Positions 1 to 64,000 of a stretch of 64,000 nt of DNA are shown here, piece after piece. The stretch covers positions 64,001-128,000 of the forward strand of contig JBEKTQ010000004.1 of assembly GCA_049515895.1 (NCBI GenBank), given 5' to 3'. Made by a program: the position numbers and the translations under genes. The notes beneath the pieces are model-generated. The model ran no database searches, was not told the DNA's origin, and worked only from the letters and a program-made list of their open reading frames with translations. This DNA comes from Candidatus Bathyarchaeia archaeon. Lineage in GTDB: Archaea > Thermoproteota > Bathyarchaeia > Bathyarchaeales > Bathycorpusculaceae. Every line of letters begins with the position of its first letter. Within the stretch, counting starts at the first letter, position 1.

Positions 1-420
1 CGCAGTCACACAGCCGCCCACGTTGTTGCTTCACTGCTTAATCAAGGTACGGGGGCTCTTATCACGGGCAACCAACTTGACGTAGACCACACCCGATTTG
101 ACTTCAACCTAGAAACTTTCGATCGACAAATCTTAGAAGCGCACATAGCTAAGGCTAACAGGCTTTTCGGCACCGATGTGCCCGTGAAATGGTATGACCT
201 CCCCAGAGAAGAAGCCATGAAGATTCCCGGCGTAGTCAAGATGGCCGGCGCCTTCCCGCCAGACCTGCCTTCGCTGAGAATCGTAGAAATCGTCGGAGTT
301 GACAAACAAGCGGACGGGGGAACTCACGTGAAGAACCTGCAAGAAGTTGGCCAAGTTCAGCTTTTGAAAACAGAAAACAAGGGAAAAAACAATAGGCGAA
401 TCTATTTTAAACTATATTGA
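1..420 (+). CDS. alaX: Alanyl-tRNA editing protein AlaX-M (5' truncated by window edge)
   Basis: Frame 1 is open from base 1: RSHTAAH (HxxxH), ITGNQL, RFDF, and C-terminal QADGGTHV...KGKNNRRIY. Confidence 0.85.
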   Translation, partial: RSHTAAHVVASLLNQGTGALITGNQLDVDHTRFDFNLETFDRQILEAHIAKANRLFGTDVPVKWYDLPREEAMKIPGVVKMAGAFPPDLPSLRIVEIVGVDKQADGGTHVKNLQEVGQVQLLKTENKGKNNRRIYFKLY

Positions 421-581
421 AAAAGTTGCGTAAGACGAAAAGAGGAAAGCTCGGAGCTGAATTCTGACGCAGTCCTCGTTCAAATTCCGTCCTGTGGTTC
501 GTGATCTACAAATGGCTGTTTTTGAGTTAGTTTTATTAGCAGTTGCAATTGATATTGCTTGGAAAAAAGAGAGGAGAAAAT

Positions 582-1955
582 TTGAACAAGAAAATACTGG
601 CATTAATTGTAGCCATAATCATAATCGTTTCGACCATTGCAGCAGTAGAGCTAATTCAACCAGCAGCATCACCTAACGCACGGTCAATAAATATAGGCTT
701 AGTTGCTCCGATATCGAAATCACCTGTTGGAACTGACATGCAGAGGGCAGCAGAACTTGCTGTAAACGAAATTAACCAAAATGGCGGCGTCTACGTATCA
801 AGTTGGCATACTCACGTAAATATCACTCTAACGCCCGTTGACACAATCGATGACTCTCCAGGCAACGCAGTAACTCCGGTAACGCAAGCAGTAACATCGG
901 AAAAAGTTGATATGCTCATAGGAGGATATGGAAGCGCAGGAACTCTTGCTGACGAAGTCGTAGCAATCAACAACAAGGTCCCATTCATAATTACAGGCGC
1001 CTCAAACCGACTTGTAACCACAAGAGGACCACAAGGCAACTACGGCGGCCTTGGCGCAACCGCAGCCAACAGCATAACTGACGCGGACGGAATGAGTTAC
1101 GTATTCCACTATTGTACTACCACTTACGACTATACCAAAACAATAGTTGACTTCTTTGCCACGCAAATGAAGCCGATGGTAGCAGCTAACCGCAACTTCA
1201 ACCTTGCAATATTCTACCGAAACGACGCCTTCGGGCAGGGCGTTGACCAAGCAGCTAAATACTGGATACAAAATGAAAGCCTACCCATTAACATCGTAGC
1301 AGAAAGGAATTACGACCCCAACACCGTTAACTATCAAACCGACCTTACAGTAGTTCAAGCAGCAAAGCCAGATGCAGTCATTGTCGCGGATAACCCAGAT
1401 AAAACGCCATTAATAATTCAGCAAGGCTGGAACGATGTTGGACTGAAAACAGTTTACATGGCAATCGAAAACAATCAGGACCCAACATTCTACTCGCTTT
1501 TGGAAAGCAGCGGCAGCGGAAATGGGCAACTCTTGGAATCAAAAATGGATCCCTTCATGATACCCTCATACTCAACGGCGGTGCAGACGTACTCTAAAGA
1601 GTTCTACGCTAAATATGGTGTTTACCCTGGAATGATGGGTGCTGACACATACGACGCGTTTTACATTGCTAAAGCCGCAATCGAAAGTGCAGGAACGGTG
1701 GACAAAGCTTCAGTACGAACAGCTATAGAAGGCACCAACATGAACCAAAGGCTCGTTATGACACAAAACTGCAAAATACAATTCAGTTCGGGCGTTGACT
1801 GGCACCAGATAAAACCAGTGACTTTCATTGAACAACTTGTTTTGAACTCAACCTCGAACAAGCTAGAGTCGCAAATAGTTTGGTCACCGACTCCCATAAC
1901 AAACTTTACGCCTTCGACCTTCACTCTGCCAGCAGGCTACAAATCCGGAAGCTAA
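582..1955 (+). CDS. Branched-chain amino acid/aryl acid ABC transporter substrate-binding protein (LivK/LivJ-like)
   Basis: N-terminal hydrophobic anchor, IGLVAPIS, ELAVNEIN..GGV, type I periplasmic-binding fold features. TTG at 582 follows GAGGAG (ORF track start is 543). Confidence 0.85.
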   Translation: MNKKILALIVAIIIIVSTIAAVELIQPAASPNARSINIGLVAPISKSPVGTDMQRAAELAVNEINQNGGVYVSSWHTHVNITLTPVDTIDDSPGNAVTPVTQAVTSEKVDMLIGGYGSAGTLADEVVAINNKVPFIITGASNRLVTTRGPQGNYGGLGATAANSITDADGMSYVFHYCTTTYDYTKTIVDFFATQMKPMVAANRNFNLAIFYRNDAFGQGVDQAAKYWIQNESLPINIVAERNYDPNTVNYQTDLTVVQAAKPDAVIVADNPDKTPLIIQQGWNDVGLKTVYMAIENNQDPTFYSLLESSGSGNGQLLESKMDPFMIPSYSTAVQTYSKEFYAKYGVYPGMMGADTYDAFYIAKAAIESAGTVDKASVRTAIEGTNMNQRLVMTQNCKIQFSSGVDWHQIKPVTFIEQLVLNSTSNKLESQIVWSPTPITNFTPSTFTLPAGYKSGS

Positions 1956-2075
1956 ACGAGCTTCCTCCAAACTTTTCTTTTTATTTTTCCCTCAGTCAGA
2001 TATATTTTAAATAGTCAAGTACCGTTATTTCTCCAAGTGCCAACCGTTTGAGGGGAATTACATAAAGGGGTTCAC

Positions 2076-2954
2076 ATGGACATAACCGCAGGAACAATTC
2101 TTTTGACCTTGGTTTGGGGAATAGCGGTTGGCTGCATCTACATGCTGCTTGCAAGTGGACTAAACATCATTTTCGGAGTAATGAAGCTCGTGAACTTTGC
2201 GCATGGACAACTTCTAATGATTGGAGCCTACGCCACATGGGCTATCTCAGTTGCTTCAGGTTTGAACGCCTACGAAGCTATCTTTATTTCAATGGCCTTA
2301 GTTGCTGCTCTCGGCGTTGTTGTTGAAAGGCTAACTTTCCGCAAAGTTCTCGGGACCGAGAAACTAAACGAGATTTTTGTCAGCCTTGGATTGATTTACA
2401 TTTTTGAGAACGCTGCCTTGCTTTTATGGGGCGATCAATCACAACGCATTGTCAGTCCTTTTGCTGGACTAAGTTTTGATTTAACGGCTTTCTCCATCAC
2501 GTACGACCGAGTTGTTGCTATGATTGTTGTGGTCGCGATTTTGGTTGCTTTCGGATGGTTAATCTACAGAACAAAGATTGGATTAGCAATGCGAGCGACA
2601 AGCCAACGAAATGTCACGGCTTCGCTTATGGGCATTAACATAGAGAGAATCTACATGATTACTTTTGCCTTAGGCTCAGCTATGGCAGCTGCAGCAGGAG
2701 GATTATACGGCATTATCTTCACCTTCAATTCCCAAAGCGGAGCGATGCCAACAATCATTGCTTTTGCAATAATTATTCTTGGGGGTTTGGGAAGCATTAG
2801 AGGAGCAATTGTAGGAGGTTTGCTTTACGGTATCGCGGAACAAATGGCGACCTTGTTTCTAGGGGGAATATGGGCAAGTGCTGTCGCTTTTGCCCTTCTG
2901 ATCGCTGTCCTTATTATCAAACCTAACGGATTATTCGGCGAGAAAGGAGAATGA
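2076..2954 (+). CDS. livH: ABC transporter permease LivH
   Basis: LASGLNIIFGVMKLVNFAHG, GLAMRATSQ, IILGGLGSIRGAIVGG, KPNGLFG. Confidence 0.9.
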   Translation: MDITAGTILLTLVWGIAVGCIYMLLASGLNIIFGVMKLVNFAHGQLLMIGAYATWAISVASGLNAYEAIFISMALVAALGVVVERLTFRKVLGTEKLNEIFVSLGLIYIFENAALLLWGDQSQRIVSPFAGLSFDLTAFSITYDRVVAMIVVVAILVAFGWLIYRTKIGLAMRATSQRNVTASLMGINIERIYMITFALGSAMAAAAGGLYGIIFTFNSQSGAMPTIIAFAIIILGGLGSIRGAIVGGLLYGIAEQMATLFLGGIWASAVAFALLIAVLIIKPNGLFGEKGE

Positions 2955-2955
2955 C

Positions 2956-4020
2956 ATGCCAAGCAAACAGAAAGTTGCCACGTTCCTGCGTTCAAAAGGC
3001 TTCCAGATTTTGCTTATTTCATTCGCTATCTTAGCGCTAATTCCAGTCTTGATACGGGATAGTTTCTTCTTGTTTGTTTTTACTCTAATTTTTATCTTCG
3101 CGATTTACGCAGCAAGCTGGAATTTTCTGTCCAATTCGGGGCAAGGTTCCCTGGGTCATGCTGCTTTCCTAGGGATAGGCGGCTTCGCCTCCGCCATCAT
3201 TGGATCGAGACTTTCCGTTGCAATAATCATAACCCTGAAAGTGGATACAATGCCAATTGGAGCCTTGTCGGTGCTTCTCCAGATCATGGTGCTTCTTTTA
3301 GGCGGTTTACTTTCAGCGGGAATCGGTTTACTAATCGGTTTGGCTTGCGTCCGGTTGAAAGCTTGGTATCTGGCAATGGTCACGTTCGGTTTTTCAGTCA
3401 TAATTAACACCCTTTCAAGCCAATTCGATTCTTTCACCAACGGGATATATGGATTTGCCCCTGCGATATTTGTTCCAAGTGGCTTTCCGTTTTACATTTT
3501 GGTCATTTCTTTCGCCGTGCTTTCCATCGGGATCATGCACGCTGTAATGAAGTCTCGAATGGGATTGGCGTTCCGAGCCATACACGGTAACGAGGCTGAG
3601 GCAAAAATGATCGGCATTAACACCCCAAAGTACAAGCTCATAGCCTTTACCATCAGCACATTTTTCGCTGGCATTGCTGGTGGATTATATGTTTACTTTA
3701 TTCGGTTTGTGGATAACTCTATTTTTTCGCCTGCTAACTCATTTTTACCGCTAATAATGTCTGTTATCGGCGGTCTGGGAACTGTAAGCGGACCAGTAAT
3801 CGGCTCAATTTTCTTGACATCCGTAGGGCAGATTCTTACAACGCAGCCCGTTACTCAAGGGCTAAGTAATACGCTGGGACCGTTCTTCCCTAAGGTCGGC
3901 TATGTTGGACCGCCGCTGACCTACCTTTTCATAGGTGTCATTCTAATAGCGATTGTTGTTTTCAGTCCGAAAGGGCTAGAATCGCTGTTCCGTAAATTTT
4001 ACAAATACCTCGTTTCCTAA
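2956..4020 (+). CDS. livM: ABC transporter permease LivM
   Basis: SGQGSLGHAAFLGIG, YLAMVT, GLAFRAIH, IGGLGTVSGP; abuts livH. Confidence 0.9.
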   Translation: MPSKQKVATFLRSKGFQILLISFAILALIPVLIRDSFFLFVFTLIFIFAIYAASWNFLSNSGQGSLGHAAFLGIGGFASAIIGSRLSVAIIITLKVDTMPIGALSVLLQIMVLLLGGLLSAGIGLLIGLACVRLKAWYLAMVTFGFSVIINTLSSQFDSFTNGIYGFAPAIFVPSGFPFYILVISFAVLSIGIMHAVMKSRMGLAFRAIHGNEAEAKMIGINTPKYKLIAFTISTFFAGIAGGLYVYFIRFVDNSIFSPANSFLPLIMSVIGGLGTVSGPVIGSIFLTSVGQILTTQPVTQGLSNTLGPFFPKVGYVGPPLTYLFIGVILIAIVVFSPKGLESLFRKFYKYLVS

Positions 4021-4078
4021 AAAAATCGCGCGAATAACTTGTTACATCTGCCATTCTTTTACTTGAAATTAGAAGTTT

Positions 4079-4525
4079 TCATTGAAAATACTTTTTGATT
4101 TCTTCAAGCGACAGAACGGCAACGTCATTTGCGGCTAACACTTGCTCTGTTTTTTCAACATTGCTGGTGCGCATGATCAACGCGATTTTGCCGTCGACAT
4201 GTACAGCTGAAGAATAAGCGTATTCGATGTTGATGCTCCCGTCGCCCAGAATCTTTGTTATTTTCGATAGAGTATCTTTCTCAGACATGAAGACAGCTGT
4301 TACTTCCGTGTTCTTCTTGGATTTAGCAAGGTTGAAATCTGCGTCTTCCAAGAACTTTGCCGCTTTGGCCGGGTCTTCAGTCACCAATCTCACTAGACCA
4401 AACTCGCCTGCGTCCGCAATTGATAGGGCGAAAACTTTCAGTTTGTTGCGGTCAAGCTGCGACATAACGTCAAAAAGGGACCCTGGATGATTGTCCAGGA
4501 AAACGCTTACTTGAGTTATTGGCAA
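4079..4525 (-). CDS. Double ACT-domain protein (family usually linked to paaK/ior)
   Basis: QVSVFLDNHPGSL, ALSIADAGEFGLVRL, INIEYAYS. Confidence 0.85.
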   Translation of the reverse strand: MPITQVSVFLDNHPGSLFDVMSQLDRNKLKVFALSIADAGEFGLVRLVTEDPAKAAKFLEDADFNLAKSKKNTEVTAVFMSEKDTLSKITKILGDGSINIEYAYSSAVHVDGKIALIMRTSNVEKTEQVLAANDVAVLSLEEIKKYFQ

Positions 4526-4683
4526 TCTCTACACCGATACCAAATAGTAGCAAATAATATTTAACTTTAACCAAGCTTCAACCATTCAACGACCACAAAT
4601 GAGACGAAATAAAAATAGTCTCTGTTTTTACCAAACCTTATATTTCGAATTTGATTATTTCTTGCTAATCGGAGACAGCAATT

Positions 4684-5421
4684 TTGCTAAGGTGTACCGA
4701 AGTCTCAAAACGTTTTGGGGGACTTCAAGCATTAAAAAATATAGATTTGACAGTTAACAGCAACGAAATCGCTGGACTAGTCGGACCTAACGGCTCCGGC
4801 AAATCAACGCTTCTAAACCTTATCAGCGGCGTATACAAGCCTGACGCGGGAAAAATATTTTTCTTAAACGAAGACATTTCAAAGCTTCCTCCGTACAAGA
4901 TTTGCGCTAGGGGCATCACCAAAACCGCTCAAACCGTTCAATCATTTCCAGAAATGACCGCGGTTGAAAACGTGTTAACAAGCTTACTTTTCAATGAGAA
5001 AAAAACTGAGAAAAAAATTGATGTGAATTCAAAAGCAAAGGCGCTCTTGGAATTTGTTGACTTAAGTAAAGAGAAATTTGATGTTAAAGCAAAAAACCTC
5101 AATGTAGTCGAGTTAAGGCGCATTCAACTTGCCAAAGCTTTGGCAACCGCCCCTAAACTGCTTCTTTTGGATGAGCTACTTACTGGTTTAACTCCTGCAG
5201 AATGCGATGAAGCGACTGCACTGATTAAGCAGATCAACAAGCAAGGCGTGACAGTTCTTATCGTTGAACATGTTATGCGGGTAGTAATGGGGCTGTGTGA
5301 CCGCGTAGTTGTCTTGCATCATGGCGAGAAAATCTGCGAGGGAACGCCCGAACATGTGTGCAGCGATGAAAAAGTGGTGAAGGTTTACTTAGGCAAGAAG
5401 TTCCAGATAAGCGAGGAGTAA
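4684..5421 (+). CDS. livG: ABC transporter ATP-binding protein LivG
   Basis: Walker A GPNGSGKST, LLLLDE, VEHVM, C-terminal VYLG. Confidence 0.9.
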   Translation: MLRCTEVSKRFGGLQALKNIDLTVNSNEIAGLVGPNGSGKSTLLNLISGVYKPDAGKIFFLNEDISKLPPYKICARGITKTAQTVQSFPEMTAVENVLTSLLFNEKKTEKKIDVNSKAKALLEFVDLSKEKFDVKAKNLNVVELRRIQLAKALATAPKLLLLDELLTGLTPAECDEATALIKQINKQGVTVLIVEHVMRVVMGLCDRVVVLHHGEKICEGTPEHVCSDEKVVKVYLGKKFQISEE

Positions 5422-5423
5422 AA

Positions 5424-6128
5424 GTGTTAGAAACACAGAATTTGTCATCAGCATATGGAATGGTGCAAATACTGCACGACGTATCTTTCAAAGTTGAAGA
5501 AAAAGAGATTGTCAGCATCATTGGTCCTAACGGCGCCGGAAAAACAACTCTTGTAAAAACAATAATGGGTTTCATCCCTTCAAAGAATGGGACAATCAAG
5601 TTCAAAGGCGAAAACATTGGTAAATTACATCCATACGAGATAGTTAAGAAGGGAATCACAATGATTCCTGAGGGTAGAGAAATTTTTCCACGTATGACTG
5701 TTGAAGAAAACATGCGGTTGGGCGCTTATACAATGAAGGACAAAGATAAGATTAAGGAAACCATGGAGAAAGTCTTTCAGATTTTTCCTGTGCTGAAAAA
5801 GAAGGAAAAATCGTTGGCTCAAACGCTTAGTGGAGGGGAGCAGCAAATGCTTGTCATTTGTCGAAGTCTAATGTGTAATCCTCAAATGCTGATTTTGGAT
5901 GAACCTTCATTGGGATTGGCGCCAATCATCGTGGAGAAGGTGTTGGACACTATTCGAACTATCAACGATGAAGGCGTGACCATTTTGCTTGTTGAACAAA
6001 ACATTCAAGATTCATTGGACATTGCGGATAGAGGCTATGTTCTCGAGGAAGGAAGAATTGTTTTGGAAGGAAAAAGCAGGGAACTCTTATCCAATAATTA
6101 TATAAAACAAGTGTACTTGGGCCTTTGA
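5424..6128 (+). CDS. livF: ABC transporter ATP-binding protein LivF
   Basis: GPNGAGKTT, PEGREIF, LSGGEQQML, LDEPSLGLAP, VEQN. Confidence 0.92.
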   Translation: MLETQNLSSAYGMVQILHDVSFKVEEKEIVSIIGPNGAGKTTLVKTIMGFIPSKNGTIKFKGENIGKLHPYEIVKKGITMIPEGREIFPRMTVEENMRLGAYTMKDKDKIKETMEKVFQIFPVLKKKEKSLAQTLSGGEQQMLVICRSLMCNPQMLILDEPSLGLAPIIVEKVLDTIRTINDEGVTILLVEQNIQDSLDIADRGYVLEEGRIVLEGKSRELLSNNYIKQVYLGL

Positions 6129-6176
6129 AAAAAGAGAATATAATTGACCAGCAGTTTCTTAAATGGAAAAAATCGT

Positions 6177-7184
6177 TTAGATCCAGCCTTTTCTTCGGAA
6201 AGCACCAATTAGGCTCAGCGCCAAACTGATCATTATCACAATCATTATGTAAAACCCATAACTGTAAGAGCTACCCGGCATTGAGAATCCGCTTCCAAAG
6301 TTTGTTCCGTATATGCCAGCTAACAGCGTGAGCGGGAGGAAAATGGCTGAGATGATTGTGAGCACCCTGACTATGTTGTTTGTTGTTAATGTTTGAGCGT
6401 TAATAAGGATGTTACCAATGTCTTGGATTTCTTCTCGGTGTGTATCTACAACTTCGCTTAGCGAGATTGTCCTATCGTAAAGATCTTCGAAACGCGGCAA
6501 CGTCGCACTTGAAACAATGGCGAATTCGCCTCTGGCTGTTTTCCCGACAAGTTCGCGAAGGGGTCCCATCGCTTTCCTAAGAGCTAAGACTTGCTCCCTT
6601 GACTTAGAAATTTCCAACCCCAGATTTCTGTTTGACTCCTTTGGTCTCTGGTTGAAACGACTTGCGGCTTCTTGGGTTAAACCCTGAAGTATTTCATGAA
6701 CCAAATCGGAAACCAGGAAAACCTCGTTTAAAATTAGATCCAAGGAAATGTACAACAGGATATCGGTGGATGGTGAGAGAGAAAGGGCAAAGTAGCCGTG
6801 AGTGCTGATTTTCTTGTAGATTTCGCTTGTGATGTTTGAATGACCCTTATGGACGGAAACCATCCATTTGTTACTTATGGCTAAGGCAATCCATTTTGCT
6901 TTTGCATTCGGGATAAACTGGTCGCTGCTAGGATAACTCACAAAACAGTAAACTCGGTCGACGACCTCTTCTATTTTTGACCGTCGTCCCGGCTCTTCAA
7001 ATTCCTTCATGTTAAAATTATCTAACCCGAAATGGCTTCTCAACTGCTCCATTTCAGCTTCAGAAGGGTCTTCAGCGTCAACCCAGATAATAGAATCCTC
7101 GCCGATTTTGAGGGGCACAGCCTCTAAATTGGTGGAGTGCCACTGACCGCCTTCGTTTTTCATAAGTTGTTTGATAGTTAACAT
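6177..7184 (-). CDS. corA: CorA-family divalent cation transporter
   Basis: Large soluble domain plus two C-terminal TMs; FLPLTLLAGIYGTNF (GxN motif), ends RRKGWI. Confidence 0.85.
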   Translation of the reverse strand: MLTIKQLMKNEGGQWHSTNLEAVPLKIGEDSIIWVDAEDPSEAEMEQLRSHFGLDNFNMKEFEEPGRRSKIEEVVDRVYCFVSYPSSDQFIPNAKAKWIALAISNKWMVSVHKGHSNITSEIYKKISTHGYFALSLSPSTDILLYISLDLILNEVFLVSDLVHEILQGLTQEAASRFNQRPKESNRNLGLEISKSREQVLALRKAMGPLRELVGKTARGEFAIVSSATLPRFEDLYDRTISLSEVVDTHREEIQDIGNILINAQTLTTNNIVRVLTIISAIFLPLTLLAGIYGTNFGSGFSMPGSSYSYGFYIMIVIMISLALSLIGAFRRKGWI

Positions 7185-7310
7185 TTTGCCCTTCCGCTTT
7201 ATCTTTCATGTAACTTGTTTCTTAACATATTCTGTAACTGCTCGCTTATTTTAAGAAATTGCCGTGCGCCAACTATGATTATGCACATCTGGACAAGCAG
7301 TGTCGCTCAA

Positions 7311-8009
7311 TTAGCTTGGATGAGCGCTGTAAGTAGATGTTACATCTTCGTATCTGTTGTCTTCAAATGCATAGACCTTAACTGTTGATCCGATATACGC
7401 ACCCCAATCCCAGCTTAGATATCTATGTGGCGAATTCCAAACTTTGTCAGAGGGATCCACGTGAACCCATGTGCCGTTGTAGTAGTCTTCAGCCCAGACA
7501 TGTATGTAGGTCCAACCTTGAGTATCAACAGCCACGACAAGCCTGCTCTGGTATCCAAGCGCTAGGCAAGCTGAAACGTAAACGATGCTCCATTGCACGC
7601 AAATGCCTTCGCGGCTGTCCAGAATCTGGAATGGGTCTTCATAAAATCCTGTTGGGTTCGAAGCAAACGTTAGCTTGCTCCCTTCCCAACTGAAAAGTTC
7701 AGTTTGGTTATCGCCTGGATTAAGCAGAGTCAACATTTTGGCTTTAGTCTGGCTTGAGTTCAAACTCTTCATTACATCAAGGTAATGATTTGTGAAAGCC
7801 GTAAAAGCTGGGTCGGCGTTTGGCGGGTTTGCCTTGTTGTTTATTGAAGCCTTGTTATTTGCCGTGGACCAAAAATGCACAGACGCGAGCACAGTTCCAA
7901 CAATAAGCGCAACAGAAACGATGACTATCCAAGCTCTGGTTTGCCTGCGCTTTCTTGCCGGAGGAGCTTTCCTAACAGGAGTCATAACGCTATAATTCAC
8001 CCCCTTCAA
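7311..8009 (-). CDS. Membrane-anchored transglutaminase-like protein
   Basis: N-terminal TM; Cys-His-Asp triad in GICVQWS, HVWAE, WVHVDP. Confidence 0.75.
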   Translation of the reverse strand: MKGVNYSVMTPVRKAPPARKRRQTRAWIVIVSVALIVGTVLASVHFWSTANNKASINNKANPPNADPAFTAFTNHYLDVMKSLNSSQTKAKMLTLLNPGDNQTELFSWEGSKLTFASNPTGFYEDPFQILDSREGICVQWSIVYVSACLALGYQSRLVVAVDTQGWTYIHVWAEDYYNGTWVHVDPSDKVWNSPHRYLSWDWGAYIGSTVKVYAFEDNRYEDVTSTYSAHPS

Positions 8010-8238
8010 AGTAAAAAACTTGCCGTATTGAGCTTTAATTACTTCAAAATAGGCAAAGACACGAAGTCGAGGCTGGAAAGCATAAAGTGGTACATTGAGA
8101 ATCAGCGACCACTGAAAAGAATAATTAAATACCTGTGGAAAAGAAAAAATAATTTCTTGATAGAAGCGTCGGAATTAACTTGATGCGTTCTCTTTCTTAT
8201 TTTCTATCTCGAGAATTGGCAATAAGAATCTTGAGTTG

Positions 8239-8601
8239 TCACTTCTTAAAAGCTAATCCTGTGAAGAAAGCCACCATCTTCTCTCCGCTCTTAACTCTCA
8301 CTTGATACAAACCAGTGGTTTTTCCATCAGAAACCCGATCTGCCTCAGCCGTTAACACGTCTCCCTCAACCGACGGCTTCAAAAAGTTGATGCTTACCTG
8401 AACCGCGACTGCAACGTTTTCGCCGTAATTGCATGCATGTGCGAAGGCGTAGTCTGCCAGCGAGAAGATTGCACCGCCGTGCGTAAAGCCCAACGCGTTG
8501 GTGTGGTTTTTCTCAACTTTCATCGTTACTTTAGCATAGCCATCTTTGGCTTCAACCAGCTGAATTCCCAGTGCATCTGCAAAATGGTCTCTTCCTCTCA
8601 T
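8239..8601 (-). CDS. paaI: PaaI-family hot-dog thioesterase
   Basis: NALGFTHGGAIFSLAD motif; near paaK. Confidence 0.85.
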   Translation of the reverse strand: MRGRDHFADALGIQLVEAKDGYAKVTMKVEKNHTNALGFTHGGAIFSLADYAFAHACNYGENVAVAVQVSINFLKPSVEGDVLTAEADRVSDGKTTGLYQVRVKSGEKMVAFFTGLAFKK

Positions 8602-8791
8602 GATTGTTACCTTTAAACCGTGTTAGTATCGAATCACCATAAATAAGATTAACTGTGATAGAGCCGCTGTGTTATTTTTGGCGCACCCAGCTGATAGGCA
8701 ATAAGCCAACTGTAACATTGTGTCCTTGCATTAGATGGGAGCTAGTAATTTTAAATAAGGGCGGTACTAAACCGTTTGTTGATGATTACGT

Positions 8792-10492
8792 TTGCCTGAA
8801 AAAGTTTTGGTTACCTCCGCTTGGCCATACATCAATGTTACGCCTCACTTAGGCAACCTTGTAGGTTCAGTCCTTTCCGCCGACGTCACAGCACGCTACT
8901 ACAGACTAAAAGGCGACGACGTTATGATGGTCAGCGGTTCAGACACGCATGGCACACCCATAGAGGTGGAAGCCATAAAGCAAGGAATTAAACCGAAAGA
9001 GTTAACCGACCGCAACCACGCCCGAGTCGCTGAACTCTTCGGTCGATGGGAAGCCTCATTTGACAATTACACAAGCACAGAAAGCCCAATTCACAAGCAG
9101 TTCGTCCAGAAAACCCTGCTTGAAATCCAAAAAAACGGTTACATCTTCGAACAGGAAACCCAAATGCTTTACTGCGAACATGACCAGCGCTTCCTACCTG
9201 ACCGCTTCGTAGAAGGCAAATGCCCATACTGCGGCTGCGAAAAAGCACGCGGAGACCAATGCGACATGTGCGGCAGGCTGCTGGAACCAACCTTGCTGGT
9301 AGAGCCCTACTGCGTAATCTGCAAGAACAAGCCAACGGTTAAAACCACTCGTCACTGGTACATTGACCTTTCGAAACTTACTGAACCTCTAACAGATTAC
9401 CTGAAGGGCAACCGGCAACTTCCAAGTAACGTCAAAACATTCAGTTTAAACTGGATAAAAGAAGGCTTGAAACCCCGAGCCGTCACCCGCGATGTAGAAT
9501 GGGGGATACCGGCGCCGTTCCCTGGAGCGGAAGGCAAAACTATCTACGTTTGGGTTGATGCAGTGTTAGGCTACATTTCAGCAACAATCGAAGAGTGCCA
9601 ACGGCTAGGGCAGCCGGAGAAGTGGAGGGACTTCTGGTTGAACAAACAAGCCAAGACCCTATACTTCGTCGGAAAAGACAACATTCCCTTCCATACAATA
9701 ATCCTTCCCGCCCTCCTCTTGGCTTCAGGCGAAGATTACAATCTGCCATGGAACGTCTCCGCCACAGAATTCCTCCAGTTCAAAGGGCAAAAAGCCTCAA
9801 AAAGTCAACGTGTCGGCATTTGGATAGATGAAGCCTTGGACATGTTTCCTGCGGATTACTGGCGCTTTTTCCTCATCGCGACGAGACCCGAAAGCAAAGA
9901 CACAAACTTCACTTGGAGCGCCTTTATCGACAAAATCAACGCAGACTTAAACGATACTTTTGGCAACTTCATCCACCGAACCTTAAGCTTCATTGCCTCG
10001 AAATTCGATTCCGTAATTCCAGCACCAACAAAACTTGACAGAGACGACCAAGCTATACTGCAGGTAATCAAGGAAAAAGTAATAACTGCCGCTCAAGAAT
10101 TCGAAGCTTCGAAGCTTCAATCTGCAGCAAACACGCTAATCTCAATAAGTCGAATCGGAAACCAGTACCTCAATGACAAGGAGCCATGGAATCTGATGAA
10201 AACAGACAAGGAAAAAGCCGGAACCATCTTTTACGTTGCCGCTCAAGTAGTCAAAGCCGCCACAGTGGTTTCGTCGCCTTTCATCCCAGCCACTGCCGAG
10301 CAGCTTTGGCAAACGCTAAACTTGCCGGAAAACATTAATAAGAGCAGCTGGAGTGAAGCCTTAAACCCCATTGATGCGGGGCACAAGATAGCCAAGCCAA
10401 AACCTCTATTTCACAAAATAGAGGCTGACGAGTCAAAACTGGAAGAACAATTGTCCGAGGTCAGGAAGAATCTGGCGAATCAGCCAAAATAA
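8792..10492 (+). CDS. metG: Methionyl-tRNA synthetase (short form, no C-terminal tRNA-binding domain)
   Basis: SAWPYIN..PHLGN (HIGH), two Zn-knuckles, YVWVDA, GKDNIPFH, KASKS (KMSKS). Confidence 0.95.
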   Translation: MPEKVLVTSAWPYINVTPHLGNLVGSVLSADVTARYYRLKGDDVMMVSGSDTHGTPIEVEAIKQGIKPKELTDRNHARVAELFGRWEASFDNYTSTESPIHKQFVQKTLLEIQKNGYIFEQETQMLYCEHDQRFLPDRFVEGKCPYCGCEKARGDQCDMCGRLLEPTLLVEPYCVICKNKPTVKTTRHWYIDLSKLTEPLTDYLKGNRQLPSNVKTFSLNWIKEGLKPRAVTRDVEWGIPAPFPGAEGKTIYVWVDAVLGYISATIEECQRLGQPEKWRDFWLNKQAKTLYFVGKDNIPFHTIILPALLLASGEDYNLPWNVSATEFLQFKGQKASKSQRVGIWIDEALDMFPADYWRFFLIATRPESKDTNFTWSAFIDKINADLNDTFGNFIHRTLSFIASKFDSVIPAPTKLDRDDQAILQVIKEKVITAAQEFEASKLQSAANTLISISRIGNQYLNDKEPWNLMKTDKEKAGTIFYVAAQVVKAATVVSSPFIPATAEQLWQTLNLPENINKSSWSEALNPIDAGHKIAKPKPLFHKIEADESKLEEQLSEVRKNLANQPK

Positions 10493-10507
10493 CGCGGGGC
10501 TAAACTT

Positions 10508-11170
10508 ATGCAAATTAACGCTGACCTTCACGTTCATAGTAACTATTCAAAGGATTCGCTGATTACCCCAAAAGACCTCGTATACTACGCAAAGAAGCGG
10601 GGTTTGACCGCTGTTGCTGTAACAGACCATAACCAGATTGAGGGCAGCTGGAAAATTGCTAAAGAAGCGGACTTTCTGGTTATTCCGGGTATGGAAGTCT
10701 CAAGCGCAGACGGCCATATAGTCGCATTAAACCTCAAAGAGTTAATTCCAAAAGGTTTCAGCGCTCAGGAAACGGTTGACCGAATCCACAGGGCAGGCGG
10801 AATTGCAGTTGCAGTTCATCCTTACGCTTGGTTTAAAGGCAGCTTAACAAGCCATGTAAAAGATGCAAAATTTGACGCTGTCGAGACTTTGAATGCTTCT
10901 GCTTTCCCTTTTAACCGTTGCAAACGCAAGGCAGCTGAAGTAGCTCAGAAACTTGCCCTACCATGTGTAGGCGGAACCGATGCGCATTACGGCCCAACGA
11001 TTGGTTACGGTTGCACTGCTATTGATTCTGAACCGACTGTTGACGCAATAGTTAAGGCGATTGTAAATGGGAATTGTAAGCCTTTTGGGCAGCCTGTTCC
11101 TTTAACTTTTACTTTACAACGGCAGTTTAAGCTCATAAAACGCAAGATTTCTCGTGCTGACCGCAGATAG
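10508..11170 (+). CDS. PHP-domain metal-dependent phosphoesterase
   Basis: DLHVHS, AVTDHN, GMEVS, AVHP, GGTDAH. Confidence 0.88.
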   Translation: MQINADLHVHSNYSKDSLITPKDLVYYAKKRGLTAVAVTDHNQIEGSWKIAKEADFLVIPGMEVSSADGHIVALNLKELIPKGFSAQETVDRIHRAGGIAVAVHPYAWFKGSLTSHVKDAKFDAVETLNASAFPFNRCKRKAAEVAQKLALPCVGGTDAHYGPTIGYGCTAIDSEPTVDAIVKAIVNGNCKPFGQPVPLTFTLQRQFKLIKRKISRADRR

Positions 11171-11328
11171 TAAAGCAGGCAACTCTTTTTTCGATTTTCT
11201 CTTCCAGCTGATAATCTTTGATTTTCAGTTGAGCGAAAGAATCATGTTATAAGGAAGAAGTGGGGAACTTTTATCTAATAGTCAAATAAAAGAATGTAAT
11301 CTGAGGACTCTAAAAAGAGGCGCATTAG

Positions 11329-12648
11329 ATGGCAGACGGAACATACTGGAACAAAAGAGTTGAAACCATGCCTGCTCAAGAATTAAAGAAACGTCAGCTT
11401 GAAGAGCTGAAAAGGCTGGCAAAGCATTGTTATGAGAATAGTTCTTTTTACAAGAAAAGACTTGACAGCGTAGGATTAAAACCTGAAAGCATACATTCAC
11501 TTGACGATCTCACAAAGATTCCCTTCACAGTCAAGAGCGATTTGAAAGACAATTATCCTTTTGGGATGGTCGCCGCTAAATCTGACGAGATAGTGGAGAT
11601 TCATGCTTCAAGTGGAACAACTGGAAACCCCATAGTCGGAGCATACACTCAACATGACATTGATGTTTGGCAAGAACTTATGGCTAGGTCAATCTACGTA
11701 GCAGGCGGAAGACGCCAAGATACAATACACATCGCCTATGGCTACGGTTTGTTCACCGGCGGCTTCGGTTTTCATTACGGCGCTCAAAAAATTGGGGCGA
11801 AAATTGTTCCTGCAAGCGGCGGGATGACTCAACGTCAAATAAAGCTCATGAAAGATTTGGGCGTCACGATTCTGGCTTGCACCCCAAGCTTCGCGGTTTA
11901 TCTGGCTGAAACTATGGCTCAAGAAGGCGTTGACCCGAAGAAAGACCTTAAACTTAAAATTGGGATGTTTGGGGCAGAGCCTTGGTCCGACAAGATAAGG
12001 GAAAGAATAGAGAACGAGTTAGGCATTAATGCTTTTGACGTTTACGGGTTAACCGAGCTTTGTGGTCCAGGCGTTGCCATTGAATGCGCTGAGCATAAGG
12101 GACTTCACATTTGGGAAGACCATTTTATCGTGGAAACCATTGATTCTGACACAGGCGAGGTTTTGCCTGCCGGCGAGGAAGGAGAATTGGTCTTTACTGG
12201 CTTGACGAAAATGGGGCTTCCGATGCTTAGGTACCGGACCCGAGACATATCGAAGGTAGAAACGGAAAAATGCGCCTGCGGACGGACCCATGCCAGGATG
12301 ATGCGTGTTCAAGGTAGGTCAGATGACATGCTGATTATTCGTGGAGTAAACGTGTTCCCATCGCAAATCGAATACGCGGTAATGTGTTTCTCGGAGCTTG
12401 CCGCTCAATACGTGATTATTGTCGACAGACCAGGCGCCTTAGATACGTTTGTTGTTAAGGTTGAATTATCTGAGAAAGCAGCTAAAGATCCCAAAGTAGA
12501 TACGAACGCGTTGAAAAACAGCATTCAAAAGCAAATTCATATAGTAACGGGTATCTCCGCTGACGTTGAAATTGTGAAGCCGGGTGAGCTTCCGAGGACT
12601 GAGGGAAAAGCAAAAAGGGTTCTGGACTTACGCAAAGGCAAAATGTAA
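11329..12648 (+). CDS. paaK: Phenylacetate-CoA ligase
   Basis: HASSGTTGNP, YGYGLFTGG, DVYGLTE, RYRTRD, GRSDDMLIIRGVNVFP, GKAKRVLD. Confidence 0.92.
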   Translation: MADGTYWNKRVETMPAQELKKRQLEELKRLAKHCYENSSFYKKRLDSVGLKPESIHSLDDLTKIPFTVKSDLKDNYPFGMVAAKSDEIVEIHASSGTTGNPIVGAYTQHDIDVWQELMARSIYVAGGRRQDTIHIAYGYGLFTGGFGFHYGAQKIGAKIVPASGGMTQRQIKLMKDLGVTILACTPSFAVYLAETMAQEGVDPKKDLKLKIGMFGAEPWSDKIRERIENELGINAFDVYGLTELCGPGVAIECAEHKGLHIWEDHFIVETIDSDTGEVLPAGEEGELVFTGLTKMGLPMLRYRTRDISKVETEKCACGRTHARMMRVQGRSDDMLIIRGVNVFPSQIEYAVMCFSELAAQYVIIVDRPGALDTFVVKVELSEKAAKDPKVDTNALKNSIQKQIHIVTGISADVEIVKPGELPRTEGKAKRVLDLRKGKM

Positions 12649-12660
12649 AGGACTAAACCT

Positions 12661-14850
12661 ATGACTTCCAAAATTGCTGTAGATAAGCCGGGCGATTTTG
12701 CCTTGCTTAACGGCGATGAAGCAGTTGCTAGAGGCGCTGTTGAAGCCTCCGTCAAAGTAGCCGCTTCTTACCCCGGAACACCCGCTACCGAAATTTTGGA
12801 AACCCTAGCTGAAGTATCAAAAGAATTTGACATCTACGCAGAATGGAGCATAAACGAGATTGTTGCCACCGAGGTAGCTGCCGGCGCTTCGATGGCAGGT
12901 GTTCGCTCTATTGTTTCAATGAAACATGTTGGCCTAAACGTTGCCTCGGATGCGGCCATGACATTGGCATACACTGGAGTTGAGGGTGGACTGTTAATCG
13001 CTGTCTGTGATGACCCAGCTTTGCATAGCAGCCAAAACGAGCAGGACACAAGATATTTTGCGGTTCATTCGAAGTTGCCTTTGCTGGATGCGGGAAATCC
13101 GCAGGAAGCCTTGGATATGGCTAGAGAAGCGTTTGAATTAAGCGAAAGGCTGCATTTGCCAGTTATCTTGCGTTTGACGACAAGGGTTGCTCATGGGAAG
13201 GCTCGAGTGAGACTTGGTCGGTTGCATAAGTTGAGTCGAAAAGCTGATTTTGATAAACAAGGTTCAAAATGGGTAATGGTTCCGGCTAACGCAATTCGGC
13301 AGCACAGAGTCTTAGAAGTAAAGATGGCAGAAACAAAAACACTTGTTAATCATTCAAAGTTTAATGTGATTGAAGATAATGCGAGCGACATAGGAATTAT
13401 AGGAAGTGGAGTAGGTTACTATTATGCCCGTTCAGTGCTCGACACGAAAAAGTTTTCTTGGTTAAAGCTAGGTTTCGTTCATCCTTTTCCTCAGGAGATT
13501 GTTGAAAGATTTGCGCTCAAAGTAAAAAAACTCATAATAATTGAGGAGCTAAGGCCGTACATTGAAGAAAATATCCAGCGGTTAGGTCTGCAAGCCCTTG
13601 GAAAAAATCAGTTAGGCTTGGAGGAAATTGGCGAGTTAACGCCCGATAATGTACGCCAAGCCTTCGCAAGTTTAGGGTTAACAGCTAAAGCAGAGCCGCA
13701 GGAATCATTGAACTTGCAGCCAAGACCACCCAATCTTTGCCCAGGCTGTCCTCACAGAGCTTTTTATTATGCCCTAAACATGGTAAATCAGCATGTTAAC
13801 TGTGACAACGACAAATGCGTCGGCTGTGACATTTGCGAGTACGTTTGCTCTTTTGAGAAGGAGGGAGTTTTTAACCCGCTTAAGTCGCGTATCCGCTCGG
13901 TGAGGCTTGGTCAAGTTTTCAACACCGCGATAACATGCAAAGCCTGCATTGACGCCCCATGCATTACCGCTTGCCCGGAAAAAGCTCTGGCGCGGTCAAA
14001 TAAAAGCGGAGCTATCATGGTCGACCAAGAAAAATGCAAGGGCTGCCCATGGTGCATCGAAGCATGTGAGTTCGGCGCAGTTACGGTCAACTCGCGCACA
14101 CGTAAAGCCATAATATGCGACACATGCAGCGGGGAACCCAAATGCATTCCTTTTTGCCCCGAGGGAGCTTTGAGCTTATCTGGAAAATCAAACGACAAAA
14201 TCGTTACAGGCGACATCGGCTGCTACACGCTTGGTGTTTTGCCGCCTGTCAACACGGTTCAAACGTGCTTGTGTATGGGGGCTGGGATTTCCCAGGCTGC
14301 AGGAATGTTTCATGCTGGTGTAAAGGATAAGGTGTTCTCGGTTATCGGTGACTCGACGTTTTTCCACGCGGGTATGCCTGGGTTGATGAATATAGTGTAT
14401 AACAGGGCTAACGTATGCGTGGTCATCATGGATAATAGCACGGTTGCGATGACGGGGCATCAGCCTACGCCTGGCTCGGGAAAAACAGCGATGGGAGCGG
14501 ACGCTAAAATCCTGAAGCTGGTAGACGTTGCTAAGGGGCTTGGAATAGACAAAGTGGCGGTTGTTGACCCGTATGATATTGAAGGCACAATTTCATCTCT
14601 AAGGAAAATTATTGATTACGATGGTCCATCTGTCATCATTTCACAGAGACCCTGCCCCCTTTTGATTGAAAGAGGCAAGCCTAGGGAAACCACGGATAAG
14701 TGTAATGACTGCGAGGTTTGCACGAAAGCTTTCGGCTGCCCCGCCATCTACAAAGTAAACGGACAAGTTGAGATAGATTCATCGCTCTGCTACGGATGCG
14801 GCGTCTGCGAAGTCGTCTGCCCCTTTGAAGCGATTAGGAGGAAAGAATGA
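12661..14850 (+). CDS. iorA: Indolepyruvate:ferredoxin oxidoreductase alpha subunit with an inserted 4x[4Fe-4S] domain
   Basis: YPGTP, MKHVGLNVA, SSQNEQD, RPPNLCPGCPHR, GDIGCYTLG, IGDSTFFH, AMTGHQ, C-terminal 2[4Fe-4S]; extra ~130-aa Cys-rich insert. Confidence 0.93.
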   Translation: MTSKIAVDKPGDFALLNGDEAVARGAVEASVKVAASYPGTPATEILETLAEVSKEFDIYAEWSINEIVATEVAAGASMAGVRSIVSMKHVGLNVASDAAMTLAYTGVEGGLLIAVCDDPALHSSQNEQDTRYFAVHSKLPLLDAGNPQEALDMAREAFELSERLHLPVILRLTTRVAHGKARVRLGRLHKLSRKADFDKQGSKWVMVPANAIRQHRVLEVKMAETKTLVNHSKFNVIEDNASDIGIIGSGVGYYYARSVLDTKKFSWLKLGFVHPFPQEIVERFALKVKKLIIIEELRPYIEENIQRLGLQALGKNQLGLEEIGELTPDNVRQAFASLGLTAKAEPQESLNLQPRPPNLCPGCPHRAFYYALNMVNQHVNCDNDKCVGCDICEYVCSFEKEGVFNPLKSRIRSVRLGQVFNTAITCKACIDAPCITACPEKALARSNKSGAIMVDQEKCKGCPWCIEACEFGAVTVNSRTRKAIICDTCSGEPKCIPFCPEGALSLSGKSNDKIVTGDIGCYTLGVLPPVNTVQTCLCMGAGISQAAGMFHAGVKDKVFSVIGDSTFFHAGMPGLMNIVYNRANVCVVIMDNSTVAMTGHQPTPGSGKTAMGADAKILKLVDVAKGLGIDKVAVVDPYDIEGTISSLRKIIDYDGPSVIISQRPCPLLIERGKPRETTDKCNDCEVCTKAFGCPAIYKVNGQVEIDSSLCYGCGVCEVVCPFEAIRRKE

Positions 14851-15440
14851 TGAATCGTCTCGACACAGTTTTCAGCGGCGTCGGTGGACAGGGAGTTGTA
14901 GTTTTAAGCGATATTTTCTGTGAAGCCGCAATACTGGAAGGATTTGATGTAGCGAAGGCTGAAATTCATGGGATGGCGCAGCGGGGCGGTTCAATAGTTG
15001 CTTACGCGAGAATAGGCAATAAAGTTGAGTCGCCAATGATTGAAACTGGGAAGGCTGATGTTCTAGTGGGTTTTGAGGTTCTCGAGGCTGCGAGGGCTTC
15101 GCCGATGCTTAAGCGGGGCGGCGATGTAATTGTTAATATGAAGTATATTCAGCCTTGTATCACTGGCTCAGACGTGAAGCCTAAGAAGGCGGATGAGCTG
15201 ATGCAGATTTTGAGGGAGAAAGCGCAGGTGCATGAAGTTGACGGGGCAGGCATCGCTGAGAAGCTTGGGAACTTGTTGGTTGTGAATACAATTCTGCTAG
15301 GGGCGCTCTCAGCACTTCCTGAAGTCCCGGTTAAGGCAGAGTCGTTCAAGCTTGCTATCGCAGGCAGGCTTAGAGAAAAATACATCAACGTGAACTTAAA
15401 GGCGTTTAAAATGGGCAGAGACAGCGTTCAACCTAGCTAA
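14847..15440 (+). CDS. iorB: Indolepyruvate:ferredoxin oxidoreductase beta subunit
   Basis: GVGGQG, EIHGMAQRGGS, NTILLGAL, NLKAF; overlaps the iorA stop. Confidence 0.93.
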   Translation: MMNRLDTVFSGVGGQGVVVLSDIFCEAAILEGFDVAKAEIHGMAQRGGSIVAYARIGNKVESPMIETGKADVLVGFEVLEAARASPMLKRGGDVIVNMKYIQPCITGSDVKPKKADELMQILREKAQVHEVDGAGIAEKLGNLLVVNTILLGALSALPEVPVKAESFKLAIAGRLREKYINVNLKAFKMGRDSVQPS

Positions 15441-15775
15441 TTTGACCTATCAGTTTTCAGTTTTATGACCGGTTTGTACTTTGCTCTTTTCTTTTTAGGT
15501 GTTTTTTTTGGTACCAGGAGACGCATCATACCAATGGCTAAAGCAACATTAGACTTTCAATGTGGCATGGGTTCCTTCACGCCAAGCTCAGTTATTCTGT
15601 ATGATACTAGATTCAAACGTGACTTAGAGTCAGTTGAAGAACTAAATAGAAACTCAATCTTGCAAAAAATCTTGATAGACGCCTTTTGTGGGCTAGCGAG
15701 TAAGCTTTAAATTGCTCGTGTACGCACACACAAAAAAGGAGAGGGCGACCAACGAATAGGCAAGAGGCAGTTTCG

Positions 15776-15976
15776 TTGTTGAAAGAAATAATGACTGAAT
15801 GCGAGTCATTCCTTACTGCTAACGCAGTATCAATAGAGCATAACAAAGCAAACCGTAGTTGGGAACTCCGAGTCAGCTGGACTCCTCACCCTTCAGAGAC
15901 TGAGTGTTTAGAAAAAATCGTTGCCAAGCATAGTTTAGAAATGATTACGACAAACGAACGAACAGTTTTCCGTTGA
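15776..15976 (+). CDS. Small hypothetical protein
   Basis: 66-aa ORF with protein-like composition, convergent with the next small gene; no motif recognised. Confidence 0.4.
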   Translation: MLKEIMTECESFLTANAVSIEHNKANRSWELRVSWTPHPSETECLEKIVAKHSLEMITTNERTVFR

Positions 15977-15987
15977 ACATAACGTGG

Positions 15988-16128
15988 CTATCTTGATTTC
16001 TTAAAATGATTTCCGCATTTTTTACAAGTATAAGCTTGAACCGAGAAAACCGTATTAACAAAAGATTTATCCGGTTTTGAAGTGTCTTCTCCACACGTAG
16101 GACATCTAGCCAACACAGTGCCATCCAT
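15988..16128 (-). CDS. Small Zn-ribbon protein (46 aa)
   Basis: MDGTVLARCPTCG...YTCKKCGNHFKKSR, two CxxC pairs. Confidence 0.6.
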   Translation of the reverse strand: MDGTVLARCPTCGEDTSKPDKSFVNTVFSVQAYTCKKCGNHFKKSR

Positions 16129-16293
16129 GTTAACGCAACTTACAATGTAAGGAAGTAAATAGGTTATGAAGGTTTGTTGGCACAAAAAGATACAACAAAA
16201 CATTATTCAACAATAATCTTTTCTCCCGAAAGCCAAAAATGGGTTTAAATGGATGAAAACGGCACAGTTAATATATAAACACCTTAGATTTCT

Positions 16294-17346
16294 TCAAGTT
16301 GCATTGTTTCTTGCGAGATCGAGAATTTTGTTGTTTATCATTTCCCAAAGGTCAATTTCTGGGATGGGGCTAAAACCGGGGTGGAATTGTTCCTTGGCGA
16401 TCTCGTAAATTGCTTTGTTAATTGGCATTGGAATACCTACGTTGCGGGCTAATTCAAGCATGTATCCGCTTAATGATTCCAGTTCAGTGTTTGGTTTTCC
16501 GCTAAAGACGTCTTGTGTCATGCTGGTTGGTCCAACCCTGTTTACGATGAAGTCGTGGAGAGGATTTGCTGGTGATTCTGGGATGTTGACTGCTGTCTGG
16601 ATATCGTTCCAAGAGGGCATGCTGCCAAGCTTGTGCTCTTTAATGCCCGCTGCTTGCAGCACTTGGATTCCTTCTCCCAGAAGTCTTGTTGTCATATGAA
16701 CAAGGATCTTTTCAGACTCGACCGATCGTTTTCGGAATCCAACAAGCGCCATTAACGCGTTTATCAGGTTAATTGCTAACTTGCAATGAACTGCATCACG
16801 TAAACGATTGGTAACAAAGCATTCTAATCCGGGACATAAGATGTTTTTAACCTTTTCAAGTTCAGGTTGTAAATCATTGTTTGGGGTTCCAATAATTAGG
16901 TATCCTCGTTTTACATAAGTGGCTTTCCCGAAGCCGTCTCGCCACGCGTTGTAGCAAACGACGCCATAAATTGCTTTAGAAAAATACTTAGGTAGTATCT
17001 GCTGGTTTTCTAGGCCGTTCTGAAAGCTCGCGACGATTGGCTGACAATTTCCAAGTTGATACCGAAGCGTTTGCGATGTTTTGTCAAGGTCATAGTTTTT
17101 CACTGTTATGATCATGATTTCTGGAGGCTGAATCTCGTCTAGCGACTCAATTACTTTTACTGGCATTGAAGCAGTCTCGGCTTCTTCACCTATTTTGTGA
17201 AGCCGTAGGCCGTGTCTTTTAATCGCAGCTACGCTTTCGCCTCGTGCTAGAAGATACAAGCTTTCGTTGTGAGGAAATATCCAGCCTGCTATGCTTAAAC
17301 CGATTGCCCCTGCCCCGACGATTAGAACATTGGGTTTTTCTTTCAA
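16294..17346 (-). CDS. Ketopantoate reductase family protein (PanE/ApbA)
   Basis: GAGAIG, ITVKNYD, FQNG, CKLAIN, SMTQD, ELESLSG. Confidence 0.8.
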   Translation of the reverse strand: MKEKPNVLIVGAGAIGLSIAGWIFPHNESLYLLARGESVAAIKRHGLRLHKIGEEAETASMPVKVIESLDEIQPPEIMIITVKNYDLDKTSQTLRYQLGNCQPIVASFQNGLENQQILPKYFSKAIYGVVCYNAWRDGFGKATYVKRGYLIIGTPNNDLQPELEKVKNILCPGLECFVTNRLRDAVHCKLAINLINALMALVGFRKRSVESEKILVHMTTRLLGEGIQVLQAAGIKEHKLGSMPSWNDIQTAVNIPESPANPLHDFIVNRVGPTSMTQDVFSGKPNTELESLSGYMLELARNVGIPMPINKAIYEIAKEQFHPGFSPIPEIDLWEMINNKILDLARNNAT

Positions 17347-17682
17347 GGGATAACAACACCTTGTTCAGAGCGAGCGAGATAATTATAATTTGCTAAGAGG
17401 AAGTCGATAAGCTAAGGGTCCAGATGGGGCAATGACTCGCTTATGTTTTCCGCTATATCAGCAATCAAGGCTGTTAGGTTGTCTGATACGCCATTCTCAT
17501 GAAAATTGAAGAAGTAGAAAACAATGCCATACCAAACAAGGGCACGCTTGCATAGCGTCGACTGTAAACTAGACTAATTCAGGAACACATTAAAAAAATG
17601 AATCCGAAAAACCAGGTTGATTTCAAACCGTCCCCTAATAAAGAACAGATTCGTTTTTTCTTAAATGTATGTTTTTCCTTCT

Positions 17683-17859
17683 TTATTCTGCGCGTTTGAG
17701 ACTGAGGGGTTTTGATGCTTCTCGCTTTGATGCTTTCTTTACTTCAATTTCATCGTAATCCTGAGCGTACAGGTTTTTTTCAAGAGCCTGAAGGTCAAGA
17801 AAAACGTAGTGAGTATCTCCGTCTTCAGAATCAACCCTGACTACCTGTAAATGTTTCAT
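17683..17859 (-). CDS. Small hypothetical protein (58 aa, below ORF-track cutoff)
   Basis: Manual translation MKHLQVVRVDSEDGDTHYVFLDLQALEKNLYAQDYDEIEVKKASKREASKPLSLKRAE. Confidence 0.45.
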   Translation of the reverse strand: MKHLQVVRVDSEDGDTHYVFLDLQALEKNLYAQDYDEIEVKKASKREASKPLSLKRAE

Positions 17860-18312
17860 TGATTAGTCTTCTCAACTTGATAACTGCGGTAGTGAGAATT
17901 AAGCGTGTTCGATTTTTTCTTGGTCAATTTGATTCAGCAAATAGGAAGAATTACTACAATTTTGTCAAGTTATCTGAGTATTCTCTTTTTTTGGACTTAG
18001 TTTTAAAGCCCTATATTAAATCTATTATATATATGGGTACATACCAACGCCCATCTTCAGGTAAACTTGTCTTCTTTTCCTTGTGCTTGCAGTAATATGA
18101 TTGACTACCAATTCAACATCAGCAACAAGTCAAGACGCGATGCCGCCTCACTTAAAAATAACGCAATCAACACGTTCTCCAGCACCTTATTATAAAGAAG
18201 GCAAATACCCAAAAAAATACCCACGCAGTTTTTTCTTTGAAAGAAAACTATAACCCTCAAGCTTTCGAAATTAGTTTATGAAGTTGATATGAACCAACTG
18301 AAGTTGAAGCCG

Positions 18313-18663
18313 CTAAGGTACTTCGCCTTTAAAATTCCAAGATGCAACATGCTCCAACTCATGCTCTAAGGCGTTAACAAGAGGAACTGTTTGTTTAACA
18401 AAGATAACAAAATGTCCCTTGAATCTAAATGTATAGGCCTCAATGAACTTGTTGTCAACTTTTATTCCATACTCCTTAACCCTAGTATCAATAACTTTAT
18501 TTTGTTTCTGTAACAATCCAAGCGTCGACAAAAACTCGTTCTCTTCCAATGTAAATGCATAAACATCTGGAAAAGGTTTATCCGAAATTTTTCCCCAAAC
18601 GCTTCTAAGAATCTTGTTTGAAACGCTCTTAGCGGACTGAGTTTCGGGGTTTATTTTTCTCAC
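18313..18663 (-). CDS. Hypothetical protein with HExxH motif
   Basis: C-terminal LEHELEHV resembles a zincin motif. Confidence 0.55.
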   Translation of the reverse strand: MRKINPETQSAKSVSNKILRSVWGKISDKPFPDVYAFTLEENEFLSTLGLLQKQNKVIDTRVKEYGIKVDNKFIEAYTFRFKGHFVIFVKQTVPLVNALEHELEHVASWNFKGEVP

Positions 18664-18790
18664 TCACATCAAGTCTTAACTGGGTACAAGAGACCTTTTT
18701 AGTTTTTCTCTTACAGGTTCTGTCAATTGCAGTTATCGCGTTGCTTTATCAGTTCCATAATTCTTATATTGCTCTGCGCGAAATCAGCAA

Positions 18791-19021
18791 TTGGTGTTTC
18801 TTTTGACTTGTTGGAAATGGTTTAATGGAGTTTTGAAAGAAGCAAATGTGGAAATTACCGACGAAAACCATGAAAAAATTGACAAATTCATCCATAAGTT
18901 CATAGGCGATCAATCGAGTTACGGGCGATGTTCAACAGATTGGAAAAAAGCAAGTAAAGAAATCAAAGCAAATCCAGAACTGAAGAAAGAGTTCATACTG
19001 AAACTCAAAACGCTACAGTAG
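18791..19021 (+). CDS. Small hypothetical protein
   Basis: 76-aa charged helical ORF (CWKW...RCSTDWK). Confidence 0.55.
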   Translation: MVFLLTCWKWFNGVLKEANVEITDENHEKIDKFIHKFIGDQSSYGRCSTDWKKASKEIKANPELKKEFILKLKTLQ

Positions 19022-19177
19022 TCTTGGCCTCAATTAATAAGCCCCATTTTTTGTTAACAAACTATTTCCTTGACGGGAATCTCAGGTTTGGTTTTTTGAG
19101 TTTGCTAAATCAATCCTTTTAGTTTTCCTATACGCCTTGGTTGTAAATGCGTTGAATTTGGGTTCTTTTTTCTGTCT

Positions 19178-19681
19178 TTAACTTGTTTTTTCTGTCGGTT
19201 TTTGGAGCAGCTTTCTAATGGCGCTGATTCTTGCTTTTTGAGCTAGTGTATCGCTAGTGACAAGGGTCAATGCTTCTTCAGGGCACCATTTGACGCATTG
19301 GGGTCCGTCGGGTTTGTCTTTGCAGAGGTCGCAGACGTAGACCACTTTGGTTTCGGGATGCAGCATTATGGCGCCGTAGTCGCATGCTTCGATGCACCAT
19401 CCGCAGCCGTTGCATTTGTCCTTGTCAAGGACAATGTTTCCGGTATCCTCTGACTGTGTGAGTGCATTTTTTGGACAAGCCGCTACGCACGCTGGGGCCT
19501 CGCAGAGCCTGCATGTAACTGACATGTTGGCGACTTGGTTAACGCGGACAACGCGTATGCGTGATTTAAGGGGGTTGAATGCTTTTTCTTTGGTGAATGA
19601 GCAGGCGTATTCGCAGATTTGGCAGCCTACACATTTTTCCGGGTCAACTGAAACGAATTTTCTTTCGCGAGTTTTGACCAT
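19178..19681 (-). CDS. 4x[4Fe-4S] electron-transfer subunit (DmsB/HydN-like) of AOR
   Basis: 16 Cys in four cluster motifs; 2 nt downstream of aor. Confidence 0.9.
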   Translation of the reverse strand: MVKTRERKFVSVDPEKCVGCQICEYACSFTKEKAFNPLKSRIRVVRVNQVANMSVTCRLCEAPACVAACPKNALTQSEDTGNIVLDKDKCNGCGWCIEACDYGAIMLHPETKVVYVCDLCKDKPDGPQCVKWCPEEALTLVTSDTLAQKARISAIRKLLQKPTEKTS

Positions 19682-19683
19682 TT

Positions 19684-21540
19684 TTAATCCTCTTTTCCTT
19701 CAACTATGCCTGATAAATCTTCCAGTCCAAGCTTGGTGAGCACATCTTTTGTGGGTACTCCTTCAAGCGTCCAGTTGCGTGACAGGTAATAGTCATCGAG
19801 AAGCAAGTCAAGCTCCTCCTGAGTTACCACGGAGCCTTTTCCTGGGCCATCATCAGTTATTGGTTGGTTCATGACTTTCCACGGCAACGTGTCGTCTTTG
19901 CGACTTAATCCTTCCCGGATGTTAATTAGCCGCGCAAGATTGTTTATCCGTTCGCCTGCAAGGCTTAGCTCCTGCGGAGTCATCTCGTACCCCGTTACCA
20001 GAGTGTAAAGCTTAGCCATGTCAGGCAACTCCTTGTACAGGGTGCCTCTAGCGTTCTTGCAGATAATGAGTGAATCAATTAAAGCGTAAATATCTTCGGA
20101 ATCTTTGACCAGTTTGCCTCGGCCTTTTTCAGCTTTAAAACGGTCAACTTTACCCGATATATCAAACGCATACGCGCCGCTGCGGTTGTGGTCAGCTCCA
20201 CGGAAGGAAACTGCAAACCCTAAAGCAGCGGTTTTCAAGCATCTTAAATCGTAGCCTGTGACTTCCAACCCCTTGATGTTCTGAGCAAGCTTATCAGAGC
20301 CTTTGCCGATTTTCGCTGCTGCTGCTTTCGCCCCATCAGCCAAGACCTCGCCGATTCCCTCTCGTTTGCCTATTTTCTCAATTAGCTGCAAGAGGGCTTC
20401 TGCGTTTCCAAAATGAGCGTCAATTCCATCAAGCTCCTCATGTGATAAGATGCCTTTTTCATGACAATCCATTACGAAACTGACCGTCACACCCGTGCTT
20501 GTCGCATCTAAACCATAATAATTGCAGAGGTCACTGGCTTTGATTATTGCGTCAAGCTTATCGACACCGCAGTTCGGGCCGAGTGCCCAGATGTTATCGT
20601 ATTCCATGCGTGCCATGGTTCCTTTGTATGGCCCATCATGGATAACGGCTTCATGCTCGCACCGCATTGCGCATGAGTTGCAAGCGATTATTTTCGCGAC
20701 GTATCTTTCGTTTAGAGTTTCACCGCTTACTTTTTCAGCGTTATCAAAATATGAGTTATTGTAGTTGCGTGTGGGCAAGCAGTGTAGTGCGTTTAGAATC
20801 ATAACGTTTTCTGCTGACCCCAATGTTCGGTATTTTTGCGCTGCTGGTCCTTTCATTCTTTCATGAAACTCCTTGACCATCTCAATAAATTCTTCAGGCT
20901 TAGCGACAACAATGTCTTTGGTTCCCCGCACAGCGATGGCTTTTAGGTTCTTTGACCCCATGACTGCGCCAAGGCCTGTTCTTCCAGCTGCGCGGGTTTT
21001 CTCGTTTGTTATGTTGGCGATTTTGGACTGTTTTTCGCCTGCCAAACCAATGGAGGCAACGCGCACGTAGTAGTCCCCAAGTTCCTCTTTAACTGCGTCT
21101 TCGGTTTCGGAGGGCGATTTACCCCAAATTTTTTCTGCATCAAGTAACTGGACTGAATCATCATCTATCCAAAGGTAAACGGGTCTTTCGGCTTTCCCAG
21201 TTAGAATTATAGCGTCGTAGCCAGCTCTTTTTATTTCTGCTCCGAAGGTGCCGTGGCTTACTGCCTCACCGACACCGCCCGTTTCAGGTGATTTTGAAAT
21301 GAACGCGTGTCCATTCCCGCCCGTCGGGAACATAGTTCCTGAAACTGGACCCACTGCTAGAACCAGCGGGTTTTCAGGATTGAATGGGTCAACGCCTGCT
21401 TTTGAGTTGGCTAGCCAAAGTTTCATGCCTAAGCCTATGCCGCCAATGTATTTTTTGGCTGTTTCCTCGTCTAGTTTCTCCATAGTTATTTTGCCTATGG
21501 ATAAGTTAACGCGTAGAACCCTTCCTGCGTAACCGAGCAA
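19684..21540 (-). CDS. aor: Tungsten-dependent aldehyde:ferredoxin oxidoreductase
   Basis: GYAGRVLRVNLS, KSPETG, AAGRTGLGAVMGSKNLKAI, CNSCAMRC, EYDN, CNYYGLD, DSLIIC. Confidence 0.93.
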   Translation of the reverse strand: MLGYAGRVLRVNLSIGKITMEKLDEETAKKYIGGIGLGMKLWLANSKAGVDPFNPENPLVLAVGPVSGTMFPTGGNGHAFISKSPETGGVGEAVSHGTFGAEIKRAGYDAIILTGKAERPVYLWIDDDSVQLLDAEKIWGKSPSETEDAVKEELGDYYVRVASIGLAGEKQSKIANITNEKTRAAGRTGLGAVMGSKNLKAIAVRGTKDIVVAKPEEFIEMVKEFHERMKGPAAQKYRTLGSAENVMILNALHCLPTRNYNNSYFDNAEKVSGETLNERYVAKIIACNSCAMRCEHEAVIHDGPYKGTMARMEYDNIWALGPNCGVDKLDAIIKASDLCNYYGLDATSTGVTVSFVMDCHEKGILSHEELDGIDAHFGNAEALLQLIEKIGKREGIGEVLADGAKAAAAKIGKGSDKLAQNIKGLEVTGYDLRCLKTAALGFAVSFRGADHNRSGAYAFDISGKVDRFKAEKGRGKLVKDSEDIYALIDSLIICKNARGTLYKELPDMAKLYTLVTGYEMTPQELSLAGERINNLARLINIREGLSRKDDTLPWKVMNQPITDDGPGKGSVVTQEELDLLLDDYYLSRNWTLEGVPTKDVLTKLGLEDLSGIVEGKED

Positions 21541-21746
21541 CCTATGTTCCTCCGTTAAATTTAGAATTATTAGTCAGTTGAACAGTATATTAAGTTAATG
21601 GGTTTTATTTTTGAAATTCATGGCTGAGAGGGGTTTCAATTTTAGCGTTATGAACACTCTGTCATAACGCTTTTCTGTGTTATCCGCAAGTCAAAAGGCG
21701 TTTTGGTACGGATAAAAGATATGAGTCGCCTCATTCAATCCAATAC

Positions 21747-22058
21747 ATGGTTGTAGCAGAGGGTCAAAAAATGAAAGTTAAAGTTCACTACTTAAGCCTG
21801 GTCAAGAGCTTCACTAAGACAGGCCAAGATGAATTCGATCTAAACCAAGATGTGGCGCTGTCGGATTTGCTATGCGACGTCGCTGAAAAATATGGGAAAC
21901 CCTTCACGCAAGAGGTTTACGACCCAACTAAAAAAGAGATGAAGTCAACATTCGTGACCATGGTTAACGGTGTCTTAATGGATCAACTGCAAGGTATCAA
22001 CACGCCACTTAAAGACGGTGACAACATAATTATAATGTCTCTTATGACAGGCGGCTAA
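21747..22058 (+). CDS. MoaD/ThiS ubiquitin-like sulfur carrier (SAMP-like)
   Basis: VNG...LKDGD, C-terminal GG; divergent from aor. Confidence 0.88.
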   Translation: MVVAEGQKMKVKVHYLSLVKSFTKTGQDEFDLNQDVALSDLLCDVAEKYGKPFTQEVYDPTKKEMKSTFVTMVNGVLMDQLQGINTPLKDGDNIIIMSLMTGG

Positions 22059-22087
22059 AAGCTAAATCTACTTCTCTCCGGACAAAC

Positions 22088-22726
22088 GTGAACGGCATGG
22101 TTAAAGTCGAAAAATCCAAATCTGTCTATTGGCTGGATAACAAACTTTACTTGAACATTACCAACCGCTGCTCTAACCGCTGCTTTTTCTGTCTCAAAAA
22201 TTTCAAGCAAGGTGTAGGCGGCTTCAGCCTAAAACTCGTTGCGGAACCGAGTTTCGAACAGATTATAGACGAACTTAAAGGGGTGCTGGGCACGCGAAAT
22301 TGGGCTGAAGCGGTTTTCTGCGGCTTCGGGGAGCCGACAGAGCGGCTTGATGTTTTGTTGATGGTTGCGCGTTGGATTAGGCAGCATTATGGCAAGCCGC
22401 TTAAGATACGACTAAACACGAATGGACATGGCTCAGTGATTAACAGAGGCAGGGATGTGTCTGCTGAGTTGAGGGCAGCAGGGGTTGACAAGGTGAGCGT
22501 TAGCTTGAACGCTGGGGATAAGGAAACGTATGAGCAGGTTTGTAAGCCAACCTTCGAGGGAGCTTACGAGGCAATTATAGAGTTTATACGGAAAGCTAAG
22601 CCCTTTTTACAGATAGAGGCTACTGCGGTCAGACTGCCTGAGGTTGACTTAGCTAAGGCAAAGGCGGTTGCGGACGAGTTGGGCGTCGGCTTTAGAGTTC
22701 GAGAGTATATTCCTTGCTTTTACTAG
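22088..22726 (+). CDS. TatD-associated radical SAM protein
   Basis: LYLNITNRCSNRCFFC (CxxxCxxC), VFCGFGEPT, RLNTNG, SVSLNA. Confidence 0.85.
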   Translation: MNGMVKVEKSKSVYWLDNKLYLNITNRCSNRCFFCLKNFKQGVGGFSLKLVAEPSFEQIIDELKGVLGTRNWAEAVFCGFGEPTERLDVLLMVARWIRQHYGKPLKIRLNTNGHGSVINRGRDVSAELRAAGVDKVSVSLNAGDKETYEQVCKPTFEGAYEAIIEFIRKAKPFLQIEATAVRLPEVDLAKAKAVADELGVGFRVREYIPCFY

Positions 22727-22786
22727 TTTTCGAAAGGGTTTTGGGAGTTAGATAGCCGGATTAAGACCTACATTTTTCAGAGCACT

Positions 22787-23272
22787 TTAAAAAGCTTTTA
22801 ATGGTCCTTCAGAAGTCTTGAATTCAATCAAAATGATCCAAAAACCGCTTTGCCATGCTGTGAGCTTTCGCCAAAGAATCAAAGTTTCATACCAAAACAC
22901 AGCAACCATAGCAACGCAAACAACTATCAGCCAAAACGTAAAATCCGAACCGTAAAGTGCTTCTAAAGAAAAAAAGGCAACTACAATAGTGAAGAGCAAC
23001 GAGAAGAAGAACAGTTGGGGCACCACCGCTGGACCGACTTTGGAGTAACCCTCAAGAACTTTGGCTGATGCATCCTTGATAGCGAAGTACTTTCCCTGTT
23101 CGTCTTGCTTAACGTAGTTGGCTTCTACAAGTTTCCCCAAATGATAGGAGGCTAATGAGGCTGAAGACAACTCGAGACCTCGTTGAACCTCCCTAAGCTC
23201 AGATGGACCGTGTTTAAGAAGGTGCAAGTATGCCTTTAGCGTATTGCCTCTAATTTCTTGATTATTTGGCAT
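22787..23272 (-). CDS. Winged-HTH transcriptional regulator with two C-terminal TM helices
   Basis: LREVQRGLELSSASLASYHLGKL..GKY followed by hydrophobic segments. Confidence 0.75.
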   Translation of the reverse strand: MPNNQEIRGNTLKAYLHLLKHGPSELREVQRGLELSSASLASYHLGKLVEANYVKQDEQGKYFAIKDASAKVLEGYSKVGPAVVPQLFFFSLLFTIVVAFFSLEALYGSDFTFWLIVVCVAMVAVFWYETLILWRKLTAWQSGFWIILIEFKTSEGPLKAF

Positions 23273-23505
23273 TTGAAGGAAATATCTTAGAAGGCAGCAA
23301 TTTAATGATTGCGTCTGGATTCCTTTAAAGAAGGCTACGATACTGCGAATGGATTAAGCGGACAAGATCTTCCATATCTGAACCTAAATTGCAGAAATCT
23401 GGATCTTGGCATTTGGAACCTTTTGGAAAGAAAACGGGGTTAAGCAAAATATATATGGGTTGGTCATCAACGAGATAACTCAGAGTGCTGAATGAGGAGT
23501 AAACG

Positions 23506-24492
23506 ATGGTTTCTCTTAGAGCTTTAGCCCCATCCTTAACAAGAATAACAGTTGCGGGAGCAATAGGCGCCGCTTTGCATGTTGGTCAAGGCGACTGCGA
23601 CTTAATTGATGCAAAAGCCGTTGAATTTTCAAGAGCCGTCCTTGCTCAAACAGACGTTGAAGGCGAAGTAATCTGCTGCGAAGGACCCAAAGATCATGCA
23701 CCGTCGTTCGAACGTCGTGAAAAAGTCGGAACAGGAGGAGGGCCCAAGGTTGAATTTATCGTTGACCCAGTTGACGGAACCACTGCGGCCAGCAAAGGTA
23801 GAAAAGATGCGATTTCCGCATTGGCATGCGCACCGGCAGGCTGTTTCCAAGTTTTGCCCGATGACGGATACTACTTCAAAATCGCCGCGGACCATCATGC
23901 AATGGGAAAAATATCCATGGAAATGTCTGTCCAAGAACTAGTGCGCACGGTGGCCCATGAAAAAGGTTTATCCTTAGCAAACTTTACTGTCATAATGCTT
24001 GAACGTGACCGACATAACGAAATCCTTGCCCAACTGAGAAAACTCGGCGTACGAATTCTGCTTATTCCGGACGGAGACATCGCTGGCGCCGTGGTCTGTT
24101 GCTTACCGAACACCGGAGTAGATATGTTAATCGGCGCAGGCGCCGGACCTGAAGCCACCATTGCCGCGACAGCAGTGAAGATTCTTGGCGGAACCATGCT
24201 AGCCAAAGTCTGGGAGGACAAAAAAGATGATTCAGAACGCCTAGAACGCTTGCGGAAAAGCGGCGTTGACGTACACAAAACATACAATCAGGATGAACTT
24301 GCAAAAGGGAAAGAACTGGTTTTTGCAGCGTCAGGAGTCACAAAAGGCGAACTCTTAGACGGAGTGAGAATGGTTCCTAATGGCGCGATTGTTAATTCGA
24401 TTTGCATGCGGTTGCCTAGTGGAACAATAGAAAGATCTGAAACTACGTTGCGGTTTAAAGGTCACCCGGTTTACCAACAATTCCTCCCGTAA
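23506..24492 (+). CDS. glpX: Class II fructose-1,6-bisphosphatase (GlpX family)
   Basis: EGPKDHAP, VDPVDGT, LERDRH, IPDGDIAG, GAGPEA, FAASGVTKGELLDGV. Confidence 0.88.
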   Translation: MVSLRALAPSLTRITVAGAIGAALHVGQGDCDLIDAKAVEFSRAVLAQTDVEGEVICCEGPKDHAPSFERREKVGTGGGPKVEFIVDPVDGTTAASKGRKDAISALACAPAGCFQVLPDDGYYFKIAADHHAMGKISMEMSVQELVRTVAHEKGLSLANFTVIMLERDRHNEILAQLRKLGVRILLIPDGDIAGAVVCCLPNTGVDMLIGAGAGPEATIAATAVKILGGTMLAKVWEDKKDDSERLERLRKSGVDVHKTYNQDELAKGKELVFAASGVTKGELLDGVRMVPNGAIVNSICMRLPSGTIERSETTLRFKGHPVYQQFLP

Positions 24493-24574
24493 ACGCAGCT
24501 ATTTATTAAAAAGTACCATTTTTTTCACAAGCACCTTAATATTTACTTACCAATTTTTCTTTAACAGGTAAACA

Positions 24575-26533
24575 ATGACTTTTGAGGACAACACCTGTAT
24601 AGAAAAGCAGGAGCAAAAAGAAGAACAACACCAAAACGAACGTGTGTTTGTTACTTTTGCCGTTTTATTGGGCTTAACCATTACAATAGGCGGCTTACTT
24701 GACTACTTCTTCTCAGGTGTGCCCCTCAACTTCACAATCCCGCTCGTGAATGTAAAAGCAAGCCTAAGCATAATTCTATACTATGTTGTGGTCCTTTTCG
24801 CCTCAATATACATCGGTCTCGTCGGATTGAGAGAGCTCTTCGCAGAAAAAAGATTCTCAGTGGAATTCTTGATGGCGGTGGCAGCGCTAGGCGCCCTTTA
24901 CCTGCACGCTTTTTTTGAGGCAGCGACAGTATTGTTTCTTTACTCCATTGCCGAGTACCTTGAAGGTTACATTGAAGATAGGGCTCGGCGAACAGTTGAG
25001 AAGCTTTCAAAGTTCATGCCCGACCGCGCCAGAATCATTTTGGACGGAACGGAGAAAACTGTCAACGTCAACGAAGTCGAACCTAATCTGATTCTGGTTG
25101 TGAGACCCGGCGAGCGTATTCCCCTAGACGGCAACGTTACCGAAGGTTTTTCGCATGTTGACCAAGCACTTGTGACGGGTGAATCAGTACCAGTTACCAA
25201 GAAGGTTGATGACTGCGTGTATGCTGGCACGTTAAACATGAGCGGTGTATTAAAAATCGCGGTCACCAAAAAGGCAAGCGAGACACTTGTTTCAAAAATC
25301 ATGGTGCTTGTGTCTGAATCTGGCAAGCGGAAAGCGTCTGTAGAAAAACTTGTTGACCAATTTGCAAAAATTTACGTCCCAATCGTTATCAGCTTAGCTG
25401 TTGTAACGGCTGTGTTGCCAACATTAGTCTTTGGTGGGTCTTTTCACACTTGGCTCTACCGCTCTCTTATCCTCATAGTGGTATCTTGCCCCAGTGCCTT
25501 CATTATCTCAGTTCCAGCAACAGTGTTTGTAGCCATAACAATCGCTGCTAGAAGAGGCGTATTAATAAAGGGGGGAATTTACGTGGAAAAACTCGCCAAA
25601 GTCAAACGTGTAGTTTTCGACAAAACAGGCACGTTAACGCTGGGTAGACCTGCTGTCCACCAGGTAAGATTGACGCATAGAACCGAGCAGGAGGCATTGG
25701 CGCTTGCAGCCGCGCTTGACCAGTTCTCAAATCACCCTGTAGCACAAGCCATTGTCAGACGGGCAAGAGAAAACAGCATAGACCTAAGCAAGTTCAAAGT
25801 TACCGACCTCACCGAAGTTCCAGGCAAAGGCATAATCGGAAACGTTAACGGCAACTTCGTGGCAGTCGGAAACATGGAACTTATGAAAGAGTTTGATTGT
25901 AACTGCGAAGAAGCGATGGCGATTGATGAGGCGGACACGCACACCTCAGTCTGTGTTTCCGTCGGAAAGGAAGGGTTTGCAACAGTTTGCGTTGTAGACC
26001 AGGTGCGGGAAGACGCGTTAAAAGCAATAAGCGACTTGAAGAAAAACGGGATAAAAACGGCAATGCTCACTGGCGACAGGGCAGAAATTGCCAAAGAAAC
26101 GGCAGAAACTCTAAAAATCGATGAAGTCTACGCTGAGCTATTTCCTGAAGACAAACTCAAATGTATCGAGGAGATGAAAGGGAAAGATGGACTCGTGGCA
26201 ATGGTTGGAGACGGCGTCAACGATGCCCCCGCACTTGCCGTTTCAGACGTCGGCATAGCCATGGGCGCCGCAGGCGTTGACGTTGCCCTGGAATCCGCGG
26301 ATGTGGTGCTTGTGAAGGACGAGCTTGCCCAAATTCCTTACCTGATTAGGCTAAGCGATAAAACAATGGGGATAGCCAAACAAAACATCGCGGCATCACT
26401 CGTCATAAAACTCATTTTAGGAGCACTAGGGGTACTCGGGGTAACGGGGTTGCTCGCAACAGTTATCGCTGGAGATGACGGGGTCACTATGCTTCTTTTG
26501 CTTAATTCACTGCGGCTTGAACGCGTAAAATAG
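24575..26533 (+). CDS. Heavy-metal-translocating P1B-type ATPase (Zn/Cd-like)
   Basis: TGES, SCPSA, DKTGTLT, SNHP, MLTGD, GDGVNDAP. Confidence 0.92.
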   Translation: MTFEDNTCIEKQEQKEEQHQNERVFVTFAVLLGLTITIGGLLDYFFSGVPLNFTIPLVNVKASLSIILYYVVVLFASIYIGLVGLRELFAEKRFSVEFLMAVAALGALYLHAFFEAATVLFLYSIAEYLEGYIEDRARRTVEKLSKFMPDRARIILDGTEKTVNVNEVEPNLILVVRPGERIPLDGNVTEGFSHVDQALVTGESVPVTKKVDDCVYAGTLNMSGVLKIAVTKKASETLVSKIMVLVSESGKRKASVEKLVDQFAKIYVPIVISLAVVTAVLPTLVFGGSFHTWLYRSLILIVVSCPSAFIISVPATVFVAITIAARRGVLIKGGIYVEKLAKVKRVVFDKTGTLTLGRPAVHQVRLTHRTEQEALALAAALDQFSNHPVAQAIVRRARENSIDLSKFKVTDLTEVPGKGIIGNVNGNFVAVGNMELMKEFDCNCEEAMAIDEADTHTSVCVSVGKEGFATVCVVDQVREDALKAISDLKKNGIKTAMLTGDRAEIAKETAETLKIDEVYAELFPEDKLKCIEEMKGKDGLVAMVGDGVNDAPALAVSDVGIAMGAAGVDVALESADVVLVKDELAQIPYLIRLSDKTMGIAKQNIAASLVIKLILGALGVLGVTGLLATVIAGDDGVTMLLLLNSLRLERVK

Positions 26534-26636
26534 GTCATTGAGGAATATTGCTCAAGACAGTTTTGAAAATGTTTGCCCTAAAAAATAGGTTGCAATTTGA
26601 AAAATTAATAAGCGATCAAACAGTGACCTTACAGTC

Positions 26637-27137
26637 ATGCCTAAGCCCTATCCAAAAACCCAGCCTAAAAAGACCAAACCGAATACCAAAACCAACGGTC
26701 AACCCAAACCCGTAAGCATCACCTCAAGCAAAACCTACTGGATAACGCTAACGTTGCTAATGCTTGTTTTCGGGTCTTTTTACGGATACTTAATGAAAGT
26801 TGCCTTAGCCGCCATAGGTATTATGCTGGCAAGTGTCCTGTTTCTGATAGGTTTCGCATATTACCTCAAATTCAAACAGTCCCCCTTAACAAACTCCAGT
26901 AGGGCAACATTTCTTTTTGGCGGAGCCTGCGTTATCGGCTTTGCAATCTGGGTAGTAATCGTGCTTCTTTCAAGTCTAGTTGGCCTTTGGGCACCAATAG
27001 CACTATCGATAGGCGACAACTTTTTTGCCATAACAAGCCTAATAATCTGCTTAACTTCAGGAGCGTTCATAGGAGACTTAATCGGCAACAACAAAGAGAA
27101 AATAAGCGTTTTTCTCAAGAGCAAGTTTAGCAAATAA
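26637..27137 (+). CDS. Hypothetical membrane protein (4 TM)
   Basis: Basic N-terminus and four hydrophobic segments. Confidence 0.65.
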   Translation: MPKPYPKTQPKKTKPNTKTNGQPKPVSITSSKTYWITLTLLMLVFGSFYGYLMKVALAAIGIMLASVLFLIGFAYYLKFKQSPLTNSSRATFLFGGACVIGFAIWVVIVLLSSLVGLWAPIALSIGDNFFAITSLIICLTSGAFIGDLIGNNKEKISVFLKSKFSK

Positions 27138-27226
27138 CTTTGTCCTTCCATTTACGCTCGCAGAACCTTTAAGAGCCCAAGCAATTAAGCATCTTCAGGA
27201 AAGCTAAACAAGGAATAGACCATACG

Positions 27227-28105
27227 TTGAAATTTGGAATAATGACTCGGAATCCCGAAGCATGGAGCAGCACACAAGTTCGGGAAGCATTAACCAAACG
27301 AGGCATCCCATACGAATGCTTTACTTTTCCACGGATCGTCGCGAGGCTAGCATACAAACCCTACTTCAAAGTCAACAGCACCAGCCTCTTGGACGATTTA
27401 GACGCCCTTATCATTCGTCCCATTGGACGCGGCTCGTTGGAGGAGCTGGTTTTCCGAATGGACATGCTCTACAAGCTTGAGCGTCAAGGCTTCTACATGG
27501 TGAATCCTCCGGCGGCAATAGAGCATTGTGTTGATAAATACGACATCCTTGCTCTCCTTGAGGATATTGGCGTTCCCGTCCCACGCACCCTGGCAACTGA
27601 AAGCGTCAACGAAGCACTCAAAGCATTCAACGAGTTGGGTGGTGATATCGTTGTTAAACCTATTTTTGGCTCACGCGGGCAAGGCGCAACTCGGGTTAAC
27701 GACGTAGACATCGCCGATACCATTTTCAAAGCCATTACGTTCCACCATGGCGTCATTTACATGCAGGAATTCGTTCCTCATGGGCACTCGGATATTCGAG
27801 CCTTCGTAATCGGCGATCGGGTAGTCTCATCTATGCGGCGGGTTGCCGAAGGCTGGAAAACCAATTACAGCAGAGGGGCCAAACCTGCCGCAGCTGAAAT
27901 CAGCAAAGAATTTGAAGACTTAGCCATAAAATCAGCTAAGGCGGTGGGCTGTAAAATCGCGGGAGTGGATATCCTTGAAGGACCAGAAGGGCCGCGGATT
28001 GTAGATGTCAACAGCCAGCCAGGGTGGAAAGGACTGCAAGCGGTTGCCAAAGTTAATATCGCTGAAGAAATAGTTAGTTTTGTTTTGTCTGAACTGAAAA
28101 AATAA
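27227..28105 (+). CDS. RimK-family ATP-grasp alpha-L-glutamate ligase (MptN/CofF-like)
   Basis: VVKPIFGSRGQG, QEFV, DIRAFV, WKTNYSRG, AGVDIL, VNSQPGW. Confidence 0.85.
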   Translation: MKFGIMTRNPEAWSSTQVREALTKRGIPYECFTFPRIVARLAYKPYFKVNSTSLLDDLDALIIRPIGRGSLEELVFRMDMLYKLERQGFYMVNPPAAIEHCVDKYDILALLEDIGVPVPRTLATESVNEALKAFNELGGDIVVKPIFGSRGQGATRVNDVDIADTIFKAITFHHGVIYMQEFVPHGHSDIRAFVIGDRVVSSMRRVAEGWKTNYSRGAKPAAAEISKEFEDLAIKSAKAVGCKIAGVDILEGPEGPRIVDVNSQPGWKGLQAVAKVNIAEEIVSFVLSELKK

Positions 28106-28107
28106 GA

Positions 28108-29103
28108 TTATTTCTCGGAAACTATCAAGTTGTAAGGGTCAATGGGAACTTCGGGGAAAGGCATTTCCTCTTTGTGCTTAACCATAACTCGCTCTTTTTC
28201 AGTGAATTCTCCTATAAAATAAGCCGTAAGCCCATTTTGCCTCAATGTTTCCATTACTTTTTTCGTCGCTTGAAAGTCCACCGCTACTAAAACAGTCCCT
28301 GTTGAAGACATAGATAGAACCTGCTCATCGCTAAGTCTGAAGTGGTTCTGTAAGGAAAGTACTTCGCGTGAAAACGCGAGTTTTTCCCAGTCCACTCTAA
28401 AACCAACTCCTGACGCTTCAGCAAGCTCGTTTAAAGCGGCTACAACCCCGCCTTCAGTGGCATCATGCATCGCATGGACCCCGCCGGTTTTAGCCAGCTG
28501 CAGCGCTTCGGAAACGCAGCTTTGCATGCGAACCATCCCTGAAAATTTTTCCTGCACTTCTGCTCCGAACAGGTCCCTCGCCAGCTCCTTTTGGATCAGA
28601 GCAAAGTTGATTACCGTTTCTAAACCGAGCGGCTTGGTGCACAAAATGAGGTCGCCTGGCTTAGCATTTGCCGGCGTAATCAGTTTCTCCAAGTTCACTG
28701 TCCCATAAACTGTAGCGACGCCGACCAAGCCTTGAAGGCTATCATACATACCGGTGTGTCCTCGAACAATCGCGATGTCAAGTTCAACTGCTGCTTGGCA
28801 GGTTTGCTTCATAATTTTTTGAAAAACTTCTGGTTTTGTTGAGCGTGGCCCAAGCAGGTTGATTGTACAAAATTGGGGTTTGGCACCTGACAGGGCAACG
28901 TCTGAGGCGGCGTAGTTGATCAGCAAGTAACCAAACCATTCTTCAGGAACGCCTGTGCACGGGTCAGACGCAACAACCATATATTTGCCGTCTACTTCGT
29001 GAACGCCTGAATCGTAGCCAATCATGGGTGGAATGACTACTCTGGAATCCTCCTTGATGCAGCTTAGAATTTTTTGTAGTTCTTGGTCTGGCAGTTTACC
29101 CAT
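28108..29103 (-). CDS. AIR synthase/ThiL/HypE-superfamily protein
   Basis: MGKL, ASDP, SDVALSGA, RGHT, AMHDATEGG; 10 nt downstream of thiT. Confidence 0.82.
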   Translation of the reverse strand: MGKLPDQELQKILSCIKEDSRVVIPPMIGYDSGVHEVDGKYMVVASDPCTGVPEEWFGYLLINYAASDVALSGAKPQFCTINLLGPRSTKPEVFQKIMKQTCQAAVELDIAIVRGHTGMYDSLQGLVGVATVYGTVNLEKLITPANAKPGDLILCTKPLGLETVINFALIQKELARDLFGAEVQEKFSGMVRMQSCVSEALQLAKTGGVHAMHDATEGGVVAALNELAEASGVGFRVDWEKLAFSREVLSLQNHFRLSDEQVLSMSSTGTVLVAVDFQATKKVMETLRQNGLTAYFIGEFTEKERVMVKHKEEMPFPEVPIDPYNLIVSEK

Positions 29104-29113
29104 GTTTTATCCA

Positions 29114-29713
29114 TCATAAGCGGTAGTCAAGGGTTCCTCTTTTTATCAGAATTGTCATCACTACGGCGCTAATAATGTATTCTACTATGAGGAAGCTGCC
29201 ATTATAGATGGCTGGAAAAATCCATCTTCCGTATGCGGGAAACGCATAAACGTAATACCAAACGAATACGCCTGCGAAATAGTGAACGAGGAATCTTAGG
29301 AAAACAGCGATGCCAGCGCCGACAAGGGCAAGACGAACGGTTTTGTTGTGAAATAAGCTGGTTAACATGCCTGTTAGCCCAATTAACCCAAAAGCTACAG
29401 GGTACTCGAACACTGCTTGGACGGGAGTGGCAACTACCGCTGAAGCTCCAAGAGAAAGCACATCGATTAACAAAGCAATTGCGCCAAATATTGCTCCTGT
29501 TATCAATCCCACACGGATACCTCGCCTAATAGACAGCCACATTGTTGGAACCATGCTACCCAGAGTCACGGCGCCACCATAAGGCAATGAAAATGGTCTA
29601 AGAGCATACAACACGGCTGATAGAGCCGAAAAAACAGCAATTTCCGCAAGAATTTTTGTTTGGAATATAGTATTAGATTTTTCAGTTATGTTATCTGATT
29701 TAGGTTGGTTCAA
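29114..29713 (-). CDS. thiT: ECF-type thiamine transporter S component
   Basis: LPYGGAVTL.SMVP, PVQAVFEYPVAF, RFLVHYFAGVFVW, YNGS. Likely TTG start at 29713; the ATG at 29734 lies inside the riboswitch. Confidence 0.9.
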   Translation of the reverse strand: MNQPKSDNITEKSNTIFQTKILAEIAVFSALSAVLYALRPFSLPYGGAVTLGSMVPTMWLSIRRGIRVGLITGAIFGAIALLIDVLSLGASAVVATPVQAVFEYPVAFGLIGLTGMLTSLFHNKTVRLALVGAGIAVFLRFLVHYFAGVFVWYYVYAFPAYGRWIFPAIYNGSFLIVEYIISAVVMTILIKRGTLDYRL

Positions 29714-29718
29714 TTTTT

Positions 29719-29809
29719 TTCCCTCCGCCAGCATTACCTGGTTCAGGTTCTAAGGGTCGACAGCGACTAGCCGTCCTCTCAGCCGGGTCTACTCCCAGCT
29801 CCCCGAGAA
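29719..29809 (-). ncRNA. TPP (thiamine pyrophosphate) riboswitch
   Basis: Minus strand TTCTC-GGGG-A-GCTGGG..CCCGGC-TGAGA-G-GACGGC..GCTGTC-GACCC-TTAGAACCTGAACCAGGTAATGCTGGCGGAGGGAA; all THI-box landmarks present, directly upstream of thiT. Confidence 0.93.
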
Positions 29810-29904
29810 CATCTTAATGGGATAATGTTTTTAGGATATATTTTAGTTTTCCTACCCGGAAACTTTAACCCGTTAGAAGCAAAGTGGAATCTGAGGCTTG
29901 AAGC

Positions 29905-30654
29905 ATGAGCAGCAAGGCAAAAAAGAGAGTTGGCTTGATTGGGTGCGGAGCAATCGGCACTGTCCTAGCTGAAGCTATCGAGCGGAAACTCGTTGTATGC
30001 GACGAACTGGTTGTCTACGACGTTGACGACTCAAGAGCACAAATGCTCAAGGGCGCCCTCAAGTTTCCAGTGGTAATAGCAAAAAGCGTGGATGAACTTC
30101 TCTCTTTAAAGCCGAAGGTTGTTGTGGAAGCTGCGTCGCAGCAGGCTGCTAAGGAATATGTGCCGAAAATCGTTTCCTCAGGAGCCGAGGTGATTGTGAT
30201 GAGCACGGGTGCCCTGCTCGGCCTGGCGGTTGACTTAAGACGGGTTCACGTTCCTTCTGGCGCCATCGGCGGTTTAGATGCTCTTTCCAGCGCCGCTTTA
30301 GCAGGCGTTGACGAGGTTATTTTGACTTCACGAAAAAACCCCAAAGCACTTGGCAAAGATAATGCAGTTGAGGCAGTTGTTTACGAGGGCTTTGCGGAGG
30401 AAGCGGCGAAGTTATTTCCAAGAGAAATGAATGTTGCTGCCACTTTAGCGTTGACTGTTAATCCAGCCAAGGTAAAAGTGCTAGTAGTATCAGACCCGGC
30501 TGTCAAACGGAACACACATGAAATTCAGGTTAAATGGCGATTCGGCAAGATGTTTCTGCGTTTTGCAAATGATCCGCATCCAGACAACCCGCATACCAGT
30601 GCATTAGCCGCCTGGTCAGCTATCAAACTCCTGCGGACTCTTCTGGAAACCTAA
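29905..30654 (+). CDS. nadX: L-aspartate dehydrogenase
   Basis: GCGAIG, VVEAAS, MSTGAL, PSGAIGGLD, FPREMNVAA, RNTHEI, NPHTSALAA. Confidence 0.88.
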   Translation: MSSKAKKRVGLIGCGAIGTVLAEAIERKLVVCDELVVYDVDDSRAQMLKGALKFPVVIAKSVDELLSLKPKVVVEAASQQAAKEYVPKIVSSGAEVIVMSTGALLGLAVDLRRVHVPSGAIGGLDALSSAALAGVDEVILTSRKNPKALGKDNAVEAVVYEGFAEEAAKLFPREMNVAATLALTVNPAKVKVLVVSDPAVKRNTHEIQVKWRFGKMFLRFANDPHPDNPHTSALAAWSAIKLLRTLLET

Positions 30655-30749
30655 AAAGCTTTTCTTCAGTTTACTATTTTTGCTCTTTCAAACTAAGCCA
30701 CCCAAAATATCTATTTGTCTACTTTTTCGTTGCGGTATTTTTTGCTCGG

Positions 30750-30857
30750 AAAAGTCAACTCATGCTATTGACTTTTGTTGACGTTAATTGACGGTGGTTG
30801 ACGCCTGTTGACTTTCAATGACTTTTATTGACTTTTAATGACTTCTATTGACTTTTT
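30750..30857. repeat. Nine (T/A)TGAC motifs phased at exactly 10 bp, preceded by one inverted copy
   Basis: Units from 30768: ttgacttttg ttgacgttaa ttgacggtgg ttgacgcctg ttgactttca atgactttta ttgactttta atgacttcta ttgacttttt. AAAAGTCAA at 30750-30758 is the perfect inverse of the start of unit 1. Confidence 0.9.
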
Positions 30858-30986
30858 ATGGCGCAACCTGCAAGTGAATCAAGCTTCTCCACAAAAAAGC
30901 AACCCAAAAACACAAAGAAAAAAACCGAGAAATCCCTCGCAGCTAATCAATCTTATAAGGTGATTCTGACTATGCAGTATTAGGCT

Positions 30987-31391
30987 GTGGTTTGGATGCA
31001 TATTTCACTTGCGCTTGTCATCGGACTTCTGGTAGCCGTAGGAGCCTTCCTTGTTTATGTTGCGCTCGTGGGAGTAAGTTTCATTGGACTAGGGGTGTCG
31101 GGTGAAGTAGAGCTAGCTACAACACTGTTCGTCGCAGCAGCAATCATAATTCTAATATTCGCCGCGGGATTCAGAGCCCAGTTTAGACGAGTAAGAACAG
31201 GTAGGGAAGCCTTAATCGGCGCTACTGGCACAGTAACAACCACCCTTAATCCCAGAGGTGAGGTCCGTGTTATGAGTGAGTTCTGGGAAGCCGAGGCTAA
31301 AGAAGGAACTATCGCTGCTGGTCAAACGGTGGAAGTCATCGGCATGGATGGCCTGACTCTTGTGGTTAAACCTTGTGAGCAAAAAGCTTAA
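30987..31391 (+). CDS. NfeD-like membrane protein (short form)
   Basis: TMs then TGREALIG..G.V...GEV...EFWEA...VEV..DGLTLVV; directly upstream of an SPFH gene. Confidence 0.85.
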   Translation: MVWMHISLALVIGLLVAVGAFLVYVALVGVSFIGLGVSGEVELATTLFVAAAIIILIFAAGFRAQFRRVRTGREALIGATGTVTTTLNPRGEVRVMSEFWEAEAKEGTIAAGQTVEVIGMDGLTLVVKPCEQKA

Positions 31392-31430
31392 CTGCATAGA
31401 CCACAGAATAGCTTAATTGAGGTTTGAAAG

Positions 31431-32285
31431 ATGGATCCACTTTTAATCGGCCTTATCGGCTTCATAGTTTTCATCATAGTAGTCTTCCTGCTAAGCGGAA
31501 TCAGAGTGCTAAGAGAATGGGAAAGAATGCCGGTTCTGCGTCTAGGACGCTACATCGGCATGAAAGGCCCAGGAATCATCTACCTTGTCCCAATAATCGA
31601 CAGAGCACCCCTAAAAATATCCACCAGGCTGGACACTATACAGTTCCGAACAGAATCAACCCTAACCAAAGACAACGTCCCAGTAAACGTAGACTCAGTG
31701 CTCTACATGAAACCAGTAGACCTGGAAAAAGCGGTGTTACAAGTAGAAAACTACTACCAAGCAACGCAGCTCGCCTCACAAACAACTCTGAGGGAAGTCA
31801 TCGGAAAACAAAGCCTTAACGAGCTACTCGCGGAACGAGAAAAAGTCGGCGCAACCCTTCGGGAAATCATAGATGAAAAAACGGAAAATTGGGGCATCAA
31901 AGTTACTGCGGTTGAAGTCCGTGACGTCATAATACCCGGTAACCTGCAAGATGCAATGTCACGTCAAGCACAAGCAGAACGGGAACGCATCGCACGCGTA
32001 ACCTTAGCGACAGCCGAGTTTGAAGCGTCACAAAAAATGATTGAAGCAGCAAAAGCGTACGAGGCAAGCCCAGACGGACTAAGACTTCGGTGGATGAACA
32101 TCCTCTACGAATTAGGCCAACAATCGCAAACAAACACAATCATGCTAATTCCCTCGGTGATGCCTGAAGCAGGCTGGCCTCCAGTTGGAACATACGGATT
32201 CAAAGACCTGACTGCTGCACAACAGGAAATGGCAAAGAAAAAACCAGCGATGAGATCGCAACAGATGCCTTCTGAACAGCCGTAA
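31431..32285 (+). CDS. Stomatin/slipin (SPFH) protein
   Basis: RLGR...KGPG, TKDNVPV, QTTLREVIG, WGIKV..VE, QAQAERER. Confidence 0.92.
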   Translation: MDPLLIGLIGFIVFIIVVFLLSGIRVLREWERMPVLRLGRYIGMKGPGIIYLVPIIDRAPLKISTRLDTIQFRTESTLTKDNVPVNVDSVLYMKPVDLEKAVLQVENYYQATQLASQTTLREVIGKQSLNELLAEREKVGATLREIIDEKTENWGIKVTAVEVRDVIIPGNLQDAMSRQAQAERERIARVTLATAEFEASQKMIEAAKAYEASPDGLRLRWMNILYELGQQSQTNTIMLIPSVMPEAGWPPVGTYGFKDLTAAQQEMAKKKPAMRSQQMPSEQP

Positions 32286-32291
32286 CACTAA

Positions 32292-33317
32292 TTATTGAGC
32301 GGCTTTTACTGCCTCAACCGTGCGTTTGAGTAACAGCGCCGCTGCTTCTTGGCTAGGCCAGCCTCCTAAGCCGCAGTCAGGACCAGTAAAAGTCATTCGC
32401 TCGCCATATTTTTCTTTGGCAACCTTGTACCTTTTCTTTATTGTTTCTTCAGGCTCCGCCATCTGGTTGGCTAAAGGTTTCTCTATGCCTTTCTCGTAAA
32501 GCTCTGCCAAAATGCCGTCGATGTCTGTTCTTGCGATGCCTACCCTAATCTGCTTGTCGGCACCTTCAAGCATGCTTTTAGGGACAGATTCGATGTTTTT
32601 CGGTGAGGCGGCGTATTCAAAAGAGAGGACATCAAGGTTTTTTACCCGTAGCAAGTCGTGCACTCCCGCCGCTGAATGCAGGTGAATCTGCCGAGTTGCA
32701 CCTGTGAAATCAAAGGCTTTCTCGAGCACCCCGCAAACGACGTCCGATGAAGCTTGGATATTGTTAAAGCCGAAGCTTGGCTCATCAATCGAAACCACCT
32801 TGGTCTCGATGTACTTGCCGTTTAGGACGCTGTTTTTCGCGAATCGCTGAATTGTCCCTGACAACCCATCCAAAACGTCTTGGTAGGGCGTGTTTCCGAC
32901 CTCATGTAAGTATTGCTCGAGCGGACCAAAAATTGAAACTCTAAGCTGGATCTTTCTTCCGAATTCTTCACTAAGTGCCTTGGCTTCCTGATTAATTAGG
33001 TACACTTCAGGCAAAACCGCCGTTTTCTCGTCCACAAGAAAGGACCCTTTCTCCATAGCCTGATGCAATACGTCTCCAACCTGCCTTAATCCATCGTACT
33101 GCTGAGGAAAATTCGCCACGTCCAAACCTGATGCGAGCTTCAGCTTAAAAGAATCAAGCACCACAGTGCAAAAGTTCTTCTCTAAGAAGGCGTCCGTTCT
33201 CAGGTTTTCACCATTGATTGCCGCTGTTCTTGCCAGCTTATAGGCAACGCTGAAAGTCTCCTTATTCACGTTGGGAGCTAGAGGGAAACTTCCGACATCA
33301 TCCACTAAAGTATCCAT
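32292..33317 (-). CDS. Core (folate-independent, MetE C-terminal-like) methionine synthase family protein, MesC-like
   Basis: DDVGSFP, SIDEPS, IHLHS, GIARTD, GPDCGL; single barrel of 341 aa. Confidence 0.75.
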   Translation of the reverse strand: MDTLVDDVGSFPLAPNVNKETFSVAYKLARTAAINGENLRTDAFLEKNFCTVVLDSFKLKLASGLDVANFPQQYDGLRQVGDVLHQAMEKGSFLVDEKTAVLPEVYLINQEAKALSEEFGRKIQLRVSIFGPLEQYLHEVGNTPYQDVLDGLSGTIQRFAKNSVLNGKYIETKVVSIDEPSFGFNNIQASSDVVCGVLEKAFDFTGATRQIHLHSAAGVHDLLRVKNLDVLSFEYAASPKNIESVPKSMLEGADKQIRVGIARTDIDGILAELYEKGIEKPLANQMAEPEETIKKRYKVAKEKYGERMTFTGPDCGLGGWPSQEAAALLLKRTVEAVKAAQ

Positions 33318-33385
33318 AAAGAAATAAGTCGATAGAAATTCTATTAAAGCTAACCCTACCTTTAGACCGCTGAGTGGTGTGGTTC

Positions 33386-33790
33386 ATGTCTGAATCCTCT
33401 TGCATATTTTGCCAAATAAATCGCAAAGAAGCACCTGCAAGCATAGTCTACGAGGATGAGCAGGTGGCCGCTTTCTTGAGCAACCGCCCAGTGAACGAAG
33501 GACACACCCTTGTTGTTCCCAAGAAGCATTACGTCAACATTTTCGAAATCTCTGAGGACGAAGCAGCTTATCTGTTTAGGGTAGCCAAGAGGGTTGCTCA
33601 AGCCGTAAGCGAGGCATTGGGCGTCGAAGCTATAAGGATAGTACAGAACAACGGGAAAGATGCTGGGCAGGTCATATTTCACCTGCATGTTCATGTTATC
33701 CCGATGAAGCCACAAAACCATTTCAAACGCGAAATCGAGCACTGGGCTCCTGAGCTGTTGGAAAAAGTCGCAAGAAAAGATCAGGGCTAA
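33386..33790 (+). CDS. HIT-family nucleotide hydrolase (possible 3' frameshift)
   Basis: CIFC, GHTLVVPKKH, NNGKDAGQ.IFHLHVHVIP. Confidence 0.9.
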   Translation: MSESSCIFCQINRKEAPASIVYEDEQVAAFLSNRPVNEGHTLVVPKKHYVNIFEISEDEAAYLFRVAKRVAQAVSEALGVEAIRIVQNNGKDAGQVIFHLHVHVIPMKPQNHFKREIEHWAPELLEKVARKDQG

Positions 33791-33904
33791 ATTAGCTGAC
33801 CCAAGATAAACGTTTCAACAACAGGCGACAAAAAGTGCGTTTTTCCCATGGCATAAATATAAAAGAGGGAAAAACAACATTGCTCATCGTTAAAGCTGAA
33901 TAAC

Positions 33905-34243
33905 ATGACTGAAGAATCAAACGATTCGAACACCAATGAACCCCAGATAGAGAAACTTTTAATCGATGACCCTTCAAGCTTCCAGTTCCACGCCGCATAC
34001 CTCGTCTACTCCGAAGCCTTCGACCATGCCGGCGAGGACGCAAAAAAAGAACTAAACCAGAACCTTGAAAACTTAAAATCGAACAAAATAGACCTCGAAA
34101 CATTCTACGTTAACATTTCACGTTACCGCAAAGTGGAGCAGATGCCGAGGCAAGGCGGAAAATTCACTGTTGCTACCCAGAGGAAGAAAGATTGGCGCAA
34201 GAAAACGCAGCGGCAGGAAAGAATCAAAAGGCACAAGAAATAA
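33905..34243 (+). CDS. Hypothetical protein with highly basic C-terminus
   Basis: 112-aa ORF after a TATA-like element; ends RKKDWRKKTQRQERIKRHKK. Confidence 0.65.
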   Translation: MTEESNDSNTNEPQIEKLLIDDPSSFQFHAAYLVYSEAFDHAGEDAKKELNQNLENLKSNKIDLETFYVNISRYRKVEQMPRQGGKFTVATQRKKDWRKKTQRQERIKRHKK

Positions 34244-34299
34244 CAAGATCTTAAGTATATTAGGTTAATTTTCTTGGAACATACAAGCCTTAACTTGTA

Positions 34300-34620
34300 T
34301 TGAACAAAAACTTTGCAGGATTGACTTTGATGACGGAGAAAAAAATAAAGTTAACTGCAAACGTAAGCAGCGCCAACCCATCAGCCATAAAACCTATTCT
34401 AGAACGAATAGTTGGCGGCAGTGGCAGCATAAAACCAACAAGCGATGGGTTCGACATAAACGCCGAATTCAAAGGCGAAAGCGCCAAAGTCTTCAATCGT
34501 ATGCTGCTTTCGGAGTTGCGCAGGGCAGAGAAGAAAACGAGGCTTCGTTCGGAATGGATTTCAGAAGGAACAATTGAAAAGTATTTTGATTACGTGCTTA
34601 AGCAAACAAGAAAAGCTTAA
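34300..34620 (+). CDS. Hypothetical protein
   Basis: Contains NRMLLSELRRAEKKTRLRSEW...FDYVLK; start may be ATG 34330. Confidence 0.6.
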   Translation: MNKNFAGLTLMTEKKIKLTANVSSANPSAIKPILERIVGGSGSIKPTSDGFDINAEFKGESAKVFNRMLLSELRRAEKKTRLRSEWISEGTIEKYFDYVLKQTRKA

Positions 34621-35948
34621 GTTGTCATTTTTTGCTGCTGGATTCTTCGGCGTATAATGTAGAAAGCTGCCCCGCTGGCCAGAATCACGAGACCCACTGC
34701 AATGTACTCTGGAGATAGAGCAAGCGCTAGTCCGAGGCACCCTGCAAGACCAGCTATGGCAAGAGCACGTGGAAAAGTTCTTTGGGCGCGTGGTAGTTTA
34801 AGTGCTGACACGTTGGTTATAGCGTAATAGAGTAGAGTGCCGAAGCTGGATACCGCCACCGACAGTACTAAAGGAGCAAAAGCTGCAACAACCAGCGTGA
34901 TAGCACCAACGAAGATTACGCTTCTCCACGGGTTTTTCCCCGCGCCAACCTTCGCTAAACCAGCCGGCAAGTCATGTTCCCTTCCCATGGCGAATGCAAC
35001 GCGGGAAACGCCTAAGAGGTCAGAGAGTCCCTCGTTTAAGGTTGTAAGCAAGGCGCCCCCAGCGACCAAACCTACACCTAAAGCGCTTCCAACAGCGATC
35101 ATCATCGCTTCCAAAGGTGAAGGTGAACTTGCCACTCCCGAGGCTCCCAAAACAGCGATTGCCGTTCCAACCACGAACAAGTAAAGGAAGGTGACGCCTC
35201 CAAGTGCTATCAAAGAGGCTCGAGGGATGGTTCGTTTCGGATTTTTCACTTCCTCAACCAGCGTTGCGATTCGGCTATATCCAGTGTAGGCAAAGAAAAG
35301 CAAACCCGTGGCACGTAGAACCCCAATAACTCCGCCAGGGGCAAACGGCAAAAGATTTCCTAAGTGAGCTGATGGGATACCGATCACGATGACAGTTAGT
35401 AGGGAAGCGATGGATAAAATGACAATAACACCTGTGATGCGTACGGACCTATGAATCCCAGTTGCGTCGAGAATGACCATAACCGCTGCGGCGCCGATTG
35501 CTGCTCCGTGAAATGGAATGACGGGCCAAACTGCATGAAGGTAGCTGCCGAATGCTAGTGCGCTTACGCCTGGTCCAACAGTGTTCGCTAAAAGGAACAT
35601 CCAGCCTGCGATGAAACCCCACCAGTTGCCAAGCATGCGTCTTCCAAACTCGTAGGTGCCACCTGAACGGGGGAAAACAGCCGCCAACTGAATGGAAGAG
35701 GACACATTACAAAATGCAACGAATGCGGCGATGCCGAAAGAAACAAGGATTGCGGGACCAGCCAGTCCTGTTGCAGGGGCTATAACTGTGAATATGCCTG
35801 CACCGAGAATCGCTGCGAGACCAGTAACTACGGCATCAAACAACGTAAGCTGTGGTTTAAGTGTGGCGCCTTGCGGTTTACCCAAAAGAAACCTGACCAA
35901 TAAACTATTGGGAAGACAAGAAATTAACCATTTGGTTTCAGCCAACAT
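34617..35948 (-). CDS. APC-family amino acid/polyamine permease
   Basis: ILGAGIF, PRSGGTY, FFAYTGY, EEVKNPKRTIP, ~12 TMs; true start probably downstream of 35948. Confidence 0.88.
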   Translation of the reverse strand: MLAETKWLISCLPNSLLVRFLLGKPQGATLKPQLTLFDAVVTGLAAILGAGIFTVIAPATGLAGPAILVSFGIAAFVAFCNVSSSIQLAAVFPRSGGTYEFGRRMLGNWWGFIAGWMFLLANTVGPGVSALAFGSYLHAVWPVIPFHGAAIGAAAVMVILDATGIHRSVRITGVIVILSIASLLTVIVIGIPSAHLGNLLPFAPGGVIGVLRATGLLFFAYTGYSRIATLVEEVKNPKRTIPRASLIALGGVTFLYLFVVGTAIAVLGASGVASSPSPLEAMMIAVGSALGVGLVAGGALLTTLNEGLSDLLGVSRVAFAMGREHDLPAGLAKVGAGKNPWRSVIFVGAITLVVAAFAPLVLSVAVSSFGTLLYYAITNVSALKLPRAQRTFPRALAIAGLAGCLGLALALSPEYIAVGLVILASGAAFYIIRRRIQQQKMTT

Positions 35949-35995
35949 GGATTCGTCACGAAGGCTTTTAAAGCTAAACAGCTTGATTCTGGTTT

Positions 35996-37351
35996 ATGGA
36001 TGACATGCGGGTACGCATATCAACTTTGAGTTTTGCGATTATTCTGTTATTGATCCTTGTTATTCCAAACAGCCATAATGTCGTGTTTGCAGCCGCACCC
36101 AGCCAAATTGCCTATGGCGCAAATTTAGCACAGATGCGTCCTCCAATCGATGATTTCGCATTCGCTTTTGACCCTAGCATTCCACCGCAGTATAGCGTTA
36201 ACTGGCTCAGAGAGGCAGCGTTTGTGGACCCAGTTCACTCGGCGAATTTCACGCGGTTGTTTAATCAGTACGAAGGATATGGGTACAATTGGGAGCTTAG
36301 GCTTGACATTTTAGCTGTAACCGATCTCTATGGAACAAACTGGACCCTGCCACAGTGGGACACCTACGTTACTACGGTAGTTAACGATTTCCCGAACGTT
36401 CATGTTTGGGAGGTCGGAAATGAAGTCTTAAGCGGACAAACTCAGTACAACTCGGGTTACCTTGCTAGCGGAAGTCTTTCGCTTGCTTACTTCAACATTC
36501 TGAAGGATGCCTACGGAATTGTCAAGCAGCACAATCCTTCAGACACTGTCATAGCTCTTGGGGGCCAAGACATTTTTGTCCCGGGTAACTTAGCGCTCTA
36601 CAATTCAGGAAGCTTCCAAGATGCTTCTTACCAGCTTGCAGCGCAAGTTTGGGCAGACGGAGGCGCAAACTATTGCGACGCCATTTCACTTCATATCTAC
36701 GGAGACAACACAGGCGGAGCATGGTTACCAAACGAAACCGTCACCTACAACGGCGTAACCTCGAAAAACACGCTTCAACAAATATGGAACGGATACATCA
36801 ACGAGTACGAACAATTAACGGGCAAGCCAATCTGGTTCACAGAAACCGGAGAACCCATCGACAGTCCGCCTAACGACTCGATACCACCTATAATCGGCAA
36901 TTCACTGGAGAAACAGGCCGCGTTCCTAACCCAAACCTTCACCTTCCTTTCAAGTTTCTCATTCACCCGAGCAATCTTCTGGTTCAAACTCGTCGGTCTC
37001 TCAGAATACTACACCAGTAATGGTGTTTTCCTTTTCACTTTGGATGATGGATTATTCAACCAAGATGGAACCGCAAGACCTGTTACCGTGGCTTTTCAAA
37101 GTTTCTCGCAACCAACACCAATCTCCTCGCCAACTCCAACCGCGCCGCCGAGCACCTCTCCGTCTCCAACTTCCAACACGCCTACCACGACACCCTCCCT
37201 GCCAACGTATGCGTCCTCCACAAGTTCGCCCACACCAACCAGCACAATCCCCGAGTTCCAAACTCTTCTTTTATCAATCGCTTTGGTCGTTTCAGTGACA
37301 TTGCTCCTTTTCTTTAAACTCACGAGGAAAGTCAAAAGCGGCTGTCATTGA
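35996..37351 (+). CDS. Secreted clan GH-A glycoside hydrolase-like protein with S/T/P linker and PEF-CTERM-like anchor
   Basis: Signal peptide; WEVGNE and IWFTETG catalytic Glu motifs; DAISLHIY; IPEF + TM + basic tail. Confidence 0.75.
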   Translation: MDDMRVRISTLSFAIILLLILVIPNSHNVVFAAAPSQIAYGANLAQMRPPIDDFAFAFDPSIPPQYSVNWLREAAFVDPVHSANFTRLFNQYEGYGYNWELRLDILAVTDLYGTNWTLPQWDTYVTTVVNDFPNVHVWEVGNEVLSGQTQYNSGYLASGSLSLAYFNILKDAYGIVKQHNPSDTVIALGGQDIFVPGNLALYNSGSFQDASYQLAAQVWADGGANYCDAISLHIYGDNTGGAWLPNETVTYNGVTSKNTLQQIWNGYINEYEQLTGKPIWFTETGEPIDSPPNDSIPPIIGNSLEKQAAFLTQTFTFLSSFSFTRAIFWFKLVGLSEYYTSNGVFLFTLDDGLFNQDGTARPVTVAFQSFSQPTPISSPTPTAPPSTSPSPTSNTPTTTPSLPTYASSTSSPTPTSTIPEFQTLLLSIALVVSVTLLLFFKLTRKVKSGCH

Positions 37352-37557
37352 ACCACTAAACCCAGACTTCCCACTCATGAACTAATGGCTCAACATTTTT
37401 ACGGTATGGTATTACAGATCCTCCTCTAAATCGGCCTAAGAAAACTTCTGTTCTTCGATAAAATAAAAGAAAAATTTGAAATGAAAAGTTTTCATAGGCT
37501 TTGCTTCAGAAAAGTTATTACCTTCAAAACTCACATATTTGCGATTAAGGAAAAAGG

Positions 37558-38448
37558 ATGGTTAAAGCTTCGAGCGCCTCTAAGCCACAGGATGCAAAAA
37601 TAGTCAAGGTTGGGCTAATTCAAACTGCTCTCTCAAGCGACATAGCCGATAACATGAGAAGGACCGTTGAAAAAGTTGAGGAAGCATCAAGGAAGGGCGC
37701 TCAAATCATCTGCCTGCCAGAACTTTACAGAACAAAGTATTTTCCACAAGATGAAAAACTAGACGTCAGTTACCTTGCTGAAACAGTTCCCGGAGAAACC
37801 ACGAAGACTTTCTCCGCGCTCGCAAAGAAGAACAGCGCGGTTATTATTGCGGCTATTTTTGAGAAGGCTTCAAACGGGAAACACTACAATTCAGCCGTCG
37901 TAATTGATGCAGACGGGAAAACCTTAGGCGTCTACCGCAAAATACATGTGCCGTTTGACCCCCTGTTTTACGAAAAAAACTTTTTTGAAGCAGGTGACAC
38001 AGGCTACCCTGTTTTCGAAACACGTTACGCCCGCTTAGGAGTTTTGATTTGTTATGATCAATGGTTTCCTGAGCCTGCAAGAATCAACGCCTTGAAAGGT
38101 GCAGAAATCCTCTTCTACCCCACAGCCATTGGCTACATTAAAGGAGAGGGCTCATCTGGCGGAGACTGGCACGACGCTTGGAAGACAGTGCAACGCGGGC
38201 ACGCCATCTCGAACGGGATCCATGTTGCCGCAGCAAATCGGGTAGGTGCGGAGGGGCAACTCGAGTTTTGGGGCGGTTCGTTTGTATGTGACTCCTTCGG
38301 CATAATGCTTAAAGAAGCAAGCAGCGTGGCAGAGGAAACCTTGGTTGTTGAGGTGGATCTTGCAAAAAACAAGCGGATTCAGGAGGGGTGGGGTTTCCTT
38401 CGAAATAGGCGACCTGAAACTTACGGAGAGCTTGTGGGGGACACCTGA
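37558..38448 (+). CDS. aguB: N-carbamoylputrescine amidase (carbon-nitrogen hydrolase)
   Basis: LPEL, YRKIHVP, ICYDQWFPE, YPTAIG, RNRRPETY; adjacent to agmatine deiminase. Confidence 0.88.
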   Translation: MVKASSASKPQDAKIVKVGLIQTALSSDIADNMRRTVEKVEEASRKGAQIICLPELYRTKYFPQDEKLDVSYLAETVPGETTKTFSALAKKNSAVIIAAIFEKASNGKHYNSAVVIDADGKTLGVYRKIHVPFDPLFYEKNFFEAGDTGYPVFETRYARLGVLICYDQWFPEPARINALKGAEILFYPTAIGYIKGEGSSGGDWHDAWKTVQRGHAISNGIHVAAANRVGAEGQLEFWGGSFVCDSFGIMLKEASSVAEETLVVEVDLAKNKRIQEGWGFLRNRRPETYGELVGDT

Positions 38449-39501
38449 GTGATGAATCCTGCGAAAGCTGTTGAGGAGAAGACTCCACGTGAACTTGGGT
38501 ATCGCATGCCTGCTGAATGGTCTAGACATAAGGCAGTCTGGCTTGCTTGGCCGCATGACCCAACAACATTTACTTCTGGCGTTAAGAAGGTTGAAGAAAC
38601 CTTTGTTCAAATAATCAGCTTGCTCCATAAAGACGAGCGCGTGGATCTTTTTGTCAAAGACCAGTGCATGAAGCAAAGAGTATCCAAATTACTTCAAAAC
38701 AATAAGGTTGACCTGAATCAGGTAAGGTTTTTTGAGTTTGGTTACGCTGACGTGTGGTTCCGCGATTACGGCCCCATTTTTGTCAAACGGCACGATGATT
38801 TGGCGATGGTGCATTGGACTTTTAATTCTTGGGGTGAAAAATACGAGGAGCTCATGAAAGATGCACAGGTACCGCATGAGATTAACAAGTTTATGGGGCT
38901 GCGGTGTTTTGAGCCCGGAATTGTTCTGGAAGGAGGCTCCATTGACGTTAACGGAAAAGGAACTCTACTAACCACTGAACAATGCCTCCTAAACAAGAAT
39001 AGGAACCCTTGCCTTAACAAAGAAGAAATCGAAAAGTTCCTGAAAGACTATTTGGGCGTCACTCACATAATTTGGTTGGAGAACGGCATAGCTGGAGATG
39101 ACACCGACGGCCACGTTGACGACTTAGCACGGTTCGTTAATTCAACCAAAGTTGTAGTCGGCTACGACGATGGAGACGATGAGAACAGTGAAGCTCTAAG
39201 ACAAAACTACGAATTGCTTTGTCAATCAACCGACCAGAATGGGAAGAAGCTGAAGGTTATCAAGCTGCCCATGCCGGGAAACGTCTCCTACGAGGGGAAG
39301 AGGCTGCCTGCAAGTTATACGAACTTTTACATAGGCAACAAAACAGTTTTAGTCCCGACTTTTGAAAGTGAAAACGATAAAGTTGCAACAGCTATCCTTC
39401 AGAAACTCTTTCCTAAAAGAAAGGTTGTTGGGGTAAACTGCACCGACCTAATCTGCGGGTTTGGCGCGATTCATTGCATCTCGCAACAGCAGCCAGCTTG
39501 A
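38449..39501 (+). CDS. aguA: Agmatine deiminase
   Basis: MPAEW, WFRDYGP, LEGGSI, DDTDGHVD, ASYTNF, GAIHCISQQQP. Confidence 0.93.
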   Translation: MMNPAKAVEEKTPRELGYRMPAEWSRHKAVWLAWPHDPTTFTSGVKKVEETFVQIISLLHKDERVDLFVKDQCMKQRVSKLLQNNKVDLNQVRFFEFGYADVWFRDYGPIFVKRHDDLAMVHWTFNSWGEKYEELMKDAQVPHEINKFMGLRCFEPGIVLEGGSIDVNGKGTLLTTEQCLLNKNRNPCLNKEEIEKFLKDYLGVTHIIWLENGIAGDDTDGHVDDLARFVNSTKVVVGYDDGDDENSEALRQNYELLCQSTDQNGKKLKVIKLPMPGNVSYEGKRLPASYTNFYIGNKTVLVPTFESENDKVATAILQKLFPKRKVVGVNCTDLICGFGAIHCISQQQPA

Positions 39502-39746
39502 AGGAACAGAAGGTTTTCAGTCTGATTTTGTGAAACTTGAATTGCACTTGGGGTGAATTTTGCCTGCCGATTAAGAGCTAATGTTTAGCCCTGCATTTTT
39601 GAGAGGACTCGAATCCGACAATTTTTCACATAGAAATCGACAAATCAAGGGCTTCATTGCACAAGTGTACAATTTGCATTGGCGTCTTACGGAAGATTTT
39701 AAATACTAAGTAATGGCAAAATGGGGCTGATTGGACAACAGCTAAT

Positions 39747-42503
39747 ATGCTTATGTTCAATCAAAAAAAAACACAAAATAAAGGAAGAAAAAAGAAAATG
39801 AAAAACACAAAAAACAAAATTGCAGCTATAGCCATTTCGATCGTAATGATATTCATTATGGGCTCATCAGCAATGATGGCACCGAGCGCACATGCACAGA
39901 CCACAGGCAGCGTCCTTGTTCCAACATTAGCCTATTGCAACGTTGCACCTAATCCATGCGGAGTCGGACAAATAGTCACCATTGGCTTCTGGCTCGCAGA
40001 CCCCATGTTTGACAGCGAACACGCAAAAGGTCTGCAAGTTTTCGTCACCACCCCAGCGGGAGTAACATCCACCTTAGGGAACTTCACTGCAGACTTAACA
40101 GGCGGCACATTCACTACATACACTCCAAGCACAGTCGGCAACTACACATTCTGGATGGTTTATGGTGGACAGCAATACACAGGAACCAGCAGTATATACT
40201 ATAACCAAGGAAGCACAAGTGAAAAAACCACACTCCTAGTGACAAACGAACCAAGAGGCGGCTTACCAGATACACCGCTTCCGACAAACTACTGGCAAAC
40301 ACCAGTTAACGCCGAAAACGTCCAACTTTGGTCTGCAATAACAGGCTCATGGTTGGGCTTTGCAGCAAACACATTCGCAGCAACTGGAGGCTACAACTTT
40401 ACAGGCAACTATAACCCGTACACACAAACACCCAAATCCGCCCACATCCTCTGGACAAAACAATATTGCGGAGGCGGAGTAGCAGGCGGCGAACTAGGCG
40501 GCAGCGAACAATTCAGCAGTTACTGGGTAACCTCACAGTATGAACCCAAATATGCCCCAGTCATAATCAACGGAGTAGAATACTCAACATGGTACACTAG
40601 CAGTACAAGCAGCAAACAAGGAATCATCGCAATTGACCTCTTCAGCGGCAAAACCCTATGGGTCATCAACACAACAAGCACTCTGAGATGCGGCATGGTC
40701 ACTGACTTCGAAAACATCAACCAATACGGGGTCACCGGACCATTCATCATCACAACAGGCGCATTGTTAGCGAGCGAGACAGGCGGAATGGCACCAAGCT
40801 GGCACAACACTGGAACTGAATTCAACATCTATGACGGCTTAACAGGGCAATTCCTCTGTGCAGTCGTCAACGGATCAGCCCCAGGATACTTAGGTGAAGA
40901 CGCACACGGAAACATCATCGGCTACGGCACAAACAGCACTGCTGGATCCATGACCGTAACATGGGCTGGAACCGCGCTGCTTGGAACCGTGACAACTACT
41001 CATACTTTCGTTGTGAACTCGACTTTAGGACCCAACCTGTACCTTTGGAACTTGAGTCTTGCCTTGAACTTCAATGCCGCGTTCAACTTCGGCTTCTCTC
41101 TGAACCAAGCGTTCCTCTGGAAGAACGGAGTCATGTGGTCTAACCCAATGGGCGCATACCTCAACGGCGCACTCGTATCAGGCCTAACTGGAGGCGGCTT
41201 CGGCTTCAGCGTATGGGGACAAAACACCATAGTCACATCAACCGGAACCGTTTCAGTCGCAGAGCAAAGAGGATACCAAGTAGAAGCAGGCTTCAGCACG
41301 AAAGACGGACACATGGAATGGATATACAACCGCACAAGCGCTGATACACCGATGCTCAACCCGGCATATACCAGACTAAGCAACACACCATCATTGGCCG
41401 ACGGAATCTACGTGGAAATCAACCAGAACTCATACGTGGCGGAAGGCTTCAACGTTGACACAGGCAAATCAGTATGGACAAGCAACCTGAACGTTCCAAT
41501 GGCAGACGGCAACATGCCGAACCCCTACGACTCATTTGACTTCGAAACCGTCCCAGATGCGACCTCAGGCGTATTATACGTTTGGGCTTTAGGCGGCGAC
41601 GTGTGGGCACTAAACATAACCAACGGCGCAATCATTTGGTCATGGAGCACATACCAACTTCACGGTCCAGCAGGAACCGAATCACCTTACGGAACTTATC
41701 CACTATGGGTCTTCTCAGATGAAGCTCTAGCTGGACAAGGCGCAAACACTGTTCTTTACCTCTCTGAAGGACACGAATACGACCCACCGCTGTTCCACGG
41801 CGCACACGAACTAGCATTCGACGGCAACACAGGAAAACTGCTCTGGAGCAACTTAGGCTTTGACGACACAGCAACGGCAGTTGCATACGGCGTCATGACA
41901 ACCATCAACGCATACGACGGACAAGTCTACGCTTACGCACAAGGACCTAGCAAAACAACAGTCAACGCACCTTCAGTCGGCGTAACAACAAAAACACCAA
42001 TAACCATCAGCGGCACAGTCACAGACATATCCGCAGGCGCATCACAACCAGCAGTCGCAGCAAACTTCCCCAACGGTCTGCCTTGCGTATCAGACGATAG
42101 CATGAGCGGATTGATGGAAGCCGCTTACGAACAGCAGCCAATGCCACACAACTTGACAGGCGTTCCAGTTAACATATACGTCCTCGACAGCAACAACAAC
42201 TATCGATCGATAGGCACAACTACATCTGATGCAAGCGGAACTTACGGCTTAACTTGGACACCTGACATTGCAGGCAACTACACAGTATACGCAGTCTTCG
42301 CAGGCACTAATGGATACTACGGATCAGCAGCCACAGCGCACTTCTTCGCCGGTTCACCAGAACCAACAGCAGCACCAACAGCAACACCACTCAGCGGCGT
42401 CGCCACACAAAGCACGCTAATGTACATAGGCATCGCAATCATCATCGTGATAGTTATTATCGGCGCTGTACTCGCAATTCTCGTCACAAGAAAACATCCA
42501 TGA
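39747..42503 (+). CDS. Large membrane-anchored PQQ-like beta-propeller surface protein, paralog 1
   Basis: Signal peptide, repeated xxTGKxxW propeller motifs, Ig-like C-terminal domain, P/T linker, TM, RKHP; start may be 39798. Confidence 0.8.
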   Translation: MLMFNQKKTQNKGRKKKMKNTKNKIAAIAISIVMIFIMGSSAMMAPSAHAQTTGSVLVPTLAYCNVAPNPCGVGQIVTIGFWLADPMFDSEHAKGLQVFVTTPAGVTSTLGNFTADLTGGTFTTYTPSTVGNYTFWMVYGGQQYTGTSSIYYNQGSTSEKTTLLVTNEPRGGLPDTPLPTNYWQTPVNAENVQLWSAITGSWLGFAANTFAATGGYNFTGNYNPYTQTPKSAHILWTKQYCGGGVAGGELGGSEQFSSYWVTSQYEPKYAPVIINGVEYSTWYTSSTSSKQGIIAIDLFSGKTLWVINTTSTLRCGMVTDFENINQYGVTGPFIITTGALLASETGGMAPSWHNTGTEFNIYDGLTGQFLCAVVNGSAPGYLGEDAHGNIIGYGTNSTAGSMTVTWAGTALLGTVTTTHTFVVNSTLGPNLYLWNLSLALNFNAAFNFGFSLNQAFLWKNGVMWSNPMGAYLNGALVSGLTGGGFGFSVWGQNTIVTSTGTVSVAEQRGYQVEAGFSTKDGHMEWIYNRTSADTPMLNPAYTRLSNTPSLADGIYVEINQNSYVAEGFNVDTGKSVWTSNLNVPMADGNMPNPYDSFDFETVPDATSGVLYVWALGGDVWALNITNGAIIWSWSTYQLHGPAGTESPYGTYPLWVFSDEALAGQGANTVLYLSEGHEYDPPLFHGAHELAFDGNTGKLLWSNLGFDDTATAVAYGVMTTINAYDGQVYAYAQGPSKTTVNAPSVGVTTKTPITISGTVTDISAGASQPAVAANFPNGLPCVSDDSMSGLMEAAYEQQPMPHNLTGVPVNIYVLDSNNNYRSIGTTTSDASGTYGLTWTPDIAGNYTVYAVFAGTNGYYGSAATAHFFAGSPEPTAAPTATPLSGVATQSTLMYIGIAIIIVIVIIGAVLAILVTRKHP

Positions 42504-42550
42504 GCTAAAAAACAAAACAAAAACACTTTCCCTTTTTTATTTTTTTTATT
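42504..42550 (+). terminator. Oligo-T archaeal terminator
   Basis: A-rich tract followed by ctttcccttttttatttttttatt after the stop; similar tracts follow 1955 and 45619. Confidence 0.5.
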
Positions 42551-42910
42551 CTAATCAACACAAAATTTAACTTCCGATGCTCCAGTTTTTTCGACACTGA
42601 TACCAGTAGCCGAACAAACAATTGCGTCTTTTTTCAACTTCTGCTGAAAGTCGGATCAAGTCTCACATCTATTAGACGCGAAAAAAGATGGGTAAAGCTG
42701 CCGGTTCTACACGCAAAAATCTCAATTTGAACTAATTCCAAGAAAACGACAAGAGTTTTTTCGATCGCTTATGGAACAAAAAAGAAACGAAATCAAGGCT
42801 ACACTTCAAAAAGCGGACACTCAGCGGACGTTCCGCATAAGTTTTAAATACCCTATCGACGAAGGGACTCGTTGAGCAACCTATTGCTCGACAAAATATA
42901 AAGTAAAAGG

Positions 42911-45619
42911 ATGAAAAAGAAAATGAAAATGGTAAAAAACAAAATTGCAGCAATCGTAATTTCGATGCTTATGATAACAGTAATCGGAGCTTCAACAGCA
43001 CTATCAACGGCACATGGACAAATTAACATTCCAACGATATCCTTCTGCAACGTTGCCCCTAACCCATGCGGTGTCGGACAAACCGTGACAGTTAACTTTT
43101 GGCTTGCAGTACCACTGGCATCCAGTGAAGTCGCCACGAACATGACAATTAAGGTTACAACCCCTGCTGGAACAACTTCAACACTGGGTCCATTCACTTC
43201 AGACCTAACCGGCGGTACATTCACCACGTACACTCCCTCTTCACTTGGCAATTACACATTCCAATTGATTTACGGAGGACAATACTACAAGGTACCACCC
43301 TACACAGGCGACTACAATGAACCTAGCGTAAGTGCACCAACCACCCTAGTGGTGACGTCAACGCCGAGAGGCGGTTTAGCGGATACTCCGCTCCCAACAA
43401 ATTATTGGGAGGCACCAGTTTCCGCTGAAAACGTCCAACTCTGGGCAGGCATCAGCGGAGGCTGGATGGGATACGTCGCAAACACATTTGCCAACACTGG
43501 CGGATACAATGCCTCAGGCAACTACAACCCATACACGATGGCACCAGCATCTGCGCACATCCTGTGGACAAAGCCTTGGTGCGTAGGAGGAGCAGCAGGT
43601 GGACCACTCGGCAACAACGAACAATCCAGCAGCTACTGGACAACTTCGCAGTACGATCCTAAATATGCACCAATAATAATGGACGGCATAGAATACTCCA
43701 CTTGGTATACAACGCAAACTGGCAGCTCACAAGGAATAATGGCCTTCAATCTGTACACTGGACAAACCCTATGGGTAATAAACACAACATACGCATTGAA
43801 AGCCGGTATGATTATCAACTTTCCAACCATTGACCAGTACGGCTGTGTTGGCCCATACATCTTTGCTACTGACGGCGGTGGATTCTTCAGCCCTACAACA
43901 ACTTGGTACATGTACGATGGTTTAACTGGACAATACGTCGCTAAAGTTTCGAACGCTCCTTCATTCGCTTTGATGGGCGCTGATGCAAACGGAAACATAA
44001 TCGGATACGCTGTCGCCACCAACGCGAGTTTCTTCGGTCCCACAAATCCAACACTGACTGTTCAGATTCCAAACGTTAACGGCAACGGATTGCAGGGCTA
44101 TACATCTAAAACCTTCAACACCCTCCTTAACGGACCAGTATTGGAGATGTACAACTTAACACAAGCTTTCATTGCATCAGGTGCTGTATCAGCTCTAGGC
44201 GGACTATTCGACTGGACAGTACCACTAAACACTGTGTTTAATTGGAACACTGGATTACAGTGGGCTGTTACAGAAAACTCGATCCTCAACGGCGTCGTTG
44301 TACAAGGTCTCGGCAATGGCTTCTTCTCAACGTCTGCGTGGTCAGGAAATACACTAGTGTTCCAAACTGGCACTGTATCTGTCGCAGAATCTGAAGGCTG
44401 GGTAATCGAAGGCGGCTGGAATGCACAAACAGGCGCACTGATGTGGATAACGAACAGGACAGGAGGCATCTACAACCCGTCTTTTACAAGGATCAGCAAC
44501 ACACCATCGGCAGCAGCAGGAATCTACGTCGAAATCAACCAAGACTCATACCAAATGGCAGGATACTCGCTGACTACAGGCCAGCAAGTTTGGACAAACA
44601 GTCTTAATGTACGCATGGCTGACGGCAACATGCCAAACCAATACGATTCCTTTGACTTCGAAACCGTACCTGACGCAACAACCGGCGTGCTATACGTTTG
44701 GGCCTTAGGAGGAGACGTTTGGGCAGTCAACGAGACTAACGGCAACATTCTATGGTCCTGGAGTACATACCAGATAAATGGACCCGCTGGAACTGAATCG
44801 CCATACGGCATTTACCCACTTTGGGTCTTCTCAGATGAAGCCCTAGCAGGCCAAGGCGCTAACACAATTCTATACCTTTCTGAAGGACACGAATACAACC
44901 CACCACTGTTACACGGCGTACTCCAACTAGCACTCAACGCTAACACTGGGCAACTGGTCTGGAGCAATCTGGGCTTTGACGATACAGCAACTGCAGTAGC
45001 ATACGGTGTCATGACCACATTCAATTCATACGACGGACAAATCTACGCATACTCACAGGGACCAAGCAAAACAACTATCAGTGCCCCAGAGGCCGGCATT
45101 TCAGTAGGAACACCTATCACGGTAACTGGCAGGGTTACTGATGTCTCACCCGGTGCATCGCAATCAGCAGTCGCAAAGAACTTCCCCAACGGACTACCCT
45201 GCGTATCCGAAGCGAGCATGACCCAATTCATGGAGGCAGTTTACGAGCAGCAGCCAATGCCACACAATGCAACAGGAGTTCAAGTTGTATTATCAGTCTT
45301 AGACAATAACGGCAACTATAGAACAATCGGTACGACCACAACAAATGCTCTTGGGGACTACGGCTACACGTGGGCACCTGACATTGCAGGCAACTACACA
45401 GTCTATGCTACATTCCCAGGCTCAGCAGGCTACTACTCATCATCTGCCTCAACATTCTTCTACGCCAGCAGCGCGCATCCAACAGAGGCACCAACAGCAA
45501 CACCGCTCACTGGAGTATCCTCAGAGAACACTCTCGTCTACGGAATCGCAGCAATCATCATCGTGATAATAATAATCGGCGCCATACTCGCAATTCTCGT
45601 CACAAGAAAACACCCATAA
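42911..45619 (+). CDS. Large membrane-anchored PQQ-like beta-propeller surface protein, paralog 2
   Basis: Collinear with paralog 1, sharing many long identical peptides. Confidence 0.8.
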   Translation: MKKKMKMVKNKIAAIVISMLMITVIGASTALSTAHGQINIPTISFCNVAPNPCGVGQTVTVNFWLAVPLASSEVATNMTIKVTTPAGTTSTLGPFTSDLTGGTFTTYTPSSLGNYTFQLIYGGQYYKVPPYTGDYNEPSVSAPTTLVVTSTPRGGLADTPLPTNYWEAPVSAENVQLWAGISGGWMGYVANTFANTGGYNASGNYNPYTMAPASAHILWTKPWCVGGAAGGPLGNNEQSSSYWTTSQYDPKYAPIIMDGIEYSTWYTTQTGSSQGIMAFNLYTGQTLWVINTTYALKAGMIINFPTIDQYGCVGPYIFATDGGGFFSPTTTWYMYDGLTGQYVAKVSNAPSFALMGADANGNIIGYAVATNASFFGPTNPTLTVQIPNVNGNGLQGYTSKTFNTLLNGPVLEMYNLTQAFIASGAVSALGGLFDWTVPLNTVFNWNTGLQWAVTENSILNGVVVQGLGNGFFSTSAWSGNTLVFQTGTVSVAESEGWVIEGGWNAQTGALMWITNRTGGIYNPSFTRISNTPSAAAGIYVEINQDSYQMAGYSLTTGQQVWTNSLNVRMADGNMPNQYDSFDFETVPDATTGVLYVWALGGDVWAVNETNGNILWSWSTYQINGPAGTESPYGIYPLWVFSDEALAGQGANTILYLSEGHEYNPPLLHGVLQLALNANTGQLVWSNLGFDDTATAVAYGVMTTFNSYDGQIYAYSQGPSKTTISAPEAGISVGTPITVTGRVTDVSPGASQSAVAKNFPNGLPCVSEASMTQFMEAVYEQQPMPHNATGVQVVLSVLDNNGNYRTIGTTTTNALGDYGYTWAPDIAGNYTVYATFPGSAGYYSSSASTFFYASSAHPTEAPTATPLTGVSSENTLVYGIAAIIIVIIIIGAILAILVTRKHP

Positions 45620-45887
45620 AACCAAGAATCCAAACAAAAACCCTTTTCTTTTTTTTAATTTGTAAATCAATCCAGAAGGGTCACTTTAGAAGATGCTGGT
45701 TAACTTGTTTGAACAGATTAATAATGTACAATCTCTGCTAATCCTAAATTTTCTGCTGAGAAACGAAAAAAGGTTTAGCTAAGGCTAAAGTATTCCCTTC
45801 TCCAATTAGCCAGCGTTCCCAAAAGTTGTGATGCTTCTAAGAAACTGGACAGACGTGTCCACATAAAAACATTAATGGAAAGACGTT

Positions 45888-46880
45888 TTACTGCATTTTG
45901 GTGCTTTTCTGTTGTTGTGGTAGTGTGACTGGGATAATTGTTGCTTTTGAAAGGTTTTCCTGTTCATTGAGGATTAGCGATATGGCTTTGCCTTCGGGAA
46001 CAATAATCTTTGTGTTGTTCTGCAACGAGGCCACGATGGTGTCCAGTTGCTTGAAGACAACTGCGCTGTCCTTGAAGTACGTTGTCAATGCTTCATTTCT
46101 GAGCTTGGTCGCTTGAGCGTCGCCCTCAGCAATCGTAACCGTTGCCGTTTTTTGGCCTTCAGCTTGAAGAATGGCTGCTTGTTTCTGTCCTTCTGCAACC
46201 TGAATCGTGGCATTTTTCTGTCCGCTGGCCAAAGTAGCTTGGGCTATCGCTGTTTTCTCAGCTGCCTGCCGTTCGTTGTCTGCTTTTAGCACGGACTCCA
46301 TGGATATGATGAGTTCTCTCGGCGGCTCCAAATCTTTGATTTCTGCCCGCACGATTTCAATTCCCCACTTCTCCGTCTGTTGGTCCAGTGCCATCTTGAG
46401 GCTGGTGTTAATTACGGGTCTGGACGTGTTCGCTATTGCCATGTCCATTCCGCCTATGATGTCTCTGAGTACTGTTCGTGCGAGCGTGTCTATTTGGGCA
46501 GAGAAGTTTGCCACGTTGTATTGGGAAGCCTTTACGGAAGTTTCGTCAGGCTTGATCTTGTAGAACACAACCGCATCGACACCCATGAAAACCTTGTCTT
46601 TCGTGATGACATCTTGGCGCTGAACAGGCGTCATTCTTTCAGTAATGTTGACTTTTAGCAGACGGTCCATAAATGGAAAAAGAAAGGTAATTCCTCCTTC
46701 GACAAAACGGTGATACTTGCCAAAACGCTCCACCAAACCCTTGTCTATGGGTCTAATAATACGGATCGACAAAACAAGCGCATAGATAACTATGACAATA
46801 ACGATTATTGGCAATACTATAGCCATTATTTCAAGTGCACTCAACCGAGCACCCCTCTCTGCCATCGTAATCATACGCAA
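45888..46880 (-). CDS. SPFH/band-7 (QmcA-like) protein
   Basis: GLVERFGKY, QDVITKD, LRDIIG, WGIEIVRAEIKD, repeated AEGQK. Confidence 0.9.
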   Translation of the reverse strand: MRMITMAERGARLSALEIMAIVLPIIVIVIVIYALVLSIRIIRPIDKGLVERFGKYHRFVEGGITFLFPFMDRLLKVNITERMTPVQRQDVITKDKVFMGVDAVVFYKIKPDETSVKASQYNVANFSAQIDTLARTVLRDIIGGMDMAIANTSRPVINTSLKMALDQQTEKWGIEIVRAEIKDLEPPRELIISMESVLKADNERQAAEKTAIAQATLASGQKNATIQVAEGQKQAAILQAEGQKTATVTIAEGDAQATKLRNEALTTYFKDSAVVFKQLDTIVASLQNNTKIIVPEGKAISLILNEQENLSKATIIPVTLPQQQKSTKMQ

Positions 46881-47050
46881 ACGCTTTTAAAATTTTCTAA
46901 CAACGTTTTTCTTCATAAAACAGAAAAATCGGAAAGTGAAAGATTCAGTAACAGGTCAACTCTACGCTGTTCCTGATTTCAAAAAGCACAGAAATTTTGG
47001 GTTGGGTTCAAGGAAGATCTAAATCTATTATTTGACGTTCTTTACATCAA

Positions 47051-47545
47051 TTATTGGTTAAGCTGGAAATCATAAACGTCCCATTTATATTGCAGAAAGA
47101 TGGGAGGTTCCGAGATTGCTTTCAAAGAACTTTGATTGCTATGGATTGATAAAGAAATTGAAAAACTAGTTACGGTGGAGATAATAGAAAAGTAAACATC
47201 TCTTGAGACCGAATCACCTGCATTAAGGTCCCAACTAAATTCTGTTGAGGTTGTGTTAATTTGATTGTATGGTTGTTCTGTTATTGTTGAAAAGGTCGCA
47301 TTAACAAATGTTATGACAAGACTAAAATCTCCGGTCGTCTTGCCAGTATTGGCAGAATAGATAACAATGTAATTTTTTGTTCCTGTACTGTTAAAGAAAT
47401 AAGGTGTTGATGAAAACGAATAGTAGATGATTGCTTGGTTTTCATTTACAGGAGCTTGATTTTCTTCGTAGATTATTAAAAAGGTAGCGAACAGGACAAT
47501 TGATATAACTAAGATAGCAAGAGCGAATTGTTTATTTTTGTTAAT
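47051..47545 (-). CDS. Membrane-anchored secreted protein missed by the ORF track (probable ATT start)
   Basis: 164 open codons: INKNKQFALAILVISIVLFATFLIIY...; S/T/N-rich with N-x-S/T sequons; GAGGA upstream; no in-frame ATG/GTG/TTG near the 5' end. Confidence 0.6.
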   Translation of the reverse strand: MNKNKQFALAILVISIVLFATFLIIYEENQAPVNENQAIIYYSFSSTPYFFNSTGTKNYIVIYSANTGKTTGDFSLVITFVNATFSTITEQPYNQINTTSTEFSWDLNAGDSVSRDVYFSIISTVTSFSISLSIHSNQSSLKAISEPPIFLQYKWDVYDFQLNQ

Positions 47546-48021
47546 TCTAATATCCTCAATTATCTGTTATTTTCATGCGGATTTAAGACTTATCGTTCTT
47601 TTTCTTTCTTGACCAGTTTTGTCTTTTCTAGGTTTAATTGTTAGCGCTTAAAAGTCTAAGCCAAAGCTAAAATAAGAATAGGATTTTTGATATAATCCCA
47701 ATTCTGAAATATGCCTTTTAAGCCTCAGATGCCACTTCTTTGTTTGAGGAGAAAGGGGAGCTTCTCACCAATTTTTAAAGAAATTAGAAATTCAGTGGAC
47801 TCAAAGAGAATCTCTTGTTTGTTTGGAAACACTAAGCTAAATTAGGTGTTAAATGAATTTAGTTCAAGCGCGCCCGATGGGAGGGGCTTAAGCTATTAAG
47901 CGGCTCCCAAGAAGCCAACCAGCGTTGCTATTGAAAAAACTTTTCGTCTATCAAAAGTTGCCCGCACCTAGCTTATTCCGGAAAGTGTTTGAATCCTCGC
48001 TTAGAATAGACTGTCTGGCGA

Positions 48022-48708
48022 TCATTTGCCCTTTCCAAAGAGTATTCTAAGGGCATCTTCATCCGTTAGGTCGTACCAATTTTCGTAAGCGGCTGCGACG
48101 GCGAATGACGGGCCGCTCCTTATGTTTAGACATACAATTTCGTCCACTTCAGGCATGAGCAGTTCGACAGCGCCCAAGGAAGCCGTCGGCACAGCCACGA
48201 TTATTTTTTTAGGTTGGCTCTTCCTCGCGGATCTAACTGCAGCTAACATCGTGAATCCGGAGGCCAACCCGTCGTCCACAAGAATGATTATTTTATCCCT
48301 TAATTGCGGCAGGCATTTATCTCCTCGGAACTTTCTAAGCCTCTCTTGAACATTTCTCTTAGCTTTCGAGATCGACTCCTCTATCTCTTCATTGGTCAGA
48401 CCTAACTGTTCAACCAGAGGTTCGTTCAGGATTGTTTCGCCGTCCCACGTTACTGCTCCGAATCCGGCCTCAGTGTTCCATGGAATTTGGGTTTTCCTAA
48501 CGATCACTACATCCATTGGAACGGCGAGTTCCTTCGCAATCACATTGCCAACCGGGATTCCGCCTGCGGGGATAGCTAAAACGATTGCATTCTTTTCCTG
48601 ACAATACTCTCGAAGTTTCTCGGCGAGAAGTTTGCCGGCCTGAAACCTGTCACGAAACACCTGCACTCGTTCCCTTAAAGTGGGCTCTTCAACGATCTTG
48701 GCAACCAT
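48022..48708 (-). CDS. Phosphoribosyltransferase-family protein
   Basis: FRDRFQAG, LAIPAGGIPV, ILVDDGLASGFT PRPP loop, AVPTA. Confidence 0.88.
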   Translation of the reverse strand: MVAKIVEEPTLRERVQVFRDRFQAGKLLAEKLREYCQEKNAIVLAIPAGGIPVGNVIAKELAVPMDVVIVRKTQIPWNTEAGFGAVTWDGETILNEPLVEQLGLTNEEIEESISKAKRNVQERLRKFRGDKCLPQLRDKIIILVDDGLASGFTMLAAVRSARKSQPKKIIVAVPTASLGAVELLMPEVDEIVCLNIRSGPSFAVAAAYENWYDLTDEDALRILFGKGK

Positions 48709-48778
48709 GATTTAAACCTGACAGAAATAAATTATTAACATCATCTTGAGGCAATTATATGTTTTCAGCCATTGACTC

Positions 48779-49060
48779 GTGAATGCTAGAAACATTCGGA
48801 AAACTGAAAATACGTTTTTGGAAATTGTAGCTTTATCAGACGCTAAGTTTTATGTCGAGAATCGTAATATTACGAACTACGAAATAAGCATATTATATCT
48901 TCTTATACAAGATAAACTTGGATGTTTAAAGATGCAAATGTCAAATGAACCTTATCAACCCATTGTCTTGACGTTAGAAAAACTATGCAGTGATTGGGAT
49001 ATTCCTGAGATAAGTTCCAAGCGAACAAAACCAATAAAATTGGCGCAGCTTAGAGTTTGA
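48779..49060 (+). CDS. Hypothetical protein
   Basis: 93-aa AT-rich ORF; no motif. Confidence 0.3.
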   Translation: MNARNIRKTENTFLEIVALSDAKFYVENRNITNYEISILYLLIQDKLGCLKMQMSNEPYQPIVLTLEKLCSDWDIPEISSKRTKPIKLAQLRV

Positions 49061-49189
49061 ATCCTTTTTCTTTATCCCCTTCACAATCAGCTTGAACATA
49101 AGAAATCAGTCGAAGCCAAATTAACCAGACCCATAAAGTCTTTGAGTTTGTAAGGGTTGTTATTGAAAACCTTTTTATTATAAAGGTTC

Positions 49190-49360
49190 TCACTTGGCGC
49201 GGAACCAATGCGGAAACTTCCCGGTCGTTTTCTTAATTATTCTTTTTGCTTGGTACCTTGTTAAGGATTGTTCACAATGAAATCCTTTGATGGTTCCAGG
49301 TGGAAACACGAATGCTTCTCCTTCCTTCTCTGGAACTTCATTTTGCCACGTTTCAAACAT
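49190..49360 (-). CDS. Small hypothetical protein (56 aa)
   Basis: Manual translation MFETWQNEVPEKEGEAFVFPPGTIKGFHCEQSLTRYQAKRIIKKTTGKFPHWFRAK. Confidence 0.4.
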   Translation of the reverse strand: MFETWQNEVPEKEGEAFVFPPGTIKGFHCEQSLTRYQAKRIIKKTTGKFPHWFRAK

Positions 49361-49392
49361 GGGGATATTAAAAAACTCGGAAGAATTAGAAA

Positions 49393-49632
49393 ATGAGTTC
49401 AGAAAAAGACGTTCGCGTACGTGCGCATACTTCTAAACCTAAAAAATCTAAAATCACTTTACTTGTCGATAAAAAACTTACTAAAGAAGCCATAAATTGG
49501 GGTTGAACGTCTCTGCAGTTTGCGAAAATGCCCTAAAAGCCTGCGTAGACACATTGGAGAACTTCAATAACCAAAAACAAGCTCAATATACCCATTTTTC
49601 AACTGAAACCTTTTTTGATAAAAAGGGTCATG
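49393..49632 (+). pseudogene. Frameshifted Int(N) fragment of an earlier integrated element
   Basis: KPKKSKITLLVDKKLTKEA / HKLGLNVSAVCENALK in two frames aligns with KPVKAKVTVSIDKNVYEKAHFLGLNVSRACENALK at 56033-56278; ends at the att copy. Confidence 0.75.
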
Positions 49633-50583
49633 GCGGGTCCGGTGGGATTTGAACCCACGACTTTCAGCTTAGAAGCCCCTAATCAAGGCGATTCTGCGAA
49701 AAGGAGCGTGGATTGGGTTGCTTTTAAGAAAGCGATTCAGGCTAAGGAGTATCATGGTTATTATGGCACGCAACTGTTGAATTTGTGTTTGCAGTATGCG
49801 GATTGCTGGGTGACGCGGGATCTCTCTAAGATTAAGCAGCTTTCACCGAGTATGCGCGCTCAAACAGTCAAAGCTCTATCTTCACTGTCTAAGTTTCAAG
49901 GTTGCTATGAAGAGTACAAGCAGCTCCTCAAGAATTATGGGTTAACGTGGGCAGGCAGAAGCGCAGACGACCTAATCATCGACCGGTTAACCAAGATCAG
50001 GGAACCCGAAAACGTTTTCAAATGGATCCGCGTTGTCAAAGAGGCGTGTCCTGAATACTCCGTTTTCATGGATTTCATCGCTGTCACCGGCCTAAGACTT
50101 AGTGAGGCGATCCATTCTTACAATCTGATTGTGAAGCTGTCAGTAGAAGGCGCCTTAGCTGAAAAATACTATAACGTTAAGACCGGATTCCTGGAACATT
50201 TCAGGTACAAGGAAACTTTCATTCGGAGTTGTAAGAAAGCCTTTCTGTCTTACGTTCCCCTGGAGCTTTTAGAGTCGATTGGCAAGCAGAAAGAAATCAA
50301 TGACAACCACTTGAAGAACAGAGCTTTAGAAAGAAAGCATATTCCGCAGCGTTTCAGCGACGTCAGAGAGAACCACGCGAGTTTTACGACTAAATGGTTA
50401 CGGCCTGAAGAAATCGATTTACTGCATGGCAGAGTAACCGGATCCGTGTTCATGGTTCATTATTACAATCCTAATTTGGTCACTGATCTGCGCTCTCGGA
50501 TGTCTACAGCTGCTCAGGCGATTCTTGTCAAAGTCAACAGTGAACTAATTTTGAGGAAAGAGTCAGGAGAGGGAAGGTGGTGA
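49615..50583 (+). CDS. SSV1/pTN3-type tyrosine integrase, C-terminal catalytic fragment Int(C)
   Basis: Starts across att (AGPVGFEPTTFSLE); TGLRLSEA, KKAF, DVRENHA, IDLLHGR, SVFMVHYY. Confidence 0.9.
   Translation: MIKRVMAGPVGFEPTTFSLEAPNQGDSAKRSVDWVAFKKAIQAKEYHGYYGTQLLNLCLQYADCWVTRDLSKIKQLSPSMRAQTVKALSSLSKFQGCYEEYKQLLKNYGLTWAGRSADDLIIDRLTKIREPENVFKWIRVVKEACPEYSVFMDFIAVTGLRLSEAIHSYNLIVKLSVEGALAEKYYNVKTGFLEHFRYKETFIRSCKKAFLSYVPLELLESIGKQKEINDNHLKNRALERKHIPQRFSDVRENHASFTTKWLRPEEIDLLHGRVTGSVFMVHYYNPNLVTDLRSRMSTAAQAILVKVNSELILRKESGEGRW
49633..49675. repeat. Left att site (copy of the 3' half of tRNA-Arg)
   Basis: gcgggtccggtgggatttgaacccacgactttcagcttagaag, identical to 56231-56273. Confidence 0.95.
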
Positions 50584-50587
50584 AAGA

Positions 50588-50785
50588 TTGAAGAATAAAA
50601 GAAGCTATGAAGTCAAAAAGAATTATGTTGAAGTCAGCATACCGACAGAAGTCTACAATCGACTTAGAGAATGGCTAGACAAAGATGATATACTCAATAT
50701 TGGAACAGATCGGCAAGGGCATTTAGTTTTAATGAATGAGAGAGAACAGAGAGAATATGAAGCCCGAGGGTACAAAGATAATTAG
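50588..50785 (+). CDS. Small hypothetical protein (possible DNA-binding)
   Basis: 65 aa, VSIPTEVYNRL; 4 nt after the int stop. Confidence 0.5.
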   Translation: MKNKRSYEVKKNYVEVSIPTEVYNRLREWLDKDDILNIGTDRQGHLVLMNEREQREYEARGYKDN

Positions 50786-50826
50786 CTGCATGGTTGTGTG
50801 CAGCTTCCGCACCCCATTTTTCTCTC
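50784..50826. terminator. Hairpin plus T-tract between convergent genes
   Basis: AGCTGCA-8nt-TGCAGCT followed by a pyrimidine tract. Confidence 0.4.
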
Positions 50827-50871
50827 TAAGGTTTCTGCGCTGTTATACTGGCTTTCTGACCGCTAGAAAGC

Positions 50872-51174
50872 TCACTCACGGTCAAGGTACTTAGCGTACA
50901 ACGGTTCTCTAGGTTCCTCAACCTCTGGATCGTAAGGGGTAGTCGGTAAGAAGCACTTTAGACTTGGAACAGAAATGATCTTGATTCCTTGAGTGCAGTT
51001 TTTGATTTTACTAAGATTCGTTAGCCATCCACACTCAACGATTACGGCGCCGTTTTCTTTGAAGCCTATGACGTCAACTCTACAGTTTGCGATTTCATAT
51101 TCAAGGAAAACTCGGTAGCCTTGCTGCTCAAGTCTCGCCGCTTCTTGCTTTTGCAGTAGTTCATGATAGCTCAT
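50872..51174 (-). CDS. PD-(D/E)xK nuclease-fold-like small protein
   Basis: H..L...A..LEQQGYRVFLEY....RVDV.G......IVEC pattern. Confidence 0.55.
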   Translation of the reverse strand: MSYHELLQKQEAARLEQQGYRVFLEYEIANCRVDVIGFKENGAVIVECGWLTNLSKIKNCTQGIKIISVPSLKCFLPTTPYDPEVEEPREPLYAKYLDRE

Positions 51175-51758
51175 GGCTTGTACAGACTCTTACCCATCTT
51201 ATCAATGTCCACTAATCCGATGTAGTAGTCCAGGGCCTTCAAGGTTAATCCGGTCCAGCTATGCACCTGGGCAATAGTCCAACCTTCCAAAAAGAAGTTA
51301 GTGATCCGGCTTAGCCTAAAGAAGTGTGGGTAGCTGAAGCATCGCGCGACAATATTGTAACCTGTCTTTTTACTGTAAGGAAAAACATAGTGGAAGTCTA
51401 CCTTTCCTTGCTTGGTATTCTCGATTGCTGAAACAATCGTGTCGACGTAAGGAGCTGCTAAAGGAATCTTCAAAGGCGGGGTTTCTATTCCATGCTTCAA
51501 ACGCTTGCCAACACTGAAGACTAAATCCTTTTTTGTGATTTGGAACTGTTCCCTGGTAGCTCTCAAGGCTTCACTCTTACGGACAGCTGAGTAATAGAGT
51601 AAGGCGACAAAGGCTTTATGATCTTCACGGACAAACTTACCCGCCTCCATGCCTTCAAGGAATCCCTCATCTGTCAGCGGCGTCATTATCTTGCCATTCT
51701 TTCTGTACCTGGTCTCTCCTTTCCAATGCTCATAAACCGCTAAGTTGTTTTGCTGCAT
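51171..51758 (-). CDS. Minimal tyrosine recombinase (catalytic domain only)
   Basis: YSAVRKSEAL (R), RLKHG (K), YPHFFRLSR (HxxR), WTG, LDYY (Y). Confidence 0.85.
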   Translation of the reverse strand: MQQNNLAVYEHWKGETRYRKNGKIMTPLTDEGFLEGMEAGKFVREDHKAFVALLYYSAVRKSEALRATREQFQITKKDLVFSVGKRLKHGIETPPLKIPLAAPYVDTIVSAIENTKQGKVDFHYVFPYSKKTGYNIVARCFSYPHFFRLSRITNFFLEGWTIAQVHSWTGLTLKALDYYIGLVDIDKMGKSLYKP

Positions 51759-51778
51759 ACTTTGAACACCGTTCCATT

Positions 51779-51806
51779 GTTACCTTTAATTGTAGTATAA
51801 GGTAAA
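51779..51806. promoter_or_regulatory. dif-like recombination site candidate (11-6-11)
   Basis: GTTACCTTTAA-TTGTAG-TATAAGGTAAA; arms are 8/11 inverted-complementary; 20 bp upstream of the recombinase start. Confidence 0.6.
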
Positions 51807-51889
51807 ACATGGTCTTTTTGACTTCTATATCACATTCTACCTCTGTAGTATACCTCTTCCACAGCATCCGTTTAATCACACCTTCATCG

Positions 51890-52084
51890 TCAATTTGCAT
51901 TAACTTTCTGAGCGAGTCCTTGATCTTTCTCGGAATTGTTAGTTACGGTGTAGCAAGGCTTCCAGGTGACAGCTTCAGGGTGAATGCACCAGGAGCGTTT
52001 GTCGATTTTCCGCTGTGGACACTTCCGACAAGTCTCAGGCAACTCAGCGACTTTCTTGACTTTCCGAGGCTTAATCAATAGCAT
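51890..52084 (-). CDS. Small Cys-rich hypothetical protein
   Basis: CRKC...WCIH...PC; translationally coupled to an upstream small ORF. Confidence 0.5.
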   Translation of the reverse strand: MLLIKPRKVKKVAELPETCRKCPQRKIDKRSWCIHPEAVTWKPCYTVTNNSEKDQGLAQKVNAN

Positions 52085-52192
52085 CCTGGCCCCTGCTCCT
52101 TCTCAACGATGCGCCTATACTTTTTGACTAGACTACGCTGAGGCGTTTTCTCCTCGGTTTTATGAGGTTTAGCCAAGCGATCACCTTCTCTC

Positions 52193-52357
52193 TCAGTCAA
52201 TGAGTAGGCTCTCCCAACAAGTCAGATGATACACTCTACGGCCATTCTGCTTAGTGACAACTTCAGCGCCTTCAACGATCAGTTTTTTGCATCGCATACA
52301 CGGCCTTCCAAGCACTTTAGAAGGCCTGCCATGATGTGTTTTAACTATGTACTCCAA
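52193..52357 (-). CDS. Small Zn-finger protein (54 aa, not in ORF track)
   Basis: MEYIVKTHHGRPSKVLGRPCMRCKK...VYHLTCWESLLID: CxxC...HxxC. Confidence 0.6.
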   Translation of the reverse strand: MEYIVKTHHGRPSKVLGRPCMRCKKLIVEGAEVVTKQNGRRVYHLTCWESLLID

Positions 52358-52607
52358 GGGCCTCATCCATCCAGGTTCTTTTTTCCTTCACCTTCAAAGA
52401 AAACCGTAGAGAAACTGCGAAAACCGCAACCATGGCCCCTAGAGAGATCACTTCAGAAACAAAACCGGAAAGAAAACCAGTCTGCACTGAAAAAATCAGG
52501 AACTCGATTAGCAGGCCCATTAACAGAATCTTCGCTGACTTAGTGAACTGCCGCTTTACAACTTTCCAAAGGTTCCTGATAAGCGAAACTCCTTTCCTTC
52601 GGAGCAT
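52341..52607 (-). CDS. Small two-TM membrane protein
   Basis: Basic N-terminus and two hydrophobic helices; 2 nt after the upstream gene. Confidence 0.6.
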   Translation of the reverse strand: MLRRKGVSLIRNLWKVVKRQFTKSAKILLMGLLIEFLIFSVQTGFLSGFVSEVISLGAMVAVFAVSLRFSLKVKEKRTWMDEALGVHS

Positions 52608-52609
52608 AG

Positions 52610-53509
52610 CTACTTGCTCCCACTGTTTCCACGTATGAACATTAGCAAGCTGCCCAGGAAGAGGATCCCGACTAAAATGATAAGCGCGGATCCTAATGCT
52701 GCGGGAATGAAGCCGGCGGATAGAAATGTCACCATTAACCCCGACATCTGAGCGATCCAGTAGACATAGCCAACGAAAAAGCCGATTACGTCTCCTAAGA
52801 ACAGGAAAAAGTCAACTACTTGATCTGTCCAGGCAGGCTTCTGAAATGCGTTTCCGTAAACCCAAACCGTGAAGCCGTGACCGACATTCCAGCTAGTAGT
52901 CAAGTCATGATAGCCAGGAAGAGGCGAAAAAGAAACGTAGGCCATGTATTGAGGGTTGTTGTTGTCGATGATGAAAGTGGAGTATACCCCAAAAGTTTGG
53001 TTCTCGTAAGCGGCTTTGATCGTGTCGTTCCACTTCATTATTACGCCGTTTTCGTCGTCTACGATTGTTTGAGCCGGAATAGAAAAGTGATCCGCCCCAA
53101 ATGTGTTTACAGCGTTCAAGTAGTTGCCCTCGAGGTCTGTTACTGGCTCGTTGGCCCATCCCCAAGTCGCATAACGTAGAAACCGATATCCGCCCTGGTA
53201 ACTGCCAAAAATTCCAAGCTCAGGCAGCAGAGTAATTGATTGAATCTGCTTGTCAGGCGTGAAGGTTTTGAAGTAGACTGTCTGCCCATTTCCAACAATC
53301 TGGTGCGTTTCATTATAGGCAAATTGGCCCATAGAGTTAGCTTGCGGGTTTCCTTCAGAACTGAAGCTGAAAGAAGGAAATTGGGGTTGTTGCTTAATGA
53401 CTGAACTATTGAAGCCAAATTGAGGTGCCGCTATCGCGAAGATAGAAGTTGCCATAAGAATGAGTACGGTGACAACGAGCAGTATGTGGAAAGGGTTGCT
53501 GTCACCCAA
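52610..53509 (-). CDS. Membrane/surface protein (N-terminal anchor, ectodomain, C-terminal TMs), possible virion envelope protein
   Basis: Hydrophobic N-terminus, aromatic/Asn-rich ectodomain with sequons, 2-3 C-terminal hydrophobic helices; GGAGG upstream. Confidence 0.7.
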   Translation of the reverse strand: MGDSNPFHILLVVTVLILMATSIFAIAAPQFGFNSSVIKQQPQFPSFSFSSEGNPQANSMGQFAYNETHQIVGNGQTVYFKTFTPDKQIQSITLLPELGIFGSYQGGYRFLRYATWGWANEPVTDLEGNYLNAVNTFGADHFSIPAQTIVDDENGVIMKWNDTIKAAYENQTFGVYSTFIIDNNNPQYMAYVSFSPLPGYHDLTTSWNVGHGFTVWVYGNAFQKPAWTDQVVDFFLFLGDVIGFFVGYVYWIAQMSGLMVTFLSAGFIPAALGSALIILVGILFLGSLLMFIRGNSGSK

Positions 53510-53606
53510 TTGATGCGGCCTCCTTAGCTTTCTGTCTTTGCTTCGCAGCTCTCCAATATTCTCGGATTGCTGCGCGTTCCGGTGAAGGCGGATTTTGAAG
53601 TGCCAT
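53502..53606 (-). CDS. 34-aa basic peptide
   Basis: MALQNPPSPERAAIREYWRAAKQRQKAKEAASIG; ~50 bp downstream of a BRE/TATA, overlaps the next start. Confidence 0.45.
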   Translation of the reverse strand: MALQNPPSPERAAIREYWRAAKQRQKAKEAASIG

Positions 53607-53696
53607 AGCGGGTTCCTTGAAATTCCTTGAATCCACTATGAGAGCTTTCTACTTTTAAACCTTCTCATAGAGACATATCTTTTTTAGACACATTTT

Positions 53697-54236
53697 CTAG
53701 GAATCCTCTCCGGCATCTTTCTGCGCGTAACCTGGACACTTACAAGGAATCTCAGTTTTCTCGTTCAATTTATCCCATCCTACAGGATTAGAACATGCCA
53801 AGCTATCATAGTTCTCACATTCTTCAGAACAGTACCTTTTAGGTGCCTCAGGTTCTTTAACGGTGAGTTTTTCAACATTGATTTTTATTAGTCTTGGAGT
53901 ACCCTCATAGCTTGAAATTTCGCAACCTACCGCTTTCAAAGCTACAGAAACAAGGTTCAATCTCCTTGTCAAAGCTCCAGGACTCCGCGGCCATCCCTTA
54001 GCTTTAACATCGATTGCCATTTCTTGAGCGTAGTATGAAAGTTTGATGTATAATTCTGTAGGTGATAGCTGAAGACAGTCTTTTTCCATGCCTAACATAG
54101 TACCTAAGTTTTTACCTTTGACTTCATTTTGGCAGTATTTGAGAAGGGTCAATGCAACGTTATCAGCGTTCAAAGTTTCTTTATTTTGCTGAACTACCTT
54201 CTGAGCGTAAGCGTCAATGAACTCTTTCTGACGTTT
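53697..54236 (-). pseudogene. C-terminal remnant of a primase/helicase-like replication protein
   Basis: Frame extends upstream of the called start as QKEFIDAYAQKVVQQNKETLNADNVA; WPRSPGALTRRL..LKAVG resembles C-termini of mobile-element ATPases; no N-terminal domain. Confidence 0.55.
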
Positions 54237-54302
54237 TCAACGTATATAACTGGTGTTTTGTCCTTGACACGACGATGATTACGACGTCTAAAACCCGAAA
54301 CC

Positions 54303-54524
54303 TCAAACCCCATGTATCGGACATCTCACCCAATCATCAAAATGCTTAGCAACATAATTTTCCCAACTTTCAGCTAACAAAACCCGAATTCTGAAAGGCA
54401 TCAAATACTCGATCTGAAGTCTCAGCGAGAAATAGAGCACGCAGCAAAGAGGGTAATGATAGTTTAGGCCAGTTTTGATTTTGGTGACAGCGACGGAATG
54501 ATAGCAAAGTATTCCCTGGAGCAT
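54303..54524 (-). CDS. Small Cys/His-rich hypothetical protein
   Basis: HYPLCC...RCPIH. Confidence 0.45.
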   Translation of the reverse strand: MLQGILCYHSVAVTKIKTGLNYHYPLCCVLYFSLRLQIEYLMPFRIRVLLAESWENYVAKHFDDWVRCPIHGV

Positions 54525-54544
54525 TTCAAGAATTTCTTGCGATA

Positions 54545-55093
54545 TTATATCGCACTCCCCTCTTTCGCTATAATCAGCTTCGCAAACTCGTTTTCAGGGT
54601 ACTTCTTAGCATAGGCTAACTGTCTAATCTTCCAGCTTAGATCATTCTTGTAGGGTTCCAGGTCCCAATTCTCATAAATTCCTTTAAGAGCAACCGCTGC
54701 GCTTTCGAGCTTCTCCTTAGGGATAACTTGGTGCGCTAAAGTCTGCAATTTTTCTCTTTTTTGCTTCTCTAGCTCCAACTTAGGCAAATGAGTGTTTTCT
54801 CTCTCAGCTTTGTTTTCGGCTATGATGTCGATAAGTTTTCTCCGGTATCTAATATCCAATAATTCAAAATCTTCTTTCGAGATAGCATGCAGCTCAAATA
54901 ATCCTCGATTAATGGCTAATTCAAGAGCTGCACTCTTACCAATTCCTAAATCAGACATCAATTTGGCGATTCCAAGATAATGAGGAGCGCAAAGAAAAAT
55001 TGGGTGAATGTGATCTCTCGACTTAGGAGATCTTGAGCTTTCACTCAAAGAAACCACACTCCCAAAGAACAGCAACCGACAGAAGAACAACAA
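54545..55093 (-). CDS. Hypothetical protein, possible RHH-like N-terminus
   Basis: HPIFL..HYLGIAKLMSDLGIGKSAALELAINRGL; likely start TTG near 55048 after GGGAG. Confidence 0.6.
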   Translation of the reverse strand: MLFFCRLLFFGSVVSLSESSRSPKSRDHIHPIFLCAPHYLGIAKLMSDLGIGKSAALELAINRGLFELHAISKEDFELLDIRYRRKLIDIIAENKAERENTHLPKLELEKQKREKLQTLAHQVIPKEKLESAAVALKGIYENWDLEPYKNDLSWKIRQLAYAKKYPENEFAKLIIAKEGSAI

Positions 55094-55220
55094 CAGTAAC
55101 GTAAACAGAAAACACGATAGATAGTTAGATAGTTAGTTATTATATCGCAGTAGTAGTAGTTAGTTAGTCGGTGCTGTCCATTTAATTGTGCCAAATTGGC
55201 ACCTTTTTCTTGGTTCAGGT

Positions 55221-55442
55221 TCATTGTTGTTCTAAAAGCTCCTTTTCATGAAGGTCATTTAGGAGTCTGCGCCTGGTAGGGCATGAAGCAAAAACTGAGG
55301 GATAATTCCAGTTGAAACAAGCGCAGTCGTCAAGTTGGCAGATCCGGCCTAAAAGAACGTAGCTGACTTTCTCGGAAAACTCGCAGACGTTAGGCTCTAC
55401 CGGGTACGGAATGGTTTTATTTTGGTTTCGACTTTCTTTCAT
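55221..55442 (-). CDS. Small Cys-rich hypothetical protein
   Basis: Five Cys; GAGGTG upstream. Confidence 0.55.
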   Translation of the reverse strand: MKESRNQNKTIPYPVEPNVCEFSEKVSYVLLGRICQLDDCACFNWNYPSVFASCPTRRRLLNDLHEKELLEQQ

Positions 55443-55640
55443 TGACGAGGCACCTCTATTGCCTCTTTTTCTTTAAGCTGAAATCTGCTTAGTTTTCTTT
55501 CTTGCTCGGTATTCGCGTTTGATCTTGGCCATGTAGGCGCGAACTTCCGGAGGGTTTTTGAATTGTTTTTGTTCTTGCGTTTTAAATCGCCTTGTAAGTC
55601 ATAGGACAACCTTTAATATCACCTCTTTCTATATTTCTGA

Positions 55641-56024
55641 ATGTCCTTAGACCTATGCGGAATTGATGGTAAAATGTCCCTCAAAAAAGACAAGAGTGTC
55701 CCTCAACTCGTACAAAAATACAAACATCAATTTCCAGATTTGGAAAGAGACCTTTTGAGACGGCTAATTCGCGTGGAAAATCCTAACTTATTTCTTGACA
55801 ATTCGAGCAATCTAAAGAAACTTGACCGTTATCTGAAAAAAGCCTTTGAGAATGCACCAAAACCACCAAAACCCTATGTCACGATTGACGGAGTAGAGCC
55901 TGAGTGGACAGAAAGAGGATTTACTGAATATCCAACGAAAGAAGCTCAGGCCAAAGGCACCCTTGAATTCATGCGACAAAGAGGTTTCAAATATGTTGGA
56001 AATGGTGCTTGGAAAAAAGAGTAG
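55641..56024 (+). CDS. Hypothetical protein, candidate regulator upstream of Int(N)
   Basis: Divergent from the leftward operon; start may be ATG 55674. Confidence 0.6.
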   Translation: MSLDLCGIDGKMSLKKDKSVPQLVQKYKHQFPDLERDLLRRLIRVENPNLFLDNSSNLKKLDRYLKKAFENAPKPPKPYVTIDGVEPEWTERGFTEYPTKEAQAKGTLEFMRQRGFKYVGNGAWKKE

Positions 56025-56032
56025 GTATGCGT

Positions 56033-56278
56033 ATGAGTAAGGATAAACCCGTAAAGGCTAAAGTCACCGTTTCAATCGACAAAAACGTCTATGAAAAAGC
56101 CCATTTTCTCGGCTTGAATGTTAGCCGCGCCTGCGAGAACGCCTTGAAAGACCTGATAGAAGCCTTAGAGAACAGAAACACGGTGAACTCCCCCTCTCTT
56201 GCCAAAGATTCTCTCGGGAGAGAAGCTTTAGCGGGTCCGGTGGGATTTGAACCCACGACTTTCAGCTTAGAAGGCTGA
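56033..56278 (+). CDS. Integrase N-terminal fragment Int(N) with CcdA/VapB-like RHH domain
   Basis: KVTVSIDKNVYEKAHFLGLNVSRACENAL; reads into att in the same frame as Int(C). Confidence 0.82.
   Translation: MSKDKPVKAKVTVSIDKNVYEKAHFLGLNVSRACENALKDLIEALENRNTVNSPSLAKDSLGREALAGPVGFEPTTFSLEG
56231..56273. repeat. Right att site within tRNA-Arg
   Basis: 43-bp identity to 49633-49675, ending exactly at the 5' edge of the anticodon loop. Confidence 0.95.
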
Positions 56279-56306
56279 CGCGCTATCCGTACTGCGCCAC
56301 GGACCC
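56232..56306 (-). tRNA. tRNA-Arg (anticodon TCT), intronless, CCA not encoded
   Basis: GGGTCCG/CGGACCC acceptor stem, TCAGC-CTTCTAA-GCTGA anticodon arm, GTGGG-TTCAAAT-CCCAC T arm. Confidence 0.96.
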
Positions 56307-56485
56307 ACTTTCTAACTAAAAACATGTCACTTCCTAATAAGATTTGACAAGGGGAATGTAACATTAGGTAAATGAGTTTTCACATAGCTGCTATCGCGAA
56401 AGATCAGTTAGGGATCCTTGTTTCATTTGCAACTTGTTCATTAGGACGGGCTAAAGAGTAAAATGGTACTTTTTAATATAAAATC

Positions 56486-57727
56486 TTAAAGATCAAGATT
56501 TTTTGGTTTGTTCAGCGATTTTTCAAACTCATTTTCAATGTTCTCCTTTGGGCAGTCTTGTTTTACAATGCTTAGGGAGAGAATTGAAAAAACGGCAAAG
56601 GCCACACCTGAAGCCACGAAGACCGGCAGGTAGCCGAGGTATTGAGCGACGTATCCGGCGGATAGAACTGAGGCGAATTCGGCAAGTCTCGTGGGCACAT
56701 GAAGCCATCCTATGTCAACCGAGACTGCGGAATTGTTCTTGGTAACTTTAGCCACGATTGATTCAAAGAAGCCTATGCCAAGACCGCGTTGGACCGCCAG
56801 CGCAAGAAAAAATGCAAGGAAATAGAAGCCGGAATTTGCCAACAAGAAACTTGCCACTATACCGATTATGCTTTGGTAGACAGCTCGAGCGCGGTTGATA
56901 GGTTTCTTAAGGGTTATAAGCGTGACGAGGGCAGCAACGACGTTGTAGAGCATGAAGGCTACGCCGATTGAAAGATAATTGTACTTGAGCTGCTGATCCA
57001 TGAAAACAGGCAGAAGCAAGGTTATTAGCGGGTAAGTCGCGAGGCTGTAGAACAACAAAGCTATTGAGACTCGCCAGAAGGTTCGGTCTCTGCCTCTTGG
57101 GCTAAGCGAAATCGCTGATCTTGACTTTTTCTCCGTTTTCGGGGGCAATACTGATCGCTGTTTCCATAGGGCAAGCGCAGGAATGCCCATAGCCGCTGAA
57201 GCAAAGATTAAAACTAGTAGCGTTGACGAGAAGCCAATGTAGGCGATGCCTACGCCTGCGATCGCGCTTCCCCCTGCGGTAGAGAGCCATATTACGGCGT
57301 TGATTCTTGTGGCTTCATGTTCCTCCCGGTTTGGAGACAAAGAGAAAATGGCGGTTCGGTTAACAGCCCAGTACGAGGATTCCCTGAGTGCTTCCACTAT
57401 TTTGCCAATGAAGAACCCCGTGGTGGAACTCGCAAAGAAATATATCAGGGTGGAAAAGAAAGTCGTGGGCCAATTAATTAGGGCGAAAACGTGCCCCCAT
57501 CCGACGCGGTCAGCAAGAGCTGCGAACAACAGTCGCGCCGAAAGAAAAATCAGCGGATAAACAGAAAGCACTATGCCGATCTCCGCCACGTTAACATTGT
57601 GCTCCAACAGAAGCAGCGGAATTATCAGGGCGAGGGCTCCAGACACTAAGTAGGCGAAAGACGTATCCGCAATTACTCTCTTCATTAGAGCTCTCTCTGG
57701 GTTGTTAGCGTTCACTTCAGTGCTCAA
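56486..57727 (-). CDS. MFS transporter
   Basis: ~12 TMs; ALADRVGW motif A. Confidence 0.82.
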   Translation of the reverse strand: MSTEVNANNPERALMKRVIADTSFAYLVSGALALIIPLLLLEHNVNVAEIGIVLSVYPLIFLSARLLFAALADRVGWGHVFALINWPTTFFSTLIYFFASSTTGFFIGKIVEALRESSYWAVNRTAIFSLSPNREEHEATRINAVIWLSTAGGSAIAGVGIAYIGFSSTLLVLIFASAAMGIPALALWKQRSVLPPKTEKKSRSAISLSPRGRDRTFWRVSIALLFYSLATYPLITLLLPVFMDQQLKYNYLSIGVAFMLYNVVAALVTLITLKKPINRARAVYQSIIGIVASFLLANSGFYFLAFFLALAVQRGLGIGFFESIVAKVTKNNSAVSVDIGWLHVPTRLAEFASVLSAGYVAQYLGYLPVFVASGVAFAVFSILSLSIVKQDCPKENIENEFEKSLNKPKNLDL

Positions 57728-57795
57728 ACTTTTAAAGATTAATGGTTTCAGAGTGCAGGTTTTTCTTATCTTTGAGGATAGAATTCAGGAAAGAT

Positions 57796-60096
57796 TTATG
57801 AGGCCAAAAATTTTGACAAAGTGCTGATTGATTGACCGTTGACTGCGTCATGGATTGATTTTGTCGTGTAACCCTTAAAGCTCAATAGGTTAGCAGCTGA
57901 AGCGTAAAGCAGACGTAGATACTTCTTTGTGTCGGCATGCACGCCTTTTTCGATTAACTGCTCCGCCAGCACTCTTCTATGGTACCGTTTGTTTTCTGAA
58001 TCCGTAAAAACAAAAGCTAAGTTGTTACCCGCATGAACTTCCACGCCTTTCTTAACCAACTGTTCTGCCACTATCACCTGACTTACATGCTGCCTGTAAC
58101 TTTTAGGGTCCTTCGATAAGTGCTTAGTTATGATTAGATCCCAAACTGGGACCTCGCCGTCGATTAGTTTTTGCCGATAAGCCTTCACCACCTGTAAAGC
58201 AGCAGGGATTTTCTGCGTAAACTCTACTGAATTATTAGCGGAAGCCAGCACATTGATCATTTCCATCTGGAGGTCGTAGATGAAACGTGGCGTATCGCTT
58301 CGGCGCACTTCTAAACCTCTAACCTTTACTTTGCCGTTGTCCATGGCGCCGAAGTAACGGTTTAAAACACTGACACGTGGATGCATGGTTGAAGGCAAAA
58401 AAACAATCCATTTGTAGCGGCCCTCAAAATTGATGGGAACACCAATCTCGTCAGTAATCACCCTGCAAAGATTACGATACTCCTCCATGGTTGCGTTTTC
58501 TTTTTTAAGCCAGAGTGAATCCACGATGCCGTGAATAACCTCGAAGCCTTCGTCTTCAGCAATGTGCGTTGCTTTAAGAAAAGCTTCTCGGGCAAAGGCG
58601 CAAACGCCAATGTGCCCATCAACCGACCCGAACTTTGCGTTACTAAATCCCAAGTAGCCAAAGCAGGTGACTAGTATCCATTTTAACGCTGTCTGGCGTT
58701 TGTCGCATACTTGCTTAAGCGTTTTATCAGACGTTTCGTCCCTTAACCGTTTATAGCTGAGTCGTTTGGTTAATGCCAACTTGACTGTTTTCGGAACCAT
58801 GCCGACGCGTTTTGTACAAATATGATAATTCAAGTCGGGAATCCTAATTGGGGAATCGGGGCAGCATTTACAAAGCACTGTTTCAGCTGAAATATTGTAT
58901 TTCGCCATTAAGCTTGGGTACATAGAAGAAAAATCTACCTCTCCGATTGAATCGTGCAACCCCAAGCGCGGCTCAAAAACGAGGCCTCCACGGTCGCCGA
59001 CAAGCAGGTCAAGGGCTGATTTGAAGGCTTCAGGAATTTTCTTGTTCCTCGGCAGCAGAATGTCATCTTGCATGGCTTGATAGTACTGGATAGAAGACAT
59101 GCTTGAACCGATTGAGAAGCGTGCAGCCGTGTGCAGGGGGACTCTGCAGGTTCGCGCTATTTCGATTAAGCCGTCAAAACCTGACTCCGTCATGATGAAG
59201 GTATTGTTTTGGTCAATGTGGATTCTGCCATATAACCGAACGGTACTTGCTCTGTAAAACGTATGCCCGTACGAAAAGAAAGTTTTACCGGACGCATTTT
59301 TCCGACTAAAAGACTTGTTTTCCCTGCTCAAAACGAACTGATCTATAACGTTGTTCACTGTTGCTCTACGAATCAGGTAGGGAAAAAGGTACGAGTCACC
59401 AGACTGGGTTAAAATTATGTCTGGATCTAACTTGTTTACAGCGTAGACAAGCTGCAGCAGCTTAGTAGCTTCATCACCATAGTCAATCGCAATCTCGTCT
59501 TCGCCATCCTGCTTTAAGGTGATACTGCGGATTTCATCATCGAAACCTGCAACGATGCCTGTTTTAGCAACATCCACCTCGAGCCTTAACACACGAAGCT
59601 GTGGAATAACGTAATCTATGCTTTCAACCGAATCCAAAAGCGCATAATCCAAGCCTGATTTCCCATATTTAACTTCCATATAGGCAAGCGGGAACAAGCC
59701 TCGGCTGAAAAGATACGAACGGTCATTTTGAATGTCGCAGTTATGAAGTTCATAACGTAGATAGTCGCCCATCCTTAAGATTTCAAGCGTTAACCCTCGA
59801 ATCGCCCTACAATCCTTAACAGTTACTTCCAGCACCGTAGATTTTTCAGCATCTGTGGCTTGAGCGTATTTCTGTACGAACCGCACTGAAGCGATTTTCT
59901 GGTTATTGTACAGTCTGCTGATTAACGTTTCAAGTTCATCTTTTCTGCCTGAAACATAGATACACGGCTGAAACTTGTCAGTCAGCTTGATTCTTTCGCC
60001 TTTTTCGGTTATTACCCAGACAGCAACTTTGCCAAAGTCGGAGGGGTAAACATCAAGCAGCCAACCTCTAATTACTCGTGGGTCTTCCAGCAGCAT
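57796..60096 (-). CDS. Family B DNA polymerase, PolB2 group
   Basis: DFSSMYPS, KWILVTCFGY, HGIVDSLW in place of YGDTDS, KVRGLEVRRSD; degenerate exonuclease motifs. Confidence 0.9.
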   Translation of the reverse strand: MLLEDPRVIRGWLLDVYPSDFGKVAVWVITEKGERIKLTDKFQPCIYVSGRKDELETLISRLYNNQKIASVRFVQKYAQATDAEKSTVLEVTVKDCRAIRGLTLEILRMGDYLRYELHNCDIQNDRSYLFSRGLFPLAYMEVKYGKSGLDYALLDSVESIDYVIPQLRVLRLEVDVAKTGIVAGFDDEIRSITLKQDGEDEIAIDYGDEATKLLQLVYAVNKLDPDIILTQSGDSYLFPYLIRRATVNNVIDQFVLSRENKSFSRKNASGKTFFSYGHTFYRASTVRLYGRIHIDQNNTFIMTESGFDGLIEIARTCRVPLHTAARFSIGSSMSSIQYYQAMQDDILLPRNKKIPEAFKSALDLLVGDRGGLVFEPRLGLHDSIGEVDFSSMYPSLMAKYNISAETVLCKCCPDSPIRIPDLNYHICTKRVGMVPKTVKLALTKRLSYKRLRDETSDKTLKQVCDKRQTALKWILVTCFGYLGFSNAKFGSVDGHIGVCAFAREAFLKATHIAEDEGFEVIHGIVDSLWLKKENATMEEYRNLCRVITDEIGVPINFEGRYKWIVFLPSTMHPRVSVLNRYFGAMDNGKVKVRGLEVRRSDTPRFIYDLQMEMINVLASANNSVEFTQKIPAALQVVKAYRQKLIDGEVPVWDLIITKHLSKDPKSYRQHVSQVIVAEQLVKKGVEVHAGNNLAFVFTDSENKRYHRRVLAEQLIEKGVHADTKKYLRLLYASAANLLSFKGYTTKSIHDAVNGQSISTLSKFLAS

Positions 60097-60334
60097 CTAA
60101 AGCCTTCTTTAAACGCGTAATCTGCTTCTGCTGTGACACCAGAATTGAAAGGACCATCGGCTCAAAAAGTACAGGTTGAGTAGCATTGCTTCCAGCGGAA
60201 GCGTAGTTTCGGCAAGCATCCATTAAAGCTTCAAAGGCTTCTTTATCTTCGGTTCTCAGCGCTTTTGCAAAGCCGTTCCACCTGCGGATTTCATCCTCTA
60301 TCGCCATGCGGTAGGATTCAACTGTCTTGCCCAT
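60068..60334 (-). CDS. Small PolB2-associated protein (arCOG07300-like)
   Basis: MGKTVESYR...W..FAKALR.EDKEAF; overlaps the polB2 start. Confidence 0.78.
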   Translation of the reverse strand: MGKTVESYRMAIEDEIRRWNGFAKALRTEDKEAFEALMDACRNYASAGSNATQPVLFEPMVLSILVSQQKQITRLKKALDAAGRPTSN

Positions 60335-60553
60335 TAGACAGCCGCCTCTAAGGATAATTTTACTTTATTCATTCTCTTACTTCTCCCATTGTTGAAGGGC
60401 AGGAAAAAAAGCTGATTAAACTTTTAAACTATCACTTCAAACGACATTACAGAGCAGTAGAGGGTAAACTGAAAGTGATAAGGTATCTTCAAAAACTAAA
60501 AGGATTAAAAACGCAGTTACAGGCTTCAAATTGACAACAACTAACGGCCAGTT

Positions 60554-61030
60554 TCAGAGTCGCTTGGTCATCACGTAAGCATCTTCCCCGTCTGAGTAAT
60601 AACCATTTAAGGTTCGGGTAATTTCAAACCCAAGCTTCTTGTAAAGCGAAATTGCAGTGTCGTTAGTGACTCTGACTTCAAGGAAGCATTGTTTTGCCTT
60701 GTAGTATTCCATGCCTTCCAATGCCTTACTGACGAGTGCCTTGGCGATTCCTTTTCGCCTGTGCTGCGGCATAACTGCAATAGATACAACATGTCCCTTC
60801 CTGATCAAGCCGCCGAAACCGAAATTTGACAAGCCGACTTCTATGCGGCACATAATGTAACCAGCTATTTCACCGTTTTCTTCCGCCACAATGAATGTTT
60901 CCGGAAACCTCTGGTGCAAATCAACAAAAAAGAAGTCAGTGTAATTTTCTGGTAGACAGACACGGTTTACCTGCATTACATTTTGCAAGTCGCCAGGGGT
61001 GAATTTGCGAAGATTGAATGTCTGCTGCAT
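60554..61030 (-). CDS. rimI: N-terminal protein acetyltransferase (Ard1/RimI)
   Basis: LPENY, GHVVSIAV..HRRKGIA, LEVRVTN, YYSDGEDAYVM. Confidence 0.9.
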   Translation of the reverse strand: MQQTFNLRKFTPGDLQNVMQVNRVCLPENYTDFFFVDLHQRFPETFIVAEENGEIAGYIMCRIEVGLSNFGFGGLIRKGHVVSIAVMPQHRRKGIAKALVSKALEGMEYYKAKQCFLEVRVTNDTAISLYKKLGFEITRTLNGYYSDGEDAYVMTKRL

Positions 61031-61123
61031 TATTCCGCCTTCTTAAAGGAGATTTCCCCTTTTAAACTTAAAGGTTGCGCTTTGGCATTCAACAACTGCA
61101 TTTTTGGCTTCAAGGCAAATGCA

Positions 61124-62407
61124 TTAAGCCTTTATTTCTTCAGGAGCCTTGAACACTGGCAACGTGTAGCTGCCTTGGGGTACGGCCCAAACTCTCGAGG
61201 CAGAACCAGCTGTCTTAAACGCTTCAGCCAACGCATCGTTTACGGCGCGGGCGGTCTTTAGCTTGAATATACTTGTCGCATAATAGTCAGGCAATGAAGA
61301 AACCAGTATTATTTGATGGTTTTGAAGCGCTTTCAAGAGGTAGTACGCTTTGTGTCCGCCTAAAACAAAGTTACGCTTAATCTCGCGCTCAACATTTTTC
61401 AAATCGCCTAAACGGCTCATCCAATCGTAAAACACTTGATTCCCATGCCCTTCGGGGCATTCAGCCACCAAAATTATGACACCTCCACGTTTCACGGCAT
61501 CCAAAACGTTATCCAACGCTTTGTAAGCTTGATAGAGGTTCATATCTGCCGGGTAGCCACCTGCGCTTACCACCAAAATGTCTGCTCTGCGATCCACTGT
61601 TACACGGTACATTTCATTAACCAGTTTAACGGCTTCCAAGAACGCCTGCTCTACGTCTCCAGCGAAGGCTTTTACGATTTCACGCTTCTTGTTTTCAACC
61701 ACGTTCACTATAAAATCAACCTTTGCAAGCCGAGCTGCCTCAGTCATGTCCCGATGAACTGGATTGTCTTCTAAGTTTCCCGTCCGCGAGTTTGCGTGCA
61801 GTAGCAAAGAGTGGTTCTGCTTGATGGTTTCTTCGCCGCACACAGCTGGCAAAACGCTTTTTCTTCCGCCTCCATAACCTGCATAATAATGAAAGCCAAC
61901 ATCGCCTAAAAGCACCTTTACATCTGCCTCGGCAAACACTCGATTAACAAGCACTTTATTGCCATGCGTCTTAGTCGTACCAACATGCACCAAATCTGTA
62001 GCACGACAATCATGACTGATGACCTTCACTCTTCTCAAAGCCTCAGCGCCGAGCAATACAGCGGCTTCCTCAGGCTTAACTGCACGGTGTGTGCCACAGC
62101 CAAAAATAACCGTTACATTCTCATCTTTTACGCCGGCAGCATTCAACTCGGAGAGCACTGGCGGCAGCATTATTTCACTTGGCGACTTGCGAGTTCCATC
62201 GTCAACCACAATGGCAACCTTGCTCTCAGGCTTGGCAATTTCGCTTAAACGCTTTGAGCCGATGGGCTCCTTTAATGCTCGTTCAACCTCAGTCTTAGCA
62301 TCCGGTGCTCCAAGGCGGTCGGCAGGCTCTATTGTGCCAAGCAGGTTTCGGGCTGGGATTCGGACGCACACATCGGTTTTTCCGTAGGGAAGCCAAACAT
62401 CGACCAT
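61124..62407 (-). CDS. larA: Nickel-pincer-dependent lactate racemase family protein
   Basis: DDGTR, GTHR, FHYYAGYGGGRKS, GGYPAD.NLYQ..K, ECPEG. Confidence 0.88.
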   Translation of the reverse strand: MVDVWLPYGKTDVCVRIPARNLLGTIEPADRLGAPDAKTEVERALKEPIGSKRLSEIAKPESKVAIVVDDGTRKSPSEIMLPPVLSELNAAGVKDENVTVIFGCGTHRAVKPEEAAVLLGAEALRRVKVISHDCRATDLVHVGTTKTHGNKVLVNRVFAEADVKVLLGDVGFHYYAGYGGGRKSVLPAVCGEETIKQNHSLLLHANSRTGNLEDNPVHRDMTEAARLAKVDFIVNVVENKKREIVKAFAGDVEQAFLEAVKLVNEMYRVTVDRRADILVVSAGGYPADMNLYQAYKALDNVLDAVKRGGVIILVAECPEGHGNQVFYDWMSRLGDLKNVEREIKRNFVLGGHKAYYLLKALQNHQIILVSSLPDYYATSIFKLKTARAVNDALAEAFKTAGSASRVWAVPQGSYTLPVFKAPEEIKA

Positions 62408-62712
62408 GAATAGTCACGTATTGAAATGTACTCAACATAGGAAGCTTTTAAGCCTTATCAAAACAGAGAGAAAAAGAAAACCGTGGTCGTTTAATCGTCG
62501 TCGCATGTGAGGTTTGCCTTATATCACAAAAGCGGTTAGCCAAGGCAAACGCCACCTGTTGCTATTTCCAACTAAGCATTAATAGAAGCGAAGAAGAAAC
62601 AGATTGCGAATAGCGAGTTGGTGATTGCTATAGTACAACAACAAACCTATTTAAGAATAAAAAAGAATTTCTAATTGAATAGAAAAGGTTCTTGAAAAAG
62701 GAGAGTTTTTGT

Positions 62713-63045
62713 ATGCTTGATGGTTTTGAATGGCTTATAGTCGGAGCTATTGCTATAGTCGTAATTCTTTGGGGTCCATCGAAGATCCCCGAGTTTGCTA
62801 AAGCACTAGGTAGAGCTAAAGGCGAATTCAACAAGGCGCAAGACGAATTCAAACAGGCAGCAAGCGAAACACCGGCGCAGAAGGCAGTCTCCAACTTTAT
62901 CGCACCCCCTCCGCCTCCATTGAAGAGCAGAGACGAAGTTTTGATTGACGCAGCCAGAAGTCTAGGAATATCAACGGAAGGCAAAACCAGGGAACAGATT
63001 TCTGAAGAGATTTCATTAAAGGCCAAACTGCTGAACGCTGATTGA
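62713..63045 (+). CDS. tatA: Twin-arginine translocase TatA/TatE-family subunit
   Basis: EWLIV..VILWGPSKIPEFAKALGRAKGEF; archaeal-type LGI.TEGKT tail. Confidence 0.82.
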   Translation: MLDGFEWLIVGAIAIVVILWGPSKIPEFAKALGRAKGEFNKAQDEFKQAASETPAQKAVSNFIAPPPPPLKSRDEVLIDAARSLGISTEGKTREQISEEISLKAKLLNAD

Positions 63046-63515
63046 TTAGGATTAGCTTCACTCTTTTTTTGATAAACAATTAGTGGAAACATTGAAAAAA
63101 AATGTTTTTGGCGCTCTTTCGTTTTTGTCAGATAATGAAGGTTCTGGCTTATAGAAAACGTAAATAAGCCTGATTGGTTTCCTAAAGTTTTGGACGATGA
63201 GAAAATCGAGGTACGATGAAGCGGAAGGCGGGGAAATTAAGCCGGAAGCTAGTGAAGTCTTTTTCCGCTATTGAGTCCAAAGCCAAACAAACTTGTGGTA
63301 AGAAACAAGATGGTGCAAACTCAATAAGCTTGAACTGGAATCCGCTTTTACAAAAAAATGCAGATAAAAGGTCCCTCGCCAGCACAGAATAGGTTTCAAA
63401 AATCCGCAAAAATGGATGTGGCGCATGCATCTGCTGCCTCACATCTTTATCGCAGTGGTTTTGCGAGAGAAAACCTTTATTTTCTGAAACGAGAGAAATT
63501 TAAATGTGAAGAAGT

Positions 63516-64000
63516 ATGCTTGTGGGCGCAATTTCAGATACTCATGATAACCTGCCTCAAGTTGAGAAAGCAGTGAAGTATCTTAACGAGCAGAAAGTAG
63601 GCTTGGTGTTTCATGCTGGTGACTACGTTGCAGGCTTCGTTATCCCTAAATTCAAACTGTTAAACTGCAAACTCATCGGGGTATTCGGTAACAACGACGG
63701 AGACCATGAACTTCTGAAGAAAAGGTTCAGCGAAACCAACAACTGCACAATCCACGAACGATTCACACAAGTAGAGGTGGAGGGCTGCAGAATTGCTCTG
63801 CTGCATGGGCACGAAGGTGAACTGCTTGATGCCATAATCGACAGCGGGTACTTCGATATCGTCATCCACGGTCATTCTCATAATAGAAGCATCGAGAAAA
63901 AGGGGAAAACGCTCGCCGTCAACCCAGGGGAAGTCTGCGGGTACCTCACTGGGAAATGCACCCTGGCCATTTTGAACACCGCTAAGAATGAAGCAGAAAT
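63516..64000 (+). CDS. YfcE/MJ0936-family metallophosphoesterase (3' truncated by window edge)
   Basis: ISDTHDN, HAGDY, GNNDG, LLHG, HGHSH, NPGE. Confidence 0.88.
   Translation, partial: MLVGAISDTHDNLPQVEKAVKYLNEQKVGLVFHAGDYVAGFVIPKFKLLNCKLIGVFGNNDGDHELLKKRFSETNNCTIHERFTQVEVEGCRIALLHGHEGELLDAIIDSGYFDIVIHGHSHNRSIEKKGKTLAVNPGEVCGYLTGKCTLAILNTAKNEAE

Follow-up and report, generated by a model that had tools for sequence, protein, structure and literature searches.

A polyferredoxin domain of the aldehyde oxidoreductase small-subunit type lies within IorA of a bathyarchaeal lineage and may serve as an accessory electron wire

Why should the alpha subunit of an indolepyruvate:ferredoxin oxidoreductase (IOR) carry four additional cluster motifs in its interior, and what would these be wired to? 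The question arises from the window analyzed here, a stretch of 64,000 nucleotides from a Candidatus Bathyarchaeia archaeon (contig JBEKTQ010000004.1, positions 64,001 to 128,000). A first-pass annotation of this DNA proposed a hard-wired complex, in which the catalytic subunit of a nearby aldehyde:ferredoxin oxidoreductase (AOR) docks directly on IorA.

The gene in question, iorA (12661..14850, + strand), encodes a protein of 729 aa and is the only IorA gene of the genome. Its product scores over the cut-off of the NCBIfam IorA equivalog TIGR03336 (693.8 bits vs. 650.9), with the alignment falling into 2 stretches that break at residue 376, and Pfam identifies POR_N (1.8e-18), TPP_enzyme_C (1.7e-22), and Fer4 families. 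The beta (gamma-type) subunit is encoded by iorB (14847..15440, +; Pfam POR, PF01558, 3.8e-37), which matches the NCBIfam IOR beta models with E 8e-57, below their cut-offs, and follows iorA in every examined locus long enough to show it. The upstream partner of iorAB is a paaK-like phenylacetate-CoA ligase gene (11329..12648, +) whose product matches TIGR02155 at E 1.9e-168 and 560 bits, below the cut-off of 646; of the 45 long loci compared, counting the window, 44 have paaK ahead of iorA. Given its family membership and this paaK neighbor, IorA is predicted to act on arylpyruvates.

Canonical IorAB (TIGR03336/TIGR03334) are enzymes of Pyrococcus and methanogens. The protein pair encoded here shares with them the POR_N and TPP_enzyme_C domains, the proximal cysteines, the C-terminal 2x[4Fe-4S] domain, the adjacent iorB, and the paaK-iorA-iorB operon, but differs in that the loop flanked by CPGCPH and GDIGC is occupied by a four-cluster domain of 134 aa. 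The first of these motifs (13738..13755, +; C360 and C363) lies 15 residues ahead of the insert, and no row of our 109-row alignment A3, made up of 79 insert-bearing and 30 insert-less IorAs, lacks either of its cysteines. The second (14209..14223, +) lies 10 residues past the insert and includes D518, G520, and C521, none of which varies in alignments A1 and A3. As would be expected for a member of the OFOR family, we take C360, C363, and C521 to be ligands of the TPP-proximal [4Fe-4S] cluster. IorA also retains the usual C-terminal two-cluster domain beside the insert (14677..14841, +; Pfam Fer4 and Fer4_10 at residues 674–726; C681, C684, C687, C693, C710, C713, C716, and C720). These 8 cysteines and those of the proximal cluster (C360, C363, C521, and C665) are kept in 79/79 insert-bearing rows and in 93–100% of the 30 insert-less ones.

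The insert itself spans IorA residues 378–511 (13792..14193, +), lies in frame between CPGCPHRAFYYAL and IVTGDIGC, and thus separates 2 inferred ligands of the proximal cluster. In ordinary IorAs the same flanking motifs are ~4–20 residues apart in our alignments, in line with the earlier claim that they normally stand a few residues from each other. Its 16 cluster cysteines fall into 4 groups (CxxCxxCxxxC, CxxCx4CxxxCP, CxxCxxCxxxC, and CxxCx5CxxxCP), and a 17th, C381, sits just upstream of them. The first-pass annotation had thus located the insert of ~130 aa and 16 cluster cysteines correctly, but the extent it gave (13792–14185) covers 131 of the 134 residues and stops short of the end at 14193. 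Its count of up to 7 clusters agrees with ours: by motifs, an insert-bearing IorA would hold 1 + 2 + 4 = 7.

An assembly artefact could produce such an architecture, and this candidate is ruled out on 2 grounds. The insert occurs in 69 full-length IorAs from Bathyarchaeia assemblies, the window's own counted, and both junctions are covered by contigs from independent sequencing runs. Specifically, a 2706-base contig, assembled from a run of another study, covers 13639–14500 with zero differences, while contigs of 2 further runs each cover one joint, i.e. the 5' (13587–13828) and the 3' (14054–14278). None of these independent-run contigs shows a joint that skips the insert, so the check on junction support proposed in the first-pass annotation came out in favor of a real insert.

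We find the closest counterpart of the insert within the window, in a 167-aa open reading frame on the opposite strand (19178..19681, −) that encodes a free small subunit of the WorS/AorA type. BLASTP aligns the two end to end, with 67 of 131 positions identical (51%), 3 gapped positions, E 2e-50, and 145 bits pairwise; by these statistics the likeness is far above chance, and the manual estimate of about half identity made earlier holds. This small subunit forms one operon with the gene for a tungsten-type AOR catalytic subunit of 618 aa (19684..21540, −; Pfam AFOR_N 1e-73, AFOR_C 7e-122); the operon lies 4.3 kb from iorA. The nearest solved relatives of the insert in the PDB (E 3e-27 to 2e-23) are all small Fe-S subunits of tungsten oxidoreductases, namely 9mqx_E (A. 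mobile WorS), 6x6u_B/6x1o_B (WOR5), and 8c0z_C (AorA). These matches, together with the 4 cysteine groups, are the basis on which we predict for it a double-ferredoxin fold, the family to which the WorS/AorA small subunits also belong. The insert differs from those subunits in being an internal IorA domain that is not encoded with an AOR, and in carrying the extra invariant C381. AlphaFold2, run on the 109-row alignment, models the IorA core with pLDDT >90 and the insert with block means of 30–73 and several stretches <50; the PDB copy searched holds no IOR structure.

The same origin is indicated by other genomes. Among the 20 best free relatives of the insert found there, 18 are encoded directly downstream of an AOR gene, and the local AOR-adjacent homologs are 47–58% identical to it. 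In a phylogeny of the insert against AOR-linked subunits, which had been suggested as a check, 12 sampled inserts form one clade (support 98/99) among the AOR-adjacent subunits of the same order. The insert arose once, through an ancient capture of an AOR-linked small subunit of the WorS/AorA type, and the reading of it as a copy of an AOR-type electron-transfer subunit is therefore upheld by the PDB matches, the AOR-adjacent relatives, and the single clade alike.

The distribution of the architecture is narrow. It is found in 18 of the 47 genomes sampled from the order and in none of the 354 sampled elsewhere in the phylum, and 18 ordinary IorAs of the same order do not have it. When the whole protein is used as query, 144 of the best 150 cluster representatives have their best stretch end at residues 370–389, and none of the 150 crosses residues 390–510. 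As the first-pass annotation had suggested, the architecture was not seen in the other IorAs examined. Within the insert clade, 3 species show a clean deletion with paaK-iorA-iorB kept, and in one further genome the insert is truncated in frame. We considered whether the insert-less genes represent an ancestral sister state and rejected this, as the 3 genes nest deep among the insert-bearing ones, with several intervening branches that each have SH-aLRT support of 95% or more. At the 3 loci concerned (L041–L043), no free small subunit was found beside iorA in place of the lost domain.

Does this ancestry mean that an AOR still docks on IorA? That proposal requires the insert to have kept its AOR-binding face, so that aldehyde oxidation could feed aryl-acyl-CoA carboxylation without free ferredoxin. 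It draws on the descent of the insert from AOR-linked subunits, on motifs that the insert shares with free subunits (e.g. FNPLKSRIR and WCIEAC), and on the presence of AOR genes in every insert-bearing genome. Such co-occurrence is uninformative, however, because AOR genes are present in 61 of 61 genomes of the order, insert-bearing or not. In favor of the proposal, 2 of the genome's 5 AOR genes (C10 and C2:96907) stand without a small-subunit match alongside. The AOR of the window has its own small subunit. Free small subunits are not scarce relative to AORs: in the 10 insert-bearing genomes covered by both searches there are 2–6 small-subunit matches vs. 2–5 AOR matches, with G061 as the exception (4 vs. 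5).

Gene order gives no sign of such a partnership either. Across 72 related loci, 44 of which extend a full 8 kb on each side, neither an AOR nor a free WorS gene stands beside iorA, and the window is the sole case where one does. The conserved neighbors in the 44 long loci are instead livGF, an ACT-domain gene, paaK, iorB, livK, livHM, and a thioesterase gene.

The insert also lacks parts that free subunits have. It ends at CPEGALSLSGKSN and continues directly into IorA, with no counterpart to the conserved tail of the free small subunit (residues 141–167; 19181–19261, −) and without the N-terminal strand motif of free subunits. The tail motif LAQKARISAVKKLF is kept in 20 AOR-adjacent subunits, with R151 and L158 invariant and 6 more positions at least 90% conserved, and the C-terminal helix is conserved in 20 of 20. 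In AorA and WorS this helix makes subunit–subunit contact (PMC10413684 section 7; PMC12318220 sections 8–9), and its loss counts against docking. Nanowire-forming polyferredoxins (AorA, bifurcating WorS, and HycB3/4) need such a helix to bind the next subunit (PMC10413684 section 7; PMC12318220 section 8), and by this feature the insert is not one of them. The placement of the insert speaks against docking as well: both termini lie in the fold half that in WorSL contacts the catalytic subunit (PMC12318220 section 8) and are tied to the IorA core, which probably occupies that side. A residue-level AorA–AorB interface was not found in the text of PMC10413684, whose supplements may hold one.

Rates of change differ in the same sense. 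Mean pairwise identity is 62.6% for the insert vs. 73.8% for the host IorA, and in 98.9% of 2346 pairs the insert is the less conserved of the two. Over the same genome pairs, identity in the core of the free WorS is 82–84%, above the 76% of its AOR. The insert thus changes faster than its host protein, whereas free subunits change more slowly than the AOR they belong to. Eleven positions (378, 383, 414, 427, 430, 441, 457, 470, 481, 483, and 498) are at least 90% conserved in 20 free subunits and <60% in the 69 inserts, with charge reversals among them. For example, residue 498 is W in 20 of 20 free subunits vs. 13 of 69 inserts, and at residue 430, E is found in 19 of 20 free subunits whereas 29 of 69 inserts have K. 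Of the 124 core columns, 49 reach 90% conservation in inserts vs. 68 in free subunits. The weaker conservation may partly come from selection bias: the 20 free subunits were picked for being closest to the insert of the window, and sequences that share ancestry do not count as independent. The loss of the insert in one lineage that kept the operon also speaks against docking. On this evidence, the hard-wired IOR–AOR complex is not supported (0/72 for synteny, no helix, 11 relaxed positions, and a clean loss), and we regard docking of the AOR catalytic subunit as highly unlikely.

We favor another reading, to which we give a probability of roughly 55%: a lineage-wide capture of a WorS/AorA-type domain as an accessory wire of the IOR rather than as a dock for the AOR. 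The capture would have taken place in an ancestor of one IorA lineage of Bathyarchaeia (Bathy-6-type genomes), in which a copy of an AOR small subunit, minus its C-terminal helix, was presumably inserted in frame into the loop that separates 2 cysteine ligands of the proximal cluster. The two ends of the insert are predicted to fall in the fold half that binds its first 2 clusters, and would be tethered within ~10–15 residues of the proximal-cluster ligands. With both ends so close to that cluster, the 4 extra clusters would form a second electron branch, starting there and ending at a new surface site. The insert might then do at the TPP site of the IOR what WorS does at the tungsten site of the AOR, its outer end exchanging electrons with a putative carrier or partner, which could be ferredoxin or a different redox protein. 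That the paralog-bearing AOR operon stands 4.3 kb away would then be a matter of chance.

The insert is considered accessory because 3 nested species deleted it while keeping paaK-iorA-iorB. That it is still a functional cluster carrier is suggested by its cysteines, which are invariant (17 of 17 in 69 of 69 sequences, over a range of 44–100% insert identity) despite the low mean identity. The opposite view, that the insert no longer has a function and is simply tolerated as a relic, can point to its faster evolution relative to the rest of IorA; the clean loss in one lineage and the in-frame truncation in one genome would also be compatible with an unimportant module. Against this stand the invariant cysteines, a length of 133–135 residues in 66 of 70 sequences, and the 49 of 124 core columns that remain at least 90% conserved, so that a relic seems very improbable.

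An accessory wire could also be imagined to serve the IOR without any outside partner, as an electron store, a link between dimer halves, an oligomerization element, or a shield of the proximal cluster. Multi-electron storage and cluster shielding have been proposed for AorA wires (PMC10413684), and the insert, with invariant cysteines, a relaxed surface, and no conserved partner gene, is consistent with such self-sufficiency. Shielding, however, would need less than a four-cluster chain, and we find a partner-free role improbable.

Another way to involve the AOR is through the wires themselves. The helix-less insert could accept the C-terminal helix that a free WorS provides and would then be the end unit of a (WorS–AOR)n nanowire, a reading we think unlikely. 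In that case IOR and AOR would share one Fe-S chain, and no soluble ferredoxin would be needed for aldehyde oxidation to drive the reductive carboxylation of arylacetyl-CoA, or for the reverse; this is the earlier coupling idea routed via the wire instead of the catalytic subunit, and it is equally doubtful. Free AOR-adjacent subunits do have a strongly conserved C-terminal helix, as in the filament-forming AorA and WorS described in the sections cited above, and an insert with no helix of its own could only receive one. The groove positions that take up the neighbor's helix in A. mobile WorS, mapped by manual count, stay hydrophobic in the insert (V/I/L at 414 and 416, Y/F at 471), but the hydrophobic core of a beta-sheet does not discriminate between readings. 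Positions 441, 460, and 414 align with further contacts that A. mobile WorS makes in its nanowire; free subunits conserve them but they are relaxed in the insert, and the missing synteny of AOR or WorS genes with iorA weighs against this reading as well. A complex prediction for IorA (alignment A3) with the free small subunit (A2) scored 0.00 in 2 runs made without controls, a result that is neutral on binding.

Returning to the accessory wire, its nearest precedent is PadI, another 2-oxoacid oxidoreductase subunit with such a domain near the proximal-cluster region. PadI is the beta subunit of PadEFGHI, the NADH-dependent phenylglyoxylate dehydrogenase. Its profile (NF045766) gives the best NCBIfam match of the insert, at profile positions 9–136 of 443 (E 4e-23), while profile positions 143–428 match an ordinary OFOR beta subunit; IorA scores 77.6 bits and the insert 81.8 bits, both far below the cut-off of 700. 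In both cases, an aromatic 2-oxoacid oxidoreductase carries a WorS-like four-cluster domain on the subunit for TPP and the proximal cluster. The domain is N-terminal to the beta part in PadI, whereas in IorA it lies ~20 residues into the beta-like part, after the first 2 ligands. As judged from these comparisons, the two domains are of independent origin, because the insert is closer to the local AOR subunits, at the pairwise score given above. PadI is not mentioned in PMC6365974.

The precedent suggests one more partner, namely a dedicated flavoprotein to which the insert would wire an NAD(P)-linked or bifurcating IOR. In PadI, the corresponding domain is assumed to work for PadH, the FAD subunit, just as AorA serves AorC, and the best NCBIfam match of the insert is a profile that joins a polyferredoxin to an OFOR beta part. 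Of the 44 long loci, 12 have a NuoE-like and 10 a NuoF-like gene at 7–8 kb upstream of iorA, and these loci include L075, the nearest relative of the window. Such genes are nonetheless confined to 10–12 of the 44 loci and are not found beside the window's iorA, and no flavoprotein gene is among the widely conserved iorA neighbors. In contrast to PadEFGHI, no PadH-like flavoprotein gene is linked to iorAB; the best candidate of the genome lies on another contig, with a polyferredoxin and a glutamine amidotransferase in a glutamate-synthase-like cluster. A flavoprotein partner is thus quite unlikely in our view.

The por-cluster polyferredoxins offer a looser parallel to the accessory wire. PorE is a polyferredoxin dedicated to a reductive, anabolic OFOR, with which it sometimes co-purifies as a fifth subunit (PMC13768988). 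By that description, the insert resembles PorE in being a polyferredoxin dedicated to an OFOR, but por-cluster polyferredoxins are separate proteins, unlike the internal domain of IorA.

The architecture implies that archaea abundant in peat, soil, and gut have, across an entire lineage, an IOR with 7 predicted clusters, 4 of which are traceable to the electron-transfer subunit of another enzyme family. Nature thus offers a clear example of a redox "wire" module that moved between unrelated catalytic platforms. The lineage that lost the insert and the truncated copy are natural controls for what such a module may add to an OFOR, e.g. in partner choice, reaction direction, or oxygen tolerance. 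If the wire did lead to an AOR or a flavoprotein, the routing of low-potential electrons in aromatic amino-acid and aryl-acid metabolism would have to be revised.

Among the papers listed by a search of openly available full texts (main text only), none describes an insert-bearing IorA. In the ESM Atlas, matches score 0.80–0.83 and are treated as leads only; the top cluster there (286 aa, with Fer4_11 and a TPP domain) probably consists of fragments of the same insert-bearing family.

In the window, iorA (12661-14850, + strand; 729 aa) follows paaK (11329-12648, +) and precedes iorB (14847-15440, +). The NCBIfam IorA equivalog matches its product at 693.8 bits (cut-off 650.9), though as two stretches interrupted at residue 376, and residues 378-511 carry four cysteine groups with 16 Cys, plus one more, C381. 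This insert aligns end to end with the free Fe-S subunit (67 of 131 residues identical, E 2e-50), i.e. the 167-aa product of the gene at 19178-19681 (-), directly downstream of the AOR catalytic gene (19684-21540, -), 4.3 kb beyond iorAB. Given the break, the 16 Cys, and this identity, the first-pass annotation described the insert, its coordinates, and its counts correctly. With an E cut-off of 0.001, a query spanning the junctions finds 6816 proteins; the best 120 of these cover it fully at 73-89% identity, are mostly 729-732 aa and, where a source name is given, are an IOR alpha subunit or TPP-dependent enzyme of Bathyarchaeia. Run contigs from other studies cover both junctions with no difference and no skipped form. 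The insert is a fixed feature of the lineage, not an artefact.

Its distribution is narrow. When the best 150 relatives of IorA were compared, using a library with one representative per 50% cluster, none of these representatives matched across the insert and 144 broke at residue 370-389; in the seven of them that were aligned, a short linker takes its place. Among 401 genomes sampled phylum-wide, both junctions are matched in 18, all within the window's order (10 of 11 genomes of the genus, 6 of 15 others of the family, and 2 of 21 others of the order), and in none of the 354 sampled from the rest of the phylum. A further sample, covering 61 of the order's genomes, has insert-type IorA in 12 (72-100% identical over the N-terminal part), an ordinary IorA, only 41-47% identical, in 18, and no IorA at E 1e-30 or better in 31.

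The origin of the insert is also traceable. Its closest solved structures are all tungsten oxidoreductase small subunits (9mqx_E, 6x6u_B/6x1o_B, and 8c0z_C), which outrank HycB, NrfC, DmsB, and similar proteins. The window's genome encodes several free paralogues 47-52% identical to the insert, including two that adjoin AOR genes (the window copy and one on contig C27) and two orphans (a C29 copy with a long tail, and a C2 copy cut by the contig end), as well as two more divergent ones. The best 20 free relatives in other genomes are 52-58% identical, and in 18 cases the gene immediately follows an AOR gene in the same orientation; the remaining two are of the orphan type. A tree of 38 sequences and 138 columns groups the 12 inserts as a single clade (98/99) within the radiation of the order's AOR-adjacent subunits. 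This placement means a single capture from an AOR-linked subunit and bears out the origin that had been guessed for the insert. The orphan polyferredoxins, which are not AOR-adjacent, form a separate clade (100/100; G000:C29:5804-6181, i.e. L003 1297-1932, -, with loci L004, L036, and L039); they are roughly 190-215 aa where complete, and three of the four have a long, lysine-rich, probably helical C-terminal tail, while L004 meets a contig end.

OFORs with an added polyferredoxin module are known. Specifically, the insert finds its best NCBIfam match in an N-terminal stretch of 130 residues in PadI, the phenylglyoxylate dehydrogenase beta subunit, the remainder of that profile being an ordinary OFOR beta part; a looser parallel is the PorE polyferredoxin of the anabolic pyruvate oxidoreductase of methanogens (PMC13768988). 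What is new here is a module inside IorA that can be traced to the subunit of AOR. Full-text literature searches, covering the main texts of openly available papers, returned no description of an insert-bearing IorA.

The first-pass annotation had further proposed that the insert docks the AOR catalytic subunit, hard-wiring IOR to AOR. This is not supported, as linkage, anatomy, constraint, and topology all stand against it. A scan of one genome per species gave 72 related loci, labelled nearly all as Bathyarchaeia or Bathyarchaeota and including Candidatus Bathycorpusculum and isolates named with Bathy6. None of the 72, 44 of which extend the full 8 kb in both directions, has an AOR gene or free small subunit in its flanks; the conserved neighbours of iorA are a Liv-type ABC transporter, an ACT-domain gene, paaK, iorB, and a 4HBT thioesterase. 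The proximity of the AOR operon in the window is a coincidence of genome arrangement, and co-occurrence is uninformative because AOR is present in all 61 genomes of the order. The Liv-type genes and thioesterase (window 543-6128 and 8239-8601) are close to iorAB in most relatives; in the window, CorA, a transglutaminase-like gene, MetRS, and a PHP-domain gene separate them from iorAB, so gene order has been rearranged locally.

Constraint on the insert is relaxed. Its mean conservation is 62.6% compared with 73.8% for the rest of IorA, and lower in 98.9% of 2346 pairs, whereas in the same genome pairs the free subunit core (82-84%) exceeds its AOR (76%). Core columns at least 90% conserved number 68 of 124 in free subunits and 49 of 124 in inserts, with the caveat that the free set was selected for its similarity to the insert and that relatives do not count as independent. 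Eleven positions near-invariant in free subunits vary in the insert, often with changed charge, including R427, E430, D441, D457, D470, K481, and W498. In WorSL, it is the half of the fold holding the first two clusters that packs onto the catalytic subunit (PMC12318220 section 8). The two ends of the insert would both lie in this half and are tied within 10-15 residues to IorA's own proximal-cluster ligands, and IorA itself probably occupies the side where AOR would sit.

The insert also lacks the C-terminal tail common to 20 AOR-adjacent subunits (consensus DVLAQKARISAVKKLFQE; R151 and L158 invariant). In AorA and the bifurcating WorS, this C-terminal helix attaches to the following subunit in the wire (PMC10413684 section 7; PMC12318220 sections 8 and 9). 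Could the insert instead contact the free small subunit, with IOR joining the AOR polyferredoxin wire by receiving the WorS C-terminal helix? Mapped by hand from the alignment, the helix-accepting groove positions of A. mobile WorS are hydrophobic in the insert too, but other WorS contact positions are relaxed, and we regard this arrangement as improbable. As for the free subunits themselves, the tail (window 19181-19261, -, and 19 homologues in their alignment) is helix-like and strongly conserved, as in filament-forming AorA/WorS, so the order's AORs may form polyferredoxin wires; the window's AOR operon has no AorC- or Bfu-type cap gene.

Most likely, the insert is a domesticated electron wire of the IOR, which would join the TPP site to a second surface site. 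IorA retains its proximal-cluster Cys and the usual two-cluster C-terminal domain; the insert therefore adds a second four-cluster chain and replaces nothing. AlphaFold2 models the core of IorA confidently (mean pLDDT 84.3, pTM 0.80) and the insert poorly, so cluster distances within the proposed wire are inferred. As to the electron partner, the genome has a PadH/AorC-like flavoprotein, but on another contig (G000:C1:179612-183832, locus L113), where a 148-aa polyferredoxin, this 426-aa Pyr_redox_2 protein (318 bits to NF045765, under its cut-off), and a GATase_2 glutamine amidotransferase are consecutive; the cluster looks like the split glutamate-synthase type. Upstream of liv-paaK-iorAB, some 7-8 kb from iorA, NuoE-like genes occur in only 12 and NuoF-like genes in only 10 of the 44 long loci (L057, L061, L063, L068, L071, L072, L075, L077, L100-L102, and L104). 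At 18 of these 44 loci, the upstream genes include one for an ADP-forming acyl-CoA synthetase (about 936 aa). With AMP-forming and ADP-forming ligases both nearby, the physiological direction of the IOR is ambiguous.

Retention of the insert is strict in most, not all, of the lineage. All 17 Cys are invariant in the 69 full-length insert-bearing IorAs, and insert length is 133-135 residues in 66 of 70 sequences examined. One Bathyarchaeota assembly (L065:8001-9956) has an in-frame 78-residue deletion that starts inside the first Cys group and extends through the third, leaving 57 residues with seven of the 16 cluster Cys and C381; the variant may be genuine or may reflect misassembly. Three species (L041-L043; IorA P0121, 607 aa, iorA at 8001-9821 in L041) have no insert at all, and their linker of roughly 20 residues still resembles its edges (SLKGKPVCKIVTG vs SLSGKSNDKIVTG). 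A flank-only tree places them deep inside the insert clade, nested under several branches supported at 95% SH-aLRT or higher, so the insert was secondarily lost. Their paaK-iorA-iorB operon is intact and the locus flanks hold no free small subunit; evidently, therefore, the IOR can dispense with the insert, and these species are natural controls for experiments.

Several smaller observations accompany these results. C381 (window 13801-13803), invariant in 69 of 69 inserts, lies five residues ahead of the first cluster motif; of 20 free subunits, 17 have A, V, or S at the equivalent position and only two have C. C116 and C586 of the IorA core are lineage-specific invariant Cys, kept also in insert-less P0121. 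Divergent to the adjoining AOR operon are genes for a MoaD-family protein with a GG end (21747-22058, +) and a radical SAM protein (22088-22726, +), the latter scoring best against the TatD-associated type TIGR04038 (209.8 bits), with a weak match to the tungsten-cofactor maturase TIGR04317 (50.8 bits, cut-off 380). Elsewhere, a WorS-like domain is part of a 787-aa open reading frame from a different family of the phylum (G017:C7:154876-155268), and three AOR matches fall in frames of 837-852 aa (G402:C22:4203-5363, G414:C14:7332-8492, and G053:C68:11313-12473); in these long frames, the small subunit or other domains may have become fused to larger enzymes.

Follow-up and report, generated by a model that had tools for sequence, protein, structure and literature searches.

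THI elements in archaea are known from positions before transporter genes of Thermoplasma and Ferroplasma, as cited in a passage of bioRxiv 10.1101/538918. The accessible part of the McCown et al. 2017 survey counts 79 riboswitches in Euryarchaeota, 6 in Crenarchaeota, 1 in Korarchaeota, and 1 in Thaumarchaeota, and lists none in Bathyarchaeia. A search of the accessible literature, short of most subscription journals, likewise returned no publication on riboswitches in Bathyarchaeia. A single natural archaeal riboswitch, the fluoride riboswitch of Thermococcus, has been tested experimentally in the accessible literature. TPP riboswitches are classed as strand exchange in the accessible sections of a 2024 review (PMC10907184), which also state that an aptamer class is not confined to a single mechanistic group. 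A TPP riboswitch before a ThiT-family gene has been characterized in Lactococcus lactis (RSthiT), where, according to the part of the report available, regulation needs a U-stretch before the start codon that is read as an intrinsic terminator.

The locus described here lies in the window, the whole 64,000-nucleotide stretch of Candidatus Bathyarchaeia DNA that was analyzed. A TPP aptamer is located directly 5' of thiT, its P4 helix contains a Shine-Dalgarno sequence, and the arrangement is conserved among relatives. These features point to a TPP-sensing riboswitch that has no separate expression platform and most likely turns translation off through direct occlusion.

The TPP aptamer upstream of thiT

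The features of the locus, all on the minus strand, are as follows.

29836 to 29850, minus strand: BRE/TATA-like box AAAACTAAAATATAT, with the predicted transcription start at about 29815, within a few nucleotides of the aptamer on its 5' side
29703 to 29815, minus strand: TPP riboswitch aptamer, full-length RF00059 match directly 5' of thiT
29759 to 29804, minus strand: pyrimidine-sensor arm with P2 (GGG/CCC), P3 (AGCUGGG/CCCGGCU), CUGAGA at 29782-29777, and P3a
29759 to 29775, minus strand: P3a hairpin, part of the Rfam consensus
29722 to 29747, minus strand: pyrophosphate-sensor arm P4/P5, CCUGAACCAGGUAAUGCUGGCGGAGG, with an in-frame ATG (29734-29732) in loop L5
29722 to 29726, minus strand: Shine-Dalgarno sequence GGAGG, identical with the P4 3' strand, beginning 13 nt before the TTG
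29714 to 29721, minus strand: A-rich 8-nt spacer GAAAAAAA, nominally the junction and the P1 3' strand
29114 to 29713, minus strand: thiT, S component of an ECF-type thiamine transporter (PF09515), 199 residues from the TTG
28108 to 29103, minus strand: AIR-synthase-family (PurM-superfamily) gene with Pfam AIRS and AIRS_C domains, starting 10 nt past the thiT stop

In the whole window, cmscan with Rfam 15 returned one match to RF00059 (TPP). The match spans 29815-29703 on the minus strand and covers model positions 1-105 of 105 with a score of 63.1 bits (E 5e-10), above the gathering score of 54.3. It encloses the segment 29711-29809 that the initial annotation had called a canonical TPP riboswitch, and the covariance model bears that call out. 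A search of the whole 3.18-Mb genome gave the same result, with no second RF00059 match. The initial annotation had also described a full THI-box with P3 and an extra hairpin; all of these parts are present, and the extra hairpin is the P3a of the Rfam consensus. The motifs CUGAGA of the pyrimidine-sensor arm (29782-29777) and ACCUGA...GCG.AGGGA of the pyrophosphate-sensor arm (29748-29720; thi-box) are invariant in 48 related sequences and include nucleotides that presumably contact TPP, an assignment taken over from the published thiM and Arabidopsis structures. The sequence GGAGGGA occupies 29726-29720. The P4/P5 arm is predicted to fold as an isolated hairpin at -8.0 kcal/mol, and the 141-nt region as a whole folds barely better than shuffled sequences (z -1.60).

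Helix conservation was evaluated in the same 48 sequences. P2, P3, and P3a are 98.8-100% paired and include eight pairs that are kept through changes on both sides, and P4 and P5 are 100% paired. Both-side changes occur in 15 of the 28 pairs, where shuffled controls give 9.1 and slid partners give 4-7, and RNAalifold detects compensatory change in 9 of the 22 pairs outside P1. The pairs of P2 and P4 never vary and are uninformative on covariation.

The exception is P1, normally the closing helix of a TPP aptamer that joins its 5' and 3' ends. In the Rfam register only three of five pairs are standard here, and 51.7% of the cells are paired across the 48 relatives. Flank duplexes in 39 loci have an energy of -1.83 kcal/mol versus -1.93 kcal/mol in shuffles. 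Searches in the fixed Rfam register, in shifted registers, and by free duplex folding gave no support for P1 beyond U-rich/A-rich composition, whereas long-spacer archaeal relatives have clear P1 helices of 6-7 bp. This pattern indicates a degenerate P1, and ligand affinity could be low as a consequence. The minimum free energy fold pairs GUUCU of the 5' flank with AGAAC of the junction; this pairing was rejected as a conserved anti-aptamer because the GGTCTC or TAATTC flanks of relatives cannot form it.

The element is widespread in related genomes. Within the genus, 34 of the 36 genomes have a TPP riboswitch. At the level of the class, RF00059 is matched in 92 of 151 genomes, and elsewhere in the phylum in 20 of 131. 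A TPP match lies immediately 5' of 64 of the 74 ThiT genes in the class sample, and in 59 of these 64 it is only 15-60 nt away from the Pfam match. The survey of Bathyarchaeia that the initial annotation had proposed finds TPP riboswitches to be common, and the annotation's statement that archaeal TPP riboswitches are rare stands for the accessible literature and fails for the genomes. These counts make TPP riboswitches routine in one of the most abundant archaeal classes of sediments and revise the view of archaea as sparing users of riboswitches.

thiT and the ribosome-binding site within the aptamer

The predicted product of thiT scores 114.5 bits against Pfam PF09515 (Thia_YuaJ; cut-off 25.8) and 107.4 bits against NCBIfam TIGR02357 (cut-off 108.45). 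Its residues 12-192 align with residues 11-182 of the Lactococcus lactis ThiT structure 3rlb (E 5.3e-14), and EcfT/CbiQ-family genes are encoded in the host genome. A single contig scan, whose matches were all close relatives, placed ThiT relatives at 63-90% identity in Candidatus Bathyarchaeia / Bathyarchaeota genomes.

The TTG at 29713-29711 is in frame with the 199-residue open reading frame and follows GGAGG after 8 nt, a gap that leaves no space for a separate expression platform. A sequence scan between the aptamer and the start codon found no terminator-like site or oligo-T. Related loci share this spacing: the first in-frame start codon (22 ATG, 14 GTG, and 5 TTG) lies 3-10 nt 3' of AGGGA in 41 of 43 ThiT loci. 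This comparison backs the TTG start and the missing platform that were first read from the sequence. The sequence CGGAGGGA is present in 36 of the 43 loci. GGAGG is absent from the other 7, where CGA or CGT precedes AGGGA, which shows that a perfect Shine-Dalgarno site can be dispensed with. The position given as lower-case u by Rfam is a G, which completes GGAGG, in 40 of 49 short-spacer loci versus 8 of 20 long-spacer loci, a tendency only, since many of these loci are close kin. Because the aptamer dictates most of GGAGGGA, the conservation of this sequence does not by itself prove a role in ribosome binding.

Further evidence for this role comes from the host genome. Upstream of the first starts of 1494 long open reading frames, GGAGG was counted 72 times, compared to 6 times in the in-ORF control. 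Across the genome, GGAG/GAGG motifs peak at -15 to -11, and the thiT GGAGG, which begins at -13, falls within this interval. The host assembly yielded no SSU rRNA gene, and the anti-Shine-Dalgarno sequence was taken from three genomes of the same genus, whose 16S rRNA genes end in GGATCACCTCCT (CCUCCU); CCUCC is complementary to GGAGG. The overlap of aptamer and ribosome site in the initial annotation agrees with these genome-wide distances. In the predicted ligand-free ensemble the five GGAGG nucleotides have unpaired probabilities of 0.21, 0.23, 0.81, 0.61, and 0.03; the site is already partly paired, and the gain in occlusion upon ligand binding is a quantity that secondary structure alone cannot gauge.

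Proposed regulation of the thiT operon by TPP

The BRE/TATA-like box provides a candidate promoter. A box of the same pattern begins 48 to 42 nt upstream of the P2 GGGG in 19 of 23 same-genus loci, and the spacing rule between TATA box and start site would place the transcription start near 29815. A scan for bacterial-type promoters returned 0 sites, as expected in an archaeon and uninformative. Initiation from this archaeal BRE/TATA promoter would fall a few nucleotides 5' of the aptamer and yield a 5' leader of ~100 nt that is almost wholly aptamer. TPP binding and an effect on translation are inferred. GGAGG is the 3' strand of P4 in the pyrophosphate-sensor arm, with the thiT TTG 8 nt on. 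At low TPP levels, P4, which is weak with its 3 bp, and the degenerate P1 could open to admit the small ribosomal subunit, and ThiT and the co-transcribed AIR-synthase-family protein would be synthesized. Bound TPP would lock the sensor arms together and keep both the short spacer and GGAGG inside the folded aptamer, so that initiation is blocked.

TPP might instead be bound and the output be mRNA lifetime, for example through 5'-end-dependent RNase access, or early transcription arrest. The predicted location of the aptamer at the extreme 5' end of the transcript would suit such an output, as would the partial pairing of GGAGG in the ligand-free ensemble, and the one experimentally studied natural archaeal riboswitch is the sole guide in the accessible literature. 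Arrest finds no oligo-T or terminator-like site between aptamer and start codon, however, and the conserved 3-10 nt from AGGGA to the start (41/43 loci) is predicted by ribosome occlusion and unneeded for control of decay. The host genome also uses Shine-Dalgarno sites at the distance seen in thiT. A decay or arrest output is thus considered unlikely.

Translation could also be controlled chiefly through P1, with the 5' flank pairing to the spacer and first codons once TPP closes the junction, so that the start codon and spacer rather than the Shine-Dalgarno sequence in P4 are hidden. One relative (L040) has a 10-bp P1 of -11.9 kcal/mol that covers spacer and start codon, 28 of 39 loci have their best flank duplex in contact with the start codon, and in the window the segments GUUC (29810-29807) and GAAC (29711-29708) are complementary. 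The flank duplexes are, however, no stronger than shuffled ones in the 39 loci, no single register is kept, and the pairing is mostly that of a U-rich strand on an A-rich strand. These properties make occlusion mainly by P1 quite unlikely.

The degenerate P1 and the partial pairing of the Shine-Dalgarno site without ligand would also be expected of a decaying riboswitch, a conserved leader with an eroded P1, scant or absent regulatory range, and a ribosome site that is always partly masked. Against decay, comparison across genera and families shows all TPP-contacting motifs and the helices P2-P5 to be either invariant or covarying. Without selection on ligand sensing, retention in 34/36 same-genus genomes and at 64/74 ThiT genes of the class would be difficult to account for, and such decay is judged very unlikely. 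It is highly improbable that thiT starts at the in-frame ATG 29734 in L5 and that part of the aptamer is coding, even though the open reading frame list gives a 206-residue frame from this ATG and the closest relative (L031) shares it, because most relatives have TAATAC in L5 and hence no ATG, no Shine-Dalgarno site precedes the ATG, the Pfam match begins only at residue 29 of the 206-residue frame, and the N-terminus from the TTG aligns with L. lactis ThiT (residue 12 versus 11).

The AIR-synthase-family gene, 10 nt past the thiT stop, is probably part of the same riboswitch-controlled operon, and genes with at least 47% identity to it adjoin thiT at 35 further loci. Its product falls below the cut-offs for SelD, HypE, and ThiL. 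An identity as ThiL (TIGR01379) was rejected at 85.3 bits versus a cut-off of 184.15. The host genome carries bona fide ThiL, SelD, and HypE genes at other sites; the separate ThiL gene, on contig C10, scores 261 bits, and its product is 27% identical to the 28108-29103 product over 196 residues. A profile search of the host genome found no ThiE, ThiN, ThiD, or TPK over cut-off, and known genes for thiamine kinase, pyrophosphokinase, and synthase are absent. TPP feedback on uptake is physiologically sensible in a genome that has a regulated thiamine importer and lacks these four enzymes by this search. The same search of the accessible literature found no report of an AIR-synthase-family gene in a thiamine regulon. 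The linked gene would point to a step in the thiamine salvage of vitamin-dependent archaea that has so far not been described.

These observations can be combined into a broader proposal, which is tentative and on balance doubtful. In Bathyarchaeia and some other Thermoproteota, a minimal TPP riboswitch may control the genes for small ECF substrate-capture proteins (ThiT, ThiW, and RibU-like). Having dispensed with both the platform and a stable P1, it would hold the Shine-Dalgarno sequence in the pyrophosphate-sensor helix. The AIR-synthase-family protein of the operon could then be the missing kinase for imported thiamine in archaea without TPK, ThiN, ThiE, and ThiD.

Comparison with known systems

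The THI elements of Thermoplasma and Ferroplasma, as far as they are described in the cited passage, share with the Bathyarchaeia element the aptamer class, the archaeal domain, and a position 5' of a membrane transporter gene of the thiamine regulon; they differ in the class of the host. RSthiT of L. lactis is likewise a TPP riboswitch directly 5' of a ThiT-family gene. Its platform is of the terminator type in the part of the report available, whereas the Bathyarchaeia element, for which the initial annotation had suggested possible acquisition together with a Firmicutes-type thiT, is without such a U-stretch. The thiM-type element of Escherichia coli has the same aptamer and the same presumed output, in which TPP hides the ribosome-binding site, but it uses a separate downstream platform whose strands swap partners, and the Bathyarchaeia element has no room for one.

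The architecture matches that of the direct-occlusion group of PMC10907184, which in the sections accessible contains SAM-II, SAM-III, and preQ1-I/II. As in these riboswitches, the ribosome-binding site of the thiT element lies inside the aptamer, no separate platform is present, and sensor and platform are one unit. The members of this group belong to other aptamer classes and folds and are biochemically supported, whereas the Bathyarchaeia element is predicted from sequence. The search of the accessible literature found no direct-occlusion TPP riboswitch, and both terms occurred together only in PMC10907184. If the proposed mechanism is correct, the thiT element would add direct occlusion to a class described until now as strand exchange. 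It would be about as simple as riboswitches get, consisting of a promoter, a 100-nt aptamer with the ribosome site, and a start codon. This economy would make it a clean object for asking if a ligand-locked structure alone gates the initiation of translation in archaea, and a compact building block for genetic tools in these organisms.

The TPP aptamer and the start of thiT

All Rfam 15 families were run against the whole window, and two matches exceeded their gathering scores, one tRNA and RF00059, the TPP riboswitch. The RF00059 match lies on the minus strand at 29815-29703, directly 5' of thiT (29114-29713, minus), and it scores 63.1 bits where 54.3 is required (E = 5e-10), spanning the full model (positions 1-105 of 105). 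It is the sole TPP match in the assembly (3,184,081 bases, 53 contigs, marker completeness 100%). The coordinates and description of the element in the initial annotation are correct because the Rfam match and the minus-strand motifs agree, and the extra hairpin noted there is P3a, which belongs to the Rfam consensus.

Features of the riboswitch-thiT locus (coordinates, strand, feature and basis)
29905-30654, plus, aspartate dehydrogenase NadX, divergent neighbour (TIGR03855, 210.6 vs 206.55)
29850-29836, minus, BRE/TATA-like box (AAAAC(T/C)-A/T pattern)
29815-29703, minus, TPP riboswitch aptamer (Rfam RF00059, 63.1 bits)
29782-29777, minus, CUGAGA motif (sequence reading)
29775-29759, minus, P3a hairpin (sequence reading)
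29747-29722, minus, P4/P5 arm (sequence reading)
29726-29720, minus, GGAGGGA (sequence reading)
29713-29711, minus, thiT TTG start, preceded by seven A's after GGAGGGA (sequence reading)
28108-29103, minus, AIR-synthase-family gene, 331 aa, beginning 10 nt past the thiT stop (Pfam)
27227-28105, plus, RimK-family glutamate ligase closest to MptN, downstream of the operon (267.8 bits, under the cut-off of 350)

The ORF ending at 29114 matches Pfam PF09515 (Thia_YuaJ, the ThiT family) with 114 bits against a cut-off of 25.8 and falls narrowly under the cut-off of the NCBIfam equivalog (107.4 vs 108.45). Nearly all of its product can be aligned to the solved Lactococcus lactis ThiT (E = 5.3e-14, residues 12-192 vs 11-182), and EcfT/CbiQ-family genes for the energising module are present in the genome. 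The ORF-caller's choice of start, the ATG at 29734, was rejected; it lies inside aptamer loop L5, where most relatives have TAATAC and no ATG. Sequence comparison supports the TTG at 29713 as the thiT start.

The ThiT protein search returned seven loci. Six hold relatives at 63-90% identity, five of them under record titles that name a Candidatus Bathyarchaeia or Bathyarchaeota archaeon and the sixth on a 4-kb contig titled Acidiferrales bacterium; the seventh, from a Pseudoalteromonas record, matches weakly, with 40% identity across 61 residues. The Acidiferrales contig carries a Bathyarchaeia-type riboswitch, thiT and AIR-synthase-family unit with a ThiT 69% identical to that of the window, and it is probably mis-binned archaeal DNA. 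The neighbouring NadX and MptN-like genes are consistent with an archaeon. These relatives and neighbours, with a BRE/TATA-like box rather than a sigma-70 pattern, uphold the original assignment to Bathyarchaeia.

Distribution and spacing of TPP riboswitches in Bathyarchaeia

Among 36 further genomes of the genus, the Rfam model finds one TPP match each in 34, and the two genomes lacking one are 58% and 65% complete. Matches occur in 8 of 24 genomes from other families of the order and, in an even draw of 151 genomes from the class (this genome included), over the cut-off in 92 genomes, which fall in 48 of 79 genera, with at most four per genome. A phylum draw of 151 genomes has 29 with a match over the cut-off; outside the class, 20 of 131 have one at E ≤ 0.001 (counted by hand, one of them below the cut-off), and these are concentrated in four families. 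TPP riboswitches are therefore routine in Bathyarchaeia. The claim that they are rare in archaea stands for the literature examined but not for the genomes. McCown et al. (2017) describe riboswitch use in archaea as sparing; they counted 79 in Euryarchaeota, only 6 in Crenarchaeota and a single one in each of Korarchaeota and Thaumarchaeota. A 2019 preprint (bioRxiv 10.1101/538918) cites TPP elements 5' of transporters in Thermoplasma and Ferroplasma, and a 2021 paper presents the Thermococcus kodakarensis fluoride riboswitch as the sole natural archaeal riboswitch determined experimentally. Titles and abstract openings yielded no literature on riboswitches in Bathyarchaeota. Judged from the genome sequences, this element is widespread in its lineage; what makes it interesting is the platform-less, P1-poor architecture.

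Of 76 fetched loci, 72 contain aptamers recognisable by their core motifs, 74 in all, and for 69 of these aptamers the first ORF downstream was compared with Pfam. This ORF is ThiT in 43 loci, and in 41 of the 43 the first in-frame start codon (22 ATG, 14 GTG, 5 TTG) follows AGGGA by 3-10 nt, which bears out the initial observation that no room remains for an expression platform. The other two loci show offsets of 34 and 95 nt, and in the latter an A-run differing by one base from its neighbours places a stop in frame. An independent check used coordinates alone: in the class sample, a TPP match on the same strand immediately precedes 64 of 74 ThiT matches, and in 59 of these cases 15-60 nt separate the end of the Rfam match from the start of the Pfam match. 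The short offsets and the class-sample gaps thus make the platform-less arrangement the norm for thiT in Bathyarchaeia. Short spacers also precede 5 of 9 ThiW genes (6 if a 12-nt offset is counted) and 2 of 3 genes for RibU-like S components. They precede none of 3 ThiC genes, none of 2 CytX-like permease genes and at most 1 of 6 solute-binding-protein genes; the last have spacers of 30-116 nt and a clear P1 of 6-7 bp.

Several individual loci depart from this pattern or extend it. At locus L024 (genome G035, 1597-1700) the A-run of the thiT start is one A longer than in its neighbours, ACG replaces ATG/GTG and a stop lies in frame, which is either a homopolymer assembly error or a broken start. 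A complete Bathyarchaeia chromosome record has two TPP aptamers about 1.3 kb apart (L034:5-143 and L034:1359-1513), each abutting its own ECF S-component gene, first RibU-like (PF07155) and then ThiT; a RibU-like S component likewise lies 3' of the riboswitch at loci L005 and L009. In the thiC leader of a same-family genome (L051:1590-1690), CGGAGGGA and an ATG 6 nt beyond it precede a 14-codon upstream ORF (ATG..TAG), after which come a T-rich stretch, another GGAGG and, about 84 nt past the aptamer, the thiC start. This direct-occlusion module may gate the leader peptide rather than the thiC enzyme itself. In another class of the phylum, loci L068-L071 and L074 carry long-spacer TPP riboswitches with a strong 7-bp P1 before solute-binding-protein genes, and the spacers of L068, L070, L071 and L074 share a conserved pyrimidine-rich, GCTCCTTCT-like stretch. 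This stretch could pair with the aptamer GGAGGGA or with the downstream ribosome site, and such pairing, if true, would mean that the phylum also has a classical strand-exchange platform.

Origin of thiT and the linked AIR-synthase-family gene

PF09515 matches only Bacillus subtilis, Thermotoga maritima and Lactococcus lactis among 14 named control genomes (none of 4 archaea), and it exceeds the cut-off in 71 of 151 class-sample genomes. Riboswitch and thiT co-occur within the class, and their travelling together fits old residence and old transfer equally well.

The product of the AIR-synthase-family gene was rejected as SelD, HypE or ThiL since all three profile scores are under cut-off (92.1 vs 125, 86.4 vs 251.6 and 85.3 vs 184.15, respectively). 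A proper ThiL (261 bits), SelD, HypE and one further unassigned paralogue are encoded elsewhere in the genome. In 35 other fetched loci, tblastn placed a homologue of at least 47% identity 3' of thiT. Orthologues at this level occur in 30 genomes of the class sample, separate from a tier at 30-36%. Judged by eye, ThiT is present in all 30 as well, and in 29 both genes lie on one contig and strand, no more than about 2 kb apart. Three same-family genomes without ThiT have the lower-tier paralogue alone, and in two of them the riboswitch is 5' of thiC. TPK and ThiN were not found in the genome, and neither ThiE nor ThiD exceeded its cut-off; by its gene content the genome looks dependent on imported thiamine, with no known enzyme for the first phosphorylation. 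Gene context, taken alone, makes the 28108-29103 product a candidate for the missing thiamine-phosphorylating salvage enzyme. Its homologues are labelled 'hydrogenase maturation factor' or 'AIR synthase-related protein' in their sources, ESM Atlas returned nothing specific for it, and no paper tying such a gene to thiamine was found in the literature searched.

Aptamer structure and proposed translational control

When 48 short-spacer aptamers are aligned with MAFFT, RNAalifold recovers P2, P3, P3a, P4 and P5 as 22 pairs, nine of which hold through two-sided changes. With P1 included, 89.3% of cells are paired, where shuffles give 84.9% and slid partners 33-55%, and two-sided change occurs in 15 pairs vs 9.1 in shuffles. 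The P2-P5 helices are 98.8-100% paired; P1 in the Rfam register is 51.7% paired, with 3 of 5 pairs in the window's copy. Free duplex folding of the flanks at 39 loci brings no gain (mean -1.83 vs -1.93 kcal/mol with shuffled 5' flanks). The P1 pairing that exists joins a U-rich 5' flank to the A-rich spacer, and one relative, L040, has a 10-bp P1 spanning spacer and start codon. The degenerate P1 may lead to weak TPP binding. ViennaRNA folding with no ligand predicts GGAGG to be partly paired (unpaired probabilities 0.21, 0.23, 0.81, 0.61, 0.03) and the start codon and spacer open (0.76-1.0, except 0.38 for the first spacer base). The canonical structure has -26.3 kcal/mol vs -40.1 for an alternative pairing of 5' flank and junction, in nearest-neighbour energies that ignore ligand and tertiary contacts; the alternative is not conserved in relatives.

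GGAGG is enriched before start codons in this genome. In the regions 5' of the first start codon in 1494 stop-to-stop frames, each 250 codons or longer, GGAGG occurs 72 times at -18 to -4, compared to 6 times in a control window inside ORFs, and GGAG 225 times compared to 54. GGAG and GAGG motifs start most often at -15 to -11, and the thiT GGAGG begins at -13. No 16S gene was found in the assembly itself; in two of three same-genus genomes examined, the 16S gene ends in GGATCACCTCCT. The lower-case u of the Rfam consensus CGuAGGGA is G, giving GGAGG, in 40 of 49 short-spacer and 8 of 20 long-spacer loci, a tendency rather than a test because many loci are close kin.

An AAAAC(T/C) box with an A/T run begins 48 to 42 nt 5' of the P2 GGGG in 19 of 23 same-genus loci. 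In this locus the box lies at 29850-29836, and the usual archaeal spacing between TATA box and start site predicts transcription from near 29815. The Rfam match begins at this base, which is also the start first proposed, and the leader would be almost entirely aptamer. Transcriptional control is disfavoured because no terminator-like site or oligo-T was found between aptamer and start codon. Direct occlusion is the best-supported reading of the mechanism. The SD sequence is the P4 3' strand and the spacer is the nominal P1 3' strand, with the start codon directly after. Beside the SD sequence lies the CG bulge, which in the published thiM structures helps hold the pyrophosphate. TPP would dock the two arms and hold the ribosome site within the fold; without TPP, the small subunit could open the 3-bp P4 and the feeble P1. 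The short spacers and genomic SD use at a matching distance lend support to the direct SD sequestration originally suggested.

A 2024 review on riboswitch mechanisms (PMC10907184) sorts riboswitches by three modes, namely direct occlusion, interdomain docking and strand exchange. It names TPP as a prime example of the last, and it allows that one aptamer class may span several groups. The literature searched, with most subscription journals outside it, joined TPP riboswitches to direct occlusion nowhere beyond this review. The L. lactis thiT riboswitch, as described, depends on a U-stretch taken as a terminator, whereas the window's element has no oligo-T before the start. By the literature searched, the putative direct-occlusion form is rated as a variant on the known TPP riboswitch class.
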